From NCBI GenBank assembly GCA_030264375.1, contig JASCQW010000032.1, forward strand, positions 31,738,617-31,802,616: a DNA stretch of 64,000 nt. Reading direction: 5' to 3'. A program made the translations under genes and the position numbers. Position 1 is the first letter of the stretch; every line of letters begins with the position of its first letter. The notes beneath the pieces are model-generated. The model was not told where the DNA came from. It saw nothing but the letters and a program-made list of their open reading frames with translations, and made no database searches. Shown here piece after piece: positions 1 through 64,000 of this stretch. Origin of the DNA: Carcharhinus longimanus (lineage: Eukaryota).

Positions 1-349
1 GAGCATCAAATAGGCACTTGTTCAAAAAACCATCCCATTTTCCTCACCATCAGCGAACGAAAAGAAACACAATATAAAAAAATTATACCAAGAGAAAGTT
101 TTCCTTCAGGTGTGCTTCACATTGTCTCAGTTTGAGTGTAATTGGTCAGTTGATCACACAATCACCATGGTGACAGGCAGCCTGTCCAATGAGAGATACT
201 TGGGGTCATCGCTCACTATTCAAAGTGTGGATGTCCCTTTTAAAACAGGCTGTTGATGGACTGATAATCTGGAGGGGAGTTATGGAAGAGCATCTCAGTT
301 CAGTGATACCATGGAAAATAATGTAAGGACTCTGAAGAAGGTACTTTCC

Positions 350-490
350 AATCAGAAGCAATTAGCTTACTGAGGAGACACTTCAGGTACCTGGGCAGAT
401 GTAGAGCTGACTTCAATATGCACCAGCCATGATCTCCAGAATCATCGTTGCCTGCTTCACGCTGCATAACATTGCACAGCGGTGAGGGTT
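350..490 (+). mobile_element. PIF/Harbinger transposase C-terminal fossil (HARBI1-like)
   Basis: Translates with one frameshift as ISLLRRHFRYLG / LQYAPAMISRIIVACFTLHNIAQR*, matching the Harbinger motif IGLLKxRFRCL..LQYxP..IIVACxxLHN. Confidence 0.8.
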
Positions 491-533
491 AGACTTCTAA
501 AAGGAGAAGCTGCAGATCACCAGAACTTCTTTG

Positions 534-810
534 AAGTTTTAATTTAGTGTCACAAGTAAGCTTACATTAACATTGCAATGAGGTTACTGTAAAAATCCCC
601 TAGTCGCCATATTCTGGTGCCTGTTCGGGTACACTGAGGGAGAATTTAGCATGGTTAATGCACCTAACTAGCACGTCTTTCGGACTGTGGGAGGAAATCC
701 ACGCAGACACGGAGAGAATGTGCAGAGTTCACACAGGCAGTGACCCAAGCTGAGATGCAAACCTGGGTCCCTGGCGCTGTGAGGCAGCAGTGCCGACCAC
801 TGTGCCATCA
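534..810 (-). mobile_element. tRNA-derived V-SINE (HE1-like head/body) with alternative 3' tail
   Basis: Minus strand: tRNA-like head GGCACAGTGGTCGGCACTGCTGCCTCACAGCGCCAGGGACCC, HE1-like body, tail ...TAATGTAAGCTTACTTGTGACACTAAA. Confidence 0.9.
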
Positions 811-912
811 GTAGAAAAAGGAGGAACCCAGTGCCCTTTAGTGCAAAGATTCAATTGAGATTCTCCAGTGCATCCATCTGGCAACTTTCTGTGAAAACTG
901 CTACTCCTCCCC

Positions 913-1800
913 CAGGGGTGTAGCCAGGTTCTAAGGTTAAGGGGAGCGAGCACATAAAAAAGGGACCATGACGCATACCAAATAATTTTAAACTCATTAT
1001 ACATTTTTATTTTGTATTTAAAATCAAAACATAATAAAAACACATGTTATTTAATTAGTTTACATTTTAAAAGTAAAATGAAAACAAAATAAATCAATAT
1101 AAAAAAGATATGAAGCAACTACAACAGTCTCTTTCATCTAGGCTTCATTCTAGCAAAGTTATCTATTACTTTGTTATAATCTACCTCAGTAGCCAACTGT
1201 CTTTCAATGGAGACAAAAGCCAACTCCAACCATCTATCCTTGTCCATTGTTGATCGAAGGTAGGACTTCATATGTTTGAGCCAGCTGAAGGATCGTTCCG
1301 CAACTGTGCTAGTTATTGGTAAGGTCAGAAAAATGTGGTACAATGTGGACAGTTAGGACAATCACCAAATCTATTTACTCACCCAATCTCAGCTGGTGAT
1401 GTCCGTCGGCAAGGGACGCTTGGTCCAGTCGTCACAGTGGCTGCATATTTATGTTCCTTGCGGCGTCTGCAATTATCCTTGTGATTGCATGCCCTCTCGG
1501 GAGATTGCGTGCCTTCCTCACTGCCTGAGGTCCCCGCATCTGTGTTGCATCCCACGATTGCAGTACACGCACGGATCGAGGATTTCAGGTCTCGGGAAGA
1601 GATCTGAGGGGCCCATGAGGAACACCCCATTGAAAAGGCGCCACTTTTGACGAATGTGCTCAGGGAAGTGGTCACTCCCCCTGCTTCCCCTCCAGCTATG
1701 CCACTGCCTCTCCCACCTTCCTCAACACAAAGCTGTCCTGCAACAAACCAATCATCCCATTCAGTGCCCAGTTGCTTGATGTTAGGCCTCATCTACCTAT
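913..1800 (-). mobile_element. Internally deleted hAT DNA transposon with hATC dimerisation-domain fragment
   Basis: ORF 1134-1343 LTLPITSTVAERSFSWLKHMKSYLRSTM matches the hATC motif; hAT-type terminus CAGGGGTGTAGCCAGG at 913; other end not located. Confidence 0.8.
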
Positions 1801-2125
1801 TCATTGCAAGTAAAATGGCCATTTGTCAGGCAGCAAACAGAAATTAGCACCACTGAAAAGTGGTGTCGACAAATAATATTTGCTCAAAATATAAACAGAA
1901 CTTAATCTAATACTGTACATACCCATGTGCATAACCTATTACAGCTACAAACCTTTACTCTTCCTCTTTTCAGTACTTCTCTCTCATGCAACCCTATGAT
2001 CTCAGTAGAGGTACGGGCAGGTTGCTCAAATCCCTGCATTAGTGACTTCTGATCTCTGGGTTTCGGGACATAAGGATCCTGCCAAAGACAGATCCATCTA
2101 CATCTATACAAGGCTAGGCTCTGTC

Positions 2126-2437
2126 AACAGTGGCACACTGGTTAGCATTGCTGCTTCACAGCACCAGAGACCGGGGTTCAATTCCCAGCTTGGGTAACTG
2201 TCTGTGTGGAGTTTGCACATTCTTCCCATGTCCGCATGGGTTTTCTCCGAGTGCTCCAGTTTCCTCCCAAAGTCCAGAGATGTGTGAGTTAGGTGGATTG
2301 GCCATGCTAAATTGTCCCTTAGTGTCAGGGGGACTAGTAGGGTAAATGCATGGGGTTAAGGGGATAGGACCTGTGTGGGATTGTGATCAGTGCAGACATA
2401 ATGGGCCGAATGGTTTCCTTCTGCACTATAGGATCCT
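2126..2437 (+). mobile_element. HE1-type V-SINE with CR1/HER1-like tail
   Basis: tRNA head with A/B boxes (TGGCACACTGG, GGTTCAATTCC), body, tail GGGCCGAATGGTTTCCTTCTGCACTATAGGAT. Confidence 0.9.
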
Positions 2438-2596
2438 CTGAGCAGGCAAGGAGGCAATAAGTGAGGTATTGCAGAACTGGCCTTAATGGTGAGAGGTGGA
2501 AGTACCTTGAGGCAAGCCTCATTCCTCTTTTACTATATTTTTCTTATTTTTTGGTTCACCCACACTTCCCTACCAACAAGCTGCAGCAACAACTTG

Positions 2597-3240
2597 GGCT
2601 GAATTTTACATGGTGTTGTCTTCCCCACCTTCTCCGGCTAAATAATTAGGCGAGACTACTGAGCAGAAAAATGGCTGCCTCCCAGACATTTAGCAGACTG
2701 GAGGTGGAACTTCCGCCCCTCAGAGACTGGAAGGCCAGCCACAGACAGTTGCCAGCTAATCGGATGCCAGCAGCTCTCCAGTACAAGCAATGCCACCGGG
2801 CTTGGTGGCCACTGCCAATACTTCATTCAGGGCTAGGGGAGGCAGTTGGCACTGAATCAGGACTTGGCAAGGATTTGGGTTTCTCGCCAAGTGGGATTGA
2901 AAGGTGGGGGGCAGAATTTGAGAGGCCATATGAGGAGGGAAGCTCGGGAACTAACACCTTGGGGAAACTCTCTGAAGGGGTAAGGGACCCTGTTAAGAAG
3001 AGACCATGCCCACTCACCAGAAACCTATGCAGCGAAACATGTCAAGCTGGGCACTTGAGATGGGCCTCTCCTACCTTTGGTTAAATGCCAGGTGCAACAG
3101 ATTGCAGCCCTAAAGTGGGCATTAATTCCCACATAAAGGCCTCAGTTGGCCCATTGGCACGCTGGCCATCTAATGCCATCTGTTATGCTGGTAAAATTGG
3201 AGTGGAGGCAGGCTGTCCACTAGACCATCAAATCCAGCCC
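2597..3240. mobile_element. Non-autonomous TIR element (probably Harbinger-derived)
   Basis: Termini GGGCTGAATTTT ... AAATCCAGCCC; GC-rich non-coding interior. Confidence 0.55.
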
Positions 3241-4733
3241 CTTGAAGTTATAATCTACCTCACAGGCAAGGCACGGAGCTATCTATTTTTAAAATGGATA
3301 GGGAGAATCTGAGCCATGAATGTGATTTTGACATGAGGCCAGAGTCAATTCACATGCTATATGCAAACAGTCCCAATCTAACAATTATGCTGATGATTGA
3401 TTCCATTGAAGGGTGGGAGGTTCTGGCCCTGCCATCCATTTGGGTCCCACCAAAAGTCAAACAGAGTTTTAACTGGGCTGCTGCCTCCCCCATGGTAGTC
3501 CTGCCACAACGGGGCTGGAAAATCTCAGCCAAATTCAGGTGGTTGAAGCAAAATCAATGTTGCTGTTGCAAAAGATTCTTAGAGATGTTGGCAGATAATG
3601 ATGCGATGCATTCCCCAATCAGTTCCCTTCTCTAATGGTACAGAAGACTAGTACAGCTTATCACATTTTTGAAGTGCAATTTTAATTTTGGGAATGAATG
3701 CTCAGGTAAAGAAATGACTCACTTACCACTTAGCTCCTTTCTATGGTAGTGCCTTATTATCTGAATTTTCTCATTTATGTTCGGTTGGCATTCTGGCTCC
3801 TTTAAGTCCTCTGAAACTGACAGCAACTTCTTCTATCCACACATGCACGGTTATATACAGAATTAATGCTAGTGATCTTTGCTTCCCCATAGGACCCATT
3901 GTTGAAGTCTCTCCAGAATGCAGTCAAATAGAAGTCATTGAGTTCACAAGAACTTGCTTTTTCTGGCTATGACTCTCATTATAAAACTCTTGCAATGTTA
4001 CACTTTGGTTGATTGAGGTGTAGTTGAGTTGAAGTTTGTGATTACTGCAAAACAGCCTCAAAAACTAACTTATTTTTATGGTATGTCCAATTTCACCAGC
4101 TTTTAATGCATTTATAATTTTGTTTATCGCATTTTAGCTTTGACTTTAATCCCATTGGTGTGATATGTTTTTGAATACCTGGAGGTCCCCTTGATCCTTT
4201 GCAGACTCAAACAGCCATCAATAAAGGGAATTTTTTGCATCATGGAGAGAATGAGATTCCCATGGGTGGTTTTCTTGGAATGGTGAGTGCCATCACTTCA
4301 CTGCTGATTGTGCAATCTGGGCCTGTATTAATCTATATTTCAGGCAGGTTTACATGATTTCTAATAGTTATTTCGTACTAAGCTGTTTTTTTTATCAAGG
4401 GGAAATGGGTTAACAAGTGCAAAATTCACTCCAAAACAAATTAGGCTGAGATGATCTCATCAACAAAGGCTCACTCCTCTTTGTTCCAGTGTTAGTTCCA
4501 TTTTTAAAGTGTGCTCCTATCTCTGATTTAAATAAAAGGCATTTCCACCACCATCCCCCATTCTCCACACCCACCCCACCCCCCCGCCATGGACATTAAG
4601 CCCTTCCAAGCAGAAGGGTAACACCCCACCCCCAAGATCATAGGAGATTGCACCTCCCACCCCACACATAGAAGGGAACTTCTGCAATAGAGATACCCAT
4701 AGGGTACCCTGGGCCAGTGGGTACTGTTAAAGT

Positions 4734-4804
4734 ACAGTGAAAAGTCTGACAACAGGACTTTTTACTGTGTTTACGCCAGTCCAACACCGGCATTCCCACA
4801 TCAT
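4734..4804 (+). mobile_element. Penelope-like micro-insertion (71 bp) with 12-bp TSD
   Basis: TACTGTTAAAGT at 4722-4733 and 4805-4816; 3' end CCAGTCCAACACCGGCATTCCCACATC shared with 12237 and 26469 copies; short inverted segment at its 5' end. Confidence 0.75.
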
Positions 4805-5211
4805 TACTGTTAAAGTGCCAGGGGCAATGTCTAACCACGACCCTCACCAACTGAGGGCACACCTGAGTCAACTCTCAGAGTATTTTTGGGAAGATTCCGA
4901 CCTGAAGTTGATTTGCACTCCAACTTCATTGACCCACTTTTGCTTCATATCCTCTTATGCGCTTGCCTTCAAAGATCTATGGATCCTACTCTTAAAAGCT
5001 GTAATTGTATGATCATCCTCAGCCACCTGTAAAGAGCTATTTCTAAAATGGGAACCATCAGGCAGAGTAACTGATGTTAACAGAAAGAACAAAAGATGCA
5101 CATCCTTACTTCAAACTGATATACATCTATCTGTGAACATAGTGGAGTATCACATTAGAAATATAGTATATACCATGTAAACAATTTATATTTATGAACA
5201 GGAAGGAACAG

Positions 5212-5510
5212 TGGGGTAGCACAGTGGTTAGCACTGCTGCTTCACAGTGCCAAGGACCCAGGTTCAATTCCTGGCGTGGGTCACTGTTTGTGCGGAGTCT
5301 GCACATTCTCCCCATGTCTGCTTGGGTTTCCTCCAGGTGCTCTGGTTTCCTCCCACAGCCTGAAAGACGAGCTGTTTAGGTACATTGGCCGTGCTAAATT
5401 CTCCTTCAGTTTACATGAACAGGTGCCAGAGTGCGGCAACTAGGGGATTTTCACAGTAACTTCGTTGCAGTGTTAATGTAAGCCTACTTGTGACTAATAA
5501 TTAAACTTTA
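5212..5510 (+). mobile_element. V-SINE with alternative (Rex1-like) tail
   Basis: HE1-like head/body, tail GGGATTTTCACAGTAAC...GCCTACTTGTGACTAATAATTAAACTTTA. Confidence 0.9.
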
Positions 5511-5768
5511 TTTTTTGACATTAAATACCAAATGCTATGTGCATTCCACAGTATTTTAATTTGATGTTAATAGTTCACAATAATCAAATTTCAATTTAGT
5601 TCTGCAGAACTCCAGACTTTGGAACGTGCAGGCCCAAGTCAGCCACAGAGAATCCTGCTACTAAGAGACTCAGTTTTCAGAATGAAAAGCTCATTGTTCG
5701 GCTGGGATTCAGCACTATTCATCAACATCTGCTTTTGACACTTTTTAACATCTTTAAAGTGATTTATT

Positions 5769-6896
5769 GGGGAGATTTTCCAAAAATTGCACACAGTGAT
5801 GGCTCAGGCGTGAAAACTGGTGTGAAGCTTGCAGATTTGCTATTGAGCAATATTGTTCATTTTAAAAGGAGGATTGAGTGAGTCGGCTGGAGAGGTGGGG
5901 CCTAAGGATGCCAGCAAGGCCAGAAATCTCGAGATCAGGGTGCCATTTTTAAAGGGTGATCTGATCTCCAACTTCTATAAAAGGCCCCCATCCCTTGCAG
6001 GAAATCAGGAATATCCCACATCACCACAATATCCCCCAAGGAGAAGGATCAGAACTGGGACTCACCTCCGACTCCCCAATCCCTCTTCATCCACCACCAA
6101 GGCATTGGCGCTCTTCCCTCCCCACGCACTCCCATTTGCCAACAAGCAAACTTGTTGGCTTTCCAACAAGTTCAAGGCCGTGATTTAGCAGCACCATAGA
6201 TTGCAGGCACAAATCCCATAATGGCGGCTAAACCTCGAGAAGACCAAAACAGGATTTGCACTGCACTGCAGAGATCTCAATTTGAGATTTTTCCCAGCCC
6301 CAACCTGATTTCCATACATTTTAATAAATTAATATCTACTTACGGGCCTTGGCAACATAACACCCACCCACGCCTTATCCTCCCACCCAGTCGGTGTGAT
6401 GTCACGTCAGCGTGAATCACTACTGGTTTTCATAAACAAAAACCAGTCATGATGACCATGCAGGGATGCAGAGGTAAGTATAGCCCCTGGCTGCTGACGG
6501 ACACTACCCCCAGCACACTGGTGCTGCCCCTTAGTGGTGCCAACCTGAAATTACCAGGTGGGTATTGCCGGGGTTGGGCCCTCCGGGGAGGGACGGTGCA
6601 TGTTGGGGATTGGGGGAGAGCCTGAATACTCATGTGGTGGGTGGGTAGAAACCCCCTGACGCCTGTGAGAAGGGAGAGCCATGATGTCTGTGGGGGTGGC
6701 ACCCCGATCTCAGGATTCCAGACATTGCTGGTATCTTTAGGTGTTGCCACTCCGGCTGACAATGTGAATCTCACTGCCCTTTTTCAAATGCACAAAGTGT
6801 TCAACAGTGAGAGGAAAGCTGGCTCTGAAGCCTGCAAGCTTCACACCGGTTTTCTCTCAGCTAACACTCTTGGGAATTTTTGGAAGATTCTGCCTC
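5769..6896. mobile_element. ~1.1 kb non-autonomous element with ~65 bp terminal inverted repeats
   Basis: GATTTTCCAAAAATT...GAAAACTGGTGTGAAGCTTGCAG at the left end mirrors CTGCAAGCTTCACACCGGTTTTC...AATTTTTGGAAGATTC at the right end. Confidence 0.7.
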
Positions 6897-7775
6897 TGGT
6901 GTTTGCTAACTGTAGTGAGAGTTTCTGTCTCTCCTACCCTTTTCAGAAATGAGCTCCAGCTCCATCGATTTGTGTTCTCTCACAGCCACACAGAAAGAGA
7001 GTTACTTCATTGACTTCCACCATTTAAAAGATTGATCAAACAGTACAAAATTGTGCGATGCACAAATGGGACAATTTTACAGGGGCTGGGGTTGTGTTTC
7101 CTTCCGCCCTCACTCAAATAGAGGCCATTAATTGGCCACATAATGGGGGGAATGCCAGTATCTCAGCCTACTTGAGCCTTGGGCAGGAAAGGTGGGGTTG
7201 CGTCCATCACAAGTTCACTCATCAGATCAGGCAGCTCCCGCAAAAGGTCTGCTGCCCCCTCCCCTCTCCACCCCTCAGGTAATCTCTCCCCATTTTCCTT
7301 ACCATCCCAACCTCCCACCCCACTCCCTCCAAAACCTCCAGGCTTCCCCTCACATCCTTATTGGGTGATCCCACACCTACTTAGCCATGTGTGCACCAGC
7401 ATGTCAAATATGGCGACTGTCTCCCAACTGTGGCAATAGTCCCAATGGCATTACTGAGTCCTCAGAGCTGTTGACCAACCGGGTTGGCTTCCAGCTCTTT
7501 GTAATGGAACTCGCTCCCAAGTGAAGGTGGAAAGTCCGCCTCCAGCTAATTAATGCTCCTCAGAATGTTGTGGGGCTGCTAGGATTGACTACTGAGATTG
7601 CTTTCTCTACCAACTCTTAGATGGTGGAGTGGGAAACTATTCCAAAAACCCATCCTATGGATATCAAACCAAGATGTTACACATGATAATTGTTTTTATT
7701 GAACAGCAGTCAAACCCTGTCATTAGTGTACCGACTTGTCAAACCATGAGGTTTTGTTATGTACAGCTATATTGT

Positions 7776-7995
7776 TGGCATGTATTGGTAGTGGTATTAT
7801 TACTAGACTATTCGTCCAGGAAAAACCTAACTCGAAGACTAATGTCCTTTAGGGAAGGGAATCTGTCATCCTTACCTGGCCTGCCCTACATGTGACAGTA
7901 ATGTGGCTGACTCTCAGCTGCCCTCTGAAATGGCCTAGCAAGCCATTCAGTTCAAGGGCAACTAGGGATGGGCAATAAATGCTGGTAAACGAAAA
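7776..7995 (+). mobile_element. tRNA-derived SINE family B (internally deleted)
   Basis: CTAATGTCCTTTAGGGAAGG...GGGATGGGCAATAAATGCTGG shared with copies at 9350, 17558, 23866, 54829. Confidence 0.8.
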
Positions 7996-8377
7996 ATCTT
8001 TTGAACACATTTAGAATGATACCACAATCACCAACTGGACAAAATCTTCTTTCTTTGGTTCTCCAACTGCTTAACTACATCAGAATATAGTAAAGAGACT
8101 TGTATATGTAAAGTAGCATTTGGGTATTTGCAGGTATGGGACCAATACAGTTACCAAAATGATGATTAGTGATTTACTCTAATAACTGTTACATTTCAAC
8201 AAGTTCTCTACAGAGTTCAAATGTCCAGCAGCTTGTGCTGATGCACTGTGTAGAAATTCAGTTGGTAACATTAGAATTATGCCACAAATGCCAGGAAAAC
8301 AATTTGCCTTATTTTGGCTTACCTGTGTTAAATTTTTTGAGTAAAATTGGTCCTCTCAGGACCGTATTGTAAACTCG

Positions 8378-8760
8378 AATCGTAGAACCATGCCATCATT
8401 ACAATGCAGAAGGAGACCATTCGTCACGTTGAGCATGCACTGACAACAATTTCAACGAGGCCTTGTTCCCATAACCCCACATATTTAGATATATGGGGTT
8501 ATGGGGATGGGGCCTGGGTGTGACTGTTGTCAGTGCAGGCTCCATGGGCAAATGTCTTCCTTCTGCACTATAAGGATTCTATGAAACACCTCCTCTGACA
8601 CTAAGGGGCAATTTAGCATGGCTAATCAACCTAACCCTCATATCTTCGGACTGTGGGAGGAAACTGGAGCACCCAGTGGAAAGCCATGTAGTTGCCCAAG
8701 GCCAGAATTGAACCCTGGTCCTTGGTGCTGTGAGGCAACAATGCTAACCACTTTGCTGCC
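8378..8760 (-). mobile_element. HE1-type V-SINE containing an inverted tail segment (8488-8584)
   Basis: Minus-strand tail, then plus-strand tail copy, then minus-strand body and head. Confidence 0.85.
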
Positions 8761-9349
8761 TGCACTGTGCCACCCACACAAGTAGCTAATTGTGACATTT
8801 TCTTCCAATGACCCCTAGCATAGATTAATGCTTTCCAGTTCATGATTCTGCAACCACGAATCATTGCCAATTTTCTGTTAAACTTTCCACGCTTTACAAC
8901 CAAAGACAGAAAATGACCCCATGGCTTGAGAGTTGGAAAAAATTTATAGGATTGAACCTGCAGCAGCTGAAACAATAGAGCAGAGTTTAGCGAGCATTAG
9001 TTTAAACTTTGAAGGAGTGAGAACATCTGCACAAGTTCAAATACAAGTCAAACACTTAAAAAAACAGAAGAGCAATTGAGGTCAACCATCTACGTTGGAA
9101 ATCTCCAACCCCATAACGAGAGCTATTCAATTCCGTAATACCATGTTACTGGGTCAACAGTTCATAAAGTATGAATGTCATGAAAGATGATTGAAAACTG
9201 CAGCCTAAGAATGGCTTGGAAGGTTAAAGGAGCATTCTGTTTTAACTTGCTGGTCCTGCTAAATAGATACGTGCATGCAATTTTTGCAGTCCACTTGAAA
9301 GTTATCTCGTGCTACCTCAGCAGGTTGTCATTCTCAAAATGTTTCCTTT

Positions 9350-9697
9350 TACTCATTCATGGGACATGGGCATCACTGGCTAGTCAGCATTTATTGCCCA
9401 TTCCTGGTAGCCCTTAGAGGGCAGTTGAAACTCGACCACATTGGATCTGGAGTCACACGTGGGCCAGACCAGGTAAGGGCAGTAGATTTCCTTTCTTAAA
9501 AGACATAAGTGAACCAGATGAGTTTCTCCAACATTGGTTTATGGTCATCAATGGATTCTTAACTCCAGGTTATTTTTTGTTACTGAATTCAAATTTCACC
9601 ATCTGCGGTGGCAGGATTAAACCCGGGTCCCCAGAGCATTAGGTGAGTTTCTAGATTAATAGTCTAACAATAATACCACTGGGCCATCACCTCCCCA
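9350..9697 (-). mobile_element. tRNA-derived SINE family B
   Basis: Reverse complement of the family B sequence including head and GGGCAATAAATGCTG tail. Confidence 0.85.
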
Positions 9698-10109
9698 TTC
9701 ATAAAATGAATGAACTGCAGGAATTACAACTGCAAACCTTGATTAAGTTTAAACTTGATTCTAATTACCAGATGGCAAGTGTCACATAGACACTCAGATA
9801 AACACTTGGAATGAGCTCAACATCTGACTTGTTAATTATCTCTCCCGGAGGTACACACTTTGGATCTTTCCTATGGCATATTATCACAACATTTTAAAGA
9901 TAAAATTAACATGCTATATGTGGCTGGTTGATGTATTTAGGTAGTAAATATGGAGTACATACATCCATATGCTAAAAAATCTTCCATTGTTCAAGTTTTA
10001 ATTATTTCTGTTGTGTTACGACTGGCAAGATTTTCATTTTTGGTATCAGGAATACTAAATTAGCATTTAGCCTCTGCACGTTAGAGATATTATTTTTGAT
10101 TCTGCCGTC

Positions 10110-10767
10110 TTTATACTCTCAAGTATATTAATGACTTGGATACAGGGATAGAAGGCTCTATTGCTGAATTTACAGATGACACAAAAATAGGTGGGACAGG
10201 AAGTTGCGATGAGGAAATATAACATTACAAATGGATATAGATATGTTCGGAGAGTGGGCCAAAATGTGGCAGATGGAGTTTAACATGGATAAGTATGAGG
10301 TCATGCATTTTGGTTGGAAAAATGGGAAGACTACTTATTATCTAAGTGTGGAGAGACTTCAGGGTGCTCCAGTGCAGAGGAATGAGTAGAGATCAAATTG
10401 AGTATACAAGATGATAAAAGGCATGGATAAAGTAGACATGGAGTGGATGTTTCCGCTGGTGGGGCATTCTAGAATGAGAGGTCATAGTCTTAGGATAAGG
10501 GGTAACAAATTTAAAACAGTGTTGCGGAGAAACTACTTCTCCCAAAGGGTTGTGAATCTATGGAATTCGCTACCCCAAAGTGTGGTGGATGCTGGGACAG
10601 TGCATAAATTTAAGGAAGAGTTAGACGGATTTTTAATTGGTAATGGGTTGAAGGATTTTGGGGAGAAGGCAGGAAAATAGGAATGAGGAGCATATCAGCC
10701 ACGATCGAATGATGGAGCAGACTCAATGAGCCAAATGGCCGAATTCTGCTCCTGTATCTTATGAACT
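10110..10767 (+). mobile_element. CR1/HER1 LINE 3' fragment with internal deletion
   Basis: YINDLD and FTDDTKIGG RT motifs; ORF 10411-10680 RGHSLRI...RRNYFSQRVVNLWNSLP; CR1-type 3' UTR. Confidence 0.95.
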
Positions 10768-10775
10768 AATAGACT

Positions 10776-10892
10776 TATGAGATGTTAAGCCAAACCAAGG
10801 CCTTTCAGGTAGGCATGCAAAATCCCATGCTACCATTGCAAAGAAGAGCAGGGGAGTTCCTCTAGTCTCCTAGACAGCCTTACTAAAACATA
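10776..10892 (+). mobile_element. DeuSINE (SacSINE1-like) fragment
   Basis: GAGATGTTAAGCC...AAAATCCCATG...GAAGAGCAGGGGAGTTC resembles the Deu-domain SINE body. Confidence 0.65.
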
Positions 10893-11644
10893 GGCCTAGA
10901 TTTTCATCTGCCAGTCAAGTACACAGAGTCAGGAGAAATCCTGTCTTCACAAGCCTGAGCTTTAAAAAAAGGCTGCCTGCACGTCCAGTTTTCATTCTGC
11001 GGGGATAGGCTAGGAGGTGTTGGGTTAAAAAAACCATTGTGTTGTAGATGGTCCATTTACCTCTAAGATGAAGGGCATTTGGGATCAATGAAAAGGAATT
11101 AGTATTTCTATCTAATACTAATAGATAGTATTTCTATTTCCTGGTGCTGGGGGAAAAAAGCCATTTTTGAAATCAGGTTACAGATTTCCTCAAAATCACA
11201 CACAGGTGGCACAGGTACTATGCTGTTGGCAGAGTGAAAGGCTGCTTTGACTTTATGAGCTACCACAACAAGTTGCAGGAGGATAGTGATCTCGAGACAT
11301 AGAGGCACATTCTGCAGCCATCTAAGGATTCTGGGAGATTTGTCCTGGTGTGGCTGGGAATGAGGGAGAACCAGCAAGGCGTCACTGTTGGTGGTGAAAA
11401 CTAAGGGGATCACTTAGATATGGTCAGCCAAAGTTACCATTCAGTGAAACAGGGATAGGATAATTCACTGGAAGCTGGGAGAAACTATCGACTGTTTTGT
11501 TGTTTTAATTCTGTGGGGAAAGGGACCTTTGACAGATATATGAAAAGGTAAACATTCCTCTCTGTAGTTTAAAGTATAACGCCTACTAAAGGAAAATAGT
11601 GTTCAATCAATAGTGCACTGAATCATTTGTTACCGTTTTAGGGT

Positions 11645-11900
11645 ATTGGTTGACTCAGTTGACTTGGGCAGAAACTGTGAATCAAATTGATGCCAACCGC
11701 ATGGGTCTGATCCCTGTTCTTGCTGGGTGGATTTGGGATTTGTCTCCTTGCCCTACCCATGATGGAGGTCACAGCACCCACGGGTTGGACCTGCCTTTGG
11801 GCAAGGAATTGGAGAAGAAGCTTGACTGCAGGATAAGGGGACTCATACTGGTAGAATATAACCTCCATGAAAGCCTCTTCAATTCATGGAATTAAGGGAT
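11645..11900 (+). mobile_element. Old tRNA-headed SINE-like element
   Basis: Head GACTCAGTTG...GCCAACCGCATGGGTCTGATCCC resembles the head of 60017-60250. Confidence 0.45.
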
Positions 11901-12236
11901 TTGTCAGAAGCAGCATTTGCAATCTTTCAATTGTTCCGGCCAATCAGTAGCGACTCTACCTCTTTGGTTCCACTGGGAAGGATGTTAAGTATATTGCCTT
12001 TCTGAAACAAACACCAGACTTTTTTTTATATGCACTGCTGCCTAAATACTTTGGTGATAGTCACTCAGATTCTCCGTGGAAAGATCTGACCAAAAAATCA
12101 AGATTCCGTGGAAAGATCAAAACCAAAAAATAAACAAGGTAATCCTGGTGTCATTACTCACAGAAATCTGACAGCAGTAATTGTTTTCTACTCAGCTCAC
12201 ATTGTTAAGATGCTATCAAATATCTTTCCAACATTG

Positions 12237-12374
12237 ATGTGGCGATGCCAGAGTCTGGAGTACCACAAAAAGTATAACAACACTCGCTTAGAGTCCAACA
12301 GGTTTCAGAGTGTTGCTCCTTCATCAGGTGAGGGACACTAAGGGACTTTAACCTGGTGTTGTGAGATTTCTTAC
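12237..12374 (-). mobile_element. Penelope-like short insertion with inverted 3' piece and 14-bp TSD
   Basis: TCTTTCCAACATTG at 12223-12236 and 12375-12388; truncated hammerhead core CTGATGAAGGAGC..GAAA on minus strand 12303-12332. Confidence 0.8.
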
Positions 12375-12587
12375 TCTTTCCAACATTGGTATATTCTCCT
12401 GACTTGGTAATGCCTCAGCTTGCAGACTCTACTCCTGTGGATACAGCAGTATAGAGAGATTTTTTAAAACTGGATTAATAATTGAGAAACCTATAATAAT
12501 AATACAGGGAAATGAGTTCAAATCCCACATTAATAGTTGGGTAACCTAAAAAAAAGGCTAGTCTTAGCAAGGGTATGAAGACTATTC

Positions 12588-13250
12588 ATAGAATCACAGA
12601 ATGCCTACAGTGCATGAGGCCATTCGACCCATTGCACTGACAACAATCCCACTCAGGCCCTATCCCCTTAATCTCACATATTTACCCTGCTAATCCCCCT
12701 GACACTAGGGGGAAATTTAGCATGGATAATCAACCTAATCTGCACAACCTTGAAGTGTGGGAGGAAACCGGAGAACCTAGAGGAAGCACACACAGACACG
12801 GGGAGGACATGCAAACATAATCTACACTTCCCTCTGCTTTGGAAAAGCAGCCAGCACAATTAAGCATCCCACAGTTTTTGGAAATACTCTTTTCCACCTT
12901 CTTCCATCAGGAAAAGGATACAAAAGCCTGAGAACACGTACCAACCGACTCAAAAACAGCTTTTTCCCTGCTGCCATTAGATTTTTGAATGGATCTACCT
13001 CTCATTAAATTGATTTTTCTCTACACCCTAGCTATGATTGTAACACTACATTCTGCACTCTCTCCTTCTATATGTACGGTATGCTTTGTCTGCAGATCGC
13101 GCAAGAAACAATACTTTTTTACTGTATATTAATACATGTGACAATAATAAATCAAATCAGATCAAAAATCAAACAGACAGGCGCCTGAAGCTGGAATTAA
13201 GCCTGGGTGGCTGACGCTGTGAGGCAGCAGTGCTAACCAATGTGCCACCA
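12588..13250 (-). mobile_element. HE1-type V-SINE split by a Rex1 insertion
   Basis: Tail and body 12588-12818; head resumes 13173-13250. Confidence 0.85.
12819..13172 (+). mobile_element. Rex1/Babar LINE 3' end
   Basis: LFHLLPSGKGYKSLRTRTNRLKNSFFPAAIRFLNG, then 3' UTR ending TGTGACAATAATAAATCAAATC. Confidence 0.9.
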
Positions 13251-13299
13251 CTATTCTATTTTGTAGACAAGATGCTAGAAACAATAATATGTCTTTATA

Positions 13300-13850
13300 T
13301 AAAAAAATCAACAGGCACTTGGAGAAGTTTGAGTTAAGGATAGCCCAAACTTAAAAAAGGCAGTTCATGCTTGACTTAATTGAATTAAATTTGCCCATGA
13401 AGTAACAAAAAAGGTTGATGAAAGAAGACTACTGGATGTTGTTGATGTGAAATTTAGGAAAGTGCTTTACAAAGTACCACACAAAAACTGGTTAACAACT
13501 TGTGATTCATGGAATAGGAGAGTCAGAGTCAACTTTGATCTTAAAAAAACTTGGCTTTAAGACAGAAAGCAGTGAATCTTTGTAAGTAGTTATTCTTTTG
13601 AGGATAGTACGCAGTGTTGCTTCCCAGGGGTCAGTGCTCATACCACTGCTTTTTTGAAAAATGTATAAATGAATTATATATCGGAAAATTGAATAAAATT
13701 TCAAAATTTTGCCAATGATACAAACTTGAATGTTTGCAGTTTCCAAGGTTAAGAGATGACTTGATCGAAACCGAGGCTCTTGGCAGGATGGATGTGGAAA
13801 AGATGTTTCCTCTTTTTGAGGTGGCTAGAACAAGGGTTCTCTGTTTAAAA
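13300..13850 (+). mobile_element. Degenerate CR1 LINE RT fragments
   Basis: Decayed equivalents of DVVYMDFxKAFDKVPH, SVxQGSVL and FADDTKL motifs. Confidence 0.7.
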
Positions 13851-13855
13851 ATATA

Positions 13856-15177
13856 GGACCTGATTTTACCATTGCGTTGTCGTTTTCAGGTACGAAAACT
13901 TAGTAAAGTGGGGTGTGAGGCGAATAGCACGATCTGCCCCCACATCCACTCAGATTCCCACTTCACCAAGGCTTGAAAATGGCTGCATTTGCATGCATTT
14001 AATTTTACTTAATGAGCTGGATGCCCAATCTTACCCGCATTTCCCTGTTTACCATCGCCTTCGCCCGTCCAGATTCAGCACGTAACAGGCATGTTCGGTA
14101 AAGGTCTGTTTCGGGCACTCCAGCTTCTGAAGAGGTATGTTCAGAGCTTCCAACGNNNNNNNNNNNNNNNNNNNNNNNNNNNNNNNNNNNNNNNNNNNNN
14201 NNNNNNNNNNNNNNNNNNNNNNNNNNNNNNNNNNNNNNNNNNNNNNNNNNNNNNNNNNNNNNNNNNNNNNNNNNNNNNNNNNNNNNNNNNNNNNNNNNNN
14301 NNNNNNNNNNNNNNNNNNNNNNNNNNNNNNNNNNNNNNNNNNNNNNNNNNNNNNNNNNNNNNNNNNNNNNNNNNNNNNNNNNNNNNNNNNNNNNNNNNNN
14401 NNNNNNNNNNNNNNNNNNNNNNNNNNNNNNNNNNNNNNNNNNNNNNNNNNNNNNNNNNNNNNNNNNNNNNNNNNNNNNNNNNNNNNNNNNNNNNNNNNNN
14501 NNNNNNNNNNNNNNNNNNNNNNNNNNNNNNNNNNNNNNNNNNNNNNNNNNNNNNNNNNNNNNNNNNNNNNNNNNNNNNNNNNNNNNNNNNNNNNNNNNNN
14601 NNNNNNNNNNNNNNNNNNNNNNNNNNNNNNNNNNNNNNNNNNNNNNNNNNNNNNNNNNNNNNNNNNNNNNNNNNNNNNNNNNNNNNNNNNNNNNNNNNTC
14701 TGGTGAGGGGGAAAGGGGGGGCAGGGGCAAAGAGGAGTCCGCTACCTCTCTGCTGGCGATTGGTGAGGGGGGGAGGTGGGGAGGAGGGGGGATGTGGGCC
14801 AGGGGTCATGATCAATTTGGGTAGCGGGGGGCTGGGTAGATAAGGGGGACAATTATGTTGTGGAGGTGGGGCAATATCTGTGAGGGCCATTGCTCCCGCT
14901 TTTCGTCCCTGGGTCACTTTATCTGCTTTTTGCAGCCCAGGAGTGACCTAACAGGGGAACGTTTTTCAAGCCTTTTTTAACTGTGCCTGCGCAGTTCACA
15001 GCTCCAATCGGAGCAGCAGCGTTTCGGGCGCGCTAAGCCCCGCCCACAGCATGATTCAGACTGGCGATTTTTTTTCCAGGCTGAGTGCACACGAGGGCGC
15101 CTGAGAACAGGTTTCCAAGTCAGATCTGAATTGCGCTCAGATTCAGCAACTGGAATCAAAATGGTAAAATCGCCCCC
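13856..15177. mobile_element. Non-autonomous TIR element spanning an N gap
   Basis: GGACCTGATTTTACCATT ... AATGGTAAAATCGCCCCC; 5' part homologous to 58906-59180. Confidence 0.7.
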
Positions 15178-15211
15178 AAAGAGCGGGATTTTTCCAAAAA
15201 ATTCCTTACGG

Positions 15212-15338
15212 GGGTGGGATTTTCCGGCTGCGTTCACCCCAAGGTCAAGAAATCCCACCTGTGGTCAACGGACCTTTGCATGATCCGTGCCCTGCCCGCT
15301 ATGATTCCTGTGGCAGGCGGGTTGGGAAAATTCCACCC
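15212..15338. mobile_element. ~127 bp MITE
   Basis: TIRs GGGTGGGATTTTCC / GGAAAATTCCACCC; related to 31621 and 60413 copies. Confidence 0.8.
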
Positions 15339-17557
15339 TAAATGTCTGTTGTGGGAAATTCTTTTCGGTGGCCTGATTAAGTTAAAGAGTAAATCTTTTC
15401 ATTAACCATTTCATTCCACAAAGACAAAAAAAGTTTATTCAATTCAATGAAATTCTTCACTTAAACTAGTTTTTATTAAAACATTGAAATGTTAGAATCA
15501 AAAACATTATAAATTAACAATATTCAGACAAACATACAATTAGGGCAAAACAAATCTCATTTTGGCCAAAATGAGAGATCAATAGTTCCATCTACGCAAT
15601 TAATGAGCTAGTAGGCTTTCACAAAAGATCTCAGATTTCATGCCAAAAAGTAGAATAGTTGTACTTTTTTTTAATCAGATTAATCAGCCCAGCACTTAAT
15701 TAACAGCAATTTTATTAATTCACTGATCTGTCAATCTACTGATGACACGTCTTTCAATCAATAATTCTCTGACATCTTCAAATATATCTCTGTTATTCGT
15801 CAGTCTGTTTTACTGAAGTTCTCCCCCAGAAATGGCTTCTTATGATTCAGCATTTTCTCGAACCAATTTAAACCAGTTCTATTGAAGGCACATTTATCTA
15901 TTGGACTTATTTTCCCCGGCTTTAGATATGTATTGGTAATTTACTTTGTTGCATTATTTGCGCCTGACTTGTGCTGATACCTTTCATGAATACATCTTTC
16001 ATTTTAATGGCATGTTAAAAAACAATTCTTAGAGACATTAAGATGTTACTTACATATTTTGTATTATTCTCAAACCACATATTAAAATGTTAGCTGCTAG
16101 GGCATTTAGAATTAAGTAGAATTCTCAACTACAGTGTCAAAACAGGGGGAAAAATGGGGCGAACTGCGTTGGCCGCTCAGGTGTGCTCCGCATTGTAATC
16201 TTTCGACACTCAGTCACTTTTTTGTAGAGTGCTAGTTCTGCACCAGTACTTGGAGGAGACGGGGTGGGGAGGGTGGTGGTGTGGTGCCTATACATGCCTG
16301 TGAGTTGGCTGCAGAGGGCTCAGGCGCTGTTTCACAAGGATGCCCTGATCTCACAGTGCACTGGGAGACTCCCTCCCTCCACAGATATCAGCAGCATGCT
16401 TCACCCTTTACCCGCACCAGGACCCTCCCGATGTGTGCCGCTGCCAGACCCCTAACATGGTCCCCCATAATGACTCCCTCCAAGATAAACCCCTGTATGA
16501 CCCCACTTGCATCGCCCCCACCCAGGCACCGCCCCCCCGCCCCAACACCACCCCAGCATTGTTCCTGACTCATAGGTGTGCCCAACTGGCATCGCAGGTG
16601 CCTGGTTGCCACTGCCATAGTGTTCACTGGGCACCACCGGGTAGGCCATGGCCAGCCATTCCCCAATCACCCAGGGGGCCTCAATGGCCTCTCAGCCTCC
16701 AACGTGACCATCGCGCCAGGTCGACACCAGTGAAGACCAGTAGTGTTTCTTGTCATTGTGGCGCTGGAGGATTCCATGCGCTAAGTTTCGAATGGGTTCT
16801 GCTTATTTAGATGCTACTTTATATATGCTAATTGGCTTTGTGCCATTTCTGGGCAAGCAGTTCACGCCATTGAAGAGGGGTCGGGACTGTAGCAAACATT
16901 TGGTGCTGGGCGCCAATCAGATTTTTAGCATCGTATGCTAGTTTCCGGGTGAGGCAAGGTGGTAAAATCGCACACGGTGTATTTAAATATGTTAATCTGG
17001 GAGTGGTGCAGGGAGGATTGCAACTGGGTTTCACGTCAACACTGAACACACTAAATCTCTCACCTGTGATTGTTAGGCCCCGCTCTGCTCTAACGCAATG
17101 TGTGCCAGGCGTGACACAGCCTGAAAATTGTGGCTGTTACACCTAAAGAAGGAACAAAACAATTGTAGAGCTTGATCAGTCAGTTGAACTCATTGGCCAA
17201 TCAGACTAGACCAGAGGCAATTTTGCTGTGATGAAGTTGAGAATTAACTTCTAAACTACAAAATGTTTTAAGAACAAATAAAGGTGGAGAAAACTAAAAC
17301 TCAAATTCCCTTCAGGTGATCCAAAGAATTTAAAGCTTATCATCTCTGGTGATATTTCACACACTAACCTTCCTGATGGGTACTGTTCGGTGAGAATAGG
17401 AAGTCCTATAACCCAGGAAGCTAAGAAAATAAAGAGTGTTGTTAAAAGTTGTCTGTTGAATTATTTTCTTATTTACATGCACGGAGCATCTCATTGGTGC
17501 TATCCTGGAAAGAGACACAGTTCATCCTTCACCCGTCATGTTGGAGCTCCATTTTTT

Positions 17558-17897
17558 TCTATTCATTTGTGGGACATGGGCATCGCTGGCTGGCAAGATG
17601 CCCGAGGGCAGTTGAGAGTCAACCACACTGCTATGGCTCTGGAGTTACATGTAGGCCAGACCAGGTAAGGACAGCAGATTTCCTTTCCTAGAGGATATTA
17701 GTGAACCAGATGGGTTTTTCCAACGATTGACAATGACTTCATGGTCATCAGTAAATTCTTAATTCCAGATTTTTTTATTAAATTGAATTCAAATTCCACC
17801 ACCTGTTGTGGTAGGATTCGAATCCAGGTCCCCAGAACATTAGTTGAGTTTCTGGATTAATAATTTCACAATAATACCACGAGGCCATTGCCTCCCA
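17558..17897 (-). mobile_element. tRNA-derived SINE family B
   Basis: Near full-length reverse complement, B box GATTCGAATCC. Confidence 0.85.
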
Positions 17898-18520
17898 TGT
17901 TAAACATTGGTTCCCACTTTAAATTCCTGGTGGGATAGCAGAGAACTGCAAGGGCATTGATGGAGTGGCAGTGATGAGTGCTTGAATGCTGTAATTCTGA
18001 GAGAGAATGGCAGCTTTATGGTCCGTGAAGCCTCCCCCACCTCACTGTGGGGGGAATTTTCCCTAAAAATGGCAGTGTCAGGATCAGACATCAGCATTTT
18101 TCTCTCCAGAAAAACAGCAGAGTTTTCATTCCAGATTTTCTGGTACTCAGTGCACAGAAAAACTGGGGGGATGGGTTGCACCATCACCCTGACAGGACAG
18201 AGCCTGATAGAGCCAGCAAGGCCAGCCTGGCAGATATCAGGCACCATCTTTAAAGTGTGTCCTAATTTGCACTGCAAACAAACTCCTCCCACCCTTACAT
18301 AGAGGGAGGACCCTCCCCCACACAAGCATTGGGCCAACCTACATTGGGGCATTCTCCACTTGGGCATCGCCCCTCTCAGTCATGCCCTCTCCCATCACTT
18401 GCATCACCCTCCTCCTTCACAGGGAGGCACTACCTTCTCTCTTCATAGGCATCGGCCCTCCACCCTTCACCACAATGGGGCTATCGAGCAGATCCTATGG
18501 CACTGCCATCCTTACCTGTG

Positions 18521-19807
18521 TGTCTGTGTAGTGTTTGCAGATTCTTCCTATGTCTGCATGGGTTTCTTCCGGGTACCCTGGTTTCTTTGTAAGTACATAA
18601 GNNNNNNNNNNAGATGCTCTGTCAGAGAGTTGGTGCAGACTCAGTGGGCCAAATGGCCTCCTTTTACACTGTAGAGATCCTATGATTCTATGCAGAAGGA
18701 AAACAATGCAAACTAAATATATGCATCTTTGACCTGAAAGATGTCACTAGTGTCCAAATGCTCCGGTAAGATATTTTAGCAAAATACAGTCCCATATTTT
18801 GCAAAAATAGATTGAACACTATGTTTTATTGGTATCATAAAGGACAGCCTTCAGATATGTTCATGATGCATGTTCATGATTTCTTATCGATAGTTCTGTT
18901 GAATTGAGAAATGTATTACAAATAGGATTAGAGAAGAATTTATATTGGTTTATATATTAAGCAAAATAAGTCTGGAATAACTTGAATTCAATAATCTCAT
19001 CCAGGGACTGTCACATGATTGGTTTTTGTTTTTGAATACCACTAGTGGTTTGTATCAGCGTGACGCCATGCTGGCTGAGTGGGACAAAATGGTAAGGGTG
19101 GAGGTAATAGTGTTAAACCCTATAATTAGATGCAAATTTGTTTTAAAATATGCTAATCAGGCTCCAATCCTTCCTGGATGTAAACCTGATTGCACCATCA
19201 GAGGGAAATGGGGAAGATGTAACTGATACCTCACCGACACAAATTCCATTTTGGGCCTCTCACAAGATTTAGTGGCCATTATGGAATTTGCGCCTGTGGC
19301 TAGCACAGCCAGTAGATTGAGATGACAGTCCCTAGATGAGATTGTTGAATTCAAGTTATTCCAGACTTATTTTGTTTAATATATCATCCAATATAAATTC
19401 TTCTCAAATCCTATGAGTAACACATTTCTCAATTCAACAGAACTATCGATAAGAAATCATGAACATGTCTGAAGACTGTCCTTTATGATACCAATAAAAC
19501 ATTGTGAATGATCTATTTTCGCAATATATCAGTAACTATATTTGGCTAAAATATCTTACTGGAGCATTTGGACACTGGAGACATCTTTCAGGTCAAAGAT
19601 GCATTTGTTTAGTTTGCATTGTTTTCCTTCTGCATAGAATCATAGGATCTTTACAGTGTAAAAGGAGACCATTAGTCTACATGAATTCTCTCACAGAGCA
19701 TTTAACTCAGGCCCACCCCTTATGACGTCATGTATTTACGAAGAAACCAGGATATCCAGAAGAAACCCACACAGACGTAGGAAGAATCTGCAAACTCTAC
19801 ACAGACA
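18521..19807. repeat. Inverted duplication, arms 18521-19013 and 19323-19807
   Basis: Arms align in reverse complement over ~490 bp, including a SINE tail and its AT-rich flank. Confidence 0.95.
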
Positions 19808-19870
19808 GCCACCCAAGGCTGGAATTGAACCTGTGTCCCTGGCACTGTGAGATAGCAGTGCCACCACGCC
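19634..19870 (-). mobile_element. HE1-type V-SINE, internally deleted
   Basis: Tail CATAGAATCATAGGATC at 19633, head ending near 19870. Confidence 0.85.
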
Positions 19871-19871
19871 A

Positions 19872-22800
19872 ATCTGCTGCCACTTTGGGAAACTTCATGA
19901 AAGCAATGTCAATTGATCTACACTCCCATGAATGTCTATGGCCAAAAGAGCATGTGATTAAATGTTCTTTTAGCATCATGACTGTTTATCTTACCATGTT
20001 TTTTATATTTCCTATGATCCATTCTTTAAATGAATAACAAGTCTCCACAATCGAAGTCCGTATCAAATTGACTAATGTGATATCTCTGTCCTCTCCAAAG
20101 TTTCTCAAAGACATCACATTTGATGAAAAGCTGTCTCTGCATGGTAGACATTCAAATGTTTCAAAGGAAATGGAACGCATTGTATTATTTGCTAGCACAG
20201 GAAAGCAAACACTCAGAACAGAAGGCAATTTGAGATTTCACCCATAATCTAATCGATAGGGATTATCCTTCAAACAACTGGAGTGAATTCATGAAATGCC
20301 CGTCCTAACACATTGGCCAACTTGTTTGATCATTTAAAATTTTATGTTAAATTTTAGCAATGAATGTATGAGAGTCTATTGCTGAAAGGATATGCAGCTG
20401 CTGTATTCATAGCTGTAATGTTCATATTTTTACACGTCTTAGAAATTGCTGCTGGCAAATTTCTCTCTATTATCAAACAGAAACTTCATTAATGTCACAG
20501 TCTAGTTATTTACCAATTTTCCATGACTTTTGTCAACAACCCTTTTGTTTCTGAATGTCTAAATCTGGCCACCAACTGTGGAATGGAAATATATCTGTTT
20601 TTGTTCTATACCTTTGGGTCCATCTCAATTATCTTGTTAGGCTTATAACAGGGCAGAGTGGAATTCTGTAAGACATTTTTTTTACAGATTTCACAATGCA
20701 CATTAGCTTCTTCTATTAGCGTTTTATATTCTTTTTCTGACACATGCCTTTTTTGTAGAATGTTTAAACTTTGTTGGGTAAATAAACTGTCTATGTAGCC
20801 TAAGACTTCTTGATTCCTCTGATTCTTATCTGCCAATTTAATTAATAGTTGTTTAACATTCTAATCAGGGGTACCACGTTTTGTAAAAGTGATACAGTAA
20901 TGTCTTGAATTGGTAAACCACACATCAAGTGATTCTGCAAAAACAATTTCCTTACCACGTTCCATGTTGTGGTTCACTTGTGCTTTTTAATGGAAGGTGT
21001 GTTCAACAATATAGGTATGTCACTCTGGATGACATTGGTACTTGTAAAATGGCTTACTCTAGCGATTTTACATGGAATGCAAACTCTCCTTGGTGACCTC
21101 AATGTGTTGTCAATGGTTTGGTTTGTAGTCCTTTATGTATACTGTCTTCCGGCTCAATGAGTTTTTGCTACCCTGTGACTTGGAGATGGTCAGTGTTTAG
21201 CTTTTCTTAGAATTTTTCATTTACATTAATTTTATGCAATGCAAGACCTCATGGTAAGTATATTTGTTCTTCAGACAGACTGTGTCATGTGTGTTCTCTT
21301 GGGAGTCTATTGACTACCTGACCCTGAATATTGTGCTTGCATCATCATTGTCTAATAAACTAACCTTTGACCCTTTACTCACTAATCATCAAATATAAAG
21401 TATTTACATTCATTGATTTTGCAGTCATGGTTTACCCAATCTGTCCCAAGCACTACCTATTACTTCAAAGTTAAACAATTAACACATTCATCACAGTACT
21501 TAAACTCCTTGCAACCACTATATTTTGTTCAGATTTACAATAAAATTCATCCTCAAACTTCTCTTTGTGTCATTTCAAGGACCTTCAGCAGAATTTTCCC
21601 TTGCCTCTTCATTTTAGGTATTTTTCTGCACATAATGGTATCCTAAATTATATTTGAGCCACCTAGTGACTATGCCTGGAATTTGTTCAACAATATTATT
21701 GCTGTAGTTTTGACTTCTGCCGTAAGAGGCAAATCTACTAAAAGTGTTTTCAACCCTCATTCAGCATGTCTTTAATCTTTCCATTGTATTGATGCCTGCT
21801 TGCAGTATCCTGATTATTTTGAAATCTGGCAGCATTATGCCTTCTATTCATTGCATAACCACAAGAATATCTCATCTGTTCCACAAAGGAAATAACTGCT
21901 TCCTTGGGATATTTTATAAGGCAGTAGACATTTGATTCAACAGGACCTTCTCTTCCAAGGTGCAAACCCCAGTAAGAAAGAGTAATCCCAGCATACGAGA
22001 AAATTTAACCTATCCATTGATTTAAATGGTAGTGTCGGTTTGGGGATCTCCAAATTGAATTTTATTAACCTTTCATGCAATGTGGTGAAGTCCATGACAT
22101 ATTCTTCTGTGGAATGACCATCTGTTATTTTGAAGTCTATCAAATTCTGCCTACGCTTTGTTGTAGGAAATTTACCACTTCGGAGTCAGACTTGGAGGTT
22201 TCAACAATACAGTTTTATTTTGGGCAAAGCTTTGGGAGGAAGCACTGGTGATCCGCATTACTTGGCAGCTACCTTCTCAACTACACAATGGTAGTTGATT
22301 ATTTTATACCTTTTAGACAATAGACAGCACAAATATTGGCGGTTAACATATCGTTACAAGTTGAGTAGACAGATACGGACATCGACAGTTAACACATCGT
22401 TACAAGTGGACAGGTATGGACATGGACAGTTAACATGTCATTGTTCATAGAATGGATACGTTTATGCAGTTATGTCCTCTATCAATGACTGATTTCAATC
22501 TGTACATCCAATGGCTGATTTTGTTACATTTATGTATTTATGTCCCCATCTGGGTCTGACCTTTTTATCAGACTCATTGTTCTGGGTCTGCTCTTATCTA
22601 GAGTGCCTCAAGCTCTGACCAGCTTCCTGCAGCAGTTCAGATACTGCAGGTTTTAATTTTTTGTGTAACTGTCTGTGCCTAAAGCCAGTGCCTCTTAATG
22701 TCCCTTCCCAGGTAACCTTTATGTGTAACAGGTAACCATTTTGTGTCCATCACTTTTAATTCCACCATAGCAGCTTCATAGGAGTTTATCAGATCATGTT

Positions 22801-22900
22801 TCTTGTAGACTTCATCCAAGAACTTCCAGAGAAGTGTTATGATCCAATATGGCACCTCTAACAATTAAAAAGAAATCAAATACCTAATTTTATCCAATAG
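19872..22900 (-). mobile_element. Decayed Ty1/Copia (GalEa-like) gag-pol
   Basis: Minus strand in order: gag KFLDEVYKKHDLINSYEA / EEYVMDFTTLHERLIKFNLEIP; integrase CEICKK..EMDPKV and NSLQ..LPSVL; RT start SWECRSIDI. Integrase precedes RT. Confidence 0.8.
22159..22772 (-). mobile_element. Solo LTR (Gypsy or ERV type) inserted in Copia gag
   Basis: TG...CA ends, GCTT TSD at 22155-22158 and 22773-22776, minus-strand TATAAAA (~22305) then AATAAA (~22216). Confidence 0.8.
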
Positions 22901-22978
22901 AGTCACTCCATAACCTTTACCGTTTTTCAAACAAGACAAACTTTATTGCACATAAACAAATTAAAGAAAGCCAATATG

Positions 22979-23275
22979 GGAATGGCACAGCGGCGCATAG
23001 TTAGTATTACTGTCTGACAGCACCAGGGACCTGGGTTCAGTTCGCGGTTTGGGTCACTGTCTGTGTGGAGTCTGCACATTTTCCTTGTGTCTGTGTGGGT
23101 TTCCTCCAGGTGCTCTGGTCTTCTCCCACAGTCCGAAAGACATGCAGGTTCGGAGCATTGACCATTCTAAATTCTCCCTCAGTATACCTGAACAGGCAGT
23201 GGAGTGTGGCAATTCGGGGATTTTCACAATAGCTTCATTGCAGTGTTAATGTAAGCCTACTTGTGACAATTTATT
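22979..23275 (+). mobile_element. V-SINE with alternative (Rex1-like) tail
   Basis: Same structure as 5212-5510. Confidence 0.9.
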
Positions 23276-23439
23276 TGGTGAGATTCACATCACCAACATG
23301 AACCTCCTCACCCCAACTACTGCAATTTCAATCTGATCGCTTTTAGGGACACAGTGAATCACACTTAACGCCCACCATCTACATACAACTAACCTTAAAT
23401 AATAGTTCAACTAAGATGTTACAAAGTTCTCTGCAATTA

Positions 23440-23865
23440 TTCTTTTAGATTGGAAAACAATGCATGTCATTCCATCATTTATAAAAGGTGACCATAGGGA
23501 AATTAAGGAATTATATAAAGCAACTAGCCTAACTTTAATTGTCAGGAAATTATTAGAGTCTATAATAGGAGGAATGTACACCTTAACATTTTCCAGTGAT
23601 CAGAGAGAGCCAGCGTGAGTTATTAAAAGGGTAGGTCCTGCCTACCAAATCCAATGACATTTTCTGAAGGCATGACTGATGTACCGAACAAAGGAATATC
23701 CCATGGACCTTATTTATTTATGTGGATTTCCAGAAGGCATTCAAAATATCCCTCATAAGAGATATCTAATCAGAATTGAATTCCATCAAATTGAAGACAA
23801 ATTATTGACCTGGTTAGGAAATTGGTTGAGCAACAGGAGATAGAGAGTAGGAGTGATGGGCAGGT
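23440..23865 (+). mobile_element. Degenerate CR1 LINE RT fragment
   Basis: Decayed SLT..RKLLES, GRSCL, YVDFQKAF and WLGNWLSNRR.RV motifs. Confidence 0.75.
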
Positions 23866-24058
23866 TTTTCTTTTTATTTATTCATAGGATGTGGGTGTTG
23901 CTGACTGGGCCCACATTTTTTGTCCAACCTTAGTTGCCCTTCAACTAAGTGACTTGCTAATTCATTTCAGAGGGCAATTAATAGACTCCATTGAGGTGGA
24001 TTCAGAGTCAGATTTGGGACAGACCAGGGTAAGGACAGCAGGTTTCCTTCCCTAAAGT
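23866..24058 (-). mobile_element. SINE family B 3' half
   Basis: Homology to 9350 and 17558 copies. Confidence 0.75.
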
Positions 24059-24344
24059 CCAGAGTGTGGAATGAGGAGGAAGTGAGGTGTGAGAAGAAAG
24101 ATTAGATTTGAGGATATTACCATCATTGATAGTTTCAGTCCCATTGCTGGCCACATCCTCAAAAATGGCCATTCTGATAGCACTGTCACTTCTATGGGGT
24201 TAATATGGGCAAACCTGCCACCTTTCAGTTTGCTACTGCTGCCCCCGGCTGTGTGCTACTTAGTCCTGAAAGACACAACCAAATGAACCAGTGAATATTG
24301 CACAATTTATTTGAATATTGGAGCTGATCCGTTTGGAACCTCAA

Positions 24345-25015
24345 GGAGTTGGTTTGCAGGCGCAGCAGGTAATTAAGAAGGCAAATGGAATTTTGTCCTT
24401 TGTTGCTAGAGGGACGGAGTTTAAAAACAGCTAGGTTATGTTAAGCTATATAAGGTGCTGGTGAGGCCACACCTGGAATACTGTGTACAGTTTTGGTCTC
24501 CTTACTTGAGAAAGGATATACTGACACTGGATGGGGTGCAGAGGAGATTCACTAAGTTGATTCCAGAGTTGAGAGGGTTGGCTTATGAGGAGAGACTGAG
24601 TAGACTGGGGCTATACTCATTAGAATTCAGAAGAATGAGGGAAGATCTTATAGAAACATATAAGATTATGAAGGGAATAGATAAGATAGAAGCAGGGAAT
24701 TTATTTCCACTGGTAGGCGAAACTAGAATTAGAGGGTATAGCCTCAAAATGAGGGGAAGCAGCTGTAGGATTGAGTTGAGGAGGAACTTCTTCACACAAA
24801 GGATTGTGAATCCGTGGAATTCCCTGCCCAGTGAAATAGTTGAGGCTACTTCATTGTATGTTTTTAAGGCAAAGATAGATTCACCTTTGAACAGTAAAGG
24901 AATTAAGGGTTATAGTATGTTAGCAGGTAAGTGGAGCTGAGCCCATGAAAATATCAGTCATAATCTTATTGAATGGTGGAGCCTACTCCTGCTCCGAGTT
25001 CTTATGCTCTTATGC
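24345..25015 (+). mobile_element. CR1/HER1 LINE 3' end
   Basis: ORF 24455-24940 LVRPHLEYCVQFWSP..RRNFFTQRIVNPWNSLP; TTCTTATG tail. Confidence 0.95.
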
Positions 25016-25095
25016 TTTTATAAAGCAGTGGTTCAGTATAAGAATTATTGCATCTGCTACTAACAGGCATGATTTACTTTCTTCTGGGTTTCCTG

Positions 25096-25250
25096 CACAC
25101 TGTAAGAAGTTTCACAACACCAGGTTAAAATCCAACAGGTCTATTTGGTAGTAAAAGCCACTAGCTTTTGGAGCGCTGCCCCTTCATCAGGTGAGTGGGA
25201 GTTCTATTCACAAACAGGGCATATAAAGACACAATACCAGGCATCCCTCT
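25096..25250 (-). mobile_element. Penelope-like pLTR fragment with mutated hammerhead
   Basis: Minus strand CAC CTGATGA A GGGGC AGC GCTCC AAAA GC TA GTG. Confidence 0.75.
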
Positions 25251-25608
25251 TCCTAGGGCATTATCAATTGAAAATCCAACCCTCAGTTTCAACAGGAAAT
25301 TGTTCCAGCAGAATCCAGTCAGACATGCATTTCCTTCTGGTCCATGTTTAGATGCCTCTAAGTGTTAGTAGCAAGGGTTTCAGAGGTACAGCTCATTCTC
25401 AGCAATTACCTATCCCTTCTGTCATTTTCTTGAAACAGGACTGTCTCAGTGGGCTGTGCTATACAAAGGCAAGACTGCTAACACAATATCACGCTTCCAT
25501 CTGCATTATTCTATTCCTGTGGTCTAGGCCACGTGTAAACTGATGTAATGAAAGAGTATTCTAATTGTATTTGCCAGCTTAGCTTGCAAAAAATGTAAAA
25601 ATTTTATC

Positions 25609-25792
25609 ATGGCCAATGCACCTAACTAATGCGTCTTTCGAACCATGGGATGAAACCGGAGGACTCAGAGGAAACTCACACAGACACAGGGGGAATGTGC
25701 AGACTCCACACAGACAGTAGCCTAAGCTGGGAACTGAACTGTGGTCTCTGATGCTGTGAAGTAGCAGTGCTAACCATTGTGCCACCATGCCG
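25609..25792 (-). mobile_element. V-SINE 5' half
   Basis: HE1-like head and body, tail absent. Confidence 0.85.
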
Positions 25793-26468
25793 TCACTGTG
25801 ATACCACTGTTGATGATCCTTCCGTCATGTTATTAATGATTGAGAGTGGACTGATAGAGGGATAATTGGTCGGATTGGATATTTGCATGCTGGGCATACC
25901 TGGGGAATTTTCTACATTGTCAGGTAGATGCTGTACTAGAACAGCTTGGCTTGGGGCAAGTTCTTGAGCACAAGTCTTCAGCACTATTGCTTGAATGTTG
26001 TCAGGGCCCATAACTGTGCAGCGTCTTCAGCCATTTCTTGATATCTTGTGAAGTAAATCAAATTGGTTGAAGACACTGTGTTACTGGGGATCTCCAGAGA
26101 AGGCTGAAATCTTCACTGATTTCCACTGATCTACTGAGCTGCTCTGGCTGAAGATTGCTGCAAATGCTTCAGCCTTATCTTTTGCACTGATGTGCTGGGC
26201 CCCTCCATCATTGAGGATGGGGATATTTGTAGAGCCTCCTCCTCCAGTGAGTTGTTTAATTGCCCACCGCCATTCACGACTAGATGTGATAGTTCTTCAA
26301 AACTAAGATCTTATCCCTTGGATCTAAAAGTACATTTCTGTCTATGGCTTGTTCTTTCTGTTGTTTGGCCATGCAAGTAGTCCTATATTGCAGCTTTACT
26401 AGGTTGACACCACATTTTTGGATATGCCTATTCCAACTCCTAGCATGGCCCCCTGCACTCTTCATTGA

Positions 26469-26664
26469 TGTGGTGATGCCGGTGTTGGACTGAGGTAAAA
26501 CAGAAAAAAATCCCACAACATCAGCTTAAAGCCCAAACAGGTTTATTTGTAGCAAAAGCCACACAAGTTTTCGGGACAGGCTGTCCCTTTGTCAGGTGGT
26601 TAGGAGTTCTGAGCACTCCCAGCCACCTGACGAAGGGACAGCCTGTTCCGAAAGCTTGTGGCTT
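26469..26664. mobile_element. Penelope-like insertion with inverted pLTR piece and 8-bp TSD
   Basis: TTCATTGA at 26461-26468 and 26665-26672; inverted arms around 26610. Confidence 0.85.
26621..26663 (+). ncRNA. Minimal type I hammerhead ribozyme motif
   Basis: AGCCAC-CTGACGA-A-GGGACA-GCC-TGTTCC-GAAA-GC-TT-GTGGCT: stem I 6 bp, core boxes intact, stem II 6 bp, palindromic AAGCTT helix III. Confidence 0.75.
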
Positions 26665-27392
26665 TTCATTGAACCAGGGTTGGTCCCCTGGCTTAGTGGT
26701 AATGATAGAATGGGGGATATGCCAGGCCTTGTGGGTACAGATTGTGCTTAAGTACAATTCTGCTGCTGCTGATGGCCCACAGGGCCTCATGGTTGCCTAG
26801 GCTTGAGTTGTTAGCTCTGTTCAAAATCTATGTGGTAATGCTACACAGCAAGATGGGGAGTATCCTCATTGTGAAGATTCTTGCATATGCACAAACACTG
26901 TGTGATGGTTACTCTCACCAATGCTGCCGTGGACAATGCACCTGCGGCAGGCAGGAGGTTAGTGGGATCGAGTCAAATATGTTTCCCCTCTTGTTAGTTT
27001 CTTCACCACCTGTTGTAGACCCAGTCTAGCAACTATGTCCTTGAGAAATTAGCCAGCTTGGTTTGTAATGTTGCTACCGGTCCACTCTTAGTAATGAACA
27101 TAAAAGATCTCCCACCCAGAGTACATTCTGCACCCTTGCCCTCAGTGCTTCCTCCAAGTGGTACTCAACATAGAGGAGTACCAATCCATCAACTGGTGGG
27201 GAGGGGTGGGGTGGAGCCAGTAATCAGCAGGAAATATCCTTGCCCATGTTTGACTTGATGCCATGAGACTTCATGGGGTCTAGAGTTGATGTTGAAGCCT
27301 CCCAGTGCAACTCCCTCCCGATTGTACATTGCTACGGAATGGTTATTGTGGTGCCTGTATGAGTACCTGAGTATGACTAGCTCAGGTTATTG

Positions 27393-27393
<1 letters not shown>

Positions 27394-27452
<59 letters not shown>
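27394..27452 (+). repeat. (TG)n microsatellite
   Basis: Direct reading, one interruption. Confidence 0.98.
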
Positions 27453-27714
27453 CTGAGTGATAGCTCTCCCAATTTTAGCACTAACCTTCTATAAGGAGGA
27501 CTTCACAGGGGCGACAGGGGTGGGCTTGTCACCATTGCCTAGGTTGATGCCAGATGATCTGCCCACTAGCCTAGCAGTGCCAACCTACACCAAGGGGTGG
27601 GCCCAGTGGAGATGGGGTTCATTTGTCTTCTGTGGTGGAGGGGCGGGGGGAAGGGGTATTGGTGATGGCTGGTGGGGGGGAGGTGGAAGCATACTGTATG
27701 CTTCCCAGCTGTCC

Positions 27715-27890
27715 TATCCTTAAACTCAAGCCTTTCTCTAGTTTCTCTCCTATTTCCCTCATGACGTCTCTCATCTTTCCACGAAACCCTCCTACTACTC
27801 TCATGATCCTATCCCCACCAAATTGCTGACCACCTACCTTCCCTTCCTGACTCCCACTTTACCTGATCTTGTTCATAACTCCTCGTCAGA
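27715..27890 (+). mobile_element. L2 LINE ORF2 fragment
   Basis: DPIPTKLLTTYLPFLTPTLPDLVHNS. Confidence 0.7.
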
Positions 27891-28061
27891 TACCCACGCT
27901 CTCCTCTCAAACCCCTTTAAAAGTTTGACCATTTTAACTCCATTGCTTCTTCTTATTCTTACTTCCAAGGTCCTGCACTTTGCACTCCCTGCATTGAATT
28001 TAATTGATTGTGTTTACCCATCCTGCCAGTCTGGGTAAGTCCTCCTGAAGTTTGGTGCTCC

Positions 28062-28167
28062 AACAATAACAGAAAATGCTGGAAAATCTTAGCAGGTCTG
28101 ACAGCATCTGTGGAGAGAGAGAATTGAGTCTCATCTCTTCGAATCTGGATGACTCTTTGTCAGAGCT
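28062..28167 (-). mobile_element. Second Penelope-like family pLTR end with decayed hammerhead
   Basis: Minus strand CTGACAAA GAGTC ATCCA GATTC GAA, then CTCCACAGATGCTGTCAGACCTGCT..TTTTCCAGCATTTTCTG. Confidence 0.65.
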
Positions 28168-28623
28168 ATTCTTCTCACTGTTTGCTGCATTTGCAACTTA
28201 ATGCACCATCACAGTGTGAACTGAAAACAAGTCAACTTTAGCCAATTCAGGTGTTTCTCTGAAACTGCTGGCAGGCTAAGAGTTAAGATTCACCCAAGTC
28301 TCTACTTCAAGAATTAATCTGTCAGCGGTGGAGATGTTTTGAGATTCACGGAACAAATGTAAGCCAAAACTGAACATATAAAACAAAATCTTGACATCTG
28401 GTGTGACCCTTCTCTCTCTCTCTCCTTCCAGCTGCTCCTGGTCACCTTTTCATAGAACATAGAACATAGAACATTACAGCGCAGAACAGGCCCTTCGGCC
28501 CACGATGTTGCGCCGACCAGTTAANNNNNNNNNNNNNNNNNNNNNNNNNNNNNNNNNNNNNNNNNNNNNNNNNNNNNNNNNNNNNNNNNNNNNNNNNNNN
28601 NNNNNNNNNNNNNNNNNNNNNNN

Positions 28624-28957
28624 NTTGTTTCCACTGGTGGGTGAAACTAGAACTAGGGGGCATAGCCTCAAAATAAGGGGAAGCAGATTTAGGACTGAGT
28701 TCAGGAGGAACTTCTTCACACAAAGGGTTGTGAATCTGTGGAATTCCCTGCCCAGTGAAGAAATTGAGGCTACCTCATTGAATGTTTTTAAGGCAAAGAT
28801 AGAAAAATTTTTGAACTGTAAAGGCATTAAGGGTTATGGTGAGTGGGCAGGTGAGCGGAACTGAGTCTACGAGAAGATCAGCCATGATCTTATTGAATAG
28901 CGGAGCAGGCTTGAGGGGCCAGATGGCCTAATCCTGCTCCTAGTTCTTATGTTCTTA
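28624..28957 (+). mobile_element. CR1/HER1 LINE 3' end (an opposite-strand CR1 tail lies at 28452-28523 across the gap)
   Basis: RTRGHSLKIRG..RRNFFTQRVVNLWNSLP; TTCTTATG tail. Confidence 0.95.
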
Positions 28958-29309
28958 CGTAAAGCTGACAGTGCATGCTTTCTGCAAGATGTGGGATAAG
29001 GCTTCCAGTAGTGCTAAGTGTATGAGGATGAAAAGCAGATGAATGTTAGGGATATTGGGGGCGATTCTCCCAGCGCAGAGGGCTGGGAGACTCAAGTGGA
29101 GGCCATTTAGCGAGCTTCCCATAGGCCGCCATGGCCTCCATGATTTTTGGCACTGGATTTCCAGCGCCCTCAGCTCTGGCCCAGAAATTGGCATGGAACT
29201 GTATAATTTATTTAAATGAGGATTAGCATTTCATTAGCAGACTTGGGGCTGGTCCCTGGGCCCGCTAGTGTGTTCCCCCCCAACCCTTCCAGGAATATTT
29301 CACTCCAGT

Positions 29310-29472
29310 GGACTAACCTTGCATTAAGTTAGATCTGTCTCTGCACTGTAGCTACGATTGCAACACTACATTCTGCACTCTTTCGTTTCCTTCTTTATGA
29401 ACAGTATGCTTTGTCTGTAAAGCGCTCAAGAAATAATACTTTTCACATGTGACAATAATAAATCAAATCAAA
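29310..29472 (+). mobile_element. Rex1 3' UTR fragment
   Basis: Homologous to 13000-13170, ends AATAATAAATCAAATCAAA. Confidence 0.85.
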
Positions 29473-30694
29473 GTATTAGTTCCCTCCTGCTGGAGTGCCC
29501 AGTCAATGAAGAGTGTGGCTAATACTAATGGTTGCAGGGCTCATTCAGATAAGCAGGCAGCCTGAATTTGACATGCTACCTGCATTGTGAACAATGGGCT
29601 CAGGTTCTTTGTGCATTGACCCCTGTGCCTGTTTGCTTGCACTATTTAATTTAACCTCCGCAGTGTTTTATTTCAGCAAGGGTAGGGATGATGAATGAGG
29701 TGGACTTGTGTGGCTAAGTTGGTGTTTATGGAGGATTGAGGATAGGACACTACCTGGAGAACATTGAATTCAAGCATGCCTGAAGCAGAAGAAGATGTGA
29801 CTGAGGACTTCAACCAGAGATGGGCTGAGGTTGGAGGCAAGCAATGTTCTTGAGATGGAGGTAGGTTGTATTTCCAGTGCAACGGTTAGCTTGAGGTGGA
29901 ATTGGATGGCAAAATTGGGAAGGATCATGGTTAGGCTAATAACAACCAGAATAAAGGAATATATTTGGAATGTGGCATCATACTCAAGGGCTTGGAGATG
30001 TAGTAATCATTCCAATCCAACTTCCTATAACTTTTCGGGTAATTCTATCACCCCTGTTGCTGTTTCAGATATCATTTAGACTTTTCCTTGATATTATTTT
30101 ATCAGTGACTGTAACCCATCGATTTTCATTTTAATTTATAAAATAATTCTGCTTGGAAAATCTAAGCCCTTCCCAGACACACACAATGCATTATTATAGA
30201 TCGATTGGTAGGCAGCTATTTTTACTCCAGTTTCAAGAGATGGAGGAAATTTATATATGGTGGCGACTTTTTTGAAGACTTTTAATTTATCGTCTCAAAA
30301 AGCATGTTTGGCATTAAAATACATCAGCTGCCTCATCAGTTTGAAGTGAATACACCCAAAACATTGCCTTTCTTCCCCTGACCAATCTTTCAAGCAAATC
30401 CTGAACTTCTGATTATGATTACAATTCCAGATTTCACGGTCTTTGCCTTCCTTTTAATAACTTCACTTCCCTTTCCCTTCCATTTTTTTTTAAACAGGGA
30501 CAATGTTTTAACTCCCGCTTAAAAAATTCTTTTTCGGATGCTAATGTTAATCTTGTCCATTATAAAACGTTTTCTTCTTTATTTCATTAAGAAATAAATC
30601 CATCTGAGTTTCATCCAATATATCTTTCTGTCAGCCTGTGTCAGCTCATCACTTTCACTAACAAATAATTTCTTCTCACTGTTGGCAATTGGAG

Positions 30695-31020
30695 CCATAG
30701 AGTCATAATGCCTTATTGCACAAAAAGAGGTCCTTTGGCCCATCGTATCTGTGCTGACCATCAAGCACCTTTCTATTCCAATTCCAGTCTTGTGCTGTCA
30801 CCTTGCATGATATGATATGTTTCAAATGTTCAGCTAAATGCTTCTCAAATGTTTCAGGCAGTGAGTTCCAGATTCCCATCACCCTTTGGATGAAAAAGTT
30901 TTTCCTCAAATCCTTCTAAATCTCCTGCTCCTTACCTTAAATCTAAGCCCCTTGGTTGTTAACCTCTCTCTGAAAGAGGAAAATTCATTCCTATCTACCC
31001 TACGTATGTCCTCATGTTTC
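30695..31020 (-). mobile_element. CR1 LINE 3' end, degenerate
   Basis: RKNFFIQRVMGIWNSLP. Confidence 0.85.
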
Positions 31021-31620
31021 TGTCTCTTTATCTTCCTCTGCTCTTTCTATATTTTGTTCCATTAGAAGGAGAAGCAATTGTGGCCCACGTAGAAATTTTG
31101 GCTCCCCTGACTTGGACTCTGAAAGAGTTAATAATCGCACTAGCTTAAAAATCACAAGTTGTATCTCAGTCACACAGGGGAAACTATGAGAAAACCACAG
31201 GCCTTGATTAAAGCAGACCCAGATTAGAGTCAAGACTACTCAATTACATGATATGCAACTGCAGCTCGTGAGTGTGCATTAGAACAAGGGACAATGGAAA
31301 TGGGAGAAAGGGGAGGTGATATATCATTGGTCAGACTTATAGTTATCATTGATGATATTATAATTAAGTAGACGTGTACAAGATGTAATTAGGCAACTAT
31401 ACACTTATGTAAACCTAATTGATAGTTGTGAGTGGATATAGATATAACTTCTGCGCAAATGGATATCTTTTGATTGGTATATGCAAATTTCTTGTAACTG
31501 GATCTTAACAATGAATGACTGTTTAATTCCTAGACTGAGGGTTTCCCTGGTAAACCACTAGTTCAGCACTGGGATCAGCCCATTCTACAGTTCATAATAA
31601 AGGCATTGTCTGAAACTCAA

Positions 31621-31929
31621 AGGGAGGAATTTTCCCATCCCACTCACCATGGGAAATAAAGAACAAAGAAGAACAAAGAAAAGTACATCACAGGAACAGT
31701 TCCTTTGGTCCTCCAAGCCTGTGCCAATCATGATGTCCTAACTAAACTAAAGCAAAAATCCTTCTGCCCTTACTCAGTCCATATCCCTCTATTCCCTTCC
31801 TATTCATGTATCCATCCAGGTGCCTCTTGAATTTCAGCAGGTTGTTGAGAGAGGGAACAATGAAAAAATCCATTGACCTTGGATGGGATTTACTGGTTTT
31901 GGGCCGAGTATGGTGGGAAAATCCCACCC
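31621..31929. mobile_element. MITE split by a minus-strand CR1 3' end (31656-31830)
   Basis: GGGAGGAATTTTCCCA ... TGGGAAAATCCCACCC; insert encodes FKRHLDGYMNRKGIEGY. Confidence 0.8.
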
Positions 31930-32425
31930 AAAGCGCCTTTATCTGGTTTTCTTGGGAGTGACAGAGAGAAGTACACAGTAGCCAAATAGCTGTATTTTCC
32001 CCCCAACTGGGCTCACGTCCACTTTTCCCAAATGCAAGACTCCACAAGCTGCTCCAGAAGCTGATTCTGCTATTACTTTGTGCCATTAGATGGTCTCTGA
32101 CAAGCAATTTTCCACCACCTCCTGCCAAATAGTCAGTCCTCATTGTGCCACAGTTGTAAAGAAAATAACCTCACCAGTCCAGTTTGATGGAAACTCATTG
32201 GCTAGTGGAATACAGGCCAGAGACTCTTACCCACGATGGATGCTCTTGAGAGAATGCTCCTATTAGTAATGTTCTAACTCGGATTTAAGATCATTGCACC
32301 AAAATAATTTTAGTGTTGGCTAGTTGGGAAAAAGGGATTAAGCAGTTTGGAAAGGTCTCCTTTCCCATACAGCTGCTCAGTATAACATTGTATGTTTCTC
32401 ACATAAATCAAACTTACTTTGACAG

Positions 32426-32905
32426 TGTTGGATATTGGTACTATTATGGCTGCTCATGTTTTTTCTACATAGTTCTGTAGCCAAACAGGCCATCTAAAAT
32501 GGCATTTTGTAAAGCACTCTGGGACAATTGGGCAAGAAACTAAACCGATAGGCTGCAGTTTAAAGACAGAAACAAACAGCTGTAACCCTGATGAGTGAAT
32601 AAACAGAATATGGGCCATCTCCAGGACGAAAGACACACAGTCACACTGGCTTGTTTCATCTCTAGAACGAAAGAGACTTTCTGGTCGCGCTGTGTTGTGT
32701 GCCAGGCACCGTGAACCCTTATTTAGAAGGAAGGTATGTGACCTATGTGCCTCCAATACCTACAGACATGGCCGCTGGGGACACACCCAGAGATTGGTGT
32801 GGTAGTACCTGATTAGACTCTTTTCGATCAGGGTGATCAAGTCCTGATCAATTGATTGGCAATGGCCAAAAAGTGGCGTGAAACCAAACAGGGTATAAAG
32901 GTTGC
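32426..32905 (+). mobile_element. Possible LTR U3 region running into a gap
   Basis: Starts TGTTGG, retains CpGs, ATTGG boxes and GGTATAAAG just before the gap; no 3' end or TSD visible. Confidence 0.35.
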
Positions 32906-34059
32906 NNNNNNNNNNNNNNNNNNNNNNNNNNNNNNNNNNNNNNNNNNNNNNNNNNNNNNNNNNNNNNNNNNNNNNNNNNNNNNNNNNNNNNNNNNNNNNN
33001 NNNNNNNNNNNNNNNNNNNNNNNNNNNNNNNNNNNNNNNNNNNNNNNNNNNNNNNNNNNNNNNNNNNNNNNNNNNNNNNNNNNNNNNNNNNNNNNNNNNN
33101 NNNNNNNNNNNNNNNNNNNNNNNNNNNNNNNNNNNNNNNNNNNNNNNNNNNNNNNNNNNNNNNNNNNNNNNNNNNNNNNNNNNNNNNNNNNNNNNNNNNN
33201 NNNNNNNNNNNNNNNNNNNNNNNNNNNNNNNNNNNNNNNNNNNNNNNNNNNNNNNNNNNNNNNNNNNNNNNNNNNNNNNNNNNNNNNNNNNNNNNNNNNN
33301 NNNNNNNNNNNNNNNNNNNNNNNNNNNNNNNNNNNNNNNNNNNNNNNNNNNNNNNNNNNNNNNNNNNNNNNNNNNNNNNNNNNNNNNNNNNNNNNNNNNN
33401 NNNNNNNNNNNNNNNNNNNNNNNNNNNNNNNNNNNNNNNNNNNNNNNNNNNNNNNNNNNNNNNNNNNNNNNNNNNNNNNNNNNNNNNNNNNNNNNNNNNN
33501 NNNNNNNNNNNNNNNNNNNNNNNNNNNNNNNNNNNNNNNNNNNNNNNNNNNNNNNNNNNNNNNNNNNNNNNNNNNNNNNNNNNNNNNNNNNNNNNNNNNN
33601 NNNNNNNNNNNNNNNNNNNNNNNNNNNNNNNNNNNNNNNNNNNNNNNNNNNNNNNNNNNNNNNNNNNNNNNNNNNNNNNNNNNNNNNNNNNNNNNNNNNN
33701 NNNNNNNNNNNNNNNNNNNNNNNNNNNNNNNNNNNNNNNNNNNNNNNNNNNNNNNNNNNNNNNNNNNNNNNNNNNNNNNNNNNNNNNNNNNNNNNNNNNN
33801 NNNNNNNNNNNNNNNNNNNNNNNNNNNNNNAAATCTCCTAGGAATTAAAGGAAAGAAAAAGCCACAGTTTAGTGAACTAAAGGGTATTTGTGTAGCCTGG
33901 GAAATTCCACAGGGTATACATACTCATTGCACAAAGGTCACTTAGTGTCAACAGTACCAAATTACACAATACATAATTTCCTTCCCCTGAAGCAAGAATG
34001 CCGTTACTTAGGAATCCACTTCTAAATTGATTTAAAACTGTGTGTATAAAATCAACAAG

Positions 34060-34520
34060 CATCTTCCAAGGCATCTGAGATGTTTGGGTGGAACTTCCTC
34101 CACTCTCTAGTGACAGTGAAGGAAATGTTGTACCAAACACTAGTCAGTCCACAACTTGGATCCAGCATAGACATTTGGGGCTCATATACTATTAAAAACA
34201 TTACCCTCCCTGAGGAAGTTCAATATCAGGGAGCTTTTATTACAAATAATTATTCACAAGTTACCTATATCTTCCAGATGATCATGTTGCTGGTCTTGAT
34301 AAGTCTCTAGAAAGGATGAAAAACCCACAGGTTGACATTCCTCCATAATTTTTTGAAAGGACAGTTAAATATTTCTATGAAGTGCATCAAGCCCCCAAAA
34401 AAATAAGTTTGTCAAGAGTTTACAGCAGCTCCAAATCCACACACCCCAATGCAAACTGCTTTTTATCAAGAACAATTAAGGATCACAACAATCTCCTATA
34501 AAGCTTAATCCATGCCTTCT
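34060..34520 (+). mobile_element. Old non-LTR RT C-terminal fragment
   Basis: KEMLYQTLVSPQLGSSIDIWGSYTIKNI..EEVQ resembles YxTLVRPxLEY..W motif. Confidence 0.6.
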
Positions 34521-35065
34521 AAAAGACTCATTTCAGGATAATCTTTTGAATGTTTGTAAAATGAGTTTGACCATCAGCTGCATTCACTGTGCATATCTTG
34601 TGAAACTTTGCCAGTCAAAGTACACAGAGGGAAACATTACCAAGTACCAAGACACAGTTCTCAGAAAAACTTTTGATCTAAAGTTCAACGAAATACACAC
34701 TTGTGCGCATTGTTATTATAGAGCAGATGTTCCAGGAAATTATGACAAGTGGCCCATGCTAAGTTCCTACAATGTCTGCATCATTCCATCATTATCCTTA
34801 AGAAAACAATGAGCTTTTGATCATTATTATAGATCTTTCTTCATTAAGATCCGTGGCAGTTGCCTTAATGTCTATTTTCTCACTGCTCCCAGGGCTGGAG
34901 CTGAGTCAGTGGTATGACTTATTGATTTAAAGAATTGATCAGCTGTTCAATTTACATGCCATGTGTTTTATCTCTGGGTGTCACCAGTAAGATTGTGAAT
35001 GTATAATGGAAGGTAGCAATGTGGTAAGGGGGGGCAGGGCAAGCTTGCAAGAGAACGTGATAACC

Positions 35066-35262
35066 ATAGGTGAGATCTTCCACTGTTCACAGCAGTGAGA
35101 TCTTCCAGTCCCACCTACAGCCGGGTTCCCAGTAGTGTGGGGTAGATTCAATGAGAAATCCCATTGACAGTAGCAAGACCAGAAGATCCTGCTGCTGGGT
35201 AACAATGGGCTGCCTCCCATCACTGAGAAACGGGCCGCAGGGAGGTATTGAATCTCGTCCCA
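35066..35262. mobile_element. ~200 bp MITE-like element
   Basis: Homologous to 54430-54628 (TCAATG..ATCCCATTGACA core). Confidence 0.6.
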
Positions 35263-35724
35263 TATTTTAAACAAACTGAGTGATCTATCTGAGCTGAGTC
35301 AAAACAAGTTTGGCTTCCATGGTTTCCCAATGTTTAGGCTAAACTGACTCTCAGCAGCTGCTAAGTTGAAAATGGAAACAGTTCACTGAGACTCTCAACG
35401 CCCAGAACTAGGAATGGAAATTCTCAGGATAAGGAGGGCCCACAGTTCCCATTGATACAGCTATCCATATCAGACACAGACCTTCATACTAGGAGAACGT
35501 TTTTCATTTTGGTTATGTTTTTACAATGCCCTGGTCCACTTTTGGCATATAGGTAAGGGTAACTTATAGCAATAGAGACGATGAACTTTAATCTATTGTT
35601 TTCCCCAAGTTCCATTGAAGGGCATCATTTCTCAATTTCAATTTTATTTCACACATTAATGAACAATCACCTAAATGCACTCAAGCTAATTTGAAAGAAA
35701 GATCTCCAACAATTCAATTCTCAT

Positions 35725-36045
35725 GGGCGGCATGGTAGAACAGTGGCTTCACAGCTCCAGGGACCTGGGTTCAATCCCTGGCTTGGGTCACCCTCTGTAT
35801 GGAGTTTGCATGTTCTCTTTGTGTCTGCGTGGGTTTCCTCCAGGTGCTCTAGTTTCCTTCTTCAGTCCAAAGATATGCAGGTTAGGTTGATTGGCCATGC
35901 TTAAAAATTGTCCCTTAGTGTCCTGAGATGTGTACGTTAGAGGGATTAGTGGGTGGGATATGCCGGTTGGGCCTGGGTGGGATTGTGGTTGGTGCAGACT
36001 TGATGGGCCAAAGGGCCTCTTTGTGTACTGTACAGTTCTATGGTT
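35725..36045 (+). mobile_element. HE1-type V-SINE
   Basis: Head, body and CR1-type tail. Confidence 0.9.
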
Positions 36046-38807
36046 TTATTACAGTTTCAAAAAAAATGCAGTTTGTAAAAATTTTTAAATGAAATGTGGT
36101 TGAATTTTATTAGAGATTTTGATGTTCATTAATACCACTGGATTGCAGGTTTGCACTCCATTTGACCAAACGATCCACATTATCAGACAAATCAGTGGTT
36201 CACACCATACAAAATAGACACAACAACTGCCCCTAATTGGAATGGGATATTGCTGGAAATTCCCAACGAAACAGTGTCTGATACTGTAATGTCAGAGATA
36301 CAGCAGATCTTTTAGTAATTGGCAAGAGAGATTCGTTTCACCTTTTAAATATATTCCCCAACATCTCGATGAACAATAATTTAATGCACTCTGAAATGTT
36401 TAGAAAAACGAGTTCAAGCATGCTGAGAGTCAGCTTTGAAATGTGCACACATCAAGCCTTGAGGTGTTTAGATTTTTTCAACAGCGAATGCCAAGGTTTC
36501 TTGGTGAAAATCAGTTTCTTATTCATAGTGAACGCCAACTCTTTTTCCACATTGCGATGAATATTCATTCCACTGAACACAATGGGGGTGATTCTCTCAG
36601 CCCCACTCTTGAAACAATCAGAGTTGCCACTCTGCACTAGGATGGCAAGCAGAGGGAGGGAAATGGCGATCAGGGCTGGCCATCCTAATGTGGGAGGGGG
36701 GGTGTCAGGTCTGTCGGGTGTTTGGAATTGTTGTGNNNNNNNNNNNNNNNNNNNNNNGGAGAACAGGACTGTCGGGGGGAGGGGGAGGAAAAGGGAGATT
36801 GAGCCTGACCAGATTGAAGGCAGGTGGTGGAGTGTCAGGGAGATCAGGGCTGGCCTGGGGAGGCTCGACATTTCAGCAATGGGGGTTGGGTTGCGGGGCA
36901 GGCCAGCAACCTGGAGGACGACAAAGGGGGGAGCCAGTGCGCATGTGCCGATCTCTGCTCCGACAGATTGGCACGTAAGCAGTGGCCTGCTCAGCGCTAT
37001 GCTGCTGGTCTCTTGGGTGGGAATAAACCCCACGCCCTGATTTTCAAATGGAATCCTGCTAGGGTACTCTGCGATGCACAATGTGTCAGAGATTTACTCT
37101 GGGGTTCAAGCTATAAAAACTAATTGGATTTACTCCCATTTTCCTGCAAATTGGGGGCTTAGAATTTTTTGGGAGAATCCCAGCCAATGAGTTCTGCTCA
37201 CACATTTATTTACACACATTTATTTATAACTATAGTCTCCAGCCACGGAAAATATTTGTAGCTTGTTGTAGCAAACATTTGCCATTAGTTGCATTGTTCC
37301 AGATTCACTACAGTCATTATGGCAGTTTAAGTTAGAAAACAAGGGCATTTGAGAATTAGTCAGCAATGGCTGGATCAGTGAACAAAACAACATGTAACAT
37401 TGATTACATTGTTCCAAGAAATTCTGGGAGTTAATACTAAGAAGCAACTTTTTGGGAGGGGCAGGTTACATCACATTAATAAAACGGTGTTAAAAGAGAA
37501 ATTGATGGATAAAGTCCAACAGTTTCCAGTGAAAAATAATTTTTTGGGTACTTATTTTAGGCATTAGAAATCTCAGACATTCTGGAAACAAACAGGAGAC
37601 AAGAGATGGAAGGGCAGAGATTGACACTGGGTTATGAAGGGACATAGGTGAGAGTGGAATGAGGAGACATGAGGGGTGAATGGAAGGGCACGGCTTGGCA
37701 TAGAGGGCAGTAGGGAAGGTGTATGGTACATAGAGAGGTACAGGGTTATGAGGAGACATGGAGAAAGTAGAGCGACATGGGGAAAATGGGGGGCAGGGGT
37801 TTGGGTGACTAGAGAGGCATGGGTATGACAGGACATGGGGGAGCATGAGGTGGCAATAATGAGGCATTGGGAGTGCTAGTGTAGTGAAGGATAAGGGTTT
37901 TTTTTTTATTTTGGCTGGGACAAAATTCTAAGGCGTCATGTCAGGCCTTTCAAACAGCTTACTCTGACACCCAGCAGGCCACCTGGACTTGCTTCTCTAA
38001 GTCTTCCCAGGTCACCTGGCTCGGTTCCAGCCCAAACCCACTGGCCGGTAGTGAAGATCCCATCTTCGGGGGCATTTTCTCCCAGGTTAGGTGAGCCGAG
38101 CCGGAAAATTTCCAATCTCCCCATACTTGAGAATGAAAACCCAGGCCAATGTGTCTCTCTGCCCTTCATCCTCCAGATCACAAGAGCCATACTCTCTCCA
38201 AATTCAGAGACATTTTACTTATGCCTGATTATATTTGTTGGAACCAATAAAATACTATTTCCTCACTGTAGCATTTTTAAGTGAAGAAAACATTCAGTAA
38301 ACTAAAAAAGTTGTCTTTTCCACATTTTCTATCAAGTCAAAAGACAGGCTTAGCTCTTCCTGTTTTGAGTTAATCAAATCGGGACACTTGAAACAATTTC
38401 GTTGTCTTGAATTTTCATGGCCAATTCAACTCTTTTCTATGAAATGATTAAGATACAAGCTACAATATAAAAACTAACTAATGCCTTTCTCGTGTATGAT
38501 GATGTAATAGTTATGGTTCTGAACTTTAGGCTTAGTGGTCACAAGTTTAAAAATCTTCTTTCTTCTTTAATTCCCTGCTTGAAGGCAGGTCTGTTACCAC
38601 ACTTAACTGCCATCTCCATCACGAGTAGACCAAACTGGCAATCAAACTATCGACATAAAAGATGTACAGCCAGCTGAACCAACTGACACACCCAGGAAAT
38701 CCAATTTGCTGTAGCAACATACACTTTTACATGCACATTGTAGCCTGGAGCTATGGAGATTGATAGTAGAGCTCCACTTTCTTTCCATCACTCAGAAGCT
38801 CACTCCC

Positions 38808-39118
38808 AGAATCATAGAAGCATTGAATCTACAATGCAGAAGGCAGCCATTCAGCCCATTGACAACAAACCTACATAGGCCCTATCCCTGTACCCCCACA
38901 TATTTATCGTCTTAATCCTCCTGACACTAAAAGGAAAACTTGGCATGGCCAATCAACCTAACATGCACACCTTTGAACTGCGGAAGAAAACTGGAGGAAA
39001 CCTATGCAGACATGAGGAGAATGTGCCAACTCCCCACAGACAGTGACCCGAGCCAGAATCGAACCTGGGTCCTTGATGTTGTGAGGCAGCTGTGCTAACC
39101 ACTGAGACTGTGCCGCCT
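38808..39118 (-). mobile_element. HE1-type V-SINE
   Basis: Head, body and CR1-type tail on minus strand. Confidence 0.9.
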
Positions 39119-39633
39119 CTACCATGTAATTTTGTTCCATGTTGGAAGGATTTACAAATTGATACTGAAAACTGTTTTGCCATACTATGAATGCACCTTC
39201 CTTGGCTATCAAATTCTGAATCGGGAGCTTGTGACTCAGAGATAGAAATGCTACCACTCTTCCACAATATTCCTGATTTGAAAACCTCCTTGGCAAATTT
39301 AAAATGAAATTCATCAATCTAATAATATGTGGACTAACATGTTACTGTGCCAGTGGTTGGGAGTGGTATTCTTTCTTCTTCCATACCTTTGGTAACTTTT
39401 AAAAATATATATTATGTATAGATTTTTCTTGTTAATTTGATAGCAATGCTCTTCCTCCTTCAGGTACTAGGCCTAGACTAGCCTGGAGCTCTCCTCACCA
39501 AGCCTAATCATGATCAGACAGGAGATGCAGCTAGCCCATTGCACTTGGGGTGTGCTGATGCCTGCTAGGGTAGAGTAAAGGATTAGGGTAGCCAATGAGG
39601 TAAAACTGAGGCTTTAGCTGATGCAATTTTCCA

Positions 39634-39809
39634 AAGCCTTCTCGGCCTATTGGCTAAGATGAAGCGTTAGTGCAAACCCGGGTGGGGGTGCAATGCCTCA
39701 TCTTGTCAGCTTGGATCTGGTTTGTCCCTCATTTGGGGACGATGATTTGGCTTAATTTTAATTGACTTTTTTGATTAGAAACTAAGTATCAAAAGATGCT
39801 TTAAAAAAA
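39634..39809 (+). ncRNA. U2 snRNA-derived sequence (variant snRNA, pseudogene or snRNA-headed retroposon)
   Basis: 39638-39666 matches vertebrate U2 nt 5-33 at 26/29; stems IIa and IIb recognisable at 39705-39740; Sm-like GACTTTTTTGA; 3' hairpin; short A tract. Confidence 0.75.
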
Positions 39810-39879
39810 CAATTTGATTGGTCAATGATTATGTTTGAAAAGGTACTGCATTGATTTGCCACTGCCTTCTGCAGTATGG

Positions 39880-39990
39880 CTGACCAGGAAACTCTCCTGA
39901 GAATCGATCTGTTTGGTCACATATTTAACACACCTTCCTTGGTCATCAAGGACTGGCGTGGGACTGGATCTCGGAACTTCTGACTCAGAC
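39880..39990 (-). mobile_element. Old tRNA-headed SINE fragment (related copy at 39140-39260)
   Basis: Shared GAGTCA..AAG head and CCAAGGAAGGTG motif in both copies. Confidence 0.55.
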
Positions 39991-42636
39991 TTGGGTCGCT
40001 TGCAGCTCAATAACATCATTAATTCCATACACAAATGGAAAACATTCGAGGGAAAATTAAGAGACAGCGTCACTTGCAATCACCATGCTAAACAGCTCAT
40101 TATTCTTTGAATCCCTTAGATGTAATTTGTAAGGAATACTATTGTTTACTTGGCAAGGATTTTGAACTACAGATTGAGTTGGACTCATCAAATGTTCAGC
40201 TGCCTCTCACTCAGATGAAGACCAACTGCATCTTTTGTAGCTAATATTATTCAGTGTTGTAAGTTGCGTATCTCCTGCTTATCTTTGTCCACCTGAGGTG
40301 GATTGAAGAGTTGTCTTCTGGAAATGAAATCATTAATTATATCAATGGAAATGATCAGTATATATCCATACACAAAATAATATAAAATACTGCTGTATTT
40401 GAAAAACATCTAAACTCTAGAATTTCAGATGTCGGGGATGTCAGCTTCAGAGTGTTGCTTCAGATAAGAGACAAGGAGGCCTACAAATAAATCAATATCT
40501 TATAATGCAATGTAAATATGTTGTGATCTCAGTTCCACACTAATAACTCTGTCTATGAATCCTCAGAGTTTGATGATGAGCTGATTGTCAAGTTCAATAT
40601 CCTGATCTCACCTTTTCCCCCATATCCCTTGGATTATTTAGCCCCAAGAGCTATATCTAATTTCTTCTTGAAATTAATAGAGACATAATGGCCCATGAAC
40701 ATAATATCTAGATTTAATCCCACTATGAACTAACCTAATTAAAGGACTGTGAAGGCATCACTGGCAGGGAGTTTGCTGTATGAGGCCTATGGCCATAACA
40801 AAGCAGAAGGGAGTACTGTGGGAGTGAGATAGCTTTTGACGGTGGAGAGTCTAATTATGGGGTGGAGGTGAGGACCAGATTGTGGGATGGCATAGGGAGA
40901 GGTTCAAAAGCTCCCAATTGCAGCATGAAGTCCTGGTCACTGAGGGCAGCTCCAGACCTTGAAGTGGAGAAGTCTTATCGATGGTCAAGAGCAGATGTGC
41001 AATAGTGGTCTGGGCTGGATGATGGAGAGGTGACAATGATGGTCACAGAGAGATCATGGAGGATTGATCCCTGTCACAGGGGAGCTTTGCATTGGAGAGG
41101 GGGTCCCAGTCGCAGAAGGCATTCCCAATCATGGTGGTGATCTGCATCAAAAGGGGTAGGTTCCTATACTGATCAAAGGTGGTCCTGAGGAGGAGCATGA
41201 GATGTCTGATGGTCATCAGAGTCCGGTGTCAGTCCAGGGAGAGGTCTGATGGTGGTTAAGGGAGTCAGCTGGTGAGAATGGCAAGTGGGCAGATCTCAAA
41301 GGAGCCAGGGAATGGTGAATGATTATTACATGGTCTGTTGGGCTGAAAGGAAATATCTTGGATCCTTCCAGCCTAAAAGCAATGGTGTAAAATAACATAC
41401 CTCAAGATTCAGCATCTCTTGTTTCCTTTCAGGAACCAAGTTTCCTGAGACCTGGGGAACTCAGTTGTCCGTGGTTAAACTGGAATTACTGTTCGACTGA
41501 AGGTACAAAACATCATGGTGATATTTAGTAACAAAATTATTTCCAAAGAGTGGATTGGTCACTTAGCACCAATGCTGTTAAATTTGGAAATGGATATGTT
41601 TCAGGTGAGCTGAGTTACTAATTCAGATATTTTACACTTTCATCTCTGGCATGACCCCAGTTCTTGGAAGTTAAGATTCAATCCAAATTGTCAGAGTTTG
41701 TTTAGGTTTCTGGTTTTCTGAATCACTGACCTAGACACACACATTGCTATTACGACAAAGGGGTGAATTTTCTCAGGCCAGTTTGGATGGTCTGGGGGAT
41801 GGGAGGCTTTGCAATCTGTCATGGCAAGGTGACAGGGAGGTTAGCCTGATCATTTCCCACTCCCATGTCATATCATCAGCAGTAGGAACATTACTGGGCA
41901 AATTACTTAAGGACCCAATTAATGGCCACTTTGTGCCCCAGGAGGTATTTTGCCCATATCAGGGTGACCCAGCACTGAATGGACAGATCATCATGTGAAT
42001 CGTGGCGGCCTCCCCAGTGGGTTCCTGGTTGTTGCTATCCTTAATGATTCCTCCTTACTCCACGGGGGTGCCAATGATTTGCCCCATCCTCGAGGCAACT
42101 CTGCCACATCAAACCTCCCTCACAAACCCCCCCAGTGTTCTGATCCCAGTTCCCTCAAAGAAAATGACATGGGCATGATCTTACCACAACGCTTCAAAGA
42201 CAGAGAAGTGCGTGACAAGCCAAATCTCTCTTCGCTGCAGTGGGATGGGAAAATCCTGCTGGCGTGAGCGGTCGGAAAATTCCAGCCTATGTTTTTGAAA
42301 TTGCTTTGGGATTCAGATCCACTAATTGGAACAGCAGCTACTGGAGGGAAGGCCTAGATGGGAAGAGAAGGGGGCACTGTCCTCAAGTGGTTAATGGTTT
42401 GGCTGTTAATTTGCCATCGCCAGCATAATGCCACCCGAGGGTCACATGTTCAGTGCCAGCAGTGGGACTTCAGCTTCTGCAGAAACATTCAGTCTCTTAT
42501 ACCTGGGTGGTTACAGGAAATGTCTGCTCATCGCGGCATTATGAATGTAGGGCAGCTTGATGGAGCAGTTTGTTTCCTACCCAGAATCTTAATCTGGTGA
42601 AAATCTTTGAGATAAATCCAGAGCAATTAAGGCTTC

Positions 42637-43329
42637 TTTTTTTTAATTCAGGGCACATTATGTCAGATTACTTCATGCACAATATCTGATTTTAATTTGA
42701 AGGTGGTGTTTCTCTATTTTAACTTCTGGCTTTTGCAATGGAGCGATACAAAATAGCTGGGGAAGTTCCAATTCATAACAGTCATGATAAAACTCCATCA
42801 GAATTTGCAAAATATTTTTTATATCAGAAAACGTAGTCCTAATATTTAGACTGGTAAGGTGCTCAGCACTAAAATATTCTAGCAACTTGCCTCATTGTCA
42901 AATGTAGAACTTTGTAGCAAAACAAGCTGTTTAATATCAAGCATCTCAGTGTTAACATTTACATATTTTTGCGGAATTTGTTATAGTGCTGGTATTTTAG
43001 TGTGTAATTCTAGCAACTTTTTCATTGTTTGTTTCCCAACAACTGAGTGATTTCAAAACCTGCAAATTGGGGACGTTTACTGAGTGCAAACCATTTCTTA
43101 CATCAGATTCATCACTGTCCAGTCTAAATATTAGGGCTATATTTTCCAGTATAAAAGATACTTTGCAATTTCTGATATACTTTTATCATGACTATTATGA
43201 ATTGGAACTTCCCTAGGTATTTTATATAATTCCATTGCAAAAGCCGGATTTTAAAGCAGAGGAACATCATTTTCAAACTAAAATCAGACATTGTGCATGA
43301 ATAACAAAACGTGCCCTGAATAAAAAAAA
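42637..43329. repeat. Inverted repeat with ~215 bp arms (42637-42854, 43119-43329)
   Basis: Reverse-complement alignment, also visible as similar peptides in opposite-strand ORFs (FYHDCYELELP / FYHDYYELELP). Confidence 0.9.
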
Positions 43330-45399
43330 CAATTTATTTGCCCTGGATTTATCTCAAAGATTTTCAACGGATTAAGATTCTGGGTCGGAAACAATTGCTC
43401 CATCAAGTCTACCCTATATTTATGATGCTGGAATGAGTAGATATTTCCTACAACCACTCTATCCGCCGCCCACCCCTCAACCTCCGCCTCCATCCATCAG
43501 CCATGTTATCATCTGGAGGAGACATAAAAACAAAAAAGGAAATCCATGTCTGAAGAAGGAAGAAAACTCCTCTCCACCGCACCCAAGCAATTAAAACCAA
43601 TCCAAAAGAAACACACTAACCATGTTCACTGTTTAGATGATGTGATCTCTACCCAACCCTGACACATTACTTGAGAGCATGTTAAATTTCAGTCACACGA
43701 AATGTCTTGGATACCAAAAATACCTATTCATAGTGAAGATACAAATAGTGAGAATAGCATTACTGAAATAAGACCAAGCAACACAGCATTTTGAACAAAT
43801 TAATGAGAGCGTAAAGCATACATGTTGGTCATTTAGCCTCCTTTTGACGGGAATTCTTGCAGATACTTTCTAAAAGGTGATCACATGTTCTTGGAAGAGG
43901 AATAGCTGTCTGATCGTTATTGGCTACAACAATTATGTAATGACATTGGTCTTTCTTCCTACAGAGCCGTGTCTTGCCTCCACATCTGTAATAGTTAACC
44001 AAAGTATAGTTAAATGTTATGTCAGATGTTATCTCTACAAAACTTTTTGAAATGCAGCCCTAGTCTTAACCCAGGGAGAATGGTGCGTGGGAAGAGTAAA
44101 GATTAGGCCAAAACTGAGGTCCCTTCTGGAATCATGACAAGAGGCAGCTTAGTTTTACACGTAGCATTGTGGCCTGATCACACTATTACAGGCTGATGCT
44201 GACTCAGTAGAAAAAGCCAGACTAAGACATTAGAGAGATCACATTTCCCAGAACTCCTTGTAGGCCAGGGAGCTGAACTGTTCCCCTCTATCTGGGCAGA
44301 AAGAGTTCTTGGCCTTTGAATTCATCATTTCCAGTTTCCTCCTCCCAGTGCCTGCATGAAACCGTTCCAGTGGGATCCTGGCTACAGAATCTTGTCACCA
44401 AATTCCTGTTCCTGCCCACGAGGCAAGTGGTGGATTTGGTTAGACTGGGCTTCCAAGAGCATTTATTTAAATGAGGCCTTGCCATCATCATTAGCTCAGT
44501 CTTTACGTTCTCAGAATTCCTGGGTACACACCTATCTTCCTGCCCGCTCCCCCTACCCCAACACGCACATTTTTTAAAGCTTAAGCACAATCTTTTCCCC
44601 TTTTATTGGAATTTGGGGCCATGGGTTCCCTTTGGAAAGCTAATTTGTAAGGCTGTTAGTGCACAATGGATAACATCTCCATAGCATTTACAAATGAAGT
44701 CTCTGGTAGCACTTTGAATGCTTTGATGCCTGTTATTTATGTAATGGCTTTTCTGATTAAATAATGTGGTTTACCAAGGCCCAAGAATTGCTTAATAAAA
44801 GCTGTGTTTATTTCAAGTTCATAAGCAACGCTAAAAGAATTCAAAAATATTTTCCTAACACCAAGCTGTTCAAATCATTTTAAACTAATTCATTTTTAAC
44901 TCAAGGACAACATAAAATTCATGATCTGCTGATCAGGATATTGATTTTGTCAATGCATGTTTGTGAACCAAATCACTCCAGTAATGTTGCAGGTTAGAAG
45001 TGGTGTTGTGGTGTGGTACCAGCATTATAACCTTAATTGATACATTATGACTCAAGCCATTAAAATTAAAATTTTGCCTTAACTTGAAAACCAATAGGAC
45101 ATAAAGCCCCAAAATTAAGCTTGGGAAAGGGCTGAGGAGTGATTGTCACACATCACTGACTCACCAACATTAAGATCCAGGTCATTCCAACACCTGTGTT
45201 CTCACTCAACAGCACTAAATCCAACTCCTATTGAACCCAGTAGCATGAGGTGAGTGGGCACAGAGTTGACAGAGTGCACCAGCAGGCTATGGTCGGGGAT
45301 TTGTGGGAAGAATTACAGGCAGTCAGGTAAACAGGGGAATCAACATTTTCTAGTAGCCTTTAGTGGATAGCTATCTCGTGACTGTCAGTGCAAAGTTCT

Positions 45400-45990
45400 G
45401 GCATCATTGGCAACAGGACATCATGTTTGGAAGAGTGGAGCTGATTCCTAGGACCAAGCCGCTGGTTTATGAGGCTTGTGTTCTCAGCACCTTGTTGAGT
45501 AGTGTCAAATATGGATGACCTCTGGCTAATAAGAAAGGGGGGGCTCAACAACTTTCATCTTCCTTATGTGAGGCGCATTCTGGGCACCCCACAGAAGAAC
45601 AAAGTCATGAATGCAATAATCGGCTGAGAGACGAAGCTCCCAAATATGTTGGCACTCATGCAGAGGTATTCATTGGAGCATACCAAAGGATTTTCAGGCC
45701 AATGGAGATAGAAAGCAAGCAGGACACCCAAAGCACCACTTCAAGGACACCTGCAAGTGTGACCTGATGACCCCAAACATTGATTCTCACATCTGGGACA
45801 CACTAGCTGATGACAGAGGGAAGTGGTGACATCAGCTGTGGACCAGCATGACAATTAATGGCTACAGCAACAGGTGACTTCACTGAAGACAAGCAGCCAT
45901 GATGATTCCTGATACCACCTGCTATGTAGCACTTGTCGCAAAACCTGCTTCTCATGGATTGGTCTCTTCAGCCACCATATGAAACTATCC
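45400..45990 (+). mobile_element. RTE (BovB-like) LINE 3' fragment
   Basis: LNNFHLPYVRRILG, NKVMN, GHPKHHFKDTCKCDL, WDTLADDRGKW. Confidence 0.8.
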
Positions 45991-46104
45991 CAGCTCGATG
46001 GATTTGATTTGCTGCACATCCATCGTTTTACCAGGTGGATGTTGATGATGACAACATTTTAGAAATGTTTGGAAACTTGGTTCATTGTATTGGTAACAGG
46101 TGGC

Positions 46105-46392
46105 AAAGCAGTTGTACAGAACATTGGTTAGGCCGCATTTGGAGTACTGCGTCCAGTTCTAGTCGCCTTACTACCGGAAGGACGTGGAGACTCTGGAGAG
46201 AGTGCAGAGGAGGTTTACCAGGATGTTGCCTGGTATGGNNNNNNNNNNNNNNNNNNAGTTTCCCTCAATCTGGATGGCCATAAAACATTAGACAGGGGTC
46301 GTGGGTAGAGAGGTGGACTGGTGGTGTTGAGATAGCGGCGCGGGCTCGTTGGGCCGAAGGGCTTGTTTCTTGGGCTGATTTTTGTTCTTTGT
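46105..46392 (+). mobile_element. CR1 LINE fragment and 3' tail across a small gap
   Basis: LYRTLVRPHLEYCVQF..LERVQRRFTRMLPG. Confidence 0.9.
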
Positions 46393-46394
46393 TC

Positions 46395-46626
46395 AGTTAG
46401 CACTGCTGCCTCACAGTGCCAGGGTTCAATTCAGTTTGCACGTTCTCCCCGTGTCTGCATGGTGCTCCAGTTTCCCCCCACAATCCAAAGATGTGCATAT
46501 TGGTTAATTAGCCATGCCAGATTACCTCTGTTAGTGGGATTAGCAGGGGGTACGGGTGGGATTTTTATCGGTACAGGCTCAATGGGCCAAAGGGCCTCCT
46601 TCTGCGCTGTAGGGATTCTATGATTC
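46395..46626 (+). mobile_element. HE1-type V-SINE with internal deletions
   Basis: Partial head/body; tail GGGATTCTATGATTC. Confidence 0.85.
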
Positions 46627-49600
46627 ATCTGTTTTGGATAATACTATGGAATTAGAAGTATTATTAATTTTATGTGATGCTTACATCAGCAAATACTCTT
46701 TCTTATACAAGCACACCATGCTGCAATGCACTCTAGTTACAGTTGAGCAAGAGAGATAAATTTCATTTTAGTTTTCAGAAAATAGTCATAAGGTATTCTT
46801 TTTGAGACCTCCAGACACAAAAATATAAATCATTTACTGTGTCTGAGTGACATCAGGCAGTTTGCTTTCTCAGATATTTATCCTATTTTGCTATGTCTAT
46901 GGATTAAAGCTCTTTGACTGTAGTATTTTGAGACAATCTTTACACACTAGCTGGATCCTTACCCAGAGTCTAGTGGTAATATGCCAAAGTACCTTTGATC
47001 TTATTCAATTGCTAGGAAATGTATCACTTTTCTTCCAAGTGCCCCAAAAGAAAACAAATGTTCTTTAGAGCTGAAGTATTTTGTGGTATTTTGGCATTTT
47101 ATTCTCTTTGTGAAATTGTTTCAGATGCTCTGTAATGTAACATGAAAAAACTTCTGCAAAGAATTGCCATAATACTGGCCTTTCTGCAAAGGTAATGACG
47201 ATGAAACTGTCAGCATTCAATTTCTTCACTCCTCTGAAACAAACAACTTTCTCACATACGCAGCCAGACGTGGAAATCTGGAAGGTGCAGGTGCAGGCGC
47301 ACTAGTGAAGTCTTGTTCAAACTCTAGTCAATTAGAAATTATTAACTGACAAGAATTCCCACTCTTTTAAAACATGTGAAAATGTACATTCTGTTGAATG
47401 GTGTTCAACTGGATATTTAACAGTGTATTAAGTTCATAATTACTACCAGGAAGCCACACTGGCTCTGAAAGAGTAATTTTATATTTGTGGAATGCAAAAT
47501 TGCTCCATTGTGATATAAATTGTGAAATTTCTAAAATCTTTTAAGACTACTTATGATATATTAGCTTCCATCTTAATTGCATAATCTGCTAGCTGCAAAA
47601 ATAAATACTCAAATGTTCATACGCTTAATAGTTTTCAACTTCCTGCTTTGCTGTCTGTGAGAATGCCTCAATTTGTTTACTCTGCTAGATGACATCACTG
47701 TCACTGAATGCCTGGAGATTTATTTCACATGGCACCACATTGAAGCTGATGTTAGGAAGTCTACACCACAGAGTTTTGTAAGTAGTTGTTTTACAGGGTC
47801 AGCAGTGAGTAACGTTGACTTATTACTGATTACAAAATCCAACTTAAAGTTTAATGATTTACAATTGTTAAGAGTTTAAAGTTTCTTTGACATTCTCCAA
47901 GGTTCAGTGGCACTGGTTATTCTCGTTACTGGACTGCTTATTCTTTATATTCAATGATTTGTCCATACTGACAAATAGCTGGTAATTGTAATGATTTTGA
48001 GGAAGACCATTAACTTTTAAAACAAAAATTGATTTCCCAGTGATTAACTAAAAGAAATATGCTGCAGCATTTCACATTTTAAGCAAAAAAACCTTTTCTG
48101 TACAAGAACTAAACAAAGCAGGTGCTACTAATTTAATACCATATTTCTTAAACGTTAGGTTGCATTTTTCCAGTCCCACCCACCATGGGATTTTCCAGCC
48201 TTGGGGCAAGAGCGACTGGAAAATCCCATCTATACTCTAAGTCTGGAAATCTCAATTATACACTCTCTGTTCAACTTGATTTTCTACCCAAGAGTTCCTC
48301 TATACGTAAAGGATCTTGAGGGTTCTTGGACTTCTCCTGGGAACAAACATGATGTGCCACAGATTTTAGGAATTCACTTTGATTCTCCTCTCTTTTCCCA
48401 CTACTTTCTGAGGTGTGAAGTTTCTTGAAACCATTGAATTGGCATCTAGCTAAGTGACCCTCCAATTCTCCTTAAGCAGACAGCAGCTCACGGTTGTGGA
48501 CACATCCAGCACAAACATGGACCTCACTCAGACCTTGCTTTGTGTCTCCAACTCAGAAATGCCACTGATTTCTGAAAACTCTCTGCTTCTGGCTCACAGC
48601 AACTTTGCAATCGATGATAGATTATTTCTCTCTACCACTCTCTACCACTGTTCCAGTTCCAGACATAAACTGTATGATTCAAAGCTGCTCCAAGCTGACT
48701 GTTTCAGGGTGAACTCATTCAGATGAACCCAGGTTGAAAGGGTACCCTGCTGCAAAATATACTCTCATAAGAACATGCCATACTTTAAGTATCCACAGCG
48801 GAGATTCTCACCCCATGAATCTGTATGTATAATTTAAACCTTTAATGGGGACAGCTTTAGGCTTCTAGGATGGGGTTTTCCAGTCATTCCTGTGGGTTAG
48901 GACAATTTGGAGGTCATCCAAAAATCAGTTTCCCGCTAGCATAAAAATAAATTATGATTGTCCACTTCTGACTTGATTGCGGGTTGCGTAGACCACCACA
49001 TCACATTGGAAATTGTGTTCGCATTATTTAAATGTCATGAATGTTCATTATAAAGCCAGCTTGCCTGAATCATGCCCCCACCCCAGATCAAAAGGGTAAT
49101 TAATTAGATTGTCATGATTCACGGCCAGATATTAGTGACATGCACCTGAGGATTTGTATTCCCCTGGTCATTTGTCTGCGGGGGCAGGTGGGGGCGGGGG
49201 GGGGGGGGGGGGGTTGGGGNNNNNNNNNNNNNNNNNNNNNNNNNNNNNNNNNNNNNNNNNNNNNNNNNNNNNNNNNNNNNNNNNNNNNNNNNNNNNNNNN
49301 NNNNNNNNNNNNNNNNNNNGGGGGGGGGGGTGGGTGGGTTTGGGGGAGGCTGGGAAACAGTGCATGCTGATGCATGATGGGGAAGACTGGGGGAAGAGTG
49401 CACAAAGACATAATGGAAAGACTGGGGAATGGTACACATAGACAGGTGAATGGGGGAAAGACACATGATTGTACATGGCGTTCCTCCATGATGATGGGAG
49501 GGATGTCTATCATCACATGATAGGGTTTCAAAGCTGCTCTGATGGTAGAAGTTCACTCCAACTGTTTTCCAAACTGGATCAATGATGTGGTTGAAAAAGA

Positions 49601-50138
49601 AAGAATGAAATATTTGCCATGGGAGGACTCTCAGGGCTCATGGGGGGACTCAAACATCACACTTGGAGGGACACCCAATTAATTTATGATTTTCTTAATG
49701 GCAAAAAAGCCAAAGCTGAGACATAGCTGAGTCAGATGCCAATTGAACACCTCTTATTGTACCTTCATGCTTGAGTATAATTCTGATTAAGGCCACTGCT
49801 AAATTTTCTTGCTAAAATCCTTTGTCCCACTCATGGCAAATCCAGAATATCAGAATGAATCAATAGAAAAGAGGTCATTGCCGAAATGCAGATGCTTACT
49901 TTTCAGCTGTCAAGTTCAGATGTGAGAATCCTCCACTTGTTCCCAACAAACTCTCAGTCCATCAATGAGAGGTAATCCTGAAGATTGTAAGAGTGCTGCA
50001 AATGGACTCAGTGAGGATGTAATGATTGGGATGGCTCCACAGTCACTCCCTAGTAAATGACAGAAAGATGACTTTTGGAGACCTACGTTCAATCATGTTT
50101 CTGTTCAGTATTCCTGCAGAGGTCAGCTTGAGGGTAAC

Positions 50139-50700
50139 ATGGATGGAGCAGCCAATGTTGCGATCATCCTGGCAATCAGACAACTAAAAAGGAGAAGAAG
50201 TGTCCTCTTCATCACCAGCCTTGGCAATGGGAAGAGCCTCACTCTGAGGAAGAAGGGCCTGCAGGGCCATGCCAACACCCAGAAGCCAAAGCTGGCAGAA
50301 ACATTGAATGGAGGCATCATGCATGTCCAAGGGTGTACAGAAAATGATTCTTATATCCGTAACTGATCGAGAGACGGTTCCATGAATGCCTTTACATGAT
50401 TAAAAATGCAATGACTCACATCTGCCATACTATCCGGGAGGAGTTGATGTCACAGGGACTGGGAGGCCATCCATTATCAATGGCTCTAAAAGTCACTGCT
50501 GCTCTGAGCTTCTTTGTGACTTGTTCATTCCAGGGCTCCACTAGGGGCTTTTGTGGGATTTCTCAAGCATCTATTCATAAATTCGGGGGATCACCCTTTT
50601 TAGCAAAACACACAATTATGTGCAGCTTTCTTTAGATGATGCCAGCCAGGCTGCTGGAGCAGTGGATTTATTACTGAAATGTAACCCTGAAATTGATAGA
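50139..50700 (+). mobile_element. Harbinger transposase N-terminal fossil
   Basis: PRVYRK..THICH..GGHPLSMALKVTAALSFFVTCSFQGSTRGFCGISQASIHK. Confidence 0.85.
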
Positions 50701-50729
50701 GTTGTGAGAGTTGAGTGCGAGGTTGACAT

Positions 50730-50950
50730 ACCCTGGTTGTGCAGATGAGATCATTCATCCTGTTCCTGCACTGAAGGCAGACAACTTCTGTGCTGAATTG
50801 GCACAGACAGTGCTGGCCACCTCCTCCCAAGCTAGGCCAGTGAAATTGGTGGACCTCCTTCTCCCATCACTGGGGTAAAGGATAGCCTGGTGTACCGCCA
50901 TTGCACCTAGGAGTTGCATTAGTGCATTGCTGCTGAATTTGGGGCACTCA
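50730..50950 (-). mobile_element. Harbinger Myb/SANT-like ORF fossil
   Basis: PKFSSNALMQLLGAM..ILYPSDGRRR..AWEEVA..QCRNRMNDLI with one frameshift. Confidence 0.85.
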
Positions 50951-52599
50951 GCCTTGGGGTGCCATCACTCTGACAAGTCCTGGGCTGCAGAGAGCGAGGG
51001 ACGAATGCAGGTGTGGTTTAAATGTGGCATGCAGAAAGGTGATCCGATGATATCATTATGTCATTGTGGGATGGATTAATCGCAGCCTGCACTGCCACAA
51101 GGTCCAAAGTCCTCCCTGTTCATGCATTTTTAATGAGCTGAAAAGCAATGAGTTGGCATGGAAACCTACCAGTAAAGTAGGTGGGAAATGCATCACCTAG
51201 TTTATGGAGTGGAAAATTCCAACCCTAGTTTACGCCAAGGGTCTCAGAGTTAGCCTATTGCTACATGTTTTCACACTTCCACATCTGACGTCTTTAAGTT
51301 AACATTTGTTTACCAGCTTCTCAAAGCAGAGATTTTTACATTGCAAACATGTCAATCTCCAAACTAAAATTCATATTTCTACAACATATGAATCATGGAA
51401 TTAGACATTTTCATAATAGATAATATGATAACATAGTCCAGCTTTGGTACTAATAAGTCCCCTTTGTTAAATACTTTGAATATCATGAAGCTTACATATG
51501 CCCTCGAGTGTGCTTTTCCAACCGTCTGTAAAAAGAACACCAAATGCACACTTTGGTGAGGTGACACCAATGTAAATTCAAGAAGTTTGCTCATTTTATG
51601 CAGTGCATATAACTGAACAAATCTTGGTTTTATACCCACATACAAAGAAACAAAATATATTGTGTGATCAGGTTAGTGAGTTAAACACTAAATTGAATTC
51701 TGTGGGAGTTCTCCAAATCAGCTGCTGTAAAGTTTGCAGAGACTCCATGGAAACTCCATAGAGACAGTATGAACTGCGTTTACACCATAATTGCAGGGTG
51801 CCTCCAAATGGCATTTGCAAGATTTCCTTTGCTGATGTGTGATGTACTCGAGCACATTACTGAAGACACAGCAAAGTTGAGTATTTTCTCAAGTGTCTGA
51901 TGGTGTGTTTGCTAAACTCTTGAAGGAACTATTTCTTTCATCTTACCAAAGTGCTTGGTCAATTGTCCCTTATTTGTTTTATTAAAACCACCACAGAAAT
52001 TCATAAAATTGAAAGTTATAGTCATTATGTTGTTTCTTTCACTTTCATTTAGCGTATAAACACTGATGATACTCTTTCACCAGTGGTTGAGGATTTAACT
52101 ACATTTAGCAGCCGATGCATTCTCAATGTTAAAGACTCAATGACAGAATTTATCAATAGCTTTAGAAAATCCACTTTTAAGCTTAGCTGTTCCACAGCCA
52201 GATGGTATATTGTTTTAAGTGACCAGGTTTGGAGGTGATTTCCCTCAAATACTTTAGGTGTTAAAGAGCCACATAGCAGACCAAGAGAGGGTCCTAAACC
52301 GCAATACCAACATAGTCCATGTTTAGCACCATACACTATCTTGGTAAAGGAGATCAAGCCTGTGCTGGGAATAGATACTGGATAAAGGGCTGGGTGATAC
52401 ATAAAATACCCTGCAAGTAGTTCTGGAAGCAGCTGCACAGCATTTTGATGGCTAGCAACTGTCCTTATTCCCTCTCCTAACAGCAAGGCAGCTGTTTGGA
52501 AGGAACCTAGTTGCTGTTTAGTATTTTGAGTGCCATGTCACCTTTCAATGTTCACTTACTTCAGGAGTTTGAAGAGGAATTCTGAAACAAATCGGTGTT

Positions 52600-52930
52600 T
52601 TAAAATCTGATTCTCCTGTTCAAATCCTTCCCAGAGCCTCAACGCTCCCTAACTCTGTAACCTCCTGCAATCCTCCAACTCTCAGTGCATGATTGCTATG
52701 GCTGTTCCTTCTCTTACTTACACCCTAAGCTTCGGGATACCTCCTTGTCTGTCCTTTCCTCTTTAAGATGTACCTTAAAAACTAGATCCTTGACCCCAAC
52801 CTTTGCTGGCCTGTCCTCATGTACCTTCTCTGGATCAGTGGCATTTTTGTCTGATTATGACCCTTTGAAATGCCATGGGGAATTTTACTGTATGCAGGGT
52901 GCTATATGAATGCAAATTGTTGTATAAATC
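52600..52930 (+). mobile_element. L2 LINE 3' end
   Basis: Decayed L2 C-terminus; tail GGTGCTATATGAATGCAAATTGTTGT. Confidence 0.7.
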
Positions 52931-54179
52931 CTATTGCTTTTCCAGTTTTCACTGTTCATCTGAATAATTTTAATAAGCAAATGAAAAATAAATTTCCATC
53001 AGATATATTAGGCAGCCACAAGGCTTTTTTTGAGATTTCCATGATGCTAGCTTTAGAAATGTTATTTTCATCGCAAAGAACTCTAGCTCTACGCAGCAAG
53101 AGTATTGTGTTATGGAGTTCTACAGATACCTGTTTAAAGGGTAGGGCAACATTCACAATCAAAGTCTGCAAATGAATATCCTTGCTTGGAAGTGCATTTA
53201 AAGCTCAACGGACCATAACTTAACTACAAGCCAGAACTTGGGAAGGATTACTCTGTGTGCTTTTCTATAATTGGTTAGATGAATAGGGAAACTAAGTATG
53301 CTTCATAGGGAATCTGAAATGGAATATCAGGATATACATTGAATATAAATCCTTTGTTATTTTTATTGTGTTGCTGTTCTTTTGAGAGCACAAATCATTG
53401 CATACTTATTTTTCTCCAAATGCATTACACAACACTAATATTTCACTTAGTACAAGAATTAGAAGCAAATAAAATTTCACACACACACACTATTAATATT
53501 ATATTGACACATATAAAACGTTAAACACATATTGCCACTAGGTGCTCGAGCGTTCAGGTACCACTTACAATTAAGTTGATTTAATCTCCCTCATGTCATC
53601 AGCTTCAGTTACTCTTCTATGACACTATGGGTAACAGTATCACTACATCTGGCTATGTATAGAACATGAGGAAATTGTCTAAACAACATGCAAGTTCTAA
53701 AATGATAAGGGAATATATTTTTGTAAATGAAAATATGTGGATACTCTGAATGAACTCTTACGCTGCCAGATACAAGCTTCTCCTTTGTAACTTGAAGGAC
53801 TATTGGGAAAGTTTTAATTATTTACGCAGAGAAAATATTTATTCTTCTTCAGCTTAAAAGAAGGTAAAATATGTTACAGGCGTACCGTTTGAAGCCACAG
53901 AATCATAAGGAAACAAATTGACTGTGCCTTTGCAAAATGTATCCATTCCATTTGACCTTTCTTGGAATGGGTTGCCCAAATGTAGCCTGAAGATTTGAAA
54001 CAATAAGGTTGGTGCTTGGTATAGTGGAAACATTTCACGTGGGGGTTCAAACTCCAGGTGAAGGTTTGAGCCGATGACNNNNNNNNNNNNNNNNNNNNNN
54101 NNNNNNNNNNNNNNNNNNNNNNNNNNNNNNNNNNNNNNNNNNNNNNNNNNNNNNNNNNNNNNNNNNNNNNNNNNNNNNA

Positions 54180-54755
54180 CAACTAATTAATTTGTTTTGA
54201 AGAAGAGTCACCATTATGTTGTAGGGAAGTTTGGCAGCAGCTGCCTGCACAACAAAATCACATAATGAGTAATTGAGAAGAGGAATCTGCTTAGTGATGT
54301 TTTAGTGAAGAGTGAATGTTGGCCAGGAAACTGGGAGAATTCCACCTTCTTTAACAAATGGCACATCTTTTTTGTTCACTTGAATAGGCAAATGAGACCT
54401 CTATATAATGTCTCTTTTGAAAGATAGTAGCCCGAACTATCTGGCTGTTCACGCCAGTGGGATACCCTGGTCCAGCTGGCAGCACAGCCCTGCCCGTGGG
54501 TTTCCCATTGCCATGGTGTGCGTCAATGTGAATTCCCATTGACACTAGAGGGACCAGAGAATCCCATCGCTTGGAAACAATGCGCCACCACCAGCCAGCG
54601 GGAAACACGCCACTGCAATGCTGGGAATCTCATCTCTGGTATTGAAACACTTCACTGCAATGTGTCAAAATGTCATCGGCTCAAACCTTCACCTGGAGTT
54701 TGAACCCCCACGTGAAATGTTTCCACTATACCAAGCACCAACCTTATTATTTCAA
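54180..54755 (-). mobile_element. Degenerate DeuSINE interrupted by MITE 54430-54628
   Basis: Deu-like body (GTTGGCCAGGAAACTGGGAGAA on plus strand) and tRNA-like head (GAGTTTGAACCC). Confidence 0.6.
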
Positions 54756-54828
54756 GCCCTTTCACATCTTGAACATGTGAAAGGGCTACTAAAATGCTAG
54801 TTTGACTTTTCTTTATCCCTTTATTGTA

Positions 54829-55185
54829 GGGAGGTGACAGCATAGTGTTCGGGTAATCTGGACATCCTGGTTAATACTTTGAGGATCAGGGTTCGAATCC
54901 CACCACAACAGATGTTGAAATTTAAATTCAATAAAAACCTCAAATTAAAAGTCCAATGCTCACCATGACACCATTTCCAATTGACAGAAAAACCAATCTG
55001 CCTCACTATTGTCCTTTTAGGGAGGGAAATCTACCATCCTTACTTGGTCTGACCTATATGTTACTCCAGTAGTTAACTCTTAATTGTCCTCTGAAATGGT
55101 CTAGCAACTCACTCAGTCCAAGGACAATTAAGGATGGGCAATAAATGCCAGCCCACCAGTGATGCCCATATCTCATAAATTAGTG
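54829..55185 (+). mobile_element. tRNA-derived SINE family B, near full length
   Basis: B box GGTTCGAATCC; tail GGATGGGCAATAAATGCC..GATGCCCATATC. Confidence 0.9.
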
Positions 55186-56670
55186 AACAGAATGTTGTGT
55201 TTCAATAAATTGCATTTGCTTTCCTGACTGTATTATGATGTGAAAAGAAATTAAGGTAAACAAAACACTTGGGCAGAATTTTCCCATATTTTTTCAGTCT
55301 CAAAAGCAATGTGTAGCCCTTCAGCTGCACAGCCAGGTATTTAGTCTAGATGTAGACCCTCACTGGGAAAATAATTCATCGGTTATGTTTCTCTATGATG
55401 GGTTGGACCTGGTGGAGGTGGCCAGGTTGGTTCCACAAAGATTGGGGCACCTTTCAAAATGGCACCCTGAGCAGCCTGGAAAGACACACCTCATCCTCTG
55501 TTCCTCACCCTGGCCTCCTCCCCAACCCTTCCACCTCCACAGATATGGAGGAATTCCTACCCCCAGCATCAGGGTTTCTTCCCCTCCCCCACCATCAGCA
55601 TAGTGGCTTTCCCCCTCCCCTCCCCAATAACTATCAGCTTCTAGGTTCCCTTCCCACCCATAACGTAATGAGAACCCCACCCTCAATGGGGCTCCCCAAA
55701 AGGGTCCATCCTTGGCACTGCCAGGTTGCCACTACCTGTCATGTCCTTCTCCTCTCTGGGGGGATCCCTCAAGCAATTTGTGTTTTTCAATACTTGTAAA
55801 CCACCCAATATGACATCGCATTGGCGAGGTATAAATATTCAGTGAGGGGAAGGACGGGAGGGGAGGAGAGTTTTCAGCATTGAGCTCATTAATTATATTA
55901 AAATGCATGTAAAAGCATTAAAATAAGCTTCTTGCTCTTTGTGGGCATGAACCTCAACACGTCACCAATGAGGGATGGAGAAAATCTGGAAATGGGATCT
56001 TGCCGGTGAGAATCTCATTTCCCGATTCTCATGAGATTTTGCGCCCACTCTGCTATTCCTACTGACAGTGAGTGCAAAGTCACCCTCTTTGTCTTGTGAC
56101 CAACTTGCAGGTTATTTTGGAAGGGGGCAATATATAGACTTTTGTGAACCATTGATATGAATTCAATTTCAAAATAGGCAAAAGATCATCAATAATGTTT
56201 GAAATAGGCTGCTCGTCCAATAAGCGCAGTTTATTATAAGATTAATATACGAACTTTCCCAATTCATTTCTACAGAACTTTGCTTCTGCTAACAACCAGC
56301 TGTTTCTCCTAAACAGAAGTTTGATTTCTCAAGCTGAAATACTTCACAATGATCTTGTATTATTTTGTCCTGCAAACTAATATAATTAATCAATCACTAA
56401 TGACAGCAGCAGAAACCAAATGACTTTGTGGGATTCAATTGATGATTCTTAAGCTAATCTATTATCTGAATTGAATAACATATATTCTGTTCTATTGGTA
56501 TCCATGATTGCTTCAGTGAATAACTGAGCCGGTGACTGCAAGATCAATTGACGGTGCTTCTTCATCAGAGATTTATTCTTCTTCTTATCCTACATCAGCT
56601 GGTGAGGCAGCAGGCCTTAGGCCTCTGAAAGCATCATTGAACAATTGGAAAGCGGGATGTGCATACTTAC

Positions 56671-56878
56671 CCCAGTTGCAGCTTGTATTTGTACCTGTTC
56701 GTGAGGTGAGGGTAAAAAATGAACTTGAGAACGTTGTTAAAGCAGGAACATGTCATCATTCTGGAAGGCCTCAGTAACACCAATTGCCTCAGTGACTGCT
56801 CTGCTCATAATGGCCTGAGGACATGTTGCCTTCTCCACTCATCCTCTAATGCTCCCTCCTGCTATGTGCCAGCTTGAA
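56671..56878 (-). pseudogene. Putative exon 2 of a Harbinger Myb/SANT gene fossil
   Basis: Acceptor TCTCTCTGTCTATTTTGCAG, FKLAHSRREH*RMSGEG, donor GG|GTAAGT. Confidence 0.55.
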
Positions 56879-56914
56879 CTGCAAAATAGACAGAGAGAAG
56901 TCAAATGAAGACAT

Positions 56915-58165
56915 ATTTTATGGAAAATCATGATTTTTAATCCCTAGCTGGAAATCTGACCTGAACTCTTAAAAACAGATTTTTTAAATACACAGAGACT
57001 AAAATGACTTGCACTCACAGCCCAAGATGGCTAACCCCAATTTGTATTACTTATCTCTTTCCAATTCGGTGGAATGCAGACAGCCTGTCTTCAATACACA
57101 AAATGACTTTGGGGAGAGTTTGAAGACTTCTTATCTCATGTCCCATTAAAAATGCATTACGGCAATCATTTCAGATTTCCAACTGTTGGAGATGGGCTAT
57201 TAAAACTAATCAGTTGGACAATGGGATCCTGGCTAAGATAGCTTTCCAGACATGAGTTAATCAAAACATCCTTAAAGTACACAGCCAATATCCATTTTTG
57301 TATTTCTCTGGTAGTTGGAGAAGGAAGTTCACATGGCAAGCCAACTCTTTGTATTTTTTAAGCACGTTTTCTAACAGAACAGAGAATAAACTGCTCGGAG
57401 AGATGACCCTTCTGTCTCCCTCTCTCTCCAGACCATCTGGTTTGCTTTGAGCCCGGTTTGCTAACTGTGAATAACCAGAGATGCCTTCTTACAAACAGAG
57501 ACTTCTTAAAAGAAATTCAGCCCAGGTCTGATCATAGAAATCATAGGATCCCTACAGTGCAGAAAGAGGCCATTCAGCCCATCGAGTCTGCATCAATCAC
57601 ATCCCCTCCAGGCCCTACCCCTATATCCCTACACATTTACCCACTAATCCCTCTAAGCTACGCATCTCAGGACACTAAGGAGCAATTTTAACATGGCCAA
57701 TCAACCTAACCTGCATATCTTTGTTCTCCTGGAGACATTCAAACAACCAAATCAGCCGACTACATCTTTAAATCAGAAGCATTGAGACTACCAAAGGAGA
57801 GTCTGGAGCCAGCCAAATCATCAAACTTCAGACTGTGCATTCCTTTTCACTTCTTACAGGCTCTATTGTGGTCAACCTATCCTTCCCCACTCTATAATTT
57901 GTGTTGTGAGTGTGTGAACTTCAAGAGTGTGCATGCAAAAGTTGGAGAATATTTTATTATTTTACTTAGATCAGTTTAAGTATACTAAATATAACCTCTT
58001 TGTCAAACTCCAGAAAATCTGTTAAATTAGTTCTTTTAAGATCAGAGTGCTTAAACAGTTAAACACTCCCTGAATTAGCAAGCATACCCAAAAATACCTG
58101 TTGTGGTCAGATAAGGAAAGAGAAAAGAGGTGACCCATTTGATCTCTTGTCACCTGATTCTAACA
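56915..58165 (+). mobile_element. Probable Gypsy-type solo LTR containing a minus-strand HE1 SINE (57532-57722)
   Basis: LTR-like 3' end CACCTGATTCTAACA; 5' boundary and TSD not resolved; the SINE itself is clear. Confidence 0.4.
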
Positions 58166-58394
58166 AAAGGGTGTCATTCAATGTGTTGTAATATGCATCG
58201 TAAAATAACTGGCAATGTGTGAAAACTGAAAGTTGTGGATGTGAAGTTTCCAGCAGTGATAAGCAGATAAGGTGGAGCATTTGAAAGTTAGTCATGAGTC
58301 TTGATTGTTAGAATTGATAATGGAAGGGTGAAGGGTTTATGGTGCATTAATGTGTGTGATTGGTGGTGTGATCAATGAAGATGTAATCACTGAC

Positions 58395-58595
58395 CTCAAA
58401 TGCTCGTGTGAGATCATTGACCTTTCTCCTGCGTTGTAGCTAAGTCTTCAGAGACATGGCATTGACCTCTATGGCTATCTGGCTCTCATTTCCTTCTTTG
58501 GAGAACCTCTTAGATGAGGCGGAAAGATAACCACAGTCATTATTTTCATCTACTGCATTTAGGCCCCATCGCTGAATTTGAGAAACTGGGATTCC
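58395..58595 (-). pseudogene. Harbinger Myb/SANT domain fossil (exon 1)
   Basis: KFSDGA..QIAIEVNAMS..QRRRKVNDLTRAFE followed by donor GAG|GTCAGT. Confidence 0.7.
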
Positions 58596-58905
58596 TCTTT
58601 CTAACCTGCTGCTTTATTGCTTAGTTTTCCTCCAGCTCAGAAATTCACTTCCCCTTTAAGAAGTGCAAGTTAGCTTTAAGAAGGGTGGGCTCATTTTAAT
58701 TTAAATGCATGAACCTGAGTCCTGCGCTGACATGCAGCCACTCGGCAGTGTGTTTACTGTGGGACGACACTCCACACTCGCAGAGATGAGGAAGTTTGTG
58801 TGCTGCCACAAATTAATGCCATAGGATATGAAGTAATTAGCCATGGCAATCCCCATATTGCTAGCAGGCCTTGACCAATGTTTAGTTCATAAAATTTGTT
58901 TATTA

Positions 58906-59590
58906 GGGCCCAATTTTACCATCAAGTTGTGCCTCTTTTTGGGCATGAAAGCTTGGTAAAGTCGGGAGTGAGGTGAGGAGTGTGGTCCGCATCCCCCTCT
59001 GCGCTGGTTCCCCCTTTACCAAGATCCAGAAATGGCTGCGATTGGGACGGCACCCGAAACGGGTGCAACAGCCATTTCAATATATTTGCGTGCATTTAAA
59101 TTGACTTCATGGGCTGCATGCCCAACCTTACCAGCGCTTCGCCCTTTACCACCGCGTTCACCCATCCGGAATCTCCCACACTCTGTGCAATACAAAGGCC
59201 ACCAGTGTGAATATCATTAATGATCCCAATTGCGCCCCCTCCCCCCCTTTACGTCAACGGGGTTGTCTCGATAGGTCCCGAAAGTGGGGAGCTGTAGTAA
59301 TCCCCATTGGAGTCAAACACTCTGACAGGGTGGGGAATGCTCGTGGGCCCAGAGAATTCAGCCCCGGGTCCGCTAATAGCATTTAAATAATAATGATAAA
59401 TACGTTTTAAATCCTAGCCCCGCCTCCAGGCCGATTTCCAGCACCTAATGGCCACTGGAAATCCGGGCCTGGGAGACCCAAGCGTGGCATGAATACCCAC
59501 AGGAATTCCGCAATTTGGCCAACGCATGATTCCCCCGGTCCGCTGTGCTAATATTTTAGAGACAGTGAGATGGGAGGATCGTCCCCCATG
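58906..59590. mobile_element. GC-rich non-autonomous TIR element(s)
   Basis: Start GGGCCCAATTTTACCATC homologous to 13856; 3' part mirrors the 29056-29310 element. Confidence 0.6.
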
Positions 59591-60016
59591 ACGCAGTAAC
59601 CGCAACTTCCTGGGGCTGAGAATCCAAAGGCCTCAAAAGACCCAATGGATTAATTGTAGTTAAGTTATTTGTAATATCACGATAGGACAGAAACCCCACG
59701 ACAACTGATTATGTTCTAATGTGGGTCAGTTACTGAGGCACATTTTGCTTTTGGATTCGAGTTGGTTTATTTTTTTTCGAGCTGGTGAAAGGTTGTTGGT
59801 CGTTAAATTTTCCCAACTCATTGTCAACAGCTGGTAAGCGGGTGGACTGCCAATACGGTGGAGAAGGCTGATGTCTTCCTGCAATGATGCCATATTGTGA
59901 AAGATGGGAAATTTAGTGGTGAAAATCAATGGCCAACTGAGGAATTAAGTGTTAATTAAGAGTTACTTCATTCCTGCATGGGCATTTTATCTGCGCGACC
60001 AGGTTTACCACTCCTT

Positions 60017-60250
60017 GAATAAAGGTAACAGTCACCTTAGTCCCAGTTGACCATAAATGCACTCTCTTTTGAGGGGGAGAGCTGACTGGTGGTGATTTAA
60101 CCCCAGGGTCACCACACCTCAGGCGAGGGGCAAGGTTGAGAAAGTGGGCCTTGATGAATAACACCAGCTGGTACAGGAATTGAACCCATGCTGTTGGCGT
60201 TGCTCTGCATTACGAACCAGCTGTCCAGCCAGCTGAGCTGAACTGAGGCC
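60017..60250 (-). mobile_element. tRNA-headed SINE with RTE-like tail
   Basis: A box AGCTCAGCTGG, B box GGTTCAATTCC; tail GGTCAACTGGGACTAAGGTGACT. Confidence 0.7.
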
Positions 60251-60282
60251 CGACTCTGAGTGCAGGCCACAACTGAGACATT

Positions 60283-60537
60283 GGCCGGAATTTTACTGGC
60301 ATGCCAGCGCAGATTCCAGGGGCAAGCTCGGCTCGGAGAATGGCATTCTCCATTGGCCTCAGACGGGATCATGCGAAACTTGGGCAGACGTGCCAGTAAA
60401 ATTCCACCCTCAGAGTGGGATTTTATGGCCATCTCGTCCTGAAACCGTAAAATCCTGCCCGAATTCAATGGATCTTTCCACGGTCCGCCCCTCGTCTGCT
60501 CCAATTCCTGTGGCAGGTGGGATGGTAAAATTCCTGT
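60283..60537. mobile_element. Two adjacent ~125 bp MITEs
   Basis: GGCCGGAATTTTACTGGCA..TGCCAGTAAAATTCCACCC (60283-60409), 3-bp TCA, then GAGTGGGATTTTA..TAAAATTCC. Confidence 0.75.
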
Positions 60538-60989
60538 TATTAGGTGGAATAATAGATTGTGAAAAAAGGAGCTTAACATGCCCTTCAGATGATGATGATA
60601 CGCTGATGTCAGGTCGTATTCCCAACATCATCAACCTGATCCTGATAACACATTTGGTGGCCAGGCTAGAATTTGGGAGCCTGTCCGTGTTATTCAAGTT
60701 TTATTAAATGGTATAGTTAAGCTTGTTAAAATCCTAGCTAACTGCCATAATACATAACATGAGTAATAAAAAGCTTGGAAAGTGGGTTTCCCACCTGGTA
60801 GGTTTCTCCTGAGGCAGGGCCAGTTTAAAGTCTCTACTGAGTCCTGCCGGAGTCTGGATTCAGTAGTTTAGGCGGCTGTGACAACTGGATGGGCTACATA
60901 CAAGAAGCAGAGCTTCCGTTTCAAATTTCTCTTATTTAGTGACCTTACGGCAGGACTCATGGAGCTGCTCATGAAGGGTAGGAAATGAC

Positions 60990-62400
60990 ATTCCTTTCTC
61001 AATGAATTGCCAGAGTCAACTCAGAAGAGCCAGAGAATTTGTGGAAATTGCAGCTTTCCCCAGAGTCCAGGGAGCAATTGATTTATGCAAGTCACCATAA
61101 AAGTTCCACTTGTCTTGCCTGGTACCTTCATTAACAAGAAAGGATTTCACTCATTGAATAGAACATAGAACATAGAACATAGAACACTACAGCACAAACA
61201 GGCCCTTCGGCCCACAAGTTGCGCCGATCATATCCATACNNNNNNNNNNNNNNNNNNNNNNNNNNNNNNNNNNNNNNNNNNNNNNNNNNNNNNNNNNNNN
61301 NNNNNNNNNNNNNNNNNNNNNNNNNNNNNNNNNNNNNNNNNNNNNNNNNNNNNNNNNNNNNNNNNNNNNNNNNNNNNNNNNNNNNNNNNNNNNNNNNNNN
61401 NNNNNNNNNNNNNNNNNNNNNNNNNNNNNNNNNNNNNNNNNNNNNNNNNNNNNNNNNNNNNNNNNNNNNNNNNNNNNNNNNNNNNNNNNNNNNNNNNNNN
61501 NNNNNNNNNNNNNNNNNNNNNNNNNNNNNNNNNNNNNNNNNNNNNNNNNNNNNNNNNNNNNNNNNNNNNNNNNNNNNNNNNNNNNNNNNNNNNNNNNNNN
61601 NNNNNNNNNNNNNNNNNNNNNNNNNNNNNNNNNNNNNNNNNNNNNNNNNNNNNNNNNNNNNNNNNNNNNNNNNNNNNNNNNNNNCTCCAAGTGGGGTCTG
61701 GCAAGGGTCTTATAAATGTCCCACTAGTTGGTCAATGGATAATGCAGTTATGCACAAAGTATTCAGGCAGCAGCCATGACTCATACATTCTGTGTAACTC
61801 TCAGACTCCAGACTTGTTCAGCAGACCTGGTGCCCTAGACAGTTTGCTCCTACCTGACAAGGATTAACCTTTGAAAAGATAACTCATGATTCCTTTGAAG
61901 GCTCCCACAACAACACGGGGCAGCATGATAGCATAATGGTTAGCACTGCTGCTTCACAGGTCCAGGGACCTGGGTTTGATTCCTAGCTTGGGTCACCGTC
62001 TGTGTGAAGTTCGCGCATTCTCCTCGTGTCTGCGTGGGTTTCCTCCCACAGTCCAAAGATGTGCAGGTTAGGTTGATTGGCCATGTTAAAAATTGCCTTT
62101 AGTGTCCTGAGATGCATAGATTAGCGGGATTCGTAGGTAAATATGTAGGGATATGGGGGTAGGGCCTGGGCAGGATTGTGGTCGATGCAGACTCAATGGG
62201 CCGAATGGCCTCTTTCTGTACTTTAGGGTTTCTATGATTTCTATGAACAGACACAGAGAGGAAATACAATGGCAGTCATGCAAGCATCATGCCATTGCAG
62301 AACAGATAATTGGGCTACTGAGGTTCAGGTGCCTGTATTCTGTATGCAGTATGCTGCACCTCCACAATCTCATCATTCAGAGAGGGGATGCCTTCAAGGA
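60990..62400 (+). mobile_element. Harbinger DDE transposase fossil split by CR1 (about 61160-61710) and an HE1 SINE (61918-62246)
   Basis: IAAFPRVQGAID..FINKKGFHSLN | YSGSSHDSYIL..LLPDKD*PLKR*LMIP | ERKYN.SH..EQIIGLL..LHNL. Confidence 0.9.
61918..62246 (+). mobile_element. HE1-type V-SINE
   Basis: Full head, body, tail TTTCTATGATTTCTATGA. Confidence 0.92.
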
Positions 62401-64000
62401 GGAGAGAACACTGGATAGTGGCCCTCTGACTGGACCAACAGCTCTTGGAGGTGGGCCATCATTTTTAAGTGGATCCACTTCCTATAGTGACTTTCTTATC
62501 GGCCACCATTAGCAAGATGTCACCCCAGGAACCTACCATTTAGATTTCTATTTGGATCCATTAAGGGGCTGGTGAAAAGAAGGCCACTTATTATCTTTTC
62601 TTTTGTCCAACTGAGGCATCATCACAACTTCTTGGTTCATTAACAAATATCTATTTCCCCACCTTCCCTTGCTCATCCAAAATTATCTTCAAAGTAACAT
62701 ATGAAATTGATCTGAATCAGCCAATTCTCCATTCTTAGGTACATGTAGTTTTTATTTTTAAGAGCAGTATTGAATAACGAAAGTGTTTTACTGAGGAACA
62801 ATGTGCCTGACCTTTGTATTTCTTAAGGCTCAAATGAATGGTAAAAGGATTGGAGTGTTCAAACTATTCTATTCTCCAGAGGTGTACTGAACATGTCAAT
62901 CATATCCAAAGCAGTGGAAGTAAGTTGGTAAAATTCCCTGGGAAAGTTATCTGACCCAGAACCCAACCCACTCTGTATGTAAGATGGAATCTCTTAGCAT
63001 CTTGGAGGATGAATTATGAGTTACACTGACCTCATTAGATGCCGTGCGACCTGAGTAGCTTCCAAAAAATCTTTATTGAATTGAGTGGGTTGTGGAGAAG
63101 GAGAATGGCTGTTTATAAAGGTTAAGCAAGGAGTGGTGATTTTGCATGTATTTCAAGTTCAAATGCTGCACAGAAATACTGATTATTATTTTTTAAGCTG
63201 ATGGGCTATGGGTTCTCCAGACTAGTTCCCAGGCTCACAATATTTTTGTTTGATAAACAGAAGTGACCTCTTGTCACTTATGTTAAAATAATAGAATTCT
63301 CAGATCCAGCAAGTGACAGAGACTGTAACAAAATCAGATGGGATATCCTTGCATGACCGAGTTAAGACCACAATTGGGATTTTCCTTTGGACAGTAGCTA
63401 TTCTTCAATTCTATAACGCATGATCTGAAAAGAGCACTGTGATGGATTCCCATGTGGCATCAGTAGGTAGCAGAGATTCACTATTAGTCCTTCAGTAAGT
63501 CACAATTTGCATTTAAATTGAGTTGGCCAGAAGGAATGAATTTTCCACCAGCTGTAATCCAAAAGTAAAATGTTCCCACAGCAACCATTTCATAAGGAGA
63601 AGACCAATATCAGAGACTGTTGTAAGTTTTGATGTACAGATTCTGCAGGGTAGCAGGGAAGTTTCATATAGATGCTATAACAACTCGACAAATGTTTCAT
63701 TTTACACCTATCTTCTCCCATTGCACCTTCTTGTACAGCATTCATCATCCCTGAAGTCTTCAAAATCTCATTATCTTTCTTGTTTTCTTCTATTAAGGAT
63801 CAGTATACAAGTCAAGTGATAGTTGGACATTTTTTTCCCCTATTAAACTCAAGATAGAGGGAGCAATTTTACCACTGTGCCTGGCGATCAGCACAGCGAG
63901 CTGGGAAAATAGCGTGCAAAGCTTAAAAATCCAATTTGCGGCCAGTGTGAAATTGTTTGCTATTTTCCCAGCCCCTTTGAAGTGGCATGAACCATTAGAT

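Follow-up and report, generated by a model that had tools for sequence, protein, structure and literature searches.

SINEU elements are SINEs defined by heads derived from U1 or U2 snRNA; they have been found only in crocodilians, with the question of how transcription proceeds in the absence of an internal promoter left unsettled (PMC4494074). The main text of that article mentions neither sharks nor hairpins nor secondary structure, and the accessible parts of four other publications add no further host of snRNA-headed SINEs (PMC4758252; PMC5786205; PMC5381603; PMC7245038). A literature search retrieved no description of an snRNA-derived SINE in sharks; most subscription papers, Repbase, Dfam and the supplements of genome papers lay outside its scope and, because of the last three, a shark family may be catalogued without having been described.

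A family of this kind is present in the genome of the shark Carcharhinus longimanus, and one of its copies lies in the window, the stretch of 64,000 nt of DNA that was analysed. Globin exons of this genome fit the shark haemoglobins of PDB 1gcv/1gcw and 3mkb much more closely than other haemoglobins, in agreement with a shark host. An earlier note had seen a U2-like RNA at 39634–39809 of the window. This segment is the 3' half of a decayed repeat copy spanning 39506–39809, in which U2 forms the body and the head consists of U1 and a U4 kink-turn, both absent from the note. The family resembles SINEU-1, -2 and -3 (PMC4494074) in being short and non-coding, in its U1 and U2 heads, in the recurrent addition of heads at the 5' end and in its partial duplications, as well as in its A tail, internal T runs, target site duplications (TSDs) in part of the copies and tandem insertions. 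Subfamily D parallels SINEU-3, a modified U2 monomer, and subfamily A parallels SINEU-2, in which U1 is followed by U2. The family differs from SINEU in its host, a shark rather than a crocodilian, in its U4 segment, none having been described for SINEU, in the middle part of U2, which has received an insertion here and is deleted in SINEU, in the lack of a shared target repeat such as Mariner-N4, and in signs of compensatory RNA structure, a subject on which the SINEU main text is silent. Its copy number, as estimated from non-random regions, also exceeds the approximately 7,700 + 1,600 + 1,058 copies reported for SINEU.

Subfamily A is headed by U1 (nt 1–95), and B, C and D are headed by U2 from nt 1; the shark family thus falls within the SINEU class as defined, and its layout differs from those described for the crocodilian families. 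It probably originated independently of crocodilian SINEU, with a U4 module, and would represent a second radiation of snRNA-headed SINEs, probably larger and independent, whose five subfamilies differ in age. Such a shark radiation, with its U4 module and traceable changes in RNA structure, makes the question of SINEU transcription testable. In practice, shark genome annotations will contain too many snRNAs on account of these copies, and their insertions supply presence/absence markers for shark phylogeny. Tailless and poly(A) snRNA retropseudogenes and snRNA–LINE chimeras draw on identical starting material and likely on the same enzymes, but the retropseudogenes are one-off copies of a normal RNA, whereas the rearrangements of the shark family are fixed throughout subfamilies.

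The repeat family and its subfamilies

The repeat is dispersed in the genome and is about 340 nt long. It consists, in order, of a rearranged U1 nt 1–95, U4 nt 23–78 and a remodelled U2 nt 5–107, followed by a hexamer resembling a poly(A) signal and by an A tail. The ends are sharp and the flanks are unrelated among copies. Genome searches with family queries yielded 2250, 1137, 2828, 2651, 1396, 4389 and 3077 candidates, of which 40 were scored per search. Five related subfamilies (A1, A2, B, C and D) were distinguished, with copies 86–95% identical to consensus sequences of 225–393 nt. A1, the window type, has a consensus of 339 nt and a mean identity of 85.7% (57 copies, 21 of them near full length), whereas A2 (393 nt, 87.5%; 23 of 26 copies, the three below 75% having been dropped) has a duplicated hairpin unit. 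Subfamily B (306 nt, 95.1%, 30 of 30 copies) has U2 nt 1–40 as its head, a decayed kink-turn and two hairpin units; C (300 nt, 90.7%, 24 copies) has U2 nt 1–37 as its head and has retained the kink-turn. D (about 228 nt, 29 copies) is a remodelled sequence collinear with full-length U2, and its sampled copies are younger (90.6%) than those of A (85.7%), although D is structurally ancestral. A U1 head (A) and a U2 head (B and C) are carried by the same body, and 5' addition is recurrent: U1 or U2 re-additions were found at the 5' end of three copies (L069, L018 and L152), those at L069 and L018 being of U1 type. Copies intermediate between subfamilies, in which an A-like body carries a U2 head, were observed at L140 (1181–1465) and L152 (1143–1443), and the number of subfamilies is therefore greater than five.

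The subfamilies share a fixed deletion, a triplication and a duplicated unit, and are not the sum of independent retrocopies. In 429 kb of unselected neighbour sequence, in regions that are not random, 8–11 copies were counted, giving a genome-wide estimate from these non-random regions of 50,000–69,000 copies (95% range 22,000–123,000). Ordinary U1, U2 and U4 matches number in the tens, against tens of thousands of family copies. The insertion in the U2 part is not unique to the window. In the first genome search, the best 40 of 2250 candidates showed 77–87% identity. The earlier note had argued against a randomly decayed U2 pseudogene, and the alignments bear this out. A plain U2 pseudogene that received an insertion by chance would suit the score obtained with the Rfam U2 model (26.4 bits, under the 46-bit cut-off), but the insertion, the U1 head and the U4 piece are common to dozens of aligned copies, and this explanation, refuted by the family alignments, can practically be dismissed.

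snRNA origin of the parts

The U1, U2 and U4 genes of the same genome served as references (U2 gene: L031). The A consensus contains U1 nt 1–95 with an 11-nt deletion, U4 nt 17/23–47, with a kink-turn identical at 23 of 25 positions, and U2 nt 7–102 with the insertion, each match being equalled in 0 of 500 dinucleotide shuffles. The 3' part of D matches U2 nt 96–191 (0/2000 shuffles), and a profile built from 21 copies also matched genuine U1 and U2 genes. Rfam searches of 14 loci gave just sub-threshold U2 matches, with no U1 or U4; when short stretches served as queries, U1 and U4 came up at E values of 0.12–6.7, amid chance matches. Two other resemblances were rejected: that of the insert to the 3' end of U2 was no better than for shuffles, and the U-run after the kink-turn, considered as the U4 Sm site, did not rise above shuffles and aligns with U4 nt 53–78.

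Two distinct types of U1 gene are present in the genome (L043 versus L045–L047, L049 and L051), and the A head is nearer to the L045/L046 type (score 125 versus 91). No U4-headed LINE or SINE was found among 20 U4 matches, which are tailless retrocopies or U4 copies of full-length type; most of the partial U4 matches (L239–L258) are tailless, 3'-truncated retrocopies ending at nt 62–108. Contig C162 carries three U4 genes (L053, L055 and L056) in a stretch of about 10 kb, interspersed with C-subfamily copies; one of these copies is oriented opposite to a U4 gene and lies some 300 nt upstream of it.

The copy in the window

The copy at 39506–39809 lies on the plus strand, as do all of the features described below, and is 87% identical to the A1 consensus. 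It is 5'-truncated, its first base being consensus nt 22 (nt 1–21 are missing), and has a 19-nt internal deletion at 39563/39564. Homology to the repeat extends from 39506 to about 39810, with a sharp stop, and thus reaches about 130 nt further in the 5' direction than had been noted. The U1-derived head (39506–39565) corresponds to U1 nt 22–92 with the 11-nt deletion (0/1000 shuffles), with a weak Rfam U1 match at 39529–39558 (E = 0.27), and includes U1 stem-loop II, the loop of which, AUUGCAC (39538–39544), we take to be the U1A-binding loop. The sequence at 39564–39587 comprises a linker and the remnant of a fold-back arm that, according to consensus folds and the alignment, pairs with U1 nt 1–31 in the family. 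It is followed by a segment derived from U4 nt 23–78 (39588–39635; 0/1000 shuffles, weak Rfam U4 matches), which begins with the U4 5' stem-loop and kink-turn (U4 nt 23–47, 39588–39612), the consensus of which is identical to the genome's U4 at 23 of 25 positions.

The U2 part begins with stem-loop I and the first copy of the U2 nt 23–31 motif (39638–39666), placed by Rfam alignment at U2 nt 5–33. The agreement of 26/29 stated in the earlier note was reproduced against the genome's own U2 gene (L031), and the letters GUUAGUG followed by 28 nt ahead of UCUUGUCAG were confirmed. The similarity further downstream is likewise non-random (39701–39774 against U2 nt 44–107, 0/1000 shuffles). The family hairpin unit occupies 39669–39718; its outer stem is formed by the second repeat and what was the stem-IIa loop, and its inner stem joins the third repeat (39679–39690) to 39694–39705 in the register of the branch-point stem, with CAA as the loop. 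In the window copy, this unit is disrupted by private changes at 39671, 39672 and 39676. U2 stem IIb (39724–39740) is present in all five subfamily consensuses. Where U2 has its Sm site, the copy has a U-run (39764–39774) that does not form a canonical Sm site in the family. It precedes the 3' end (39779–39809), which has a decayed AATAAA/ATTAAA-type hexamer, a short tetraloop hairpin (39784–39801) and an A tail; U-run, hairpin and A tract are all present as first reported.

No TSD was found in the flanks of the window copy, and it has no PSE-like score (–3.7), as expected from the suggestion in the earlier note that it is dead; the copy itself is an inert fossil. Another abundant repeat lies in two pieces on either side of the element (39150–39225 and 39826–39990). 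A candidate extension to 39884, a Rfam match to U2 stem-loop IV at 39846–39884, was rejected, because it falls in the downstream piece of this different repeat. Just upstream (38800–39120) is an unrelated and very common repeat, found beside many of the loci and presumably similar to the shark HE1 SINE. A search for host genes in the 100 longest of the 145 open frames of at least 75 aa gave no Pfam match, and a tRNA search was also negative.

RNA structure of the family

The 24-nt insert in the U2 part is a tandem triplication of U2 nt 23–31. The third repeat pairs with U2 nt 37–48 in the register of U2's branchpoint-interacting stem-loop (BSL), given as G25–C45 and C28–G42 in the accessible part of PMC13019295, and the loop UAG is changed to CAA. 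Pairing of the second repeat with the former stem-IIa loop has a probability of 0.96–0.99 in the predicted folds of A1 and D. Compared with U2 snRNA (RF00004), the family has retained stem-loop I, stem IIb and the BSL register, and D also retains the 3' half, whereas the CAA loop, the 24-nt triplication, the re-paired IIa loop and the altered Sm site depart from U2, and stem-loops III and IV are missing in A, B and C.

The long hairpin proposed in the earlier note for 39656–39704 is predicted for the 176-nt window piece (z = –2.98), but its upper half is private to the window copy. Pairing was counted in 36 of 46 A1 and D copies, those of equal length. The upper helix (UGCA/UGCA and CCC/GGG) is not a family feature: 58.7% of its cells are paired, and two of its pairs hold in just 5/36 and 1/36 copies. 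The lower helix can be paired in the family (88% of cells) but is beaten by another fold in the consensus, its first-repeat arm pairing with a probability of 0.89 in the window copy, against 0.0 for the consensus sequences of A1 and D. Of the two U2 stems said to be kept, IIb is (88%) and IIa, which is private to the window copy, is not, its central pair being present in 8/36 copies.

The helices of the family fold are 88–90% paired over the 36 A1 and D copies, among which no covariation is significant. Double-sided changes do appear across 64 hairpin units of seven types, in which 7 of the 12 inner-stem pairs change on both sides, with 101 double-sided cells versus 42 ± 8 in shuffles (0/500), a control inflated by relatedness; slid controls for these units are 31–45% paired. 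A simulation at the consensus level indicated kept pairing for both B units (1 and 2) and for C unit 2 (p = 0.0005–0.03), and was not significant for A1 (0.12), A2 unit 2 (0.37) and C unit 1 (0.46). These comparisons support the view that the source RNAs were structured, with compensatory changes between subfamilies, as judged from aligned sequences. Fold-back arms, for their part, can arise by template switching without selection.

Predicted folds also suggest that splice-recognition sequences are occupied: U1 nt 3–11 are paired at 0.84 in A versus 0.40 in the U1 gene, and U2 nt 33–38 at 0.99 (B) and 0.81 (C) versus 0.20 in the U2 gene. The branch-recognition GUAGUA of the BSL loop is replaced in A and D and masked in the heads of B and C. 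A has an intact U1 loop II and an intact U4 kink-turn, and the kink-turn is lost in B; we assume that U1 loop II binds U1A, that the U4 kink-turn binds 15.5K and that an Sm site binds Sm proteins. A canonical Sm site at the U2 position occurs in none of the five consensuses, and the run described as Sm-like in the window, although it exists as a U-run, corresponds to a sequence without the A–U junction of the canonical site in the A and D consensus.

Retroposition and decay

All subfamilies end in A-rich tails, preceded in A and B by an AATAAA/ATTAAA-type hexamer that presumably acts as a poly(A) signal. TSDs were counted at a score of at least 10 (10–19 bp), with mismatched pairs as the null (0.9–3%). 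They were present in 7/30 copies of B (null 0.9%), 8/24 of C and 5/27 of D (null about 3%); no excess was found in subfamily A, that of the window copy (1/49 versus a null of 0.9%, 8 of 57 copies having been dropped as 3'-incomplete). Same-strand neighbours from the family were found within 100 nt at 13 of 138 loci, against 0.9 expected, a preference for sites beside family members. Head-to-tail or nested members were observed at L030 (1350–1865), L089, L140, L152, L162, L163, L120 and L146; at L030, an A copy splits a D copy near U2 nt 27–40, with an apparent duplication of about 14 nt.

The mosaic order, the five subfamilies, the A tails, the target duplications and the neutral decay of the copies are established, and the family is very probably a non-autonomous retroposon moved by an L1/Tx1-type enzyme. 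The window element is a decayed copy of the U1–U4–U2 repeat, whose copying from a small number of source genes was likely the work of an L1/Tx1-type reverse transcriptase. Elements with the zf-RVT domain of L1/Tx1 type gave 145 matches in the genome. None of the 20 zf-RVT regions fetched, mostly fragments, carries an snRNA head that would mark it as the partner LINE, and the zf-RVT 3' end has in common with A only a T-run plus AATAAAGTA, at most a lead. At L197, the A tail of an L1/Tx1-type element runs straight into the start of a C/B-type copy (9219–9483), a junction that hints at a shared target site.

In each of the five subfamilies, paired positions have accumulated mismatches at the same rate as unpaired ones (Fisher p = 0.72–0.96), and CpG sites decay 3.5–8 times faster; the copies decay neutrally and are dead. 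PSE-like scores reach the threshold of 6 in 5/134 copies versus 23/668 background sequences, under a calibration in which 8 of 11 true genes reach at least 5.5 (leave-one-out); the copies thus score at background level. No near-consensus source copy was found among 154 copies, taken from the 40 best candidates per search, the best being 96.7% identical to its consensus; searches with the best D and B copies gave nothing above 91% and 94%, respectively, among the best 40 candidates scored in each. No 5' flank or extension is shared among 135 near-full copies. B starts at U2 nt 1 in 13/30 copies, a count biased by queries that favour full-length copies, and runs of T4–T7 occur in every subfamily consensus.

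The source envisaged in the earlier note, a structured U2 paralog or an snRNA-headed retroposon family, is retained as a structured, snRNA-derived retroposon family, but neither as a functional U2 paralog nor, for the window copy, with U2 as the head; against a functional paralog stand the changes in the branch-recognition loop and Sm site and the similar decay of paired and unpaired sites. A very unlikely rival takes the copies for processed pseudogenes that derive from functional variant snRNA genes peculiar to sharks, acting in or on splicing (a U2 variant for D and a U1–U4–U2 hybrid for A). The collinearity of D with full-length U2, the intact U1 loop II and U4 kink-turn of A and the pairing maintained across subfamilies would be expected of such genes, and a gene could be absent from the assembly, as true snRNA genes are often on small contigs. 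However, the branch-recognition loop and Sm site are altered, subfamilies succeed one another with different heads and duplicated units, B having no kink-turn, there is neither a near-consensus copy among the 154 nor a PSE signal, and tens of thousands of copies stand against tens of ordinary U1, U2 and U4 matches.

Proposed origin of the family

Type D would have arisen when a U2 gene gained the tandem triplication of nt 23–31; with it, the branch-recognition loop may have disappeared and a stronger branch-point stem may have become fixed. A 3'-shortened form may have acquired a U4 fragment and a U1 head, giving A, and C and B would have originated later by duplication of the hairpin unit and replacement of the U1 head by a fresh head of U2 nt 1–37/40. 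The balance tips slightly towards source copies situated behind a real U1 or U2 promoter, yielding capped Pol II RNAs that begin at snRNA nt 1, are polyadenylated and are mobilised in trans via the A tail. A position behind such promoters is suggested because snRNA promoters sit upstream and do not travel with the copy, and Pol II transcription from an snRNA promoter because copies start at snRNA nt 1, contain internal T runs and share no 5' extension.

Keno (Tx1 clade) and Utopia have their target between U2 nt 38 and 39, according to the accessible part of PMC4640811. The B and C heads terminate near this site, at nt 40 and 37, an outcome to be expected from the insertion of an older copy into a U2 gene and the takeover of that gene's promoter. 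Keno and Utopia differ from the shark family in being autonomous LINEs, as described in that part; none was identified in the shark genome, and the junctions are inexact.

A possible, if somewhat doubtful, alternative is that the same SINE obtained its heads by template switching onto snRNAs and was transcribed from chance upstream Pol II promoters, as in Kojima's proposal for SINEU, the hairpins being by-products of duplication and fold-back. The U1-type 5' re-additions at L069 and L018 are consistent with this, as are the similar extensions of SINEU-2 (PMC4494074), the abundance of truncated U4 retrocopies and the head junctions at nt 37 and 40, off the exact Keno site. Nevertheless, no non-snRNA 5' extension is shared among the 135 near-full copies, and the double-sided changes between subfamilies require selection on the RNA.

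Hypothetically, selection on the source RNAs would likely have retained U1 loop II, the U4 kink-turn and the hairpins, and masked or mutated the splice-recognition sequences and the Sm site. A bolder form of this reading, tentative and in our judgement unlikely, makes the independent shark SINE lineage an snRNP mimic, with repeated recapture of promoters in snRNA genes, the U1A and 15.5K modules kept and splice recognition hidden or mutated. B and C would have landed at about the Keno site in U2 genes, and spliceosomal proteins would be used as Alu uses SRP proteins. If true, this would explain the transcription of promoter-less snRNA-headed SINEs, and the family would be the first three-snRNA retroposon.

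The locus in other organisms

The insertion in the window is common to organisms B, C and E, in which contigs bridge the flank and the element, and it is therefore old; its divergence, like that of the flanks, gives no sign of constraint. Among 22 listed runs, no RNA data set holding the sequence appeared, which speaks neither for nor against expression. Exaptation of the window copy, with its private long hairpin as the functional part, could appeal to this shared insertion and to the fold (z = –2.98). It is nonetheless extremely improbable, as the differences within the element are like those in the flanks and the hairpin depends on a small number of private substitutions within a repeat whose sequence is self-complementary in any case. 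In organism B, 3/142 positions differ inside the element versus 5/142, 7/260 and 5/381 beside it; in organism E, 8/131 positions differ, with 12 gaps, versus 20/389 and 17/378 beside it. The family as a whole is present in organisms B, C, E and F.
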